A stretch of DNA of 62,512 nucleotides, filler included, from Globobulimina sp. (taxonomy: Eukaryota), in NCBI GenBank assembly GCA_003354225.1. It is 30 parts of 30 records of this genome, joined end to end, with 100 filler letters (N's around TTAATTAATTAA, not from the genome) between each part and the next. Parts side by side here need not be neighbours in the genome. Positions count along the whole stretch, not along the records: positions 12,534 to 14,521 come from PIVH01009966.1; 29 more parts are not named here. One strand, 5' to 3'. The notes under the pieces were generated by a model. That model did no database searches. It was given only the letters and a program-made list of their open reading frames with translations, and had not been told where the DNA came from. Both the position numbers and the translations under genes were made by a program. Positions within the stretch are counted from its first letter, which is position 1, and every line of letters starts with the position of its first letter. Positions 1 to 62,512 of this stretch are shown one piece after another.

Positions 1-1561
1 TTATTCTCCATTAATTTGCAAAATTTAATGAAATCAATATGGAGCATAATACGCGCTTCCTTTGCATGCACAATATAATCATTATAAAATTCATCTAAAC
101 CGTGCCGAATATTTGTGATTAACAATGCACGCAAAATATGTGATGGTATTACGTGTACAATGTGTTTACAAGAAGCCTGATAAAATTAATCCAAAAACCA
201 AAAACACAAAATTAAAACGGGCAGTTAAGACCATGACACTTTCACGTATGTTATTTTTCAAAGCAAAAAAAAAATATATTTGAACAACAACAACGAACAA
301 GAGATTGAAGAGAACGTATCAAATCCACCTACCTCAAGACTTCAAGTGGTACGCGGAATAATCACCAAAAGGAAAAGATCCCTTTCATGTAATCATAATA
401 AAAATAATTTACATCGGCTACTTTATCGACTTATCGTTGATTGGTTGTATAGGCCGTATTTGAACCAAGCAAAGTTTAGTGGGAGATTTTGGGCGTAATA
501 ATGGGTGCAATGGGTTCGGTGGAATATATCATAATTTGATAGTGAAACAGACGGAATATAGGTAGGATTTGGTGTTGTTTTATGTTCAATGAGGTTCCTC
601 GCCATTTGAATCAGCCATAATATAAATACCAATCGGTTTATCCAGTGCCATATTGGTGAGTAATATTATGATGAAATTGAAATATAATCTGATTAATAAT
701 TACAAATTGCAATGGCCAAATTGCTTGTTTGTTCCAGCCATGAGCCCATTCGTTATAAAAATATATATTGCAATAATTATAGCGAATGTCGACATATTCC
801 AAATTACAGAAAGGCTGTGCTGTATTAATAATTGCAGAATCCATCGAATCTGTGCACATAATAATAATGCTAAATTACGAGTTTTAGATGAAATTACAAA
901 CAAAACGAAGAATAATATTCTTGCGAACTCAACGCGAACCCAAAAACAGAGACGTTTTTTAATCCGATGAGTTAACCGAAATTAATAACTTTTGCAAAAC
1001 TTCCAAAGCTCATTTAATTTGTGATTATTACGATGAAAATGAACAAGAAAGGGTTGATATTGTGGCAAACGAATTAGTTGTAATGTTATGGAGTATTAAA
1101 TTGACTGCGTTGCAGTTATATTATTAGTTATTAATAAGAGTAATATTTATTGATTACAATGGGATAACATTTATCATTGATAAACACCGCGAAAACAAAC
1201 AAACAAAACTATCGGATACAAAAAGAAAAACAAAAAATGTGTCAACCATCAACGAGTCCATTCAAGTAATCTAAAAATGTATGTTTTTCATGATGCACAT
1301 ATTTAATATCTATTTATTCTGCAAATAAAACCTTTAATAATACACATCACATGCAATGTAATGATCGTTTTTACGAATTAGTTTGCTTAAATATCAAACT
1401 GATTAATAAAAACTAAAAAAGATCATTCATTGTTACGCAGAATGAACAAATATTAATAAAAACACAAAAACGAAAATATGTAATAGTATACCTTTAAACC
1501 CATTACATATTACATTTACATATATCACTCAAAACACACATTTTTATTTTTTGTAATTTTC

Positions 1562-1948
1562 TTATTTTATTGCTTCTTTTGCTTCTTGTTTTGCATTTGC
1601 TGCTGCATTATTTTTTTCTTCTTTTGCTTTTTGTTTTGCTTTTGCTGCTGCATTTTTTTTTTCTTTTTCTTCGACTTTTTTTTGTGCAGCGAGTTTATCT
1701 TCATCTTCATCTTCATCCTCATCGCTTGAAGGAAGCTCTCCAATACTTTGCAATACAAATTCTTCTAATTCTTCCCAAAGCCCATCTGGAATTTTTAGAG
1801 CGTGTGCAGTAATCTCTGCCCTTAGCCACTGATCACCGAGAGCGCAACCAAATATTTTTGGTGCAATTTTTTGGAAATGATCATCCCATAAATGACCCAA
1901 TTCTTTTGATTCCATCCATCCTTTTAATTTACCCATTAATATCTCCAT
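1562..1948 (-). CDS. Hypothetical protein with acidic and Lys/Ala-rich low-complexity C-terminus
   Basis: 128-aa ORF with a globular-looking N-half, an EDEDEDED tract and two KKNAAAKAKQ-like repeats. May be 5'-partial. Confidence 0.5.
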   Translation of the reverse strand: MEILMGKLKGWMESKELGHLWDDHFQKIAPKIFGCALGDQWLRAEITAHALKIPDGLWEELEEFVLQSIGELPSSDEDEDEDEDKLAAQKKVEEKEKKNAAAKAKQKAKEEKNNAAANAKQEAKEAIK

Positions 1949-1989
1949 TATATAAATGTATAACAGATATTTGTCGTTTATGAGTAGGG

Positions 1990-2089
1990 NNNNNNNNNNN
2001 NNNNNNNNNNNNNNNNNNNNNNNNNNNNNNNNNTTAATTAATTAANNNNNNNNNNNNNNNNNNNNNNNNNNNNNNNNNNNNNNNNNNNN
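1990..2089. other. Artificial contig-joining linker (first of 29, repeated about every 2.09 kb)
   Basis: N-run + TTAATTAATTAA (stop codons in all six frames) + N-run, 100 nt. The flanking segments shrink steadily from 1989 to 1985 bp, as expected for length-sorted contigs. Confidence 0.98.
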
Positions 2090-2292
2090 ATTTTCAGTCA
2101 AATCGGTTATAATAAATTTCAAAAAAGTGGTATAGGCATCACATGGTATTTTAACATTCCATATTTTAATTGGCTTTGCGTAGACTCAAACATCAATACT
2201 GTCCCAGATACCATCACTGGAAATTGCCGACAGGCCTTTAGCTATGGCGCAAATTATCCGGGCAGAGTAATGGACATTGGTTTTGACCAATA

Positions 2293-3207
2293 TTGGCCAT
2301 AAATGGCGGCCTTATGTACATTGATCCAAACAATGGAACAACACAATATCACGTCGCATTTACCTGTACAGGTGGTGGCCACTCAAACTTTCTCAGCAAA
2401 CAGCCCACTTCGCCAAATCCAACATTTACTCCAACTGCGAAACCAACAAATGAGCCAACAGTTAATCCAACCAATGATCCAACGATTGCGCCAACTACAA
2501 AGCAGCCAACAACACAAACACCAACGCAAGTTCCCACCGGTGATTATTGTGCTCGTTATAGGGAGATTCCGTTAGAAACGTGCTTCAAAAAAACCAGCGA
2601 TGTGTCATCTCACGACTCATCTGGGTATTATGCGTCGGAGTGGTCGGAGTATTATCGGTGTGATGAATTTGATTCTTCAAAAGTACGCAAATACTGGTGG
2701 AGCAATGCGAATTGCAGTGGCGAGTTTCCATCAGCTTATACGTTGTATGATTGTGATGGCGGTTGTTTTTGTGGTGGAGACCCGGATAAATGTGATATTG
2801 GTACATTTACTGCATATCATTGTGATTCCAATCAGGTAATAACAACCAAAGTGGTGCTTAATTATAATGCGTGCTCGAAAATTGATGGTTCATCTTCATC
2901 ATCAGCATCGTTTACATGCGATTCAAGAAATTTAATTTCCTATAACGCATTTCATACAAATGCGCATTGTAATGGTGAACCTTTTGATGGAACGACTTAT
3001 TTGGATACCCATGTATGTGGAAATGCTGCTTCCTGTGGTAATCAGTGCGGAGAATTCTATTATCAAACATTTTGTGATGGTACAGATATTGTTACAAATG
3101 ATGATAATACCACGTATACCACGAATACCACGAATACCAGCGATGCAGTGGGAATACTTGAGACAACACAAATATTACTGTTGTTGTTTTTAATTTTGGG
3201 TATATAA
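2293..3207 (+). CDS. Cys-rich cell-surface protein with PT repeats and hydrophobic C-terminus (5'-partial)
   Basis: PTxxPT repeats, many Cys (CSGE, CDGGCFC, NAHCNG), a Thr-rich stalk and a terminal hydrophobic tail (possible GPI signal). Confidence 0.7.
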   Translation: MAINGGLMYIDPNNGTTQYHVAFTCTGGGHSNFLSKQPTSPNPTFTPTAKPTNEPTVNPTNDPTIAPTTKQPTTQTPTQVPTGDYCARYREIPLETCFKKTSDVSSHDSSGYYASEWSEYYRCDEFDSSKVRKYWWSNANCSGEFPSAYTLYDCDGGCFCGGDPDKCDIGTFTAYHCDSNQVITTKVVLNYNACSKIDGSSSSSASFTCDSRNLISYNAFHTNAHCNGEPFDGTTYLDTHVCGNAASCGNQCGEFYYQTFCDGTDIVTNDDNTTYTTNTTNTSDAVGILETTQILLLLFLILGI

Positions 3208-3320
3208 TAAGAAACACATCCGTTTTCTACCGGACTCATAAATAATGATGTTTTGTTTTCATAAATAATAATAATAATAATCTAAAAACTTAGCTTTTTT
3301 TTGAAAACTTCTTGTATTAC

Positions 3321-4078
3321 ATGGTGGATTTAGAGAGTGTTTCACAAACAACGTATGGATGGCTTGGTACCACAGCAAGTCAAGTGTTCATCATGCAATT
3401 AGGCTTTGTCTGTTACGAGGCAGGATTTGTGCATCCAATTTGGACGTCAACGATCATTCATAAAAATGTTCAAGATACCTTTGTGGTACGTTTAATTTTC
3501 AAATTCAAATTTGTGATCATGTCGCCATGCCACATATTTTATGATATTTAGGGAATTCTAACTTATTTATTATTCACGCACGCTTTTGTTGTATCGCCAA
3601 AGTCGTTCCATGGAATCATATCCATTCCAAATGATATCTATTTAATCGGTACCGGCCCAGAAGAACATGCGGATATTTTAATTGCCTGCATGTTTGCCAC
3701 AACTGTTAATTAAATTGCATCTCTTTTCTCTTTTATGTGTAATATTTATTGTGTGCTATCGATATCTCTTCAGTGTGCCACAATTATCTCTGGCGGAGTT
3801 CTCGAAAGAATGAAGAACAAAGTTTATCTGTTATGGTGTTTTCTTACTATTCTTGTCACGTATTCGTTCGTTGCACATTGGATTTGGAGTCCGCTCGGAT
3901 GGCTAAATAAATTAGTATGTGTTTTTAAAATGTACAGTATCTGCGTTTCTTGTGCATTGTTGTTGCATTATATTAATATATCTGACCTGTAATAAAGGGT
4001 TATGTTGATGGCGGTGGATCCTTTGTTGTCCATTGTGTTGGCGGAGTGGCCGCAACCATCGCAATTTACAATGTTGGG
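3321..4078 (+). CDS. amt: Ammonium transporter (Amt/MEP family), 3 introns, 3'-truncated
   Basis: Exons 3321-3485, 3552-3704, 3774-3914 and 3998-4078 splice in frame. They give FIMQLGF..EAG, MFATT/CATIISGGVLER, HWIWSPLGWL and GYVDGGGSFVVHCVGG, which are Amt motifs. Confidence 0.92.
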
Positions 4079-4180
4079 NNNNNNNNNNNNNNNNNNNNNN
4101 NNNNNNNNNNNNNNNNNNNNNNTTAATTAATTAANNNNNNNNNNNNNNNNNNNNNNNNNNNNNNNNNNNNNNNNNNNNAG

Positions 4181-4471
4181 GGCCAATGCTTTATTGATCC
4201 CAAAAAACGACGTGCCACAGGCGCAAGCCTTTTATTCAGAAACAAGCGGCTCCTGAAACGATTAGAGACTGAGATACTTGCTGAAATCCTGACTCATTCC
4301 CGCCTACTTCATATCTGGTGCGCTGGCTGCTCCATCGGTATGGAGACTTATTCCGTTGCAATGATTGTTTTAGACTGGTTACAAAAACATATTTGTGAGG
4401 ACATGACTGCATTAATTGAGTCCAACGGGACCAGAAAGAGGAAGTTCGAGTGTGCTATACCAAATCGTTAA
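4181..4471 (+). pseudogene. CheR-type methyltransferase-like fragment (not in the ORF track)
   Basis: Translation: ...TGASLLFRNKRLLKRLETEILAEILTHSRLLHIWCAGCSIGMETYSVAMIV... This resembles CheR T-x-FFR...RIWSAGCSTGEEPYSIAM. It stops at 4469-4471, before the later CheR motifs. Confidence 0.7.
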
Positions 4472-4593
4472 TATTTTATTACTAAAAACAAACAAATTTA
4501 CACAAAATAAAAATAAATATTAACACAGTGTATACATTGTATATTTTAATAATATCAATAAACTAATACTTAAAAATGAAAAAACTATACAAA

Positions 4594-6167
4594 TTAGACA
4601 GACATTCGACTATTTATCTCTTTTGGTGTTTTCCCAATAGTTCCAATGGTCGCATTACTTTCCGCGCCCAAACTCTCCTCGCCGACCCAATGTATATTGC
4701 TATCCTCAGAAATGCTGCGCAAAAGAACAGTAATATTGCCTCCTCTGTTCACGGTCATCTTTTCTTTGGTGTTCATGATATTGGAAACCTCATCAAATTG
4801 CTTACTTAAAAGTTGCTTTTCTTTGGCTTTCTGAATAATCTTTTTCTTATCCAAATTCTCATTGGTCACCACAGACAACACAGTGCTTACGAGAGAGCAC
4901 GCTCCCATAAATATTATGTAATAATACCAGCCGCCGAATATTTGGTCTTTGCATTGCGTAATAACAACAACCATCAAACTCGCGGGCGCCTCACACCAAA
5001 TAAACAAACCCACGATCAAACCGGTATATTTTGCACCAAATGTGTTGGAAACGAGCGTTGGTAAGAAACCAAATTGACAGCCCACACAAATCCAGATGCA
5101 GCACAACCAAATTCCAAACAGAGTCTCCGTCGAAACAAAAGAGAAACTATTTATAAATGGCAATGTCGTCACAAATACTCCAACAATGAATGTTTGGATT
5201 CCCATTGATATCTAAACGCAGCATATTTAGGTTTGTATTTGGTGCGAAAACAGATATAATTTGTACAGTGTATATACCTTAAAAGATTTATTCCAATCAT
5301 AAAAAATGCCCCATCCAAATCTCCCAATGCCATTACACAACGCACCTAAACTCCCCATCAATGCCAAATAATTATCATTGTCGATTTTCAAATGCTGATT
5401 GGCAAATTCTTTCCATTCCGCAGCAAAAAACATCAGTACATAGGAATACAGAAAATTATTGATCCAGAACATCCAAAATGTGAACGTACTCATTGTCTGA
5501 CGCACTGTTAAAGAATATTTTTCATACTTCATTTGCTGTTTGCTTTGTTTTTCTGTGGTTTTATCCCGATCTTTTTCTGGGATATACCACGATGGGTTTT
5601 TCACACAACACAATGAAATAATTTGCATAATTACCGCAATCCCCGCAATCTTGAGGAACATATACGGTATTTCATCGATAACATGTTTCTGTAAACAATA
5701 TCCAACATCATCATCCATTGCAGCATCGCTTGGATTGGCGAGCAATTCTTGCAAATAATCCCAGATTAAAGGCGAGCCGCCAAATACAGCGCTGATAATA
5801 CCACACACTCTGCCTTGGTTGAAGGGGAACCACCGCATACAGACAACCACAATTATGGGATATCCTAAACCTATGCCTAAACCAAATAAGAAGCCATACG
5901 AAAACAACACTAAATATATGCTGTTCAACAGCAAAGCAAAGCACGTTCCGCCAAACCCTACGGACACAAATGTGGATGCGAGTAAAATTGCTATTCTGGG
6001 GCCAAAATATAATTCTGTGAAAGTTAAAAGGCCGAAATTAAAAATGTTTCGATCACAAACAGAGGGAAAGTATACGTACCAACTTTGCCGCCTAAAATAG
6101 CACCAAATGTCATTGTTGTGATTAATAAAAAAAATGAATAATTTGCAATTGATGTGTAATTATCATA
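4594..6167 (-). CDS. MFS transporter, oxalate:formate antiporter (OxlT)-like, 5'-truncated, at least 2 introns
   Basis: Multiple TM helices with YGFLFGLGIGLGY, MRWFP..QGRVCG, NGIGRFGWG and FGAKYTG. Intron 5212-5277 joins the two ORFs in frame; a second intron lies near 6015-6078. Confidence 0.85.
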
Positions 6168-6267
6168 NNNNNNNNNNNNNNNNNNNNNNNNNNNNNNNNN
6201 NNNNNNNNNNNTTAATTAATTAANNNNNNNNNNNNNNNNNNNNNNNNNNNNNNNNNNNNNNNNNNNN

Positions 6268-6986
6268 CTCTCTCTGGGATACAAAGTGATGCACCACATA
6301 CTATCCACGACTTGGCTGCTCATCGATTTCTTGATGGTTCCTTTTTGAAATAATGCCAATTCATCGCCACGCAAAAAATATTTAATTTCACTTTTCTTTT
6401 TCATGGATGCTTTTTTATGCATTGATATATTATTATTATCAGTAAATACATTATTTTTCACAATCAACCTTAAAATATTTAATTCAATTCGAATTGTGAT
6501 GGTTTTGGTGTTCATATCCTTTAATTCAGATAATGGGCAATGTTTGCTCCAATATTCATACTCTCCGTTTGCTATCGTATCCATCCAACCGCTGCTGCTG
6601 TACACCTCCAACACGCGAAATAAACGAAAAAATGTGAATTTCTCAATGAATGAAGGCAGCGAAAAGTACAAATGAATGATAAAATAGCCGTGTAATTGCT
6701 GAATGTTACCATTTGGGTATATTACTAATTTGCATTCCATTCGACATAAATTGAATGTATCGCTTTCAAATTTGTCGCCGCATTTTGCATTCAATATTTT
6801 CTGCACTAATGCTTTATTATCGATTTTCCACTCGAATAATCCGCAATTGTTATAGAAGTTTTTTAGATATGACAGTGTTATTAATGATATTCCAAATGGT
6901 ATACATTGATTTTGATTACAAACTAAGGACTCTGCTTCTTTCATATATCGGCCAACTATCATTTGGGTCGCATCATATTCGTTCAT
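6268..6986 (-). CDS. MATH-like domain protein (tandem units), 3'-truncated
   Basis: FEWKI..., KFESDTF...CKLVIYPNG...F.IHL pattern, and a second unit starting MSSQVVDSMWCITLYP. Confidence 0.65.
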
Positions 6987-7150
6987 TTTTAAATAAAATA
7001 GTAATAAATGGTCACTGTTCACCAGTGTCACGATAGCATTATTATTCGTTGGGTTGCGTTTGAAGCAGAGAGACAATATTTTACCAGCGACATGATAGGA
7101 AGTTGATACTTCGAAGTTGAAGTTAATAATAAAAAAAAACTTATTTAAAA

Positions 7151-8256
7151 ATGTCTGTCACCAATAACCGGTTACGTAAATATTCTAAATGGCCTTTGAT
7201 CAGTTTGATGGTTCTGTACATATGTTTTGTGTTGTTATGGATATTTTATTATACAAAATCAGCAGAAAGCTATGTTACTCAAATGAGACTATCAAATATT
7301 AATAATACCAATTCAGTGAAACTGAAGACCACAGTCATACATCAGCCGCATCAATATCACACGGAACTAATTTTCAACAACACCGAGAGCAGAAAATGCT
7401 TTATATATTACAGTGCATATTCTCATTTAGAAATCCTGCCAACATTAATCGAATCATTCTTGAATCAAAATGTCACGGATTTCTACATCATAGCACCAAT
7501 GATGAGTTTTTACGCACACCGTAAAATTTTCGAGGAGTATTATCAACAAAGCCATTCAGTTAACAATCATTTGCAAATACATTGCATTTTATTGCTACAC
7601 CCGACGATTACATACAATCTTTTGTCCACCTTTAATCACAATGATATATTTATAATTTCTACAATGTACTGGTCTCAGAATCATGCACAAACAGCAATGC
7701 ATATCGCTGATATCAACAGTGCGTACAATCTAAAATATCATTATTTCATAATGTTCCATTCTCCGCCAAGTATACCTCTCACAAAGAAAAAGAAAAAGTT
7801 ATTCAGTGAGCCATGGCAATATCTGGTCAATGACTCTTTTTATGCGTTATCGTTAACGCCAACTTTCAGATTATTTTCCAACAAAACACACACATTAATT
7901 CCAACATATTCCTATTTTTCCAGCAGCAAACTGGAGGGAAATAATTGTGTGAAAAAAAAGAAATATGTTATTATTATTTCTGGTGCTGATGAAAGGAAAC
8001 GGGACAAACACTTATTACTCAATATACTGCAAAATGATGTCTTTGAAAAGGAATTAAGTGAATATTTTATATTTAAATGGTATGGATTTTTCACAGAAAG
8101 TGATAAAGCATTTTTTGAAAACTATCACGATTCATTGCAGATATTTGATGGATTGAATGATTATGAATTTGCAGAAAAGATATTGATGGGAGATATTTAT
8201 TTTAGTATGATATCACAGCTTACAATCAAAGATTACGTACAAGGATGGAAATTTAC
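7151..8256 (+). CDS. Type II membrane protein, putative glycosyltransferase, 3'-truncated
   Basis: Short basic N-terminus, one TM helix and a stem, then an alpha/beta luminal domain (IIISG...RKRD, DIYF). The family call is tentative. Confidence 0.5.
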
Positions 8257-8435
8257 NNNNNNNNNNNNNNNNNNNNNNNNNNNNNNNNNNNNNNNNNNNN
8301 TTAATTAATTAANNNNNNNNNNNNNNNNNNNNNNNNNNNNNNNNNNNNNNNNNNNNTTTTGTTATTAATAATTTATCTAAATATCAAAGCGAAGAAATAA
8401 ATAATTGTTTCCCTCATTATATTAATCAAACATTT

Positions 8436-8858
8436 ATGAATTTATGTAATTCAAAAAGTAATATCCATATTGATTTATATAACCTAAATAAATATCATTA
8501 TGAACTAACTCCTTCTTTGTTACATTCAAAATGTACAAATTTGGTACTTTTTGATTATATTTGTTTAATATTTCCACATTGTCAAACTATTGCAATTGAT
8601 GATGGTGGCACATTATCTATGCATTATTTTTCTTCATTGTTACAAATTATTCGTAAATTAAATCATTTGACTGATAAAATATGTAAAATTAAAACAATTG
8701 AAATTCGAACGGTTACTGTTGATTATACGGAATATAAATCTAATGATATCGAATCAACATTTGCCAATAAAAATTGGTTACTTGAGATTGAAAATCATTC
8801 TTTTGAGGCAAACACTGGTAATATAATTACTGATTTACTTTTAACAAAACAAACATAA
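8436..8858 (+). CDS. Hypothetical protein, C-terminal part
   Basis: 140-aa ORF near the contig start with no recognised motif. Confidence 0.45.
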   Translation: MNLCNSKSNIHIDLYNLNKYHYELTPSLLHSKCTNLVLFDYICLIFPHCQTIAIDDGGTLSMHYFSSLLQIIRKLNHLTDKICKIKTIEIRTVTVDYTEYKSNDIESTFANKNWLLEIENHSFEANTGNIITDLLLTKQT

Positions 8859-9255
8859 TATATTTATTTCATTTTTTGCTGCAATTATTTCCTTTAAAAT
8901 ATGTGTTTTTGACTGAATGTATTGTTTTTGTATCCTTTTTATTTGTTGTATACATATTTGTATATAATGCACTCCGTAACGTTCAAAAAACGTTATGACA
9001 TCCAACTCAGTTCCTGACTGCTAAAATTCATGTCAGTTCCATAAATGAATGTGGTTGACTTACATGGTAGGAATGTATTCGACTTCGTTGCGTGCTGCTG
9101 CGTCTATTTGAACATGTACAAACATTCTTTTTTTGAAACATAATTTATTTGAAAATTTTGAAAGTAAAGAGAAAGTGCGAGGATTATTCAAAAGTTTCCG
9201 TGTTTCAAATTATTTATGTTCTAAAGTATATGGCACAAAATTATTAATAATTTAT

Positions 9256-9747
9256 TTACAATGGACTGTCAGTCTCATTTCCATTAACTGACACAACTTT
9301 ATGTTTTCCTCTTTCAAATAATTGAATTTGAGCACATTTTGAGATGATAAATAAAATCCAAACTGTTATACAGCAACCAAATATTAAACCCGCTAAAAAT
9401 AATATTAAGCCACCATCAACAAACCATCTCGGTCTCGACATCTTTACAGATCTAAGATCTGGTCCAATAAATACACTCTGAGTCTCGAAATCTTTACATT
9501 CTGCAATTTCTCCATTCCATGGACAATATTGTTCGTTTCGATCACAATCTTTACAGTCCCAAAGTCCAGACATTTTCCACTCATCATCATCCTCTCCAGC
9601 CCAACAATCTGCTCCCCATTCAGTTGAAATACAGACATATGGATCAACACATTGTTGAGTCCCATCGATGGAACAAGGCTCATATATTGCTGATGCATCA
9701 AATAACAATGTCAATGAAAAGACTGATATAAACCAAACGTAATTCAT
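9256..9747 (-). CDS. Small type I membrane protein with Cys-rich ectodomain
   Basis: Signal peptide, 8-Cys ectodomain, one TM helix and a short tail. Confidence 0.7.
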   Translation of the reverse strand: MNYVWFISVFSLTLLFDASAIYEPCSIDGTQQCVDPYVCISTEWGADCWAGEDDDEWKMSGLWDCKDCDRNEQYCPWNGEIAECKDFETQSVFIGPDLRSVKMSRPRWFVDGGLILFLAGLIFGCCITVWILFIISKCAQIQLFERGKHKVVSVNGNETDSPL

Positions 9748-9870
9748 TTTAGTGTCTGGATGACTCTGGTTCTGACAATGTCACTTTTTAAGGATTGAGC
9801 TTGTTTTTGAGTTTTATTAGATAACCCCCTCGGCGCACAAACTTTACTGCCCTCTTAAGATAAATGAAAC

Positions 9871-10345
9871 ATGGCATTCGCAAATGACGATGAAGGTAAA
9901 AAGGATGGAAATGAGACATCCTCAATTTTAAAATCATACAATTTGCTTTTATTCAGTATTGAATGAACAACAATTTTCCAATACACCAAAAGCGTTACCA
10001 CAGTTTCCTTTGTATGTTGGTAATGCGGTACGATCAATAACATTCAGTGCAGTGTTTGATCAATACCAATTACAAAATCATTCATGGCAATGTTTAATAT
10101 CGATTGGTGCACCGCAAAACGGCCAGGCTTTTAATATAGGAAAGTTTATTACCAATCGTATTGGTGTAATGGGATATAATTATGATCATTATCCGGGTGA
10201 TGGCCATGTAAAGTATTACTTAACAAAATGGAACAATTATGCCATTGTTTATGAGAGTAAAAATTTAAGAAATTATATAAATGGAGAAATTGACACAAAA
10301 ATAGAGCGAAAATATTTAACTGGAAAAACATTATCACAAAGGAAT
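9871..10345 (+). CDS. LamG/concanavalin-A-like domain protein, 1 intron, 3'-truncated
   Basis: ATG at 9871; intron 9896-9956 splices in frame. W..YAIVY...LRNYINGE is a LamG_3-type motif. Confidence 0.65.
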
Positions 10346-10445
10346 NNNNNNNNNNNNNNNNNNNNNNNNNNNNNNNNNNNNNNNNNNNNTTAATTAATTA
10401 ANNNNNNNNNNNNNNNNNNNNNNNNNNNNNNNNNNNNNNNNNNNN

Positions 10446-10736
10446 GGAACAGGATATCATTCCAATACAAGCAAAACACGAAATCACTAATCCTTCAGTC
10501 GCAAAGGACATATCTTTTAAGGGCGGTATCCATATAATTATGGTCCAATATAAACTCGTAAATAATAACCACGCAAAAGTCACTCGACCTTCAATATTCC
10601 CAAAAATCGAGGATTTTACTGTTAAATCCATAGTTGCTGTTTTTGTTGCTATTTCTGTTGTTAGTTCCTCGGCTGCATTAACATCTGCTGCTCCTCCAAC
10701 TAAACCTACTTTTTCTGGATCCTTGTCGTCTGCCAT
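10446..10736 (-). CDS. Multi-pass membrane protein, N-terminal part
   Basis: ATG at 10736 and two hydrophobic helices before the contig end. Confidence 0.55.
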
Positions 10737-11018
10737 GATGTTGCAAACTCGCGACTACTCGACAAGTTTATACATGTTTGATGTCCGTGTTTTTTTTACA
10801 AAGAATAAATGTGCTGTACATTGGGATAATGTAATATGTTCAGTATTTACTTTGTATGTGTTTTCAATACTTTTCATGCGCAATCTTATGGGTTTTAATA
10901 TTTTTTATGGTGACGCCAATCTTATGTTATCTGTAAATTAATTACACACAGTTAAATATGAAAAATTTAAAACAGGAATCAATGATACAAACAAACACTG
11001 TATTATCAGATTCGACAA

Positions 11019-11606
11019 TTAAAATGAAAGCTGCTGCAGCCACGAAAATATCGCCAGAGGAGAAATTAAAAGAGCCACAATAACACAAATAATAATAAAC
11101 ACACAAATGATGCAACATTTAATCGTATTGTGGTTCAAACCATATTTACTCGTAACACTTTCAACACTTTTATTTGTATCATTATTTACGGATATTTTTT
11201 GTCGTTCGCTTATTTGACTTAAACCAAATTCATCATCAATATCAGGATTTTGATATTCCATTTGATTTCTTGATTGTGTGTATACATTATTTGTAACAGA
11301 TTTTTTTTGATTTTTTTTTGGACTGCACAGATGAATAATAATTTCTTTATTTCTTGGACATGGATATGCTTTATTTCTGCATTTGTGACATAATGCTTGA
11401 TTGTGGTTTTTGGATAAGTTATCGTTTCTTTTTTCATCTTTTGCTGGAACCAATAATATCTCAACTCTGTGTGCAAATACTTCTTCGTCACAACGTTGAC
11501 AATCTTGACCAAATTCCGGTGTACGAGTTGCATGGAAACACCAAGTATAGGCAGAGCGCCATGTTCTGCCGCAATTACATTCATAGTAACCGTAACGCCG
11601 TGACAT
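11019..11606 (-). CDS. 3CxxC zinc-binding (ZAR1/RTP-like) protein with C-terminal TM anchor
   Basis: YGYYECNCGRTWRSAYTWC...FGQDCQRC...KNHNQALCHKC resembles the ZAR1 C-terminal zinc domain. A hydrophobic helix lies at the C-terminus. Confidence 0.8.
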   Translation of the reverse strand: MSRRYGYYECNCGRTWRSAYTWCFHATRTPEFGQDCQRCDEEVFAHRVEILLVPAKDEKRNDNLSKNHNQALCHKCRNKAYPCPRNKEIIIHLCSPKKNQKKSVTNNVYTQSRNQMEYQNPDIDDEFGLSQISERQKISVNNDTNKSVESVTSKYGLNHNTIKCCIICVFIIICVIVALLISPLAIFSWLQQLSF

Positions 11607-11721
11607 TATACAGCTAAAATATGCTAGTTTTGAAATGAAACTAATTAAAATCAATTTAAAAAGGGCCGGTTGCGTTCATAATTAATAGTTAAACGAAATG
11701 AGAGCTGGTATTTACATTAAA

Positions 11722-12084
11722 TTACATAAAAGCTGTAGCGCCTTCATTTTGCTGTTGTTGTTGCTGTGATGTTAATAATTTGATATGTTTGATAATTGCT
11801 GATTTATGTTTGAATGATTTAATTCCAAATCTATCCAAATCAGATTTATCAAGTTCATGCAAATAATCCCCAGTCAGCCATTCTTCCCTCAACTTATTCC
11901 TTAACACATCCTCATATTTCACATAATCTTCATTTAAATTGACAATCCAATCAGTAATATTATCGTGATTCCATTTTTTATAATTCTTAACATCACACAC
12001 AATTTGCTGTGATAATTGTTTATATTTTTCCTTTGTTTCATTCAATTCAAACTTCAATTCTTTACATTCATCAATTAATCGCAT
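11722..12084 (-). CDS. Coiled-coil + SAM domain protein (possibly partial)
   Basis: W....I.DW...L...Y...L.EE...G..L..L...DL..FGI....H...I...I..L fits the SAM consensus. Confidence 0.8.
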   Translation of the reverse strand: MRLIDECKELKFELNETKEKYKQLSQQIVCDVKNYKKWNHDNITDWIVNLNEDYVKYEDVLRNKLREEWLTGDYLHELDKSDLDRFGIKSFKHKSAIIKHIKLLTSQQQQQQNEGATAFM

Positions 12085-12533
12085 ATTCTTTTTTTGTAAT
12101 TCAGCTTTTTCTTTGTGTACTTTTATTTGGTTATTTAGTAAATCATCAACAACTGTTTGTAATGCCTGTTTTTCAAATGTTATTTCCTTATTCTGTTCCT
12201 ATACGATTTGAGTGTATATTAATATAAATATCACGCCACAGCAAAGAGTGTAACTTAACTTCCAATAAACTGGTTTGTGTAACACATGCAATCAATTTCT
12301 TATTTAACTGTGAAAATATAACATATCTCCAATTTAACAGCCCAAATATATTTAAAATAAAATATTTAAAATTTTAAATATATATATTTGACAGCGCAAA
12401 TCACGGCAAATATAAAAATATGTCTTTATGATTNNNNNNNNNNNNNNNNNNNNNNNNNNNNNNNNNNNNNNNNNNNNTTAATTAATTAANNNNNNNNNNN
12501 NNNNNNNNNNNNNNNNNNNNNNNNNNNNNNNNN

Positions 12534-14521
12534 GGCCTGCGCTCGAATCATATTTTTGGTGAAATCGCGATGTCCCGGACCGTCGATGACTGTGTAATGA
12601 TAGCTATCTGTATAGAATTCTCGGAGGGTCGCTTCGATTGTGACGCCGCGAGCTCTCTCTTCCTTGGATTTGTCCATAAAGAAGGCGAACAAAAAGGATT
12701 CTTTGCCCAATGCTTTGGCTTCGACTCTCAGCTTTGCTACGTCTCTCTCGCTCATACCGCCCAATTGAAATATTAAGCGGGCCGTGGTGGTGGATTTGCC
12801 ACTGTCCACATGTCCGCAGAAGATGATTGTTAAATGTTTCTTTGATGCGGCATCTTTCACTTTGAACTGCAACTTCTTCTCCAAGTCGCTGATTGTATGC
12901 TTGTTGACTTTGGCCTTATCGATCATTCTTTGCCTGGCACGGTTTTTGATCATTACTCCCTGTTCGGATGAAAAGGTCTTATATTTGCGCTGAATATCCT
13001 CCATAACAAATTCGTACAATTTCTGCAAGACAACGTCTGGATTATTGACTAAGTATTTTGTGTCATCGTCGCCAAATAAGTTCAACTTCTGTCGGTACAC
13101 TGCATTGGAGGAAGAGGTCAGCAATGCGACGCCAATCAGTGCTCGCAACATATTCCATTTTGAAGCGCCGGCCCCACAGAAACCAATGTCGTCGAAATAT
13201 GCATCACATACTGCGGAGAGACCATCGTCTTTAATCAAAACCGCTTCTTGGCCGAAATCAATTTTATGTCTGATTTGGTATTGTTTTTCGTTTTCGCGTT
13301 TTGAGATTAAATAAACGGAATTGCATTCAAATGAGACTGGTTTCCAATTTTTGTTCATTTCTTGAATCGTATTTTCCAACGTTTCCAGTCCAAATTGACC
13401 AACAGTTAAATGAGCGTGGTATTTCTGTGCGTTTTTCTTTGCGAAACACACCGGATAGCAACCAACCAATCCATTATATAATTGTTGCAATATTGACTCG
13501 CAGGTCGATGATGGTTCTAAATAAACCACGATCGATGGATTCGGTTCTTTGTCGCTCGCAGCTCGCTTAAAACAATTAAAATAATTCAATTCCATCTCAA
13601 ACGGCCGCATATTGGCCACCGCATTGCGAATATAATCTATCTGTTGTTGGAAATATGCTTCTTTGCAAAATGGGAAAAATACGGTGATGTGCGGCATCCA
13701 GCGCGGAAACGCTTTGTCGTGCTTCATCCGAATATCTTGAATGGCTTTCCATAAATCTTGCGGAGGAATGATAACCAGAGCGGATTGATACGACAAATCG
13801 TCTTTGCTCAACAATCTCGGTATTTTGTCCTGCAATGTCTCATTGGACTTTTCTTCACTTTTAATTTGATTTTCTGGTTTCAGCGCATTGATTTCTTCAT
13901 CATTCAATAGTTTTATTTCATCATCGTCGCCTTCCGAGCCCTGTCCATCATCTTTGCCCCAAACTTGCTTTACTTTTTTAAAAAAATGCACGGCTTGCAA
14001 TAGCTCTTCAATTTGTGGGGTAATTCGCGATATGATTTGGATACACATTTCTTTTGACACTTTGCGGATTTTAGTCACATTTAATTGCTTTGCCAACTTG
14101 GACGGATCGATCAAATCGCCACCTTGCGATGGAATGCGCTTACCTTGCGATGGAATGTCAAATTTTTCTCTCCAGTCTTGTTCGTATTCCTTTTTGCCGC
14201 ATATTTCAATCGAATCTGTAATGTCAAACTCAACATCTTCGGCTTCTTCTTTCTTGTCATCGTCGTCGCTCTCCTCTGCGCCAACAAATATATTATCATT
14301 AAAATTGCCGTTCAAGATTGTATACAAAATGAGCAGTTGATGCTGGTCGATCTTTTTATCATTGTCTGAATTTCGCTCACCACCGCAACAAAAATACTGC
14401 GCAGATAACATTCCGCGCAGTTTCGCCAACAACGCACTTAACCAAAACTCAGCATTGTTATGCAATGATAAATTAACGCCCATATCTGATTGCGTGCAAT
14501 TATAATTTAATAATTTGTCCG
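12534..14521 (-). CDS. Multidomain fusion: unknown region + 2H phosphoesterase (2'-5' RNA ligase-like) + EFL/EF-1alpha-family GTPase; open at both contig ends
   Basis: One uninterrupted frame. 2H part: SALVIIPP..RWMPHITV..YHAHLTVGQ. GTPase part: CGHVDSGKSTTT, FAFFMDKSKEERARGVTI, EFYTDSYHYTVIDGPGHRDFTKNMI. Confidence 0.9.
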
Positions 14522-14640
14522 NNNNNNNNNNNNNNNNNNNNNNNNNNNNNNNNNNNNNNNNNNNNTTAATTAATTAANNNNNNNNNNNNNNNNNNNNNNN
14601 NNNNNNNNNNNNNNNNNNNNNTTAAGTTAAACAAAATATA

Positions 14641-16609
14641 TTGGTATCATGTTTATTTCCCATCTCAGAAAACAAAAACTGTTCAACAATGTTCAGATTC
14701 TATCCGGGGACAACAGTTCATATGACATGGCATAACCGAGTACATGGAATAACAACAGAAGATAACTCATTACTTAACGAATACAGAGATATATCATTAT
14801 TCAACATACACTCGCATGGATTTCATATTAGTTCTTCTGAGGATGATGTTATACTTTTTATTCCACCACAGGCCTCACACACATATACTTTTACTATTCC
14901 GGCAGACCATTATCCAGGTATATTTATGTACTTTTGCATGCGCGCTTTTTTGTTTTTGGACTTGTTTTGCGGAGAAGATAAGATATGATTTTACATGAAT
15001 ACTTTACAGGTTTACACATATTGCACGCTCACCATCATGGTTCAACGAGTTTCTTTGTGTCGAGCGGTCTCTTTAGCGCCGCAATCATTGAATTTCCAGA
15101 TGATATGGTTGCAAATACTATGCCTAGTAACGAAAGTATATATGATTCCAATTTATGGAATATGAAACAAAATATATTGATAGCATCCTCAATGTATGGC
15201 GTTGCTAAATCCGCTTGCAACTGCACAGACGAGGCAGTATGGAGATCATTTATAACAACCACAGGAACTAAAAATGAAGTGTTTTCATACTGTTATGAAT
15301 ATTGTTTATTTCCCGCAGCACAAAGGGCTGCTTCTAATTATGTGTATGATTTGGAGAGCGATATTGCTGATGAAAATAATGAGTTTAAATTGTGGCTAAT
15401 CAATGGACAGTATCAGCCAACCATTGAGGATTTAATTGTAAATAGATGGAGGAGAATACGATTATTAAATATCATGTCACAACGTATGCTGTTTGTTGTT
15501 ATCTTTATATCTTTATCAATGTACATATACAATAAAAAGATTATATGCAATTACTATTACCATTGCGATCATGTTCATGGTTTTTATTAGCGATGGATGG
15601 GATTTTTTTGTATGAAAATACACCCCGCGATTTGTCTGTGGCTCCGTATTTTGGTCAATTTGTTTTGCCGCCAGCTGGAAGAGCAGATTTTGCAGTTAAG
15701 TCAATTTATTAGTTTTGAAATAACATTTTCCATTTTTGTCAACTCAAACTCTCAAAGGTTATGTGTACTGCTGAAGGCAGTTTTGATTTAGTAAGTGGTC
15801 AAAGTAATGCATTGGATGCAGAATTGAGGAATCTGCTTAGGATGGATGCTGATGCATTACTATTTACATTGCAAATAAACTCTGCAGACTCTGAATTTTC
15901 TGACATAGATGGTAATGATATTACTAGTTTACCCACAGAATTCCCGCCAAAACCAAGATATTTAAATGATTTATCAGCAATAAGTGATGAGGATATCGGT
16001 AATTGTGAATGTAATTCGTTTGATCCATTATTGGTTGATACCGAAAATCCGTGTACAGTAATCATGAAACAAACGCAAGGCGGCAAAAATCATTGGGTCA
16101 ATACTTTTTTATTTGATCCAGACACACCGATGCAAGTATTAAATGTTGATAAGGTTTATGAATTTAATTTAGATTTAAATTCGCATGTTTATCATCAACA
16201 CATATATCCATTTCAATTGCAACAAGATATTGGTTCAGGAATATTAGGCCAAGCCTTTGATTATTTAGATACGGTTGGTGCAGATAGTCCGTTTTTAATG
16301 CGTACTGCTTTATATGATTTTGCTGGTCCCATGATTTTACATTGCCATGTGTTACCGCATGAAGATTTGGGTATGATGGCCTGGTATCTCGTAGCAAATC
16401 AACTAAATACAACATCATGTTTAGACATAGCACCAGAGACAATCACACCACAGCCATCATTTCAACCAACAATCTATTTTACGACACCAAAACCAACACA
16501 GCCACCTACCAATGAACCAACATTTGATCCAACGACACCACCGACCAATGAACCAACTGTGCAACCAACAAATGTACCAACAAATGAGCCAAAAAAACGA
16601 CCAACAGAT
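14641..16609 (+). CDS. Three-domain multicopper oxidase with C-terminal PT-repeat stalk, 3 introns, partial
   Basis: Cu motifs NIHSHG, LHAHHHG, HVYHQH and HCHVLPHEDLGMM. Introns 14918-15009, 15484-15539 and 15695-15757 restore the frame, including LLAMDG...PPAGRAD. Confidence 0.9.
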
Positions 16610-16792
16610 NNNNNNNNNNNNNNNNNNNNNNNNNNNNNNNNNNNNNNNNNNNNTTAATTAATTAANNNNNNNNNNNNNNNNNNNNNNNNNNNNNNNNNNN
16701 NNNNNNNNNAATATCAAAATACATATATTTGCATATTGTCACCGCATCCCACACTGTCTTTGATATGCAGTCACCACTAAATTATATACAAT

Positions 16793-17566
16793 TTATGTAT
16801 AAGTAATACTGTGCACATAGCACATAGCACACACACAACCTAACTCGTATACGCATGTCATGTCTTTGCAGACAACCTCTCCTTCTTCAAATTGTTGCTG
16901 TATACAGCTCTGATCAAATGCATCGCCATTCGATAGCTGTTGCACTTGCTCCATAACTAACATTTGATAGGAATCCCAATATGTTTTTAAATAATTTGCA
17001 ACAGCTCTTATATCTGTTTGATATGTTTCTGAATCCATTGACATATCATTGGATTTATCACAATTTCTTACTTTCATCATTGAAAAATCGCCATTGTCCA
17101 TGTCTTGTTGACCTTTTCCTTTGTTATTCACATCAGATATCGATGCTTGATTGTTGTCATTGTCATTGTTGTTATTAAGTTGGGGTTGTTTTTGTTGCTG
17201 TTGTCCATTTCCGGGTATATTGCCATTATAAAATGCATTCCAACGAATATCTTGAGTTAAATCAGTATGATATATATTGTTATTGTCGATAATATCATCA
17301 TATATGTTGTTATTCTGTTCATTTGTTGGCGGTTTTATTAATTTAATAGATTCACCTTTGTTTGCAAGCAAATCTGCAGTAAAATAACCACCAATACTTA
17401 AAGCAATTAAAAATGTAGCAAATGCCAATATTTTTGTGGTCGATCGACATTGCTCTTCCTCGATATTCTTCTGATCATCACCTGTAGTTACAGCGCCACT
17501 GCCTCTTCCTATGCCATAGTTTGGCGTCCGGTGGCTTGTTATCAAAGTAGTCGTGTCATTGCTCAT
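16793..17566 (-). CDS. Type II membrane protein with Asn/Gln-rich stem (continues past a probable intron)
   Basis: One TM helix at about aa 47-67, a low-complexity stem and a Cys-containing distal domain. Confidence 0.6.
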   Translation of the reverse strand: MSNDTTTLITSHRTPNYGIGRGSGAVTTGDDQKNIEEEQCRSTTKILAFATFLIALSIGGYFTADLLANKGESIKLIKPPTNEQNNNIYDDIIDNNNIYHTDLTQDIRWNAFYNGNIPGNGQQQQKQPQLNNNNDNDNNQASISDVNNKGKGQQDMDNGDFSMMKVRNCDKSNDMSMDSETYQTDIRAVANYLKTYWDSYQMLVMEQVQQLSNGDAFDQSCIQQQFEEGEVVCKDMTCVYELGCVCAMCYVHSITYT

Positions 17567-17688
17567 TATTCGAGCATAGATTTGAAGCTGGCAAAAAAAA
17601 ACGGCATTATTTACATTTACATATCACATACAAGCAAATCAATAATTTGTCAATTTTAAAGTATGCATTGTGTTGATATCCTTGCACT

Positions 17689-17988
17689 TTATTTTTTTTT
17701 ATCTTTCTGCCATTCATTCTTATTCCATTCCCTCATGGGTCTTACGTGTAAATCAGAGGGAGTTACCATTCCTGAACCAATTAGAATTACAAAAGCTGCG
17801 GTTGGCGCCATAATCATTACTGTTGTCCATTTTGGCATTCCGCCTGGATTTTGATGTCCTGGGTATTCATCATTTAAACTCCGTTTGGACACAGTCATTG
17901 AGAATATATTTGCATGTCCCTTGTACAATGATTTAGCAGATTTTGTAAATAGTTTGGAATGATGCAATATTTGCCGACAACTTGCCAT
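17689..17988 (-). CDS. Small single-TM protein with mitochondrial-presequence-like N-terminus
   Basis: Basic, acid-free N-terminus ending ...SKRSL, then one hydrophobic helix. Confidence 0.55.
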   Translation of the reverse strand: MASCRQILHHSKLFTKSAKSLYKGHANIFSMTVSKRSLNDEYPGHQNPGGMPKWTTVMIMAPTAAFVILIGSGMVTPSDLHVRPMREWNKNEWQKDKKK

Positions 17989-18045
17989 TTAATATTATAC
18001 GTTTTTAGTTCATTGTTTTTTTTGACTAATATCTCAATATAAGCA

Positions 18046-18697
18046 ATGGCAACTAAAACAGAACATGAACAAGCACAAGCCAATAATTCCAAAAGTATTC
18101 AATTAGAAACAGAATTACTTATCCATGGCTATTGTCGAATATTACAAATAAATTCAATTATATAATTCCCTCATCAATCATTGAATTATGTATCAATTTC
18201 TATGATATCGGAGATACCTTCTCAACCGCACCTAAATCCATTACAATCTCAAACAATGCCAAAACTGTAACCGCAAATTCCACTATTCTTGGTTTCCACA
18301 ATGCATTTGGACGGATAGCAATAAAATCACTCACCAAAAATAGATATAAATGGACGTTGACATGCAACAGAAATGGCGCTCTGTTTATTGGTATTATAAC
18401 AAACAGAAATATCAATGCTGGCTCTTATATCATAGATTATGGATTTGAAGGTAGCAATGGAGGTAAATGGAGATTGGATGATGCATGCACTGAATATGGG
18501 ATTGAATGGGGTGCCGGTGATGCAATAGAAATGATTGTAGACTTTGCAAGGCGAGAAATTGCGTATAAAGTAAATGGAAATGACCAAGGAATTGCGTTTC
18601 AAAACATTGTCATGGCACCGGCGTATTATTTAGCTGTTGGAATGTATGGTGGTCGTAAAGGGAAAGGAAACAGTGTAACAATTACTGATTTTCATCA
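18046..18697 (+). CDS. SPRY-domain protein with an apparent frameshift near 18140
   Basis: SPRY motifs (YKWTL, FIGI, YG..W.AGD.I.M.VDF...I.Y.VNG.DQG.AF, YYLAV). The ATG-18046 frame (...ELLIHGYCR) differs from the frame of the body. Confidence 0.8.
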
Positions 18698-19552
18698 NNN
18701 NNNNNNNNNNNNNNNNNNNNNNNNNNNNNNNNNNNNNNNNNTTAATTAATTAANNNNNNNNNNNNNNNNNNNNNNNNNNNNNNNNNNNNNNNNNNNNAAC
18801 AGAAACGATTGATGTCAAACTCGATGAAGATACTAAAAAAGTAAAAGTAATCAGTAATTAGAACATTCAGTTAATATCAGATGGTATAATTTCCAGAATG
18901 TTCTCGTTTTAGATTTTTAGATCGCAATGTTTTCAGGTTATCTAACCTGAAACCAGATCGATAATCTGAAACCAGATCCTTTCAGACAGGAAACTATACA
19001 TTTTAATCAATTCGTGACCTATATACTTAATTTCCCCTTTAATTGCATATTAATATATATATACTAATTAATTTTTTTCACTGTAATAATTGTATGTGTT
19101 TTGTTTGTATGTGTTTTTTGTGTTTTGAATATTTTACGTTCTTAGACATAGTCCAACAACGCAATTCAACTTCTGGCGATTCAATACCATATTACCGCTA
19201 CTATTTAACAATACCATAATACCATATTGTCGACGGAGTTAAGTAGTTGTTTACAGCGATTATACTAATTTTCATAATCATAGACTTTTGGGATTTGGAA
19301 CTTTGTCCAGCTGCAGATAGAAACGTGTATCAAGGTTTTCAGCAAGTTTTTCTGTTAATCAGCAACTCATTTGTTACCTTATAACGTTTTGGTCACCAAA
19401 GTTCTAAAAGTCCTGGAATTCCTAAAAACGACAATGATTATGAAAAGAAACTGAGCGACAATGATTTTGACAATTGGTATAATTATATATAACATGCATA
19501 AAATAATAAGAATAATACAAAGCAAACAATGAAAAATGAATATAAGTCATAT

Positions 19553-20785
19553 TTAATATTTTTTAATTTTTGTGATGTATGGCCTCTTTGGACTGGTTGG
19601 TTTTCTTGGAGGTGGTAACGGTTTTATTCGTGGTTGGAATTTAGGAATTGGTCGGTCATTATCCTCATCCTCTTCCGCTTCCTCTGCTGCATCATAATCA
19701 TCAATCACTATTGGCTGTGGTGTTTGACACGCACTGCATCTGGCTTCATCTCCATCATTCCGTAAGGTACATAATGGACAGACCCAATTGCAAATATTCT
19801 CATTTTCATCTTGCCAGCCAGAGGATGTACGAATGGATAAACAGCTTTCATCTGATGTCAGTTCATCATCATCATCATCCATTTTGTTATCCTGTTCCTT
19901 ATTTTGTGTATCCACTGTTACATATTTTGTGTCATTACACTTCGGTTCCTCCCCTTCATCAATATCACTTAAATCCGCAATCGAAGAAGAATTAATATTT
20001 TGTAATTGCTGTGTTTCTTTTTGCTGATTACGGTTAAAAGTTTGCAATGCAATCTCAAATTCACTGCAATTTTTACTATGCGTACTCTTATAATTACCAC
20101 CTGTTTCAGGCAGTGGTGTATCATTTGGAACAGGATGCCGTTTGGTTTGCGGTGAGATGCAGTCATCTTTTTGTGTTATCAATATATACGTCACAGTTCC
20201 CCCAATCAGTAACAATATCACTAAGATCACACCAACTACAATCATCAAAAAATATTGTGTCGAAAAAAAATTCTCTTTTTCGTTTGTTGTTATTGTAGAT
20301 GATGATGAATTTATTGATGTTGCTTCAAATATTGTTGTGTTAATTGCTTCCATTAACAATATCATACTATTAATTTTTATAAAGCGTATATCATTCATAT
20401 ATGTCTGATTTAATACGGACAATAAGTCGTTGCCAAATGCGCCTCCATTGACATACACTGTAAATGTGTCGATTAAATCATTATTTATCATTGTGTTTAA
20501 TTTGATGGATAATTGGTTTAAAGCTGTATCGTCTGCAAATAATATTAGATTGATATTATTCAAATAATATGTATTCCAAAATATATCTGTAACAATTTGC
20601 AATATATAGGTTTGATTGAATACATATCCTGATATTATAGTTAAATGTTGGTAATATATCTCAATGGATAGCATTCCCATTCTCTCATTCATAGAATTTG
20701 CATTAATTCGTAAAAGATATTCAATATTCCGTAAAGCATTTATTTTGTTACAGCCAGTACATTTTGTTTGGTCGTATTCAATCAA
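19553..20785 (-). CDS. Single-pass receptor-like protein with cytosolic RanBP2-type zinc finger and Pro-rich tail, 5'-truncated
   Basis: TM helix FLMIVVGVILVILLLIGGTVTYILI, then WVCPLCTLRN....RCSACQTPQP and KPLPPPRKP. Confidence 0.8.
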   Translation of the reverse strand: MIEYDQTKCTGCNKINALRNIEYLLRINANSMNERMGMLSIEIYYQHLTIISGYVFNQTYILQIVTDIFWNTYYLNNINLILFADDTALNQLSIKLNTMINNDLIDTFTVYVNGGAFGNDLLSVLNQTYMNDIRFIKINSMILLMEAINTTIFEATSINSSSSTITTNEKENFFSTQYFLMIVVGVILVILLLIGGTVTYILITQKDDCISPQTKRHPVPNDTPLPETGGNYKSTHSKNCSEFEIALQTFNRNQQKETQQLQNINSSSIADLSDIDEGEEPKCNDTKYVTVDTQNKEQDNKMDDDDDELTSDESCLSIRTSSGWQDENENICNWVCPLCTLRNDGDEARCSACQTPQPIVIDDYDAAEEAEEDEDNDRPIPKFQPRIKPLPPPRKPTSPKRPYITKIKKY

Positions 20786-20885
20786 NNNNNNNNNNNNNNN
20801 NNNNNNNNNNNNNNNNNNNNNNNNNNNNNTTAATTAATTAANNNNNNNNNNNNNNNNNNNNNNNNNNNNNNNNNNNNNNNNNNNN

Positions 20886-21376
20886 ATCATTTCCCTTTGT
20901 TCCAGCTTTTGTGTTAATTCATAGTTTTGTGTGCTTAATGTTTGTGTTCTTTGCTCTAACTCTTCTTTCAATTTCTCGATTGCATCATCTTTTCGGTCCA
21001 ATTGGCATTTATGTCGATTTAATTCTGTTTTTGTTTGATTCAATTGGGTTTGCAATGACATTTTCTCTTTAAATATATTGGAAACTCTTCGTTCTTTCTC
21101 AAGTAACAGCTTTTCTAAGTCATTCATATCCTGTCGTTTTTGTATTAACTGATGATTTTGTGCTTCAATGACCATTTCGGATTTTTCTAAACCTTGTTTT
21201 AATTTTAACAGTTCGTCGATTAATTCATTACCTTCTTCCATTGCGTTATTATGTAAGTTCTTAAATTTTGTTAATTGAGTATTTAATTTGCTTGTTTTAT
21301 AATGTCGATCTTTTGTAATATCTGCAATCTCCATTTTATACTCATTATTCCGATTTTGTAGCGATTTATTTTTCAC
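20886..21376 (-). CDS. Coiled-coil protein fragment
   Basis: Heptad-rich, E/K/L/Q-rich ORF running into the contig end. Confidence 0.55.
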
Positions 21377-21685
21377 TTTTAATCTGTATCAACACAACAC
21401 AAAAAAACATTTACTAACAGTCTCGACAGGAGTCAGTAGTCAGTAGTAAAAGTAGTAAAAGCATGCAACAGTTATGCTTCAAAATACAATCATTAAATAT
21501 CAATGAAAAGGACAATGCTAATTTTAGTGTAAAATTCATTGATCCTAAAACACCAAAACAACACATCAAAGTTAAACAGATCGATAATATATGTATCTGT
21601 GTGTTAAGGTATTTATGTCATATTACAGTTAGATACAAATGATAATGCCGAATGGAGAGTAGATTTTGATGAATATATAATAAAA

Positions 21686-22723
21686 ATGATTACAAATGCG
21701 ACAACATTGCAAATATTTGATGTGGTATCAAATAAAACTGGATCAATCACTGAAACATTGTTAGGAATCACACAGATTCATTTAACACCTTTTTTATATG
21801 GAGAGACCGAGATTAATTTCACAAATATTATTCATTCAATTGAGGATCAAAAGGATAGTGGAACAATAGAATGGATTTCTACACTCACTCAGCCACTATT
21901 CAGTGATGAGGAAATTGATTGTAATAATTATCTAAACGTAGAAATAAATAAAATGAAAAATGTTCCAAAGACATGGGTTGATTATTTAAATGCGTCCCCT
22001 ATTATTGATAAAAAAAAGGCAAAAGGCAAACAACCAAAAGCTTCATCAAAACATTGGTTACAATGTGACTGCAAATTATTTGAAAAAGAAGTCCCTTCAT
22101 TTAGCATAAATGTAACTGAATCATACAATGAATCGCCAAAAATAATGCAAGCGGAAAAACAAAATCCTGAAAACGAAGAAAAAAACGGAAAGAATGAAAA
22201 CAAATATTATTTGGATTGGAATTTCAATTCAAAATATTTGTTAACCCAATGCTCTATGACCGATATTAAACCATTAAGCAATGCAGTTATCAAAATCACG
22301 CATAACTATCAAGAAATTAATGAGAATGAACAGGTTGTAATTGTACAAGACCCTCATTATTTATCTGCAAATTTTGATATTAAATCATTGTTTCATAATT
22401 CAGAATGTAGGCAATGTGTACCATTATTGTTCAATGATAATGATCAAAATAAAGAAATAACGACAATTGATATAAGATTGTGTTTAGATAAATCATTAAA
22501 AGAATATTTTAATCAGTTAGACTCTGCAATACATTTTAAAGATGTATTCACGGAACAAAAACAGCAAAATGATGATGATGAAAAAGACAAAGAGAACAAC
22601 AATGATTTAAACACTCAAAAATGTGTAAATGATATAATCCGAATTTTGGTTGATGAACACATAAAATTTATGCAAAAAACAAGTATTCAACAATACGATA
22701 ATCAACGAGTTGAGTTCAAATAA
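21686..22723 (+). CDS. Hypothetical protein (internal exon of a spliced gene)
   Basis: 345-aa ORF with short AT-rich intron-like segments on both sides. Confidence 0.55.
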   Translation: MITNATTLQIFDVVSNKTGSITETLLGITQIHLTPFLYGETEINFTNIIHSIEDQKDSGTIEWISTLTQPLFSDEEIDCNNYLNVEINKMKNVPKTWVDYLNASPIIDKKKAKGKQPKASSKHWLQCDCKLFEKEVPSFSINVTESYNESPKIMQAEKQNPENEEKNGKNENKYYLDWNFNSKYLLTQCSMTDIKPLSNAVIKITHNYQEINENEQVVIVQDPHYLSANFDIKSLFHNSECRQCVPLLFNDNDQNKEITTIDIRLCLDKSLKEYFNQLDSAIHFKDVFTEQKQQNDDDEKDKENNNDLNTQKCVNDIIRILVDEHIKFMQKTSIQQYDNQRVEFK

Positions 22724-22972
22724 CATATAAATATATTATATTGTTACTTATATATTAATATATATAATACAGATGAAACAAGCATTTATATATCATTTAA
22801 ACGCAACTAATTTATATAATCAGTTAAAAGAGAAATTGGTAAAACCAGAAATATCAAAATATATTCATAAAANNNNNNNNNNNNNNNNNNNNNNNNNNNN
22901 NNNNNNNNNNNNNNNNTTAATTAATTAANNNNNNNNNNNNNNNNNNNNNNNNNNNNNNNNNNNNNNNNNNNN

Positions 22973-24068
22973 ATAAAAGTATCGGCAAATTGTTGGCTCG
23001 CCATAAGCCCCATTTATTGTGTCCATTATCACCGCTATATCCTTCAGATAATAACTCTTTGTTTAACAGTGTCAATTTTGAGCAATCCTCAATTGTATGA
23101 CGCAATAAATTATAATGACTTATATATGAGGATGGAATATCATATGCATTGTGTAAAAAATATTGATCTTTTTCTTTTTCATTGTGCCAATACAATAATA
23201 AGTCATCGATTTCTTCTTCTTTCATCATATTTGTTGAGGGCTTTGTAAATTGTTTGAAAACATTATCGTTTTCATTCCAACATTGCATAAATTTTTGAGT
23301 TAAATTTTTATCGATCTCACTTAATTCATTTAATTTATCATTTATTATTTTTGTGAATTGAGCATCATAAAAAATAAATTTCTTTAATGGATTATTGCCA
23401 TATTTTTGAATGAATTTGTTTCTTTTAAATGAAATATATTTCATATCAGATCTTTCAATTCGATCTCTAAATTGTTTTAATATTTGTTGTGAATGAAAAG
23501 GAGTCAAGTTTTGTAAAATATTATTTTTCAAATCATTATCATTGCCATTATCATTTAGTGTTTGTTGAATAAGAAATGGAATTAATGTCTTTAATGATTT
23601 TGAATCAATAATAAAATCAGGATTTGGTGGTGTATTATTCTTATTATTTATTTGTGGGTCGTTCTCATTATTATTTATATTATTTATTGGCGTTATGCAG
23701 CCATAACAAATATTGAGCCAATCCCTCCATTTTTCCTGTTTAATTGCTCTATCTATTTCTAATAAATATAAATTTTTTGTTTTATGACACCATAGTAAAT
23801 CACTTGGAAAATGTTCAATAGTTTGCAACTTCTTAATGCAATATAACTGTTTTAATCCTTTCCATAAAATTAAATTTGTATTTGATGATTTATCCATTTC
23901 TAACATTAATGTTTCATATTTTGATTTAATATCGTTAATTATAACTGGTATTTCATTTTCATGTGAATCCGTAGACTGATTCCGAATTAAGTCGATTATA
24001 ACTGGCCATTGTGACTTGGTCAAGCTTTTAAAACAACGTTTGCCTAATTTGCTTAATATGATTGACAT
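22973..24068 (-). CDS. Hypothetical protein, 3'-truncated
   Basis: About 365-aa AT-rich ORF with a presequence-like N-terminus. Confidence 0.6.
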
Positions 24069-24441
24069 TATGTCGGTTCTAACTGAGGATAAACAAAAAG
24101 TTTCGATACAAAACCTCCGTTTATATACGCCTTATCATAACTAACCAACATTTAAAAATCTGAAGCTAGGGCGTGGGGGTTATCATCGTTCATCTTTAAG
24201 TCAGATCACTTACGATTTGAGAGTTTGAGACCATAAACATGTACAAATTTGGTTGAAAAAATAAAAATGCAAGAAAGTCATCGAAAAATGAGAAAAGAAT
24301 TTTGAAAAATATTACATCGCAAATGGATCATCCGTTTGAGTATCATTATTATTATCATCATCGCTACCGTCTGGCTCATCAAAAATAACTTCAACATGAA
24401 TAACTGAACTGTGCCAACGTGGTCTTGATGTCCCAAAACCT

Positions 24442-24949
24442 CTCAGCGTAACGTTACGTATTCCACGAAATCCTGTAATTGGGGACAAATTTAGTAGCCG
24501 TCATGGACAAAAAGGTGTTTTAAGTATCCTTTGGCCACAAGAAGACATGCCATTTAGTGAGAGTGGGATGTCTCCAGATATAATTATCAATCCACATGCC
24601 TTCCCGAGGTACGAAAAAAAAAACAGTAATATATCTACCAGTGCAAACAATGGAACTGCAGCTTAAAGCTTAGAAAATCCCACCACAATGTTTATTTTTG
24701 TGTCTAATCTCTGACTGACTCTCTTAAACCAGCCGCATGACTATCGGAATGCTTATTGAAAGCATGGCTGGAAAGTCAGGTGCCCTTCATGGACATTACC
24801 AGGATGCCACTCCATTTGCCTTCCATGAGAAAGATTCTGTTGTTGGTCATTTCGGGAATGAACTTAGGGCAGCAGGCTATGCATATTACGGGTCTGAACC
24901 TCTCTACAGTGGAGTCACTGGCACAACTCTACATGCGGATATATTTATG
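24442..24949 (+). CDS. RPA2: RNA polymerase I second-largest subunit, internal fragment (2 exons)
   Basis: [48 protein letters not shown] / [20 protein letters not shown]...DATPF...GSEPLYSG, with intron 24609-24732. Confidence 0.9.
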
Positions 24950-25617
24950 GTAAAATTGTNNNNNNNNNNNNNNNNNNNNNNNNNNNNNNNNNNNNNNNNN
25001 NNNTTAATTAATTAANNNNNNNNNNNNNNNNNNNNNNNNNNNNNNNNNNNNNNNNNNNNCCATATGTATAGGATTATTATTGGATGCTGCAGAGGGTGTA
25101 TTTAAATTGAATTGACCGTAATCGTATATATAGTGTGGTGGTGATGGTTGTCCACTTTGCATGTGTTCGTTATTCACGTTTGACTTATTAGACAAAGTTA
25201 CTGCTGGTGACAATGTTAAATGTTTCCATGCAGCGTCGTTTGACATGGTTGGGATGCTATGGTGATCAAAAAAAGATTGAGTATGTTGATACAGTCACTC
25301 TTGATTTCTGATTGATTAGAAAGTGTTTTTATGTGTTGTGTGAGTTCGCTGGTATTATTCATTATGCGTGAGAATAATGATGAAAAAAGCTAATGTCATG
25401 ATGTTTCAATTAAGAAGTAAATGCTGGCGCCAGGTGGAAAACTTTTAACTTTACAACTGTGCTCAACGTCAAATGGTGCAATCAAATTGAAGAAACCTTC
25501 AAGCATTATCCATCATCTCCGAATCGCAATATTCTGATTTGGTGTAAATACCTTTTGATATATTATCAGTATCGTGTGTCACTAGAATTTTGTGTCTATT
25601 GTTTATATCGTTGAACA

Positions 25618-26847
25618 ATGTCAAATGAATCTAAAAAAGAACAAAAAGAGACTAAAACTTCGACCGACAACAATATCGATGATGGCACCAATAACAACAC
25701 CAACAATCAATTGACAAAAACAACAAACAACATCGCTAAAAATCTGACTGTACAGCAACAAGAAATACTCGATTCTGATGAACAGAAACTACCATTAATA
25801 TCATTATCAACTAGTACTCCAACGACAAACCCAAACAATGATAACCCGCAACCAGACGAAGCCGCTAATGATGATCAAGCAAACAGACCCAAAGTATCTG
25901 ATGAAATGAGTTCAGCTCAGTGTGTATTTGATGAACAAACTGGTGAACAAATATTACAGCGAGATATTCCAAATAAAATAATTGTTGCTCGTGGTATGAA
26001 TATATCAAAATATATCCGATGATATATGTACTGCACTTACTTTAAGTGCTTTGTCTTTTACATATTGTGTGTTTTCAGGAAAGAAGATATCATTTTATTA
26101 TGAGAGAGCGCGGAGAGTGTTGCGATTATTTGATGGTATGATTGTAACTGGATTTGGTGCCACTGTATGCATCGCCTGCTCATTGGTTGAGGTCTTAAAA
26201 AGGAACCAAATGGCGGAGATTATTTATATTCAAACCAAATTCGAGACGCCGATCCAAAGTGCTCCACCACAGCCTGCCATTGAGTTCCATTTAAAAGTTG
26301 GTAAATATGGCAAATATTTAAGCGGATATCATCAACGAAAAGTACACTCTGTTCTCTCTCTGTATATATATCTACAGTATACGTACACATATTTTATGTA
26401 CGTCATCTGTAATCTGTATATGTATATAAATGTATACACATATTAGTTTTACATATTTATAAATAGGTCATTGAGTTATTTGAGAAATACGATTGTTTGA
26501 CAGGGTTAGTGACCGTATCAGATGTGAAAAGTATGAATTTATATCAGGTATTTCATGCAAATAATAATCAAATTGTGTCAGCGGAACAATTTATTAATAA
26601 CAAGCATAATTTACATGGTGCAAATAATCAACTTATATTACCGGATTTTATTAAATATTGTTCGTTAATTATTCATCCTTTAATGAAAGATAATATTTTT
26701 AAAAAAATATTATATCAAAACTTTAAAATCGGTAATTATTACAATTTATTAAATCGAGGCATCAATGATAATGATATGGGTTTAAATGATACAAAAGATG
26801 ATCGAAATGTGCTTGATCTGCAAACCGATAACCAACAAAACAGTTAA
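25618..26847 (+). CDS. Alba-domain protein with disordered N-terminus and C-terminal extension, 2 introns
   Basis: Introns 25994-26078 and 26342-26466. NKIIVARG/KKISFYYERARR...VTGFGATVCIACSLVEVLKRN...IQT...PAIEFHL follows the Alba pattern. Confidence 0.72.
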
Positions 26848-27590
26848 TTAATGCGTATACAATTAATAATCCATTCATATCTTTTACATGTAATTACGAT
26901 CCACTTTTTTTGTAAAATAACTAGCCGATAAATCTCATAATAATGATGATAAAGAAAACGTGGATCAAACAAAACAGAATTAATATATAGTTTTGTTATT
27001 TCTGCGTACACTTTTTTTTTGTTTCTCTGTTTGTTTGTTGCTGTTGNNNNNNNNNNNNNNNNNNNNNNNNNNNNNNNNNNNNNNNNNNNNTTAATTAATT
27101 AANNNNNNNNNNNNNNNNNNNNNNNNNNNNNNNNNNNNNNNNNNNNAATAGGGCTTTCCGATATGTACTGCAAATCTAAAAAACTTTTTGAACAGCTCCC
27201 GTCAGCCTCCATCCAGTTCGAAAAGGTAACACAATGCCAAAAAGGTCACATAATTATTGTCGTTTAGCTCAAGAAGAGCCCTGAATGGATACAGAAGATT
27301 CAGGTTCAAATCCTGAGGCGACAGCACACAAACAAACAAAACAACTGTTGATGGTGAATCCTGGTGGGCATTGTGGTGGAGGTGCTATAAAATGGCCAAA
27401 TTTGAAGTTATGGCGCAAGTATTATATCCCCTCCACTTATGGTCCTGCATTGTTTAGGGCGCATTTGATGCAGCAAAGGCAAATAAATTGTTTGTGCCGA
27501 AGGACTTTGTGCCATGGAATGTGTTGTTTTATATGTTAGGACCTAGTTTGACAGGGTCTGGAGGGAATTGTTGGGTGCAAAGTTTAGGTC

Positions 27591-27680
27591 TGCCAATGTA
27601 GGCTCGGCACCAACCAGTGCCAAATGTAGGCTCGGCACCAACCCGTGCCAAATGTAGGCTAGGCACCAATCCGTGCCAAT
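27591..27680. repeat. 28-bp tandem repeat, about 3.2 copies, with internal GTGCC/GGCAC inverted motifs
   Basis: Near-identical adjacent units of gtgccaaatgtaggctcggcaccaaccc. Confidence 0.9.
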
Positions 27681-27913
27681 CACACAGTTCATACATAATC
27701 ACATGTTCTACTTAATGTTTTTAGGCTGCTTCAACCTATGAGCCTGCTCAGCCTGCTCATCTCTCGACTTAATTTATACAAATATTACAATAAATTAATA
27801 GGCAGAAAAAAACAACATGTTAAACAATAAAAAAACAATAAATTAATATTCCAAACATCAAAAAAAAACACAAAATATACAAGTTCACGCGTTTTAATAT
27901 CTTAAACACAATT

Positions 27914-28830
27914 TTACAATTTCTCTCTCGCTCTGTCACCACATCCATTGCGTTTCAATTGGCTATATTCTGCATATTCGGAGTGGCCTTTTAATAATAT
28001 TTTGAATGAATATTTGCGTGGACTTGGTTTCATTTTATTGATGGCACCAAAGCGCGTAATGCCTGTATTTTTATCCATAATATTTGTGAGTGTGCCTGGA
28101 GTCCCTTGAATCAGTGACATGGGATATATCAAAGAGTTTGCTATGCTGCGTTGCTGCGAATCATTCAACTTATTTGATTACCATTGCTATTATTCAGTTG
28201 CTGTATGTATTAAACAAATAATAAATCATTGTTCTTGTCTGCCATCCATTCAATATCGCAATTATATGTATAATCAAATATTTTGTGTGGCATTTGATAT
28301 ATGGTGGCATTTACAAATATATCCAAATGTTTTAATTGTTTGGCGTAATAACCCAAATTATTTACACATAAAATCCACGGACAGTCACATGACACAGACA
28401 CATCCTCAAAATCAAATAAATTGCACGCTGGTATTGACAATGATAAATCTGTGTTTTCTTTATTATTGTTGTTGTTTTTATTTTTGTTTTATTCATGTTA
28501 TCCTTAATAACTGTGATTTTAAATTGATAATCATTTGTTTGTGTGTCTGTTTCCTCAATCATGCCATGTACTGCTCTCTGTAGATGTGAACGAAAGTCCT
28601 TACTTCAACAAAATCTTTTTTTAATCATCAACTCAATGTCACCATGCTGGCACTTACTTAGTGCAGTTTCAACACCATCGAATGTATTGAATGGACCATA
28701 TGCATTGAATAACATCTCAATTGCAATTAAACATTATATGTCCACATAGCTCAATTAGAGCACTGTTTTAAACATGATACAGGTTTAAATCCTGTTGTGG
28801 ACACTCTTGTGCTGAGGCACCACCAGGTTT
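27914..28830 (-). pseudogene. Degraded coding remnant, possibly a SWIM-finger/MULE transposase relic
   Basis: Broken frames; VSCDCP in one frame is followed by CKCHHI in another (CxC..CxH). Confidence 0.3.
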
Positions 28831-29233
28831 GTTGATCCACACAATAAATAACTAAACAAAATATTTATTATATAAATTATATCATTTATCCTCGCACAAA
28901 AATTTCTGTGTGCAAGGATATAATGTAATGTTTGATAATTTAAATTTGTGTGTGTTTGTATTTGATTTATTGTTTTAGTTTGTTTTTTTTGTTTTATTTA
29001 TTTTATTTATTGTTTGATTTTTTGTTTGATTAATAATCAAATAATTAAACGTGTTTATAATCAAATTAATCTGTTTGTTTTTTGTTGTAATTTCTATTAT
29101 TTTGTTGCTCTTTTTTTTGTGATATTATTTTGCNNNNNNNNNNNNNNNNNNNNNNNNNNNNNNNNNNNNNNNNNNNNTTAATTAATTAANNNNNNNNNNN
29201 NNNNNNNNNNNNNNNNNNNNNNNNNNNNNNNNN

Positions 29234-29699
29234 TAACCCCACTATATCACCGACATTTGAGCCAACTGCTGATCCTACAAAAGATTCAACAGATCAACCT
29301 ACGGATACACCAAGCAATGATCCAACAGAAAATCCAACAGCTGTTCCAACTGATGATCCAACAGAAATGCCAACCTATTTACCAACAGATTTAGCGATGT
29401 CAGATAATATTCCGAGCAATGATCCATCGATATCAATGGATATGGTAACCGATGCACCCTCACATTCACATATTGCTTATAATGTAACTGGAGAAGAGTT
29501 AGGACCATCACCTGCTAAATGTCCATTATGTTGGTTATGGATATTAACTGTGATATTATTTTGTTGTTGTTGTGGTGGTATTATATTTTTGATATTAAAA
29601 ATAAAGAAAAGTAAACAAAAAGAAGGATATGGACATACGGTCGAGGAGTCAATATCTGCTGCAACTGATGATGAATTACAACAACTCGCTGTTTCATAA
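29234..29699 (+). CDS. PT-repeat type I membrane protein, C-terminal part
   Basis: PTxxP repeats, a Cys-rich TM helix and a basic stop-transfer segment. Confidence 0.75.
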
Positions 29700-30431
29700 A
29701 CTACAATAAAAAAATAAATAATATTATTGACATTTATCGCAAACAAATTACTTGTAACTTTTTATGCCTTTTATGTATTTTTATTTTTTTGTGTGTGTTA
29801 GTTTTATGTTGTTCAATACCTATTAAATTTATTGTAGTGATCGGATTTCAACTTTTGCAGTGATTTTATGTACAAACTGAAGAAATGTGTGTTTTCATAT
29901 TAAAATCAGACAAGTCTCAAATGAAATCGATGAATAGTTGTGGCTGCAGTGCGCTATAAAGAAATCTGTGTGTAGGTGATGAGGTAGTCAAATAAATAAA
30001 AAAGGAATGTTTCAAAAAGGAATGTTGTAAAGTATATGCAAAATAACATCAAAAAAATTATTCACTGTTCGGACTTTTAAATCATGTGTGGACAAAAAGA
30101 TTTATTTAAGCTGATTTTCATTAAAATATACGTAGAGATGATAATTAATCTATATAAACGAAATCAAAAGTGGTATGAATAGCACATATTGAAAGACATT
30201 GTTTTTAAAATTACGGTTTGGATTGAAAACATTTCCTTTTTGAAACACTGCATGTTTATATTATATGGGATGTTTATATTCTATGGGATATGTTTGTTAT
30301 TATGTTTAATACTCATATTAACTTAAAAACTATTATTGTATTTTTAATATTTAAAATGTGTTGATTTGCTATCTCATAATTGAAACAACAACAATTTACA
30401 AAAATGGATGTCACTTTGTTTTAATGTTCAT

Positions 30432-31220
30432 TTAAATTTTCCCAATTATTATTCGTGTTTCATACCATCCAGGATACATTTCAAGTATTTCTTCATCTTT
30501 ATCAAAATAATTTGAATTAAATAATAATGGTTTCTTAATAAAATATGGCGGATTGGCATCATGAACATATAAACATTCATTAAATTTATTATATCCCCAT
30601 AAATAAAATTTATTATCCGCTGTTTTAATAATATTATGAAAGCAACAACATTTAATATCAATAATTGTTTCCTTTTTTAATGTTTCATTTGGTTGTGGTA
30701 AATATACACTGTCATCTGAACCATTGCCACATTGATACAAGTTATTAATTCCAAAACAATATACCTTATTATTTATTAAAATATATTTGTAAAAATAAAT
30801 AAACACAAAAAGATCAAAACTTTATTATTTAATGATAATAATATATTATGCCAAGCACCACAACATATTTTACCAATTTTAATATTGTTTTGAATAAAAT
30901 ATTGTATTCTTGTTGGTGAATATCTATTATTATCATCTCCATGGCCTAAACTGCCCTCTCTGGCACGTCCCCATGACCAAACACCGTAATTATCATCAAT
31001 TGCTAAGGTATGAGAACAGCCACAATATATATCCTTAAATTTTATTTTTATTTGAATTTCTTGAATATTTGGCGATGATTCAATATCTTCCCCTAATCCT
31101 AAACCACCACTACCTTCATCATAACCAGCAACATATATTTTACCATTTGTGCTTAAAAATGTTGTATAATTTCTTGAAGTAGCTACTTTTTGAATCGATA
31201 ATGATGTATTAATTGGTGTC
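30432..31220 (-). CDS. RCC1/BLIP-II repeat protein, 5'-truncated, 1 intron
   Basis: CGCSHTLAI...VWSWG...GSLGHG and CGAWHNILL / VYCFG.N...QCG repeats, with intron 30765-30820. Confidence 0.88.
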
Positions 31221-31320
31221 NNNNNNNNNNNNNNNNNNNNNNNNNNNNNNNNNNNNNNNNNNNNTTAATTAATTAANNNNNNNNNNNNNNNNNNNNNNNN
31301 NNNNNNNNNNNNNNNNNNNN

Positions 31321-32942
31321 GTTTCATTGTTGTCGTTAAACATCCAACACTGACAATCTTGTGGTAACTGTGCATACTCATTATCACAAACAGCAATCTT
31401 ATTATTGTTGTTATTAATTGTCCACAGTGATAATGTTTTATTCCAATATATTACGATATCAATGCGTTGATTGATGAATGTGTAATGTCCATTTATAATT
31501 TCGTTTTTATTTACTTTGTATACTCCATACAAATATTGATAATGCGAATATTTCCGGATCGCATATAAACAAAAATTAAAATAATCAACAAAACATGAAC
31601 TATATTCAATAAAAAAAGTATGATCTACAGTGGCTTCGGTCGTATCTAAATCAAAAATATACCATTTATCATCACATAGCCATGGCGATAATATTAATTC
31701 ATTATCATTGTCATCAGATATGTGTCCATTGTGTTTATAAATAGTACAAAATGCAATCAATCTTCTATCCTTTATATCCATTATTGAGTGTGCCATATAT
31801 TGTCCATCATGTAACCATATATTATTTTTATTAATTATTGATTGTTTGCCTGTAACCGCTCCTTCTCGCTCCCATAAAGCAACTCCATTATGAATCTGAT
31901 GATATGTACCAATATAGTTCGCCATTGCATTATTATCTGATGACACACATAAATATCTATCTGATGCCTCACAAAATGTATTTGCAGAATCAAATTCTGC
32001 ATTTAATACATAAGACTGACTTGAATTAAACGTAAACCATGTTTCACATAATGATGGATCATTTACTGATTGGTTGCAATATGCATAAATATTACGCTTA
32101 TTATTATCGAATGAGACCGTATATGTATTAGATATGAGCCAATACCATCCGTTCACTTCATTATCAATGTATAAAAATATATAATACTCATCAATTACAT
32201 TTAATAATTGCTGTTTTATCCATACTGGATGCTGATTTATATTAAATGTTGCTGTTTGTTTTTGATATTGTCCATCTAAAAAATAATACTCACCGGTTAT
32301 GGATGTATCTTCAATGCAAATAATCTCTGGATATTGCATTGTATTGTCACATTTAATCGAGATGGTTATTTGTGTGGTGTTTGATGTGTTTATGAGGAGG
32401 TATCCCGATAATTGAGTGATCATTCGGGTTGGAATGGTTATTTGTTGATCAATGCTGTCTGTGCCTGATAACATGTATACATTGTTCATGTCATTTGGAT
32501 TTATTATTAGTACAGCCAATGCATTCAGTTGTTGCATGTTTAATGTCCATTGTTGCGGGTTACATACATCAAAATATTCATGTTTCGAGTATATTAACAC
32601 AATTTTATGGTATATTGATGTAATTGTGTAATTGGAGAGATTTGATAGGTTGCACGGATTTACATTTGCAGGGAATATGCATATTGATGCGTGTTTTATT
32701 GGATATTCATAATAATATGGTTCGAAATTCACTCTTGATGATAATATTGTACCTTGCAAATGAGGTGGATTCTCGACATATACTAATCCATAATTCGAAC
32801 TGCATGTTAACAACGGTTCTGTTGTATAATATGAAGATTTTGGACTGGATGTGGTTATGACAGCTGGTGTTGTAACATTTTGAGAGCTGGATATATAAAT
32901 GACAAAAAATAAAAACACAATGACCAACCGTTTGGAGGACAT
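31321..32942 (-). CDS. Secreted or surface protein with PA domain and three Cys/Trp repeats, 3'-truncated
   Basis: Signal peptide; KIVLI..C......QQLNALAVLIIN...ITIPTRMI..G is PA-like; three repeats of about 110 aa follow. Confidence 0.75.
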
Positions 32943-33063
32943 TAAATTAATTTGAGTACGTTAGCTCGGTTTACTTCACACTGACGAAATGATAATAGAA
33001 ATATTACACGAGCACAAAAGCATTTTAAACTAAAAAAATTAAACAAAACAATTTTAAACAATT

Positions 33064-33307
33064 TTAAACATCAGAATCATTTGAATCATTCGATACGTCT
33101 GTGAACAATTCCTCTTCTTTTCCGTTTGCTGGATATATGTTATAAAACTCAGAATAACACGGTTTACAAACCCTAACAACTTTATCTTTATTCACCTTTG
33201 ATGCTAACTTATACTTTCCACATTTGCCACATACTAACTTGCCACAATACCGACAATGATGTTTCCTATTCACAAAAGAGAATTTTGCGCCACAGCCATC
33301 AATCTGA
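33064..33307 (-). CDS. FYVE zinc finger, C-terminal part of a gene
   Basis: C...FSFVNRKHHCRYCGKLVCGKC...VRVCKPCY. Confidence 0.9.
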
Positions 33308-33407
33308 NNNNNNNNNNNNNNNNNNNNNNNNNNNNNNNNNNNNNNNNNNNNTTAATTAATTAANNNNNNNNNNNNNNNNNNNNNNNNNNNNNNNNNNNNN
33401 NNNNNNN

Positions 33408-34375
33408 TCGTAGGCTTCGTCTCCGACGGCATAGCGGTGCGGCAGCGGCGAATTCATGCGGGTTTTGTCGGGCACTCCGCCGCTCATCGTCACGTTGGTG
33501 GCGTTGCCGGCCGAGCGCGAGTTGCTGGTGTTGGAGATGGACGTATTGGTGCCGAGGTTGACGTTGCCGCTGCTGGAATAGCCGTCGTTTTTGTGGTGCC
33601 GCGAGTTGTATCGCTGTAACTGGTCGTAGATACTGGGCGGGCCATCGGGCGGCGAGGGGTCTATGTTGATGATGGCAGGGTGGCGCACTACGGACAGTAG
33701 CTCGCGGAGCTGATCGCGTATATATTGGTCCGGATGGAGGTACCATAACAGGATATAGCCCTCGATCAAGAGACGAATATGCGGCCACATTTCGCGCAGA
33801 GACAAGGCGTTGCGCACCCGGTAGAATTCCTGGTTGACATCGTCGTACTCCACGCTCGGTTCGTGGATGGTGTACTTGTGCATGGGGATGGGCAGGTTTT
33901 TAGAGGTGGTTTTGTTGCCGGCGACGGCATCGATGATGTTGTTGATGCTCCCAAATTCTTCCTCGATCAGTTCGTCGTATTCGGAGTCGGAGAGGTTGTG
34001 TGCTCCGGAGTTGTTGGAGGCGAATTGCGCGTTTTTTTGGGAGAGGTAGTATTGTTGGATGTAGCCGAGCTCGTCGAGGCGTTCCAAGTACGAGATGAGT
34101 TTGATGATGATTTTGGATAAGACTTCGATGGTAATTTTGAGATGGTTGACATTGAATCGTTTGAAGTCGCGCATCGGGGATAACAATGAGGAGACGACGG
34201 GGATTAAATGGTTCTCAAAATCAATTTCGACGTAATTTATTAAGTTATCTGCAGCTAATCTGGCAAAGTGCTGATTGGTAGCTTTGCCGTTGATCAATTG
34301 CACCATACACATGACTTCATTGTGGATGTCTTCTACGCGTTCACGCGGCGAACGGATGGTAGGCCAGCATTGCAA
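33408..34375 (-). CDS. Hypothetical protein, 3'-truncated, GC3-rich
   Basis: ORF of more than 320 aa with helical and low-complexity parts. Confidence 0.6.
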
Positions 34376-34675
34376 TGCTAATAATTGAAAGTCGGAGCCA
34401 TTGGCACCTCGGACAAAGCTATATATAATGCATAATTACAACTGCGCTCGTCGGAGAATTGATTAATGTTTTTCAAAATTAATGCAGTAACTTCAGTGTT
34501 TTTTTAATCATTTCTAGTTTTCACAATTTTCTCGCTCCTTTTTTCTACAAAAAGCGATTAGTATAACTAGCAGAAGTACCTCATCTCTGTTTTATAGTCA
34601 GTTGTTTACTCAAAATCAACCTAATCTGTTTACACAAAGAAGCGGCGAATATCATAATCAAAAAAAAACGCAGAA

Positions 34676-35275
34676 ATGTCATTCACCAAAAACAAAGAAA
34701 TAGTTTCCGTAGACTCATCTCCCTCATCCTCACCCTCACCCTCAGTCTCGCCGTCATCGTCGCCATCGCCGGTTATACAGAATAAGATTGACATTATGTT
34801 TGACGAATGTCATTGGTACGATATCCCCTGTCCCCATCCATCCTGTTATGCAAAGAATATTCGTTTTGATGCGCATCAAAAATTTAAATTACATCACGAA
34901 CAATTCCATTGTCCCCGGGGCGAGAATGGCGACATCGACCGGGCCAAAGGCAGTCTAAGATGGCAGTGTCCAGTGATAACGACGCGGATCCGCCATGGCC
35001 AAGAACTCACGCAGCAATGTAATAAAATCAGTAATTCGTGGTACAATTATGCTGGACATATTACCTCGCATCAAGAGATTGGCCATGGTTGGGGCTGTGC
35101 GCTCAAACCGGCCGGCAAACGAAAAAAAACCAACGTGAAACGAGCCATTTATAACCACAAAACTGGAAAAATTCACAAACAAACCGTTTGCGGCAAAAGA
35201 ACATCTACAAAACATCACTTATTGGCCCATATGGCAAATGTCCATAAAACGCATAATGTGATTGATACAGTTTAG
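34676..35275 (+). CDS. C2H2 zinc-finger protein (three fingers with long CxC loops)
   Basis: CPHPSC..F....F..HHEQFH; WQC...CNK........HITSH; WGC...CGKR.....HL..HMANVH. Confidence 0.8.
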   Translation: MSFTKNKEIVSVDSSPSSSPSPSVSPSSSPSPVIQNKIDIMFDECHWYDIPCPHPSCYAKNIRFDAHQKFKLHHEQFHCPRGENGDIDRAKGSLRWQCPVITTRIRHGQELTQQCNKISNSWYNYAGHITSHQEIGHGWGCALKPAGKRKKTNVKRAIYNHKTGKIHKQTVCGKRTSTKHHLLAHMANVHKTHNVIDTV

Positions 35276-35494
35276 TTATTACATAAAATCGTGCAAATTA
35301 AATGCATTTTTAATTGGCGATTACATGCATTTTTAATTTACTTATTTTTTGAATTTCGTCAGTTGTGCAAATTGTAGAAATTTGTGTTTACATTNNNNNN
35401 NNNNNNNNNNNNNNNNNNNNNNNNNNNNNNNNNNNNNNTTAATTAATTAANNNNNNNNNNNNNNNNNNNNNNNNNNNNNNNNNNNNNNNNNNNN

Positions 35495-35788
35495 TGAGAC
35501 AACTGATGCAATTTCACTATATTTTACTGTAGCGATTGTTGCGTTTGATAATGCGGACGATTCACGCGTATAATGAGTTAGTTCTGTTGCTAACGATTGG
35601 AAACTTTTTTGTTTTCCATGGTGGTGTGGCACTGACGAATGGTTTATTTGGTGTAACGATGCATATTGAGGTGTTATACTCACATTGAGATAATTTCCTG
35701 TTTTCAACGGCACAGATGTGTCATGTGATTCATCGTGATCCGGTGGTTGGTATTTTAGTTCTTCATCATCTTCGTTTTGGGAATCCAT
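35495..35788 (-). CDS. Hypothetical protein N-terminus
   Basis: ATG at 35788, open to the contig end, disordered composition. Confidence 0.5.
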
Positions 35789-35829
35789 TTAGAATTAAAA
35801 AAAACTCTTTGACTCGTTAGAAGCACAGG

Positions 35830-36666
35830 ATGGCAGCTCCAACTCCTACGGTTCAAGCAATGGCTGAAAAAAGGAAAGGAAATGAAAAATTTGTGAAAAA
35901 TAAATTTGGTGAAGCAATAACGCATTATACTAATGCATTGGATTTAGCAGCAGATATAAAAGATTTTGATGCTAAACAGAGGTCGATATTATATGCAAAT
36001 AAAGCAGAGTGTTATATCCGTTTAGTGAGACATAAAGAAGCAATCACAGCATGCGATGAAGCATTAAAATGTGATTCGAGTAATATAAAGGCTCGTTTTC
36101 GTCGCGCAAAAGCAAATGAAAAATTATCAAATTATAAAACCTCATTAAATGATTTAAAATATGTAATAAAAAAAGATAATAAGAATAGCAAAGCATTGGA
36201 TTTAATGAGAATCGTTCAAAGAAAATTAGGAATTGGTACAAGCAAAAATAAATCGGATAAATTATTATCTTATGATCCAGAAACTGATGTCACTGAGAAA
36301 GATCAAATGGATATTTGCGAATATAATTTATTAAATCATTTAAAAACAGAGTGTGAGGATGAATTATTAGCATTAAATAAAGTATTACGAGGTATTGACG
36401 ACGCATCGGATGCGGTGGAGATGTTATTAGACGACGATGCCTGTCGAGTACAATTAGGAAATTCATTTATGTTCATCTCAAATGATGATACGGAGCTATA
36501 TTTAAAACAAAAAGCAAAAGAGAATAAATTAAAAATTCGTAAATTAAGCGAGAAATTGAATAATACCATTGATGCTATGACTAAATTAAGAGCCAAACTA
36601 AAAGCAAAATTTGGTGATCACATAGGTTTACCTGAGATTCAGCCAAATCCAAATATAAAACGTTAA
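35830..36666 (+). CDS. TPR co-chaperone domain fused to prefoldin subunit 4-like domain
   Basis: KRKGNEKF..A..Y..AL / LYANKA.C / KARFRRA TPRs, then DVTEKDQ..I...DDA.D.......QLG.SF...L.AKFGDHI.L, matching the PFDN4/Gim3 pattern. Complete and intronless. Confidence 0.85.
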   Translation: MAAPTPTVQAMAEKRKGNEKFVKNKFGEAITHYTNALDLAADIKDFDAKQRSILYANKAECYIRLVRHKEAITACDEALKCDSSNIKARFRRAKANEKLSNYKTSLNDLKYVIKKDNKNSKALDLMRIVQRKLGIGTSKNKSDKLLSYDPETDVTEKDQMDICEYNLLNHLKTECEDELLALNKVLRGIDDASDAVEMLLDDDACRVQLGNSFMFISNDDTELYLKQKAKENKLKIRKLSEKLNNTIDAMTKLRAKLKAKFGDHIGLPEIQPNPNIKR

Positions 36667-37024
36667 CCATGATATAATTGTTTGTGTACTGATTTTTTAT
36701 TCATGTGCAAGGATATACAGTTTTGCTCAGATTAAAGCAGCTTAAATGAAAAGCAGCTTAAATGGGACACAGTCACAGGACCTACTGTTCAATTTTAATT
36801 ATATACGTGATTTACCAATGTATGTAGATGATCATCACAACTTTTTATTTGCTGGTTTTGTGGCCGGTTAATTGATAAAATAGAAACGAAAAACACTTTA
36901 TCATAATAATACAAATAAAAAAACATAATTTGCAGTTTTGTTACAACAGTGGGGAACGACGAGGAAAAATATAGTAAAATATAGCAACAAGAATGCTGAT
37001 AATAATAAGAAAAATGGAAGATAG

Positions 37025-37481
37025 TCACAATGAGTTTAATTTACGCATTTTAAAATAATTTCGATTTGAATATGTATGAGAATGCGCGCGTTGAATAATG
37101 AAATGTTTTTTTGGTTTTTTTATTTTTTTCATACTCAATTTGAATAGATTCAAATAACGTATTTCTTTGCTATCAAAATGATGAATTGCAAAACCAGTGA
37201 TTCTTTTAATTTGATTTAATTTATTATTATTTTGATTTAATTTGTATAACGTTTTAATAATTGTTTTCAAAATATTTAAAAGCCACAATCGATGATACTT
37301 ATTATTCATTAAATAGTCAATAAACCGTTTATTATTTATTAGTATCAAATAAATCCAATCCCAATATGCCTCAATGCCATTATTCACAATTTGTTTCTTA
37401 TGCGAATAAATATTAAATTTGTTTTTGTAAGAAAATCTGTTTAAAATTTCATACTCCAAAATATATTGAATTGAAAAATGA
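37025..37481 (-). CDS. Hypothetical protein, C-terminal part
   Basis: AT-rich ORF of about 144 aa at the contig end. Confidence 0.4.
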
Positions 37482-38189
37482 NNNNNNNNNNNNNNNNNNN
37501 NNNNNNNNNNNNNNNNNNNNNNNNNTTAATTAATTAANNNNNNNNNNNNNNNNNNNNNNNNNNNNNNNNNNNNNNNNNNNNACTGGTTATAACGCATAAT
37601 ACTTTTACAACACAAACAAATGTTTCGTATAATTCAAAATTGATAATAGAATGCGAATAAATAATGGAAAAGGCATACCTCTGCACAATATCAATGAATC
37701 CATAATTTTAGCACTCCCTTCAAATGGGGATGGATTGTTTTTCATTGCCTTTATGCCATTTGTTGCATCACCACAGGTATTCGCCAAAAATACTAATGCA
37801 ACAATTAAATTCATTAATGATACGGCACCACCAAATAAACGAAAAAAGTCTTGTCTATGTGCATGGCTAAATTTTGTAATGCTGTGCATGATGTTTAAAA
37901 AAGTGATTAAAGACAATAAATGAGTTGCGAGTTTGCGTCCGTTGCGAGTTTGCGCATGCGCATTTTTTGGATTTTTGCAGCTGTTAATTACATTTACATA
38001 TGATACGTACATAGTATTTGTAAAGATATAATGGAAGTTTACGATTTAGAAAACAAAAGAAAAACGAATAAATTTTTGATTGGGTGTGAATTGGATGTTG
38101 TATTTAAATTGAAGTTGATCCAATCAATCTAATATTAAATCGAATATTAAATTGAATATTAAATTTGCATTTTTTTATAGAAAAAAAAG

Positions 38190-39568
38190 ATGTTAGCTAA
38201 GTTTTCCAGACTTCCACACCATTCATTCTCAATCCGTTTCAAGCGTTGTTTAGTCACAATGGCACAGCCTAATAATTACCAATCACAACATAAAAAATCA
38301 AAACGAAAAAGAAAGAAAAATAAAAAATACAATCAGTATCATCAAAAACAGGAATACCATCAACACTCAAATAACGAACAAAAACAAGCATTCTCAAACA
38401 AGGAGATATTAATTATAGATGGCTCTATGATGGAAGGAGGAGGTTTTAATGCATCCATAACTCTTTTAATAATATTTACAGTATGTTTTCCATTATAGGA
38501 CAGATCATACGCAACAGCATTGCCTTTGCAGCATTGATGAAAAAAGCAATTCATATCACAAACATTCGTGGCAAACGAAGTAATCCAGGATTGAGAAAAC
38601 AGCACTCGAAAGGCATTGAACTGGTAAGAAAAATCAATGGGTATGATACCATATATTTTATTTTTCATTTGTGAATACAAAAACGTTACATATGCACATG
38701 TACAAAAAGTGGTTTTGTAGACGGAAATTACTTAAAATCAATGGATATTAAATATTATCCAAGTGATCAACCATCATTTCTTAATACCTATCAAGTTGAC
38801 ATTGAAACCGCTGGCTCTGTTTGTTTATTAATGCAAACTGTATTACCTTTGCTTATATTCAGTCCATTGTCGTGTATGCTGACATGCATTGGAGGCACCA
38901 ATGCGAGTTTTGCACCGCAAATTGATTATTTTGAATTAATATTACAACCAATGTTGAAACGATTAATGAATATAGACATTGCGATACAGTGCAAACAACG
39001 TGGCTTTTTCCCCAAAGGTGGGGGTAAAATAATATTAAAAACACAACCAATTCAAACATATATTCCATGTTTTGAGCTAATAAAAAGAGGTCAAATATCG
39101 CAAATATATGGACGTGTAATTGTTGCTGGTAGAAGTTTACAAATTGTCTCTGGTAATGATGTTATTAAAGGAGCAGTAAGAGAGTTACAACGGACATTTG
39201 GTAATAAAATACCAATTAAAATTAATGTAGTAGAAAAAGATAAAATTGATTCATATTCGGCTGGAATTGGAATTGTCATTGTTTTAGAAACTGACACCGG
39301 TTGCTTGTATGGTGGGAGTGCTTTAAGTAAATATAATAATAAAAATTATGAGGAGATTGGTCGAGTGGCAGCTCGTGAAGTGATAACAGATTGGAACAGT
39401 ACAAAAAGTGGTTGTAGTGATCGATGGTTACAGGATCAACTTATTATATTTATGGCATTGGCAAAGGGCAAATCAAGAATGGCCACATGCGGTTTGGAGC
39501 TGCATACCCAAACTGCTATATATATTGCAGAGTTGCTCACTGGAGTTAAATTTATTGTGTCCACGATG
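38190..39568 (+). CDS. RTCA: RNA 3'-terminal phosphate cyclase, 2 introns, 3'-truncated
   Basis: IDGSMMEGG/GQIIR, NIRGKRSNPGLRKQH, AGSVCLLMQ, GGTNA..AP.IDY, RGFFPKGGG, LQDQLIIFMALA and the catalytic LHT.T. Introns 38443-38498 and 38641-38709. Confidence 0.95.
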
Positions 39569-39668
39569 NNNNNNNNNNNNNNNNNNNNNNNNNNNNNNNN
39601 NNNNNNNNNNNNTTAATTAATTAANNNNNNNNNNNNNNNNNNNNNNNNNNNNNNNNNNNNNNNNNNNN

Positions 39669-40563
39669 TAATAACAATTTGTGTGCTACCAATCAGGAAA
39701 TGGGGCGATGGATACGTTTGGATTCAATGGATTGTTCAAACAAAAAAGAATTTAATTCCTGGTGTTGGATTAAGTTAAAATTTGATTGGTTGCCATATCG
39801 TTGGAGCGCATATCAATGTTCTTATTTACAACGGACGCCTTCAAATGTTCATAAGTGTTTAATTAAAAATAAATTAAATCGAATTGCCATTGGCGGAGAT
39901 TCATTAATTCGCTTATTTTCAATAGAAATGGTAAGATATATATTTGGTGGACCACTGTTACGTGGCGATAATGTCGAACATTGGTCGTATTCCAAACATT
40001 ATCAATCAAGCGACACTCAAGTATGGTTTATGGGATACGACCATAACATCGATGATATTTCATTTATGAAAGAATTTATAGTCAATAAGCAAAATGCAAA
40101 TAAACCGAATGTTTTTATACATAATTTCCAAGTCATTCATAAAATGTGGCATCAAAATGTCACACAGTTTACGGATTTAATGCGGAGTTATAAACAAATG
40201 GCAAATGAGCTATTTCAGGAATATTATGATGTGGATGAGATGCCGCTGCGTATGATATTTGAAGCACCGCTGTTAGTCTCGGAAAGGGAGTATCATGACA
40301 CTGGGGACAGGGCGGTGATATATAATAAGATAATGCGAGATGTCTTTGAAGCGGATGGTTGGATATTTATTTCTGTGTTCGAGATCTCAAAAGCACGAAT
40401 GTATGATTCTACAAATAAAAAAGATGGTGTCATTGATGGGATGCATATGAGCAGTAATATATTGATCGAAATTGCGCGTATTACGATAGATATGCTTTGT
40501 AGATTTGAACTTAAAAATCATACACTACAAAATGCATTAAATCCACTTTATATGAGTGTATAA
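39669..40563 (+). CDS. SGNH/PC-esterase (TBL/Cas1p-like acyl-esterase) domain, 5'-truncated
   Basis: W....C.Y, IGGDSLIR (GDS) and DGMH (DxxH) motifs. Confidence 0.8.
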
Positions 40564-40772
40564 ATCAAATGAGCCTTGTTGTGAGGTAAAATGGTAAATA
40601 AATATATTTCTCAAGTGTACACCATTATATTTTGTTCGTCTATACCTAGTAGCTGAGTGGAATTGAAGTGAAAATCACATTTGCCATTGCAGTTATATTA
40701 GTGTCATGTAAATGTATTATATGTACTTGTGCATATATTGATATATTATAGTAACTTAAGCGCGATTATCAA

Positions 40773-41655
40773 TCAATCGCAATGCCAAATCATTCTCTCA
40801 AACCTCTCCATCAAAACAATTGCATCATTCTTTCTCAGCTTTACCGCCAAAACCCATTCTCTCCACGCATCCGGTTGACAGGCAATCTTTGAAATTATTT
40901 TATCATTTTGTTCGATCTCATACATCAACATCCCCGTTGAACCCGTAGTTCCCAAATCTAACGACATTATAACAATATCCCCGACACAAACCGATAAATC
41001 CTTCGCTGCTAAACATATAACTCCACTTTTGCTCATATGCCGAAAATACCCTCCATTCAATTCCAACCCATACCCAACATAATTTATACTGTTATTCTTT
41101 GTCACCAGTTTAAAATCACACACTTTCTCAATTTCAACAATTCCAATCGCGATGTTACTTCTTTGCAATGCCTCATCAATCCCTTTTATCTGAAACTGCC
41201 ATGTTTTGCACATACCATTCGATACAATGTCAGTTCCAAAAGCATAATAAAACACATTTGCTTTTCCTTTCTCATCTGAATATTCTTCCGCTTGAATACA
41301 CTGACAATGCATTGACAAATCTATCCGTGAATGTATATGGGTTTCAGCCCATGTTTCATTGGCAACATTTAGCCAAAACAGCAGCTCATTTATGATTTCT
41401 ATGCTTATAAACGCAGTGAATGTCAAATTGCAAAATTCGCGAACATATCCATATAGCAGCAACTCTTTCGAATATATGAAATATTTCTTTTTCCACAAAC
41501 AGTCATAGCGCGGTTTATTATAATGTTGTCTTTGTTTATCATAGCACTCATTGCAAGTTCTCAAGTTATTGTCCTTGTATGTTCTGTACGGACAGCATCC
41601 ATCGCAGGCGACACAGCCACTGTTTTGTTTGGAAGTTAATATTTTGTCAACAATG
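40773..41655 (-). CDS. Zinc-finger (FYVE-like end) + SPRY-like protein, 5'-truncated
   Basis: VACDGCC...LRTCNECY, then YAFG..IV.....TWQF.I, IAIGIV, GYGL, GDIVIMSLDL and W.LAV.L. Confidence 0.72.
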
Positions 41656-41755
41656 NNNNNNNNNNNNNNNNNNNNNNNNNNNNNNNNNNNNNNNNNNNNT
41701 TAATTAATTAANNNNNNNNNNNNNNNNNNNNNNNNNNNNNNNNNNNNNNNNNNNN

Positions 41756-43553
41756 AATACCTGATGGAGTGCCTAATAATGGTCTTTTCCGACGACTATC
41801 ACTTGAGCACTTTGGACGGCTTCCTGACCGTCGTCAACAAGTTGCAGTCCTCCGTCAATGTGAACAGCATTATCATCAAATTGATGGAGCGCCTAAGCAA
41901 ATACGCCGAGGCCCAGGAAAACATGGAAAAGTTCACCGAAAAGGACATATTCGCCATCTTCCAGAATTATTGCAAGCAAATCATCACCAAACACAAGAAA
42001 ATGACCTTGGACGACATCCTCGCGCTTTACGTTAAGATGTTATATATTTGCGGTGCAATGTGGATTGACGGCGCAATTTCGCACATTTGCAACCAAAACA
42101 GGTGGAGTTAGTTAATTTTGCGGCGCAATGCTATCCCGGCCGCGACGAGTATATCGGGACGATGATGGATGAGACGTTGGCGGTGATCGAGAAACATTGC
42201 GGCGACTCAGGCAAAGTGCCGGCTTCCTGCGTCTCGCACATCCATCGCATGCTGGTGTCGCCCATTCGCGCCATGAATCTGCGAGTGTTGCAATTGAAGA
42301 CGTACTGTGTGCTGATGGCCACGTTGCCGACCAACAACGACATCAAATCCATATCTTGCGACATCATCTCAGTGTTGACGTCGATCGCGGTGGACAGCAA
42401 AATCTATATCGAGTCTCCGGAGGAAATCGAGAAGTTATTCAATATGATCCATCCCTTATTGTACGACGACGAAAAGGAGGACGCGACGGCGGGCCCTGAG
42501 CAGAAGGAGGAGGCCGACGGCGCGTCGTTGGAAGAAAGCGACTTCGAAAGGGAGCAGAACTTAGTTTCGTCGCTGATCCATTTGATCCGCTGCGAGAGCT
42601 CCACGGATATCCATTATAAGTCGTTGCATTTGGCGCGGAAATACTTCGGCAAAGGCGGCGAACGGCGCTTATTGTTCAGTTTCCCGCCGTTGGTGTTCAA
42701 CGCCTTGCGACTGATCCAAAGCGCGCATGGCCGCATGGAGGCGCTGTCGGAGGACGCGATGAGTGAGAGCGAGGAGCGTGCGGTGAGTGTGAAGCCGAAG
42801 AAAATGTTCCAATTCGTGCATCAGATCTGCAGTGCGTACGGCTCGCATTCGCCGGAAACCGGGGTTCGATTATGGTTGCAAGGCGCTTTGGGTGCGGACG
42901 GCTGCGGTTTCAGCGACATTTGCTATGAGTTCGTGTCGCAGTCCTTTCTGTGCTTCGAAGAGCATGTCTCGGACAGCGGGGAGCAGTACGAGGCGATCCG
43001 GTGCATCACGGCGAGTTTGGCGCAGATAACGAGTTTGGACGAGGAGAACTTCGACACGTTGCGGAGTAAGGCGGTGTCGCACAGCAACAGATTGCTGAAG
43101 AAGCCGTGCGCCGCAAACTGCTTTGTGCTATGCAGCAATCTGTACATTAACACGCAATATGCGGACGGGAGGGTGGCGTGCAAATGTTTGGTGAAAGCGT
43201 GTAAGCGCGCCAGTCAAATGATGGACGGCGTGGAAATGATCAACGTGTTCATCAAAGTGATGAACCAATACATTTATTTGATCCTTAACAAGTGCCAGCA
43301 TTTCGACTATGAGAAAGTGAGCCAATTGGTCGAGTTGATCGGCGATAAAATCAAACAGCAACAGGCGCACTGCGCAGATGCAGAGGATATGAATGTGGCT
43401 GTTGGCGCCGTGGAGAATGCCAATGATGGCGCAGACAGTGCGAGGTTGCAAGAAATAAAACAATTTTTTAGATTGACTTGTCAGTATGTCAACGATTTGA
43501 AGAATTCCAATGATGAGCAAATTGCACACAGCTTTGCAAAAATTGACTTATAA
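41756..43553 (+). CDS. VPS35: Retromer subunit VPS35, 5'-truncated, 1 intron
   Basis: YLMECLIMVFSDDYHLSTL, FEREQNLVS.LIH, ARKYFGKGG.RR..SFPPLVF, YEFVSQ.F..FEE and RLLKKP. Intron 42031-42101. Confidence 0.93.
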
Positions 43554-43841
43554 CTTGAATTGACACAACTTTAGCTTTTCTTATTATTATTTATTTTGTT
43601 TTGTCTTTTGTACTAAAAATAATATTAATTTGTGTAGCAAGCTTAGAATGTGGTATATTGACCTTTGTACCCCTATTGTAAGCCCCCTAGTTCACTACTT
43701 TAGTATCTTAGACCTTAGCTAGTCACTAACCCATTCTACCTNNNNNNNNNNNNNNNNNNNNNNNNNNNNNNNNNNNNNNNNNNNNTTAATTAATTAANNN
43801 NNNNNNNNNNNNNNNNNNNNNNNNNNNNNNNNNNNNNNNNN

Positions 43842-45685
43842 GTTATTATTCGAATAAAGTGCGATTAGAAATATACTTAATGCCAACAATGACTCCAACA
43901 TTCTATGAATATAATGCACACCGACAACATTTTTAAAAACACACATTTTATTTTTATGTCTGTTGCTGCAGCACAAAACACCTAAAACTGAGATGGGAGT
44001 CCAACATAAAACGGCGCGAAAAATGCAACCGACGGTCGACTCGATTTTGGTTTGCAACTCTTCGTCGCTGAGCCGCAGGGATAAATTTGGATGGACCACT
44101 AGAATCTCTATGATATTCCCCAGGTCGTTGCCTAAAAAGCCATCCCGATGCATACTTAAATAAAACATAATCTGTAAGCTGATGATGAATAGCACGATAT
44201 ATAGGCCATACGCGTGTATTTGCGATAATAACGCCATGATACACAAACGTGTGGATATCTCACATAAACGAAAGATGGAACGGACTAAAAACCTCCAATG
44301 CGGTGGGAACATGCGGTTTGCATTGGTTTCTTCTCTCACTTTCCATTCATCAGAACGCACAACGGAAGAAGTTATGGATAAAATAGAAAATAGCAACGAT
44401 GCCTGTACGATAAAGGACACATATTTGGACGAATTGAGATTGTTGACAGTGAATACATATACTAATTGGAGGAGTGCCTGCGGTGCAGACTCCAGCACAG
44501 ATTCCATGTGGCGGATGGACCGTAACTGCAGTGTGGATTTGCCGTTTTTACTGTTGACAGAGGCGTAAATCTCGAAAAATATCATCATATCTAAGAATTG
44601 TAAGAAACCGCCGCAAATATGAAACCTTTTGGCATAGCGATATCCGGATACTAATCTATAGACCATTTGAGCCGCAATGCTGCCAATTATGAAATAAAAT
44701 GTATTGACTGTATCACCCGCGGGTGACACGAACGAGTTTGGATGGTTCCAATTCGAATCTGGTATCCAATCGCATATCACTGCGATGTCTGTAGCCATGT
44801 CCCAAAAATGGAAGAATATTGGCGTGTACATGGAGAGTTTGTTGAGCATTTTAGCAAAACGTAAGTTAGTTAGACAGTTTTCGTCATCTTCCTCTTCTTC
44901 CACAATAACTCGTACTTCCTTCCTGTTTTATGCGTTTCTGATGCTTTTTAAATTGCATATAAATGATAAGGAATGGCATACTTTTTGTGACTGTTCATGG
45001 ATATAACCACTTGTTCGTCGCTGTCAGATTTCTCGCTTTTGTCACTGTGTTGGTTGAGATGGATATAAGTGGTTAGCTGATTTGTGCTGGTTTGAGAAGT
45101 AGTTTTCTGTAATGTGTATGGATTAATTTCCTGCGGTATATTGGGTAAATCATCTAAATGGATGGCACTGCGAATGTGGCTGTGATGGTTTGGAGGGCTA
45201 TCGGCATTGATGGCAGTTTGTTTATTTATAATTATACTGCTTTGAAGTTGTAATTTGGGTAAATTATTGTTGTTATTATTGGATAATGGATTATTTGCTA
45301 AAATAGCTAAATCGATACTGTTCCACATATTATCATTGTTGTCAGACTCGTTATTATTGTATGATTGGGCTGATTGTGCTTCCTTTTGTGGAAACATTTG
45401 CATTTCAATCATTCGACTTTCTGTTTTTTCACGTTTCACGCGAAATTTATCTGCGGCTAAACCTATCTCTACACTCATCATTATGTTTACATCTGCATTA
45501 AAAGCACCGGGGTCATAGTTTTCGCCATCAAATTGTGGCGCTTGTTTCATTTGTTCAATGCCTGATCTTTCCTTGAAGCATAACCAAACTATGCAAAGTG
45601 TTGATAAACAGAATATTATGTATCCAAGAATTGCAAGATAAGCAACTCGTACTTCTAAAACACCTATCAATATGTTGTACGCCAT
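43842..45685 (-). CDS. XK-related (Xkr scramblase family) membrane protein, 1 intron, 3'-truncated
   Basis: D.ATDI.V...W, ESVLESAPQALLQL, S...S..SI and FR..EI..R motifs. Intron 44923-44981 joins the two ORFs in frame. Confidence 0.8.
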
Positions 45686-46165
45686 GATAAATTGATAAAA
45701 AATGAATGCTACTTGACAGTTTTGAATGAATTATTTTCACAGATATGAAATGGTTACTTTTGCTAAATATATGATCCATTAAAATTGATGAAAAAAATAC
45801 AATGATTATGACAATTATGAAATTTTANNNNNNNNNNNNNNNNNNNNNNNNNNNNNNNNNNNNNNNNNNNNTTAATTAATTAANNNNNNNNNNNNNNNNN
45901 NNNNNNNNNNNNNNNNNNNNNNNNNNNGTGACGATGCAAGGGCATCAATTACGACACATTTGTTTGTTTGTACTCCATGTAAATGATTGCAATCTGAACA
46001 ATAAACAAAGTTATTTGTAAAGAATAAATAGAACATAATAGAAATATAATAAAATAAAACATACTCTTTGTTGCCGTTGTTTGTTTTTGATTGAATGTGC
46101 AAAACAAATAAAGTGATGTTCCAAGTAATGCTAAACAAATAAGTTTTTTCATTCTTAAATTGTCT

Positions 46166-46193
46166 GATTAGATCAGATCAGATCAGATCAGAT
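46166..46193. repeat. (GATCA)n microsatellite, 4 perfect copies plus degenerate flanks
   Basis: gatta gatca gatca gatca gatca gat. Confidence 0.8.
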
Positions 46194-46777
46194 GTATGCA
46201 ATTGCAAATAAAAGGGAGAATTAAAGGCAAAGTAAAGAAAAGTGCAGAGAATAAAGAATATAAATAGGATATCGATATAATAATAGATATACAAATATTA
46301 ATAGGAATTATGAGGAATTATGTCAATCAGAATATAATTTATGTCAGATCATGCAGCTGCAGATTGATGGGATCATATCTCCAATATATAAAAGTTAATA
46401 CTCGCGGAGAACCGGCTCAATACATTATGTAAAGGCAATTCTTGCCGCGTATGGTATGATGTTAATATTTGAAATGATGATGATATTAAACAATATAACG
46501 CCCGAAATACACATTTATTTGATTCAAACATGGTATCTTTGAATTAATGTTTTAAACAAATTATACAATATTCATGTTGCAGAGAATGGATTGAATGTTT
46601 TTGGTGTTAATTCCGATTTGGATGATTTACAGAAATATACTGAAGCCATTATTTAATTTACGAATAGACGAAGCAAGGATGGAGTGCTTCCATAACAAAT
46701 AATAGATAGATTATAGCCATAATAACAGTGAAGTCAAATGAGCATTAACAGATTTAAGTTTTTTTCATACAGCAACC

Positions 46778-47913
46778 ATGCGTTCGTCACACTGTTTTTT
46801 CATTGTAGCAATTCTGATGTCACATGCGGCTGAATTCCAGTTGCAATTCAAAGCAAAAGTACCAGACCAAACAATAACTAGTGGACAGCGAGTATTCAAT
46901 GCAACAGCAACAATTCCTGACATGTTTATATACTCAAATTACACCTCTCAACAAGAAAAACCAGAACAAGCTGAACAACGCAGATTAAAAGAAATAGCAC
47001 CGACACCCACCAGAGCTCCCACACCTGCACCTACAACAAAAGTACCATTGCCAGTAATTTTTCTCATTCCTCCTGAAGGTACAAATCCATATTCACAAAT
47101 CCATACAGTATACGTACAATTATTTTGCTTTAGGAGCTCAAGATAAATCTGTCTCGTTATATGGCTCCCAGTTCAATTTGGACAGCCAATACACCGCCAA
47201 CATATTCGAAGATTTAAAAAATAAATTAGTATCCGGCAAAATGGCCGTCATTCAATATGATAAACGAAACTGCAAAGCTTCCGCTGCGAATATGTGCACT
47301 GACTTATGTCCAAACGTCTGCGCCCAAACAAACGAAATCGACGAAAATGTTTGCAATTTAGATATCGGCTGTTATAATGATACCAACTTAACCATAAACG
47401 ACATCCTTTCTGATGCAAAACAGGTACGTACAGATTACACCAATGTTAACTTTAATTTTATCATAAATTCATGCAACATTCAACAAAAAAAAAAGGTATT
47501 TCACCAAAGCATTGGACAAATGAAAAAATATTTAGATTCTAACATTGTGGACATTTCACGCATATTTCCCATACCCATTGGCTTTTCTTTTCAAGGCGCT
47601 GCGATTGCGACGTATCTGGCATCGCAATCGCGGTCTAATACGGCCACTGCGATCTCGTTGATGGGTTCTAGCTTACCCATCGATGCACTTTTGCAGATGC
47701 AATTAGCTCATAACATGAATGCGAATATATCCGCTGCAGCTCAACAGACAATGTTTGCACAGTTACGAGCTACATTCGACGGTATCAAAAATGGAAGTTT
47801 TGCGGACCAAAAGCTTGTGAATGTATCCAATACTTTTTTAAATGATGCCAAGTCTGTGTCATATTGGCGGGATTGGTTATCGTTGACAGCAGAGATTGAT
47901 TATGATTCGATAG
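46778..47913 (+). CDS. Secreted alpha/beta-hydrolase-like protein, 1 intron, 3'-truncated
   Basis: Signal peptide and PT linker; intron 47079-47133. IFLIPPEG.QD...IFEDL...L....MAVIQYDKR and IGFSFQGAAIA resemble the YDKR-type hydrolases. Confidence 0.65.
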
Positions 47914-48013
47914 NNNNNNNNNNNNNNNNNNNNNNNNNNNNNNNNNNNNNNNNNNNNTTAATTAATTAANNNNNNNNNNNNNNNNNNNNNNNNNNNNNNN
48001 NNNNNNNNNNNNN

Positions 48014-48132
48014 ATATAATGTGGACGCAGCAATACGAATTGTTAATATTGGCGAAGGGAATGATGTTTGTGAGACGCCGGTAATTTTTGATCATATAAA
48101 TGTAGAGTGTAAATTAAAACATTTAATAAAAT
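48014..48132. repeat. 119-bp direct terminal repeat (second copy at 49881-49999)
   Basis: Identical sequence atataatgtggacgcag...catttaataaaat at both ends of the contig. Confidence 0.95.
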
Positions 48133-48348
48133 GGAGGAAAAATGATGTGCATAATCAGTCTTTGCTCAATGTCGCAAATGAAAAGTCATTTATTACACAA
48201 ATTGACAAAATTGTGAAAGAGAACCCGTGATAGCCTTAGACGTACAGAGAACATTTGTTTCTGTCAGAAAATGTCTATATATTATTCATTTTTTAATTTT
48301 TGTAAACTTTTAAAAGACAAATTATACACTCAAAATGTACAGATAAAT

Positions 48349-49779
48349 TCACTCTTCTTTTTTAACAACAATCATATTTTCGTCCAATTTGATTTCCAAA
48401 AATGTAAATATAATAAACTGTAAAAATTGTTGAACAAATATAGTTTCCTTATGAAATTTAACATTTTCTTTAAATTGTTCAAATTTCAATTGCTTTTGTG
48501 CTTCGATATCCTGAATATCAAATATATTCAAACAAAACTGATTAACATCACAACCAAACTGTTTCTCCGCATTTTCTTCAACTAATTTTACAAAAGCAAG
48601 CACATCATTGGCTTTTATATATCCATCCCCTTCTCGATCCATCATTGAATAAAACAAAGTCAATCCATCATCAACACGTTCATCTTGATAACATATTGCA
48701 ACGCCAACCAAAAAATCATCAAACATTATAAATTTATTCATCATTTTATGATTATCCCTTTCACCCATTATTAGTTCAAACAAATTCTTTGCTAAAACCT
48801 CATCTTTTATGTGAAATACTGCACAAAATGTGTCCAATGTAATCATCCCGTTATCATCACAATGCGTCAGATATATCTTAGCTAATTCTATAACCGTTTT
48901 TGCCTTCATCTGTAACTGTCGATGACAATCATCCATCACATACGGAGCCATCACAGCTTGCATGCCTTTGGAGTTCCTATCCTCCAAATTGTAAGCAAAT
49001 GCCTGCAACAATAAATCATCGAAGGTATGCGGAGTCAGTGCAGCGCCCAACGTTTCTGCAACAATTTCCCGCACATTTGCTGCAAATGCAACCGGATCAC
49101 TTTGCTCCTGCTCTGATGGCTGATATGGCGCTAAAAATACAACTCGCGCAAAGTTAATAAATTGACAGCAGACATGAATGAATCTAATAAGCATACCACC
49201 GAATAAAGCCATATCACAGAAACAATTTGTATAAATAAGCGCTGTCGGTAGTACTGCAACACCAGGAATAAACGCTCCGTATTTAAACTGCGTTAAAGTT
49301 AAGGTATTGGAACACGTGCCTTGCGGGAAAATAGTCAATGGAACACTATTTGGATCGGTTGCTTGTTTCTTTATGGTATTCACCGCTCCTCTTCGTGCTT
49401 TCTTGCTGGACCGATCCACAAAAACCACCCCAAGCGCTGTCATCATAGCACCAAACATTGGAAGGTTTTGTAATTCTTTTTTCGCCACAAATACAGCGCC
49501 AGTCAAGTAATATACGATCAGTGCATCCACCATCGATATGTGATTGGGAGTGATTATTTTCGGCCATTTGTCAGGCTTCTGACCATTTGCATATTTAATT
49601 GGGATCTGTGGATATGGAACAGTTTTGAAGTGTATGGTGGATGACATATCTCATAGTTCATACCCAGTATAACCCAAAAACGAAAAACAATGCAATTCTA
49701 TCCCATGCTCTTAAATAGAGATTTAATATGAGCGATGTGCCACTTTTGCAGCAACAATTTTTTATGGCGCAACAGAAGA
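48349..49779 (-). CDS. Lysophospholipid acyltransferase (LPCAT-like) with EF-hand region, 5'-truncated
   Basis: NHISMVD, FVAK, VFVDR, IFPQGT, FKYGAFIPG and DREGDGYI. An upstream exon ...RIALFFVFGLYW is spliced to IPIKY (intron about 49606-49663). Confidence 0.88.
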
Positions 49780-50099
49780 ATTAAAAAAAGAATGCAGAAA
49801 ACGGGCAGACAAACTCCGTTAAAAATTGTAAAAGATTCATATGAAAAATCGATAGTAACGTACAATAAATTGAAGAAAGAATATAATGTGGACGCAGCAA
49901 TACGAATTGTTAATATTGGCGAAGGGAATGATGTTTGTGAGACGCCGGTAATTTTTGATCATATAAATGTAGAGTGTAAATTAAAACATTTAATAAAATN
50001 NNNNNNNNNNNNNNNNNNNNNNNNNNNNNNNNNNNNNNNNNNNTTAATTAATTAANNNNNNNNNNNNNNNNNNNNNNNNNNNNNNNNNNNNNNNNNNNN

Positions 50100-52045
50100 A
50101 ACGTTTTTGATGCAAATGCTATTGGTTCGAAGATGCCGTCGTCGTTAATGTGGCCTATCGCGCCACCAATGCCATACTGCGAAGCATCCGTAAATAGATG
50201 CAATGGTCGATTTGGATTGGGATGGATTAAATAATTTGTATTTTGTACGCATTTTCGCAATAAATGGAAGGCGGCGCGCCGTTCTGCAGTCATTTCAAAT
50301 GGAATGCTTTTTTTTAATAATTCACGCAGCGAAGCGGTATATTTGTTCATATCTGGTATGAAATGATGTAAATAATTAATCAAACCCAAAAACCGCATCA
50401 ACTGCTTCTTTGTACGGGGCTGCGGTACATTTATTATTTTATTTTTATATTTATCTGTAACACGTACACCAATTTTATCCACTAAGAAGCCTAAGTATTG
50501 AGTCTCTGATGCTGCCCAGTAACATTTATCAAGTCGTAACTTTATATTATGCGCTATTATCAAATCAAAGACAAGTTTTAGATGTTCCAGATGCTGCGTA
50601 ATGGAGTCGGATGCAATGGCAATGTCGTCAATGTATACGGTGACGAAATCCAAATGGCCAAATATTTTGGTCATTATACGTTGAAAATAATTAGGTGCCT
50701 GCTTCAAACCAAAGGGCATAAAATTCCAATGATATAAATGCCCATTAAACCAGAATGCCGTCAAACGTTTCGTTGCTTCGTCGAGCGGAATATGCCAATA
50801 TCCGCCCTTCATATCTAAAGACGTAATAATATTCTTACCATGGAATTTATGCAGTATTTGTGTGATGTTTGGCAATGGAAAACGGTCGTTTTTCGTGATC
50901 GCGTTCAAACGCCGATAATCAAAAACGATCCGAATATCTCCGGTCTTTTTTGGTATTGGAAATAATGGAGAACGCCATTCGGAGTCTGAATATTCAATTT
51001 TTTTTATATCTCGCAAGTGATTTATTTGACGTTTCATTTCTTCAAAATGCTTTGGACTGTATCGGTATCGCGAGGATCTAATCGGTGTCGTATCGATGTT
51101 ATCTTTAAATTCAATGTGAAATTTGACATCCGGTATGATTCCTGCTTCAAATTCATTTTTTGAAATGATATTTTGATATTGATTTAATAAATTATATATA
51201 GGCGCTTTCGCAGCATCAATCTGTATATTTGCCTGTGTAACGTCGAATGGTTTAGCTCTTGGAATGGGATATTCTTCGCATCGCATATTGTCAAAGAAGT
51301 CACCATCAACGGTATCTTCTGGCGGATGATGGTATGGCTCATATACACGAACTAAATCGTACCCCAATGTACGTATTAAGCTCCTTCCAATTAAATAATC
51401 ATACGGAAGATCATCAATTACATAGAATTTGGTATGGATTTCTTTATTTTTATATTGTATATGAACTGGTAAATATTTAAAGACATCGACATAACCGCTA
51501 CCAGTGCGTACGCGCGATTTACGGCGATCGCGAGCCAAAAATTGTGCATATTTATCTGCAATCTTTTTATTTATACATTGTATATTAGAGCCATCATCGG
51601 CGACGGCAGTGATTGAACCAGAAAAAGGCACATCGATATCAAAAGTTATATGATTTATAGGTACGTCAATGTTGGCAGTATTTATGGTATCCATGGCGTA
51701 TATTTGACGCATTTTATCTTTATTATAATATGGATGGTTCATTAATACATTTGAAAGACATGGAATTTGCGCCGAATTGGTTTCAATCATTTCATCTGAA
51801 TTAGAATCAAATAATTCATCATCATTATCAATATAAATTGCATTATCGGGAGTTATATGGTACGTGTTTGAGATTGGAGATGTATAAAATTGTGGTTGGT
51901 CGGCGGAAGATATTAAGCGTTTATCAGTGTCGTCGCCGCTTATTAAGGAGTATAGTCCGCGAAAGTAGCCATATTCGCTGCTTCTGATTCGATTAATATC
52001 ATTTATTTTTGCTGCTTCTGAAAGTGTTGGATGTTTGTGGGGGTA
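50100..52045 (-). mobile_element. Ty3/Gypsy LTR retrotransposon pol (protease, RT, start of RNase H)
   Basis: ADDGS...LIGR protease; DYRRLN, LDMKGGYWHI, MPFGL and VYIDD RT; FLGLINY; FTDASQYGIG RNase H. Uninterrupted frame. Confidence 0.95.
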
Positions 52046-52185
52046 TTACCACTCCGGGGATTAGACTTAGTTTGTTTAGTTTTATNNNNNNNNNNNNNNN
52101 NNNNNNNNNNNNNNNNNNNNNNNNNNNNNTTAATTAATTAANNNNNNNNNNNNNNNNNNNNNNNNNNNNNNNNNNNNNNNNNNNN

Positions 52186-54171
52186 TATATCAAACAATGC
52201 AAGGTTTGCAATTAACATTGAAAACTCAAACAACACCTTAATAAGAAATTCAGCAATGTACAACAATCAAAATTCAATCAAAATTTTAAATGTAACCAAC
52301 TCAACCATATTCGATAACGAAATTCACAACACATCAAACATTGCAATTAACATTTCATTATCAACAACTAACATCCTAGAAAACAACTCCCTAAACAATT
52401 CAAACACGGCCATTTCTCTATTCAATCTTACAAGCACATCCCTAATCAACAACAACGCCAGAATAAACAATCTCACTTATAATATTCTAAATTCACCAAT
52501 AAATCAATACTTCTTTGTAAATTCATCAATCCAGGTAGAAAACCAGTACGCAAAACTTAAATCATTACAAACAAACATAACAGCCTCCGGAAGCAATCTT
52601 TCAAAAGTAATCCAATTAACATCAAACAACATATTCATTAATACTACCCTAAAGAGCAATTTCAACATTTCAGCAAAGATTACAGTAAAAGATATATCCC
52701 AAACATCACCAAAAGTAATTGTTTCATACGACAACACAAACTGGGAAAATTGCAACTACTGCCAAAATGTAAGTTGGAATGGATCATACTACAAATTCAA
52801 CACAACACGATTTTCAACATACCAAATAGCAGGCGAAGAATCGATTTTAGCATGTCAAAATATTTCAATTTCAAACATGACATACACATTAAATAACAAT
52901 CTCAACACAACAAACAACTGCTTAAATGTAACTGCAAACAATATCTCCCTAAACTTAAACAACAAAATTATTATAGGCAATAACTCAAACATCGGAATTG
53001 AAGTCAGCGGTACCAATGTTACAATAACAAATGGAAAAATCCAATCTTTCAGCAAGGGAATTTCTATTAATAACAAAACAATAAATATATCAGACATTTA
53101 CTTTACAAACAACTCATACGGTCTATACATAAAAAATATATCATCATTCACAATAACAAATCTAACATTTAACAACAACACTTACGGCCTTTACACAAAA
53201 GCTTCCACAAACACTTTCATAAATAGCACATACATCAACAATTATTACGCAATTTTTCTAAATGAATCAAGGGATACAATTAGCTTCAACAACATATACG
53301 ACAATACCATAAACATTCATAGCAATTCATCATCAACAATAAGCGCAATTTACAATTACTTCCAATCAAACTCTACAACCAACATTACCGAAAAACTAAA
53401 TGGAAGTATAACATATAATCCATGGCTCACAACACAAAATCCAGACATAACAGCTCCAACAATTTCAATAAGTAATATTGCAGATGGTGCATCTTGGACT
53501 ACTACATTAACTCCCGTATTTAACGTAGTTTCAGATGATCGAGTATTAGTATGGTACAGAAAAAATACAACATCAGGTTGGACCACTTGGTACGGATGCT
53601 ATACAATTGCTTCAGAAGATGATGGCGATGGAGATTGTACAACAACGGCAGAAGACACAAACGAAACCGTAAAATATCAAATTAACGCAACAAATATTGA
53701 TGGACTAAGTACGAATTTAAATTACACGATTAAAATTACTTATGCCGCTCCTGCAGACAATTCTCCACTGATAACGGGAAGCTCAGGAGGAAGTGGAGGA
53801 AGTGGAAGCACAAGCGACGATTATCTACCAGGCGTAACAGTAAGTCGTACATGGGCAAAAATTGAAGGAAAAAATAACCATACAATAATTCGTGACAATT
53901 TTTCAGTATCAAAAGTTGAATTTGAGTTAGTAAGTACTATTAATAATTCAAAGTTAACAGTAAAAAAATTATTCAGTAAACCTAGTTCCGTTTCCACCAT
54001 CACAAATAGCTATGATTACTTCGATATAAGGTTATCAAATAATGAAAATGAAAATTTTAAAGAATTAACAATTGATTTTGATATTCCAATAAGTTGGTTT
54101 ATTGCTAAAAATTTCACACCACTTGACATACGCATGTATAGGTATTATTCGGGTTGGCAAGAATTAAACAC
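52186..54171 (+). CDS. Archaeal-type surface glycoprotein: parallel beta-helix (NosD/CASH) repeats + Gly/Ser linker + PGF-pre-PGF-like domain; open at both ends
   Basis: NNxYGLY repeats, many NxS/T sequons, FNTTRFSTY, SSGGSGGSG, and LTVKKL..KP..Y.YFDI..TI.F.IP.SW..I.MYRY..W.EL. No introns and a strong A/C skew. Confidence 0.78.
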
Positions 54172-54908
54172 NNNNNNNNNNNNNNNNNNNNNNNNNNNNN
54201 NNNNNNNNNNNNNNNTTAATTAATTAANNNNNNNNNNNNNNNNNNNNNNNNNNNNNNNNNNNNNNNNNNNNCTAGCGCTGCCTATGTTGTGGATATAGTT
54301 TTTAAAAGGCACTTTTTGTGGGACATTTGATGCTATTTGGTTTATTTCAGCGTGTGTTGCAAAAACAAAACGAAATTTTTATTAACTTTTTGAATTATAA
54401 AATATACAGACAGCGGAATTCGCACAATCAGCGAACTAAATAAAATGTTTGATTTGTTTCAGTGTATGTCTATAAAACAAACTAATTCACATTAATGTTT
54501 CAATTTTTAAAATATACAGAAATATAATTAATTGGAGAAAGAAAGAAAGAAAGAAGAATTCCTGTGCCGCTCGTTATGATTTGCTTATTGGTCGAATGGT
54601 TTGTTTCATTCATTAATTTGCTTATAATCCAAACCATTTAAATGCACTAAGTTTTTTAAATAGTCAAAAAAAGTCTGTTCAAGTCTTGACTGTGTGATAT
54701 ATTATAATTTATAAATAGCGCCGAACAGAATGTCTCAAAATATCTTGAGAATTTGCCTGGAACCGCAGACATCGTGGAATTAATTATAAAAAAATGTTCA
54801 AAACCAAATCCGATTGGAATCGAATCGAATCGCACCGAATGGACAGTGACAAAATAAAGAAAGAAAGGTGAAATTAGTTTGAATCCAACCATAAAAATAT
54901 GTCAATAA

Positions 54909-56156
54909 TTAACGGAGATCCTCAATGTCTATTTTACTGTTCTTGCAGTCATGATCCCTGGCATAGCATTTGAGAGATTTGCCAGACATTTGGCCAATAA
55001 TACAACGGTTTTCATGATCGCACAAAGAAATATGACTCGGATTTTGTCGGATTTTATCCAAAAAATCTGGCTCTCTCAACAATGCTCTCCCAATCGAAAC
55101 CAATTCAAATCCAGATTCAAATGCCTTATTTATGTCATCCAATGATGTAATCCCACCCAAATAACATACAACAGCTTCATTTTTACTTTTACTTTGACCT
55201 AAATCCAATCCATTCAATAATTCCAACGAAGTTTGCAACAGAAACATTGATCGAAATTTAACCTTTGGAATCAACCACGGCCCAACCAAACCAATCCCGA
55301 TTTTTTTAACCCACGACACAGACTCCATCACCATCCGATAGATCGGCACACTCCCTCTCATCATAAATATTCCATTCGCTAAAATGAAGCCAGCGGTGGG
55401 AATAACAACATCCGCTCCATTTTGTATTAAAATTTGACAAAATTGTATTGATTCCGCAACAGTAACACCACCATCTACCCCATCATGCGAGTTTATTTTG
55501 ACAAAGATTGGAAACGAATCGCCGCATAATTCACGTATCTTTTTCACGATATCTGCGGCAAACCGGCTCCGGCTTTGCATGGATTGTGCGCCATATTCAT
55601 CGTTGCGATGATTGGTCAACAAAGATAAAAATTGACTGATTAAATATCCATGGCCGCAATGCAAAGTTACTGCGTCGAATCCGCACTGTTTGCATAACAA
55701 CGCTGCTTCGCCAAACTCGTTTATCTTGGTTTTGATATCAATGACACTCATTTCCTTCGCAAATTGGAATGCGGCCCAACTCCATACCCGTGAGGCACTC
55801 AATATCTTTGTTGTTTTATTTTGTGTATATGCATCATTGAAGGGCTCCGCCATGAAGCCAGCGTGCGTCAATTGGATGGATATGGCAGCTGCAGTTTGTT
55901 GATGAATAGTCGATGTCAATTGTTTTAAGCCTGCTTTGTTTTGCGGTAATAGTAGTAATTGGTGAGGGAATGTCCTGCCTTCCACACTGATGCAGCCGTA
56001 AGAGACTGTTATCATTCCTGCATTGTATGCCTGTTCGACATGAAATTGTATCAATGTCTCACTTACTTTGCCATTCAAGGATGCTGACTCGAACGTTGCT
56101 GATTTAATGATTCTGTTTCGTAATACAACGCCGCGGATTTGAATGGATGTATTCAT
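54909..56156 (-). CDS. NADH:flavin oxidoreductase (Old Yellow Enzyme family)
   Basis: LRNRIIKSAT.E, IQLTHAG, GFDAV.LHCGHGYLISQFLS..TN.RNDEYG, GGI and IGRALLREPD. Complete and intronless. Confidence 0.93.
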   Translation of the reverse strand: MNTSIQIRGVVLRNRIIKSATFESASLNGKVSETLIQFHVEQAYNAGMITVSYGCISVEGRTFPHQLLLLPQNKAGLKQLTSTIHQQTAAAISIQLTHAGFMAEPFNDAYTQNKTTKILSASRVWSWAAFQFAKEMSVIDIKTKINEFGEAALLCKQCGFDAVTLHCGHGYLISQFLSLLTNHRNDEYGAQSMQSRSRFAADIVKKIRELCGDSFPIFVKINSHDGVDGGVTVAESIQFCQILIQNGADVVIPTAGFILANGIFMMRGSVPIYRMVMESVSWVKKIGIGLVGPWLIPKVKFRSMFLLQTSLELLNGLDLGQSKSKNEAVVCYLGGITSLDDINKAFESGFELVSIGRALLREPDFLDKIRQNPSHISLCDHENRCIIGQMSGKSLKCYARDHDCKNSKIDIEDLR

Positions 56157-56357
56157 ATAATCTGACGAAATTGATCGCTTTTTGATATTTGTTGGTGATG
56201 CTCTCTCTGCATTCTATGTAATTTGTATATTTGAGTCAGTGTTGACAACGCGACACGNNNNNNNNNNNNNNNNNNNNNNNNNNNNNNNNNNNNNNNNNNN
56301 NTTAATTAATTAANNNNNNNNNNNNNNNNNNNNNNNNNNNNNNNNNNNNNNNNNNNN

Positions 56358-57921
56358 GAGTGAACCCAACACACCATTCTTTAATGAAAACAATGAATTA
56401 ATAACATCATCGCCGGATGGATTGAGTCGATATTCTCAGCCACAAATCCTGCCGCGAACCAAGGGAATAAAGACCATCGCAAAGTTTGCTGAACAGGAAT
56501 CATATAAACACCAATTACCGCCACAGCCACAAATTGAAATCGTTGCTGAAGACGATAACTATATTTTTGTGCATAAACCAGCTGGAATTGCATGCCATGG
56601 CACTGAAGAATATCAATACGAAGCCACTATGGATATAATGGCGGTAAACAAACAAAAACGGAAAAGAAAAAACACAAAAACAAAAACATTTTATGAATTA
56701 TTTATGCAACATTGGTGGACCACATATCCATTTTTCCGCTTCCAACCACGTTTATTGCACAGATTAGACAAAGATGTGTCTGGCATCATGGTATTTGGCA
56801 AGAAATGGTGTGCCGAGGAGCATTTCTCCAATCTCTTACATGGAAATTCCGATTATTTTTATGGCTGCGGAGTTAAGAAATGTTATGTTGCCGTTTGTAA
56901 AGGAATGCCGACCAAAACTGAAGGTTTAATCGAAGGAATGATCAAGAAATCACATTGGAATTACAAACGGTTTGCCATTTATCCAAACAAAGGACAGAAA
57001 TACGTAACCAAAGAGGCCACCGTCGATATGTTTGATAATGAGGACCATAAATATGCTGCGAGTGCCAATAAATCTGTCGCAAACCATGGCGGCAGCCATG
57101 TTAAGACAGAATTTAAAGTGGTCGATACCTGTCAACATGGCAAGATTGGCATTTGCTCATTGATAATATTTACAATCCACACAGGGAAACGGCATCAAAT
57201 ACGAGCCAGTGCCGCTGCTTTGGGCACGCCAATTGTTGGCGATGTGTTGTATGGCGGATCCAAATATAACACATTGTTATTACATTCATTGTTTATCGGC
57301 TTTGAAGGCATAATGGATACGGATTTGTTGTATGCCGTCTCGAGTTTGCCAAAATGGTCGCATTTATCCAATCACTTTTGGTCTACAAAAGCGCAGTATT
57401 ACACGCAGCAACATTTGGATTTCCTCATGACAGTGCCCAGACCTTCGAAAAAGTTAACCAATTTGTTTTGTTTTGCTGTTTGATGAAATTTATAGAAATT
57501 TCAAATATGTTTTTACTGTTTTTTGATTGGTAGACCCCGATCTATACAATATTCGATGCGGAAGGAGAGAGCCGGCTTGAAACGGCAATTGGAACACGGT
57601 AGAAATCATATTTTGTTACCATTTGAACAGCAGCAGGTTAATATGGTTGGTGATGGGAAAAAGAAACAAAAGTTATTGAGTGGGAAGAGTGATGATGGAA
57701 ATAGAAAGGAAATGGAATTGAAATATGATAAATCCGGATTGGAGAAAATGGAGGAATTTGTTACCAGCAATTTTATCGAACAGACATTGTCCACTCATAT
57801 TAAACAAATGGATGAGACTAGAAACAGAAAGGCAAAGGTTTACCAACAAGATATAAAAGATGATGCCTTTGATTCCTTGCTGGAAGGTTCAGTTCCTTCA
57901 CATTTTATGGATCAAGTCTAG
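56358..57921 (+). CDS. RluA-family pseudouridine synthase, 5'-truncated, 1 intron
   Basis: VHKPAG, HRLDKDVSG (catalytic Asp), TGKRHQIR, PIVGDVLYG and LLHS. Intron 57453-57533 joins the C-terminal ORF. Confidence 0.92.
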
Positions 57922-58778
57922 TCTGTGTATAAATATGAGTTTCATTGTTAGAATGAGAATGTATAGTAAAGTAAAGTAAGTAAACATAGTATATAAATAT
58001 TGTTACGTATGATATGTAGCAAAGTGTATGATTTCAGCTGTCAATCATATGTCTACATTACCAATGATTCCATGAGTCCATTAATTTTACAATCAATATT
58101 TGTGACTACAAAATCATTTTTTAATCTGCTAACTTTTACACGTGATAAATAGTTTGATTTTGATTGTAATTCTTTTAATAAAATATTTTTATCGATTGTA
58201 GCATTCAGTTTTCTTAATGTGAATATAAACATAAAATCATTTATTTCCGAATAATCCAACCAATGAATAATTTTCCCAATATTTGATACAAAATCATTTG
58301 GCCTAAATTTTGTGACAATAATATGTATTTTTAATTCATTTCNNNNNNNNNNNNNNNNNNNNNNNNNNNNNNNNNNNNNNNNNNNNTTAATTAATTAANN
58401 NNNNNNNNNNNNNNNNNNNNNNNNNNNNNNNNNNNNNNNNNNACCGCCTCAAGACTCCAAGCCGCCAAATTTAAAAATTGTGTGGAACAATTAAGAGTAT
58501 TCGCAGTCGAACATAACCACAAACTGCCCTCATTGCGGTACATTATGAAAATGTTAAAAGTTGGCTTCGCAACAGCAAACTAAATCATTGCTGAATATGC
58601 GAGAAGTATTGGAAAGACAGTTAAGTACATCCTGACCCCATCGCACATCGACTTTGTTGACAATTTGTTTCTGTATACATTGAACTCTTTTTTTTTTTCC
58701 AAATAACTAATTAATTTATGTTTACATCACTTTTACCTCAAATAAATAAATAACTACGAAAATACGTAGAAAGAGCAA

Positions 58779-60311
58779 GTGATTCAAGACATGACAGTGC
58801 GGCAAGAAAATGAGCGCAAATCGCGTTATAACCGAAAAGGCAAAAAGAGGAAGAAAAACAAAATCAAGCAAGAGAAAAAATGCGATGACACGGATAGTAC
58901 CAATTCGTCACTGTGCAGTTCGCATACTCCCATTGACCATAAACAGCATCATTTACCGCAGAATTTCTCCACAAATCTGAGCTTATTATTGGAGCAAGTG
59001 ACCAACGACGACAATTGGCAGGTATTTGAACGCGAATATCTATGGAATGTAAGCAAATTGGAGTCATTTATAGATTGCTGCAATGATTATATATTTGGTT
59101 TATGCGATTTGGAGGACAAAGTGAAATATGCCATCGCCTGCTATGTGTTGTCAGAGGCGTATTATTCGCGAGAATGGAAGAAAGAAAAAGCATTTTCGTA
59201 TTTTGAAGCCGCGTTGGCTGCGTTTAAACGGTGTAATAAGGAGTTGGGAGTCGGCGAGGGTATACACGGCGGATTGATTGGATATTTCTGGAAAGAGATT
59301 GTGAGTGTATTGATATTGGGCGGTCAGATCTTATTAGAATCGGATGAATTCAGTGCAGCGCAGAAACATTATGACGCCGCCTATGACATTGTGCTGCGGA
59401 TCGACACGGATCCAGAGAGTAAGAAGGAACATTTACATCAATGTCTGCAGCATTTAAGTGTCATACATAGCTATCAACGGAATTATAGCGAGTGCTGCAA
59501 ATTTGGGAAGGCGTTTTTGCAGCAACTCGAGTCCGCGGACATTGAGTCGTTAATTGAGACCAAAGCGTGGCTGTCATGCAATTTGATGTATTGTGATGGT
59601 GTCAGAGATCGCGAAGAAGGGTATAAATATTATAAAGATGTTTTGTTTGAGTCGCAAAATAAAATTGGAAGCAATCATCCCTTTACATATCGCATGTATT
59701 GCTATTTTGCTGTACATTTCATTCGAAATTATCAATGGATGGAAGCGCATTCATTAATGTATAAAATATTGGCGATTAATAACGACACTGAGCTGAGTGA
59801 TAAATGCAAGGAAGATATCCATTTGGTCTTTGTAGATTATATAGAATATATTGGCAAGTTATCATCGTCGGATAAGTGTGTGTTTGTTGTTAAATTTCGA
59901 CAAGAAATCAATGGTATCGTTGAGAAATTGCATTATCAGCATGTTAAATATATAAATGATATAAATAAGAGGTCCATGATACGGCAGAATGAGTATAAAG
60001 AAAAGAATTCCAATATAAAGAAAAGACGAATAGACGATGACGATATAGATATTGTGTTAAATGATAGATTTAATTATAATGTAAATAGTGAATATGAGTG
60101 TTTGTATCCAAAAATTAATATCATTGCTATATTGATAGGTCATATCTCGTTGTTACTAGCAATTGGAAATGAACATTTTGGATATCATATATTAAATGAT
60201 TTGATTAATAAACAAAGTAAATGTTTGAATTCCGATAGCCTGTATTTGAGCAGCTATCCTCTCCATAAAATTAAAGTCAATGATATTAATGCTTTATTAA
60301 ATTTATTGTAA
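58779..60311 (+). CDS. TPR-like helical-repeat protein with basic NLS-like N-terminus
   Basis: 510-aa ORF with A..YFEAAL, A..HY..A and IG.NHP.T TPR-like patterns. Confidence 0.65.
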   Translation: MIQDMTVRQENERKSRYNRKGKKRKKNKIKQEKKCDDTDSTNSSLCSSHTPIDHKQHHLPQNFSTNLSLLLEQVTNDDNWQVFEREYLWNVSKLESFIDCCNDYIFGLCDLEDKVKYAIACYVLSEAYYSREWKKEKAFSYFEAALAAFKRCNKELGVGEGIHGGLIGYFWKEIVSVLILGGQILLESDEFSAAQKHYDAAYDIVLRIDTDPESKKEHLHQCLQHLSVIHSYQRNYSECCKFGKAFLQQLESADIESLIETKAWLSCNLMYCDGVRDREEGYKYYKDVLFESQNKIGSNHPFTYRMYCYFAVHFIRNYQWMEAHSLMYKILAINNDTELSDKCKEDIHLVFVDYIEYIGKLSSSDKCVFVVKFRQEINGIVEKLHYQHVKYINDINKRSMIRQNEYKEKNSNIKKRRIDDDDIDIVLNDRFNYNVNSEYECLYPKINIIAILIGHISLLLAIGNEHFGYHILNDLINKQSKCLNSDSLYLSSYPLHKIKVNDINALLNLL

Positions 60312-61138
60312 ATTGTAAAATCGTATAAAATAATTAATTGCATTATGCTAATTTGGGTTTCTGGTTTTCTGTCTAATTAATAATATTATTTTACAACAAT
60401 AATTTAATACAAGTTGATATTTGTATGNNNNNNNNNNNNNNNNNNNNNNNNNNNNNNNNNNNNNNNNNNNNTTAATTAATTAANNNNNNNNNNNNNNNNN
60501 NNNNNNNNNNNNNNNNNNNNNNNNNNNCCCAGTGCATACAGGGCAATATCCTTTTTATATCCCTCTAGGGTGGCCAATCGAGCGATAAATTGATCGATAA
60601 ATTGGTTCTCCTCTTTGAGGTAGAACAGACCGTCAAAGGTCGTTTCGACAAACCGGTTCGTTGTTTGAGAAGATAAGTCAGACAATAAACCGTGTAGGTC
60701 ATCACCCAGTTGAACTTCATGAGGTCTGGCATACATGTGATGTGTGTGATGACTTTGATCTGTGCTTCACTTCTTTGAGTAGTAACAAATTTAGACAGCA
60801 TGTCTATGATGACCACAGACGTTGGAGTAAATATTGTCACAGAAGAGGCTGACTCTTCATGCAGTTCATTGAATAGCGCATTAAGGACATTCAATGATAT
60901 TGGTAATGGCGCTGATGTAGATAATGAAAGCAACAATAATGATATCAACAATCAATTAAGACGTACTTTGTCTGAATCTATCCATGTATTTGATAGAAAA
61001 TCATCACAATCCTCCATTCAATTGAAAGTTAAAAAATTATTTTGAGTATTTCATTTATTTCCAATTATTACTGAAATCTGTATTAAGTCAGAGATTGAGG
61101 GAGACGAAAATCTGAGTAAAACTGTTGATTTATGGGAT

Positions 61139-62029
61139 ATGCACTCCATTCATACATCAACATTAAACAGCAGTTTTCAACAAATTTATTCAACCACACA
61201 ATTGCAAGGAAACGACAATAACACAGCAAAGAGTTCAATACAAAGGCAATTTAAACATATTCAAACAAATAAAAGTTCAGTAGATTCATTATTTATTCTT
61301 TGTACTATTTATTTATTGTCGGAAAAATTAAAAACAGTTCCAACATTTGAGCAATTTGTATATGATAAAAATGAACCCGATTTTATACATTTCCAAGGGT
61401 TGTCACCGCCAATTTGTATGTTTCAGACAGTTTGTAATAAGCTTAAGAATAATCGAGAATATTATCGAATGCTAATCCCGCCAATTTACGAGGATCAGAA
61501 CATATTATTGCTGTGTTGCAGAAAGAAAAAAAATGTCAACAAGTTCAGATTTTCCTGCGACGAATTTAAAATGGAAAAAAAGAATAATCCGTATTACATC
61601 GGCAAAATGAAAGTTGTTGAAATAACAGAGAAATCTGTGACATTTATGGTGACTGCAAACAATAAAAATAATCAAAAAATAAAAATATGTTCAATTAAAA
61701 TCATTGCTGAAGAAAATAACTCACATTTTATAAGTGTGACATTATTATCAAATATGAATATGAATATGATTGAATCCAACGGTACAAATGACATAATTAA
61801 TGGAAGAATAAACAATTTTATTGAACCAAGATTAAATTTAAAGATATTATCATCAAACAGGACAATTTTAAACGTTACAGATTGTGTAAATTGTATAGAA
61901 AGATTACAAGGTAAATCTAGTCACATTTCAAATACAATGATGATTGATTTTGATTATCCACTCAATTTATTCGTTTCATTTGCTATCACATCTGCCATTA
62001 ATTGCAGACATTTGTTCCTATCGCACTGA
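61139..62029 (+). CDS. Divergent Tubby C-terminal-like domain protein
   Basis: LLCCRKKK...F.FS.D....K..PYYIGKMK and terminal IDFDYPLNLFVSFAI. Probably has upstream exons. Confidence 0.65.
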   Translation: MHSIHTSTLNSSFQQIYSTTQLQGNDNNTAKSSIQRQFKHIQTNKSSVDSLFILCTIYLLSEKLKTVPTFEQFVYDKNEPDFIHFQGLSPPICMFQTVCNKLKNNREYYRMLIPPIYEDQNILLLCCRKKKNVNKFRFSCDEFKMEKKNNPYYIGKMKVVEITEKSVTFMVTANNKNNQKIKICSIKIIAEENNSHFISVTLLSNMNMNMIESNGTNDIINGRINNFIEPRLNLKILSSNRTILNVTDCVNCIERLQGKSSHISNTMMIDFDYPLNLFVSFAITSAINCRHLFLSH

Positions 62030-62512
62030 CAACTCTTGTAATTCTTTTTATTTAATTTTATATGCAATATTTAAAACCTAGCTAAATTAATGTCAGAGCA
62101 ACATTAGCTTAGTTCAATAATCAATATTCATGCAATTATTTAACATGATATCATTCACCGTGTTTATAATTATATTTGTGCGCAATTGTAACGCATCAAT
62201 AAATACAAATTATTCAGCATGGATTGTGCCAGCAACACCTTTATTTCCAAGAGCAGATGTTCATATTGCTGTTGCTTCCTACAATAATATCGTTTAAAAA
62301 AAAATTTAAGGGGAGTGTAAATTGATCAAGTTCATATCATCAACCTTTTTGATGTTTTTTTCCAAATAAAATGAAAAATAACAACCTAATTATCGAAAAA
62401 AATGAAAAAAAACAACCTAATTTTCGTCTCCCATAATTCAAATTGCTTCGAACGTTGTTTTGTTTATTTATGAGTTTGTAATTGGATATGTCTCAAGTAT
62501 AGGATAAGATTT

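Follow-up and report, generated by a model that had tools for sequence, protein, structure and literature searches.

Here we describe a single gene from Globobulimina sp. (assembly GCA_003354225.1) in which a 2H phosphoesterase domain is joined, through a predicted helical linker, to the beginning of a GTPase that resembles EFL, the protein that replaces eEF1A in many protist, algal and fungal lineages. The fusion is very probably real, a gene that selection maintains in a microbial eukaryote. We identified it in a window, meaning the whole stretch of DNA analyzed (62,512 nucleotides), that consists of 30 joined contigs of 1985-1989 nt each, separated by N runs and TTAATTAATTAA spacers, with the fusion contig at positions 12534-14521 (1988 nt, GC 0.414). 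A single open reading frame of 662 codons on the minus strand fills this contig (12534..14521) and is open at both contig ends. No stop interrupts the coding frame in its 662 codons, the remaining five frames contain 19-41 stops, and shuffling the contig (n=2000) gave a longest open stretch of 98 codons on average and 201 codons at most. As an earlier, sequence-only reading of this DNA had claimed, the frame is thus stop-free over the entire contig, and it can be read without any intron. Translation from the ATG at 14483 yields a 650-aa protein (P0001) whose reading frame is still open where the contig stops at 12534; the 12 codons before this ATG contain no stop either, and the loose ends of the X1 and X2 contigs at 14519 run on beyond the fusion contig. 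Within 12534-14521 the gene is consequently partial at both ends, its reading frame open 5' and 3', and further N-terminal domains encoded upstream may redefine the fusion protein.

The 2H phosphoesterase domain occupies aa 226-412 (13248..13808, minus strand, as for all features below) as judged by Pfam, AlphaFold2 and Foldseek. The Pfam family 2_5_RNA_ligase2 (PF13563) matches aa 240-398 with 90.5 bits (cut-off 27, E 1.5e-25) and is covered almost in full (profile positions 1-151 of 152). The first catalytic motif, H265-I-T267, lies in RWMPHITV (13683..13691) and the second, H358-L-T360, lies in AHLTVGQF (13404..13412). In an alignment of 74 sequences that we used to examine the motif columns (A2), those of H265 and H358 are invariant, and position 267 is the classical threonine here and mostly asparagine among relatives. 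AlphaFold2 modelled the domain with block-mean pLDDT values of 94-98 over aa 231-410, and a Foldseek search of the PDB with this model gave 43 matches at E <= 0.001, of which those listed are 2H-fold proteins headed by 2d4g, 5h7e, 1jh6 and 5ldm; the best structural matches are YjcG (2d4g), CPDases and LigT. Together, the PF13563 match, the two histidines in invariant columns and the modelled fold bear out the proposal that a 2H domain with both catalytic motifs is present. The domain is genuine and, with both of its catalytic histidines in place, it is catalytically intact by motif.

On either side of the 2H domain lie segments that belong to no family we could identify. The N-terminal region (aa 1-225 from the ATG at 14483; 13809..14483) is helical or low-complexity, contains an acidic tract at aa 70-85 and two copies of an IPSQG repeat, and was modelled with block-mean pLDDT values of 34-73; it has no Pfam match and no blastp match in any of the 151 2H relatives collected. 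The linker (aa 413-545; 12849..13247), which is coding and predicted to be helical, measures 133 aa, in good agreement with the spacer of about 135 aa that had been noted between the 2H domain and the GTPase. Its block-mean pLDDT is 33-59, and it found no match in Pfam, in the ESM Atlas or, by blastp, among the 151 2H relatives. The whole protein as query likewise returned no usable match from the ESM Atlas.

The linker leads into the N-terminal half of a G domain (aa 546-650; 12534..12848), which ends at the contig edge and is matched by the Pfam family GTP_EFTU (PF00009) over aa 548-648 (profile positions 1-89 of 188, E 1.1e-26, 94 bits against a cut-off of 26.5). The translation contains the G1 motif GHVDSGKST (aa 557-565; 12789..12815), the switch I motif RGVTI (aa 612-616; 12636..12650) and the G3 motif DGPGH (aa 634-638; 12570..12584), and every motif quoted in the sequence-only reading (HIT, HLT, GHVDSGKST, RGVTI and DGPGH) was recovered where that reading had placed it. 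The portion on the contig comprises the first 105 aa of the domain with G1-G3 intact, while G4, G5 and EF domains II and III, the latter two of which bind tRNA and the ribosome, would fall beyond the contig end. Over these 105 residues the G domain is 65-74% identical to EFL-like proteins of about 465 aa, including one from a rhodophyte, compared to about 52% for eEF1A by hand count on the phmmer alignment. Scores by phmmer follow the same order, with 155-168 bits for EFL-like proteins, 104.6 for eEF1A, 83.6 for Hbs1 and 79.4 for eRF3. By this measure of similarity the GTPase is of the EFL type and not an eEF1A, HBS1 or eRF3, in line with the identity first proposed for it: it shares with canonical EFL the same EFL-type sequence between G1 and G3, and it does not belong with HBS1 and eRF3, for which its scores fall below that for eEF1A and far below those for EFL-like proteins. 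The consulted part of one study (PMC3938643) states that the Rhodophyta are all EFL-encoding.

To our reading, the 2H clade to which this domain belongs points to RNA ends, because its closest members carry MJ1316, EEP, poly(A)-polymerase-like or RRM partner domains. All 151 relatives found by blastp align at the 2H domain and none of the 151 matches the G domain. Each of the nine long relatives that we scanned is fused to MJ1316, EEP nuclease/phosphatase or poly(A)-polymerase-like domains, with MJ1316 present in eight of them, and other relatives have DUF488, RRM or RING domains as partners. The eukaryotic proteins of about 1000 aa that combine MJ1316, EEP, 2H and poly(A)-polymerase-like domains belong to the same 2H clade, sharing PF13563 with the RWMPH and HLTVGQF motifs and 33-43% identity with the fusion protein over the 2H domain; unlike it, they lack a GTPase, their partners being a nuclease/phosphatase and a nucleotidyltransferase. 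By sequence, the 2H domain is closest to those of P0124 and P0126 (41-42% identity there), DUF488 and 2H proteins in which DUF488 is the N-terminal partner, in contrast to the N-terminal region found here, and which have neither the linker nor the GTPase. The DUF488 literature offered no functional lead for these two proteins.

These features suggest a model in which a rapidly evolving EFL paralogue carries at its N-terminus, tethered by the helical linker of ~133 aa, a 2H enzyme with intact motifs. By analogy, the EFL module would dock in a GTP-dependent manner at the ribosomal factor-binding site, or would bind tRNA, and thereby position the 2H enzyme, a scheme that we favor because the N-terminal extensions of eRF3, HBS1, Ski7 and GTPBP1 bring partners to the ribosome. 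The enzyme could then hydrolyze RNA ends that bear 2',3'-cyclic phosphate (or related groups) where metal-independent endonucleases have cut tRNA, rRNA or A-site mRNA, which would couple RNA-end healing or quality control to translation. That the protein serves in ribosome rescue, in the healing of RNA ends or in defense, as the sequence-only reading had also suggested, is something that we purely infer. Taken as a whole, the statement that this is a real fusion, that its GTPase is an EFL paralogue and that it would act by a translation-coupled RNA-end-healing mechanism is tentative, and we rate it as slightly more doubtful than probable. A bolder version, which we consider rather unlikely, would make the protein the founding member of an undescribed, EFL-born class of EF1-family GTPases in which GTP-gated docking at the ribosomal factor-binding site, close to the sarcin-ricin loop and the A site, would deliver the tethered RNA-end-healing enzyme, giving a dedicated factor that would repair cleaved rRNA, tRNA or mRNA on the ribosome or act against ribotoxins.

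2H enzymes act on several substrate classes, and the alternative that survives best is that a small nucleotide, and not RNA ends on the ribosome, is what the 2H domain processes or just binds. Candidate ligands would be ADP-ribose 1'',2''-cyclic phosphate, 2',3'-cNMPs, 2'-5' oligoadenylates, cyclic dinucleotides or AMP as in AKAP18, and a nucleotide signal or by-product might thus be linked to the GTPase switch in a protein that regulates translation or has a role unrelated to it. The Foldseek neighbours of the domain include enzymes and binding domains of just this kind, namely the plant Appr>p cyclic phosphodiesterase (1fsi, 1jh6), the AKAP18 AMP-binding domain (2vfk, 5jj2), a poxvirus cGAMP phosphodiesterase (9bkq) and a viral 2'-5'-oligoadenylate phosphodiesterase (4ye2). 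In addition, Pfam detected no RNA-binding domain in the 650 aa, and the G domain is changed at conserved switch II positions. Nonetheless, the closest 2H relatives carry the RNA-directed partners listed above, and the 2H domain is fused here to a translation factor, the known ligands of which are tRNA and the ribosome. We consider a small-nucleotide ligand unlikely, and RNA ends remain the substrate that we tentatively prefer.

The fusion protein is probably a paralogue that exists beside a canonical EFL. In an unrooted tree of 96 EFL-like sequences, built from these alone, the G domain groups with the EFL-like protein P0003 (support 0.84) and sits on the longest terminal branch of the 96 (0.375, against a median of 0.020), about 18x the median and 2x the next longest. 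It also deviates at nine columns in which at least 90% of 119 EFLs agree, and at seven of these its residue is found in none of the 119; the altered EFL-invariant positions include G568A, A635G (in DxPGH), and G648A and A649Q in the switch II region. Because of this very long branch and these changed invariant columns, the G domain is compatible with the neofunctionalized EFL paralogue that had been proposed, although changes at such positions could equally mean that canonical GTPase or ribosome function has been lost. A further difference from canonical EFLs, which measure about 465 aa, lies in what precedes the G domain. Consistent with the claim that they begin without a long extension, G1 starts at residue 7-29 in all 119 EFL-like matches, whereas in the fusion protein it starts at residue 557, with at least 556 residues before it. 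One could instead suppose that the fusion is the organism's main housekeeping EFL, which acquired a 2H-containing N-terminal extension without any extra paralogue, and it would fit this idea that G1-G3 are intact and that tblastn of EFLs against the window gave the fusion contig as its sole match, with no second EFL. However, the branch length, the seven residues absent from every EFL compared and the uniform start of EFL-like proteins within 29 residues of G1 all weigh against it. Moreover, much deeper X1 and X6 contigs overlap only the most conserved stretches of the G domain, an observation that would fit a separate canonical factor in those samples but does not prove one. We regard a housekeeping role for the fusion as quite improbable.

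Comparison of the reading frame with a variant from X6, which bears another organism label, showed that the linker and G domain are under purifying selection. Of 36 differences listed between the two, 28 affect the third base of a codon and 28 leave the encoded amino acid unchanged (binomial p 6e-8); the third position accounts for 19 of the 24 differences listed in the linker and for 9 of the 12 listed in the G domain. A 6-nt deletion at 13167, in the linker, is in frame, and the listed indels between variants all sum to multiples of three. This pattern bears on the possibility that a 5' EFL fragment was captured downstream of a 2H gene, giving a young chimeric gene or a decaying fusion whose GTPase is truncated or non-functional. 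Such an event would explain why GC3, 0.46 for the reading frame overall, is 0.42 where the N-terminal region and 2H domain are encoded but 0.54 across the linker and G domain, a shift that suggests two origins, and it would also accord with a G domain that is visible only to residue 105 and is altered at EFL-invariant residues. Against it stand the mostly synonymous differences of the G domain and linker from the variant of ~93% identity, as well as the maintenance of the frame in both variants. Furthermore, an X8 contig of 2008 nt extends 1940 nt past 12541, which leaves room for the rest of the GTPase, and manual translation of the first 30 of its loose letters extends the G domain in frame. 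We give this possibility a slim chance, and a maintained gene with a longer GTPase is the reading that we retain.

The physical continuity of the gene was evident in independent assemblies. In X2, which derives from a different study and year than X1, one 4688-nt contig covers 12534-14519 with 6 differing letters and overruns the fusion contig by 305 nt beyond 12534 and by about 2.4 kb beyond 14519. A 1475-nt contig of X6 covers 12559-14038 with 100 differing letters and 6 gap letters, extending from the G domain across the linker and 2H domain into the N-terminal region. The X6 sequence belongs to a variant of ~93% identity, found in further runs, that also crosses the 2H-GTPase junction, and no joints were reported in any run. 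Since independent assemblies span the junction, X2 over the whole stretch and X6 across the junction itself, the fusion is not an assembly chimera, and the objection that the sequence-only reading had raised against itself is not borne out. Some features of the data might still be taken to indicate an assembly chimera or a foreign sequence (giant virus, symbiont or contaminant), in that the contig is only 2 kb long in a highly fragmented assembly, its GC of 0.414 exceeds the roughly 0.31 of many neighbouring contigs in the window and the X1 contigs are broken at adapter sequence, but the chimera part is largely refuted by the joint-free contigs from other studies, two scans of IMG/VR viral contigs found no relative (weak negative evidence), the GC3 of other coding contigs in the window (0.26-0.70) brackets that of the reading frame, and a foreign origin, which we deem very remote, would leave the protein's identity unchanged. 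Codon usage of the reading frame correlates with that of the other coding contigs at r 0.14-0.66.

The 2H phosphoesterase and EFL are each known, and their combination is new among the protein, metagenome and viral databases and the literature that we searched, which upholds the earlier statement that no described protein has this architecture. A search for longer proteins returned a single match, P0279, in which EFL is joined to RCC1 repeats without a 2H domain. A metagenome scan recovered six plain EFL genes, matched in the G domain only, and one distant GTPase, with no fusion among them. To date EFL has been viewed simply as a functional stand-in for eEF1A, and an EFL-derived paralogue with an intact 2H domain would, if true, be the first sign of EFL spinning off specialized factors. 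To our knowledge, each new branch of the EF1 family has revealed a translation-linked quality-control pathway. The present fusion, if our reading holds, would physically link a translational GTPase to RNA-end chemistry and would provide a handle on how eukaryotic cells treat the 2',3'-cyclic-phosphate ends that ribotoxins, anticodon nucleases and no-go-decay cleavage make on or near ribosomes. In practical terms, the protein is a compact candidate that can be assayed for phosphodiesterase activity, GTPase activity and ribosome binding.

Several known systems share one or more elements with the fusion protein. Its 2H fold is common to YjcG of Bacillus subtilis (2d4g; Foldseek E 5.7e-09, TM 0.79 on target; phmmer E 2.2e-4), to cyclic nucleotide phosphodiesterases and to LigT, which differ in being stand-alone enzymes of about 170-190 aa that are only 13-17% identical to it. 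Closer in context is ASCC1, a KH and 2H protein whose human 2H domain is also a structural match (8tly_B, rank 27 in Foldseek). ASCC1 is a subunit of the ASC-1 complex, the helicase core of which acts in ribosome quality control. There, the 2H domain is tied to ribosome-quality-control machinery through a complex and not through fusion, its partner is a helicase complex and not a GTPase, and its sequence similarity to the fusion protein is low, at 13%.

On the GTPase side, eRF3, HBS1, Ski7 and GTPBP1/2 have the design of an N-terminal extension followed by an EF1 core in common with the fusion protein, a resemblance that is not by descent. We know of none among them with an enzyme domain such as 2H. 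According to the consulted sections of a survey of the EF1 family (PMC4342817), the family diversified only a few times in eukaryotes, into eEF1A, EFL, eRF3, HBS1/Ski7 and GTPBP, and in eRF3, HBS1, Ski7 and GTPBP an eEF1A-like GTPase core follows a lineage-specific N-terminal extension that serves interactions; the word phosphoesterase has 0 occurrences in those sections. GTPBP1 is tied to mRNA surveillance in the portion of PMC6120710 that we drew on. For prfH-RtcB operons and for C12orf65-MJ1316 fusions, Burroughs and Aravind (2019, PMC6514570) have proposed that a release or rescue factor is coupled to RNA repair; no GTPase-2H fusion appears in the consulted sections of their paper. The proteins described there differ from ours, consisting of peptidyl-hydrolase release factors, the RtcB ligase and the MJ1316 end-recognition domain. 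The logic proposed for the prfH-RtcB operons and C12orf65-MJ1316 fusions is nevertheless the same as that proposed here, namely a translation termination or rescue factor linked, in one molecule or through its genes, to a module for RNA-end repair.

The contig that carries the fusion fills positions 12534-14521 entirely (1988 nt, GC 0.414), and one of its minus-strand frames runs for 662 codons without a stop; each of the other five frames holds 19-41 stops, and the longest open run in 2000 shuffles of the contig is at most 201 codons. From an ATG at 14483 the open frame encodes 650 residues (the protein P0001) before running off the contig at 12534. Pfam profiles with curated cut-offs place two domains on this protein, both above threshold: 2_5_RNA_ligase2, of the 2H superfamily, at aa 240-398 (E 1.5e-25), and GTP_EFTU at aa 548-648 (E 1.1e-26), the latter match being limited by the contig end to profile positions 1-89 of 188. 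The sequence-only reading had seen a 2H phosphoesterase and a GTPase in this one frame; both are there, and every motif it quoted lies where it had placed it. Across 12534-14483 (-), the N-terminal region and 2H domain have a GC3 of 0.42, and the linker and G domain one of 0.54. This shift may reflect two evolutionary origins, the linker having come with the part derived from EFL (the elongation factor-like substitute of eEF1A), or alternatively a codon bias carried over from a highly expressed EFL.

We searched residues 1-545 exhaustively against 1.84 billion representative proteins (E <= 0.001) and obtained 1433 matches, and the top 150 of these all align best to a part of the query within aa 184-434, which is essentially the 2H domain. 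Both predicted catalytic histidines, H265 and H358, are among the invariant columns of a 74-sequence alignment. The first catalytic motif (13683-13691, -) has the classical form H-I-T in P0001, and in >=90% of the 73 relatives in the alignment its third residue is N (H-x-N). AlphaFold2, run with the same alignment, models aa 231-410 at a block-mean pLDDT of 94-98, and the best PDB matches that Foldseek returns for this model are YjcG (2d4g, TM 0.79 on the target), cyclic nucleotide phosphodiesterases and LigT; 2d4g is also the sole solved relative by sequence (E 2.2e-4). The Pfam match, the invariant histidines and the confident model together bear out the claim of a 2H domain with both catalytic motifs. 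AKAP18, ASCC1 and Usb1 rank lower, ASCC1 being a link between the 2H domain and the ribosome-quality-control machinery. Kinetoplastid mitoribosomal small-subunit components with a 2H fold (7aor_ar, 6hiw_DQ, 7ane_ar and 7pub_DQ) also appear among the Foldseek matches and provide a precedent for ribosome-resident 2H-fold proteins.

The company that related 2H domains keep is varied. All nine long relatives (982-1123 aa) combine an EEP nuclease/phosphatase, the 2H domain and a poly(A)-polymerase-like nucleotidyltransferase, and eight of the nine additionally carry the MJ1316 cyclic-end-recognition domain. Among ten further relatives, the two nearest to the fusion (P0124 and P0126) join DUF488 to 2H, and the remaining eight comprise RRM with 2H, 2H with a PAP-like domain, 2H with RING (one each) and 2H only (five). 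The clade is thus an often-recombined module of RNA-end-processing proteins. As a less likely alternative, the 2H part of the fusion could act on a small nucleotide or as a sensor.

Over its 105 visible residues the G domain shares 65-74% identity with ~465-aa proteins that have EF-Tu domains I-III. One of these belongs to Gracilariopsis chorda, a rhodophyte, and the Rhodophyta are reported as all EFL-encoding (PMC3938643). The best match among solved structures is eEF1A (104.6 bits, 53 of 101 residues identical when counted by hand on the alignment), followed by Hbs1 (83.6 bits) and eRF3 (79.4 bits), and the segment between the G1 and G3 motifs fits the EFL consensus rather than that of eEF1A, in agreement with the EFL identity proposed from the sequence. 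The domain keeps the P-loop, the switch I threonine and DxPGH. Against 119 EFL-like sequences, the domain departs from consensus at nine columns that are >=90% conserved, and at seven of these its residue (I554, A568, L620, G635, T642, A648, Q649) is absent from all 119. Without gaps, the domain is 0.67-0.74 identical to EFLs, which are 0.70-1.00 (median 0.84) identical among themselves. In an unrooted FastTree phylogeny of 96 distinct sequences it groups with the EFL-like protein P0003 (support 0.84), on a terminal branch of 0.375 compared with a median of 0.020 and a next longest of 0.179. G1 begins at residue 7-29 in all 119 EFL-like proteins, as expected if a canonical EFL has no long N-terminal extension, versus residue 557 in P0001. 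These comparisons show a G domain that is EFL-derived but aberrant for an EFL, and that has undergone accelerated evolution. A housekeeping EFL with an appendage would share the kept GTPase motifs, but given the off-consensus columns and the long branch it is an unlikely alternative. Two other proteins deserve mention. P0279 (1797 aa, EukProt), the sole long protein in which an EFL-like GTPase turned up, has G1 at residue 1338, RCC1-type repeats upstream and the second-longest terminal branch in the tree; it may represent a further EFL fusion, or else two gene models merged into one. The EFL-like P0002 (474 aa, JGI) has its G-domain segment duplicated at the C-terminus (residues 363-431) and is probably a mis-assembled transcript contig.

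Of the ten public runs listed, eight, which come from four studies, contain part of the fusion stretch, and five of these contain half or more of its sampled words. Four were aligned to the contig. Run X2, which differs in study and year from the best-matching run X1, yields a single 4688-nt contig over 12534-14519 with six differing letters. X6, which bears another organism label, yields a 1475-nt contig over 12559-14038 (100 differing and 6 gap letters, ~93% identity) that crosses the G domain, linker, 2H domain and part of the N-terminal region, and X8 contains fragments of that divergent variant. None of the four runs has a reported joint, and the junction between 2H and GTPase, for which spanning reads or transcripts had been proposed as a check, is covered by the X2 and X6 contigs. 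In the sample of X6 differences listed (40 of 143), 28 of the 36 inside the ORF fall on third codon positions and 28 of the 36 are synonymous (p 6e-8); within the linker alone, third positions account for 19 of 24 listed. The indels listed are all in frame and consist of 6 nt at 13167, a total of 6 nt within the IPSQG repeat and +3 nt in the acidic tract. Purifying selection acts on both the linker and the G domain. Because the contigs span the junction, the differences are mostly synonymous and the indels are in frame, both an assembly chimera and two genes read through by chance are ruled out for practical purposes. A decaying chimeric gene is an unlikely alternative in view of this selection. 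So far the fusion is confined to a few closely related samples.

The regions flanking the 2H domain have no recognizable relatives: neither aa 1-225 nor aa 413-545 has a Pfam family, a blastp match in any of 151 2H relatives or a match in the Atlas, and AlphaFold2 models both as low-confidence helices. Within the N-terminal region, a short tandem repeat, IPSQG(K/G), and an acidic tract (14121-14156 and 14229-14276, -) differ in length, always in frame, between the two variants of the sequence.

The window consists of 30 unrelated contigs of 1985-1989 nt, sorted by length and separated by N runs with TTAATTAATTAA spacers, rather than one contiguous locus; since they were joined artificially, adjacency has no genomic meaning and offers no gene context for the fusion. 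A foreign origin of the fusion contig is improbable. Other contigs contain clearly eukaryotic genes in long unbroken frames, among them the C-terminal half of Vps35 (42069-43553, +, E 6.6e-81). The Vps35 fragment has the highest GC3 of the ORFs compared (0.70), indicating a broad spread of codon composition within the assembly. An acyltransferase and an OYE-type oxidoreductase occupy long uninterrupted frames on further contigs, a retrotransposon polyprotein fragment with RVT_1 and RNase H-like domains (50100-52045, -) takes up most of its own, and a whole-contig open frame of 661 aa (52187-54171, +) has only a weak, below-cut-off match to Beta_helix (E 8.7e-05).

The fusion gene is incomplete at both ends. 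Downstream, a 2008-nt X8 contig overlaps only 12541-12608 and then extends for 1940 nt; its first 30 letters past the overlap, translated by hand, keep the G-domain frame and resemble EFL sequence after switch II. The fusion contig seems to break where the G domain is most conserved. Mean word depth in both X1 and X6 rises ~10-fold only over short, highly conserved G-domain stretches (12534-12734), to 2283 versus ~185 in X1 and 1234 versus 124 in X6. The deeper contigs that overlap these stretches are likely those of a more abundant canonical EFL or eEF1A, the break is consistent with a branch point against such a factor, and its abundance may be the reason that the contig ends there. On the upstream side, no stop interrupts the frame before the contig end, X1 and X2 sequence beyond 14519 stays open for 10 more codons, and the X2 contig continues for ~2.4 kb. 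The ATG at 14483 may therefore not be the true start, and further upstream domains may exist.

Searches of protein, JGI metagenome, viral-contig and full-text collections found no instance of a 2H domain fused to an EFL GTPase, in line with the earlier statement that no described protein with this architecture was known to its author. Among the 120 of 345 matches listed in a near-length search, none has PF13563 and all cover just 15-17% of the query; a further search with aa 1-545 gave two matches, both to the 2H domain alone. A search among longer proteins returned a single match, the EFL with RCC1 repeats (P0279), which lacks 2H. JGI metagenome contigs held six plain EFLs and one distant GTPase and no fusion, and viral contigs held no relative. 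Among the papers listed by main-text searches, none combined an EFL/EF-1alpha-type GTPase with a 2H phosphoesterase or cyclic phosphodiesterase; in the available text of PMC6514570 '2H phosphoesterase' occurs in the reference list only, and in that of the trGTPase survey PMC4342817 'phosphoesterase' has 0 occurrences. The architecture is thus apparently new. EF1-family GTPase paralogues that bear effector extensions at the N-terminus, and 2H modules fused to other domains, are both known design elements; what appears new is their joining.

Paralogues of the EF1 family bring partners to the ribosome through N-terminal extensions (PMC4342817), and given the RNA-end company of the 2H clade, the simplest reading is a ribosome- or tRNA-docked 2H enzyme: the EFL module would dock GTP-dependently on the ribosome or on tRNA, and the docked protein would place the 2H enzyme beside RNA ends with 2',3'-cyclic phosphate. 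The original interpretation is partly supported: the architecture, EFL identity and apparent novelty hold, with ribosome rescue or RNA-end repair as a candidate role. The multidomain MJ1316/EEP/PAP-like relatives belong to the same 2H clade as P0001 but differ from it in their partners, a G domain occurring in none of the best 150 of the 1433 matches. The proposed coupling of a translation factor to RNA repair in P0001 resembles that of release or rescue factors proposed for prfH-RtcB and C12orf65-MJ1316 (PMC6514570).
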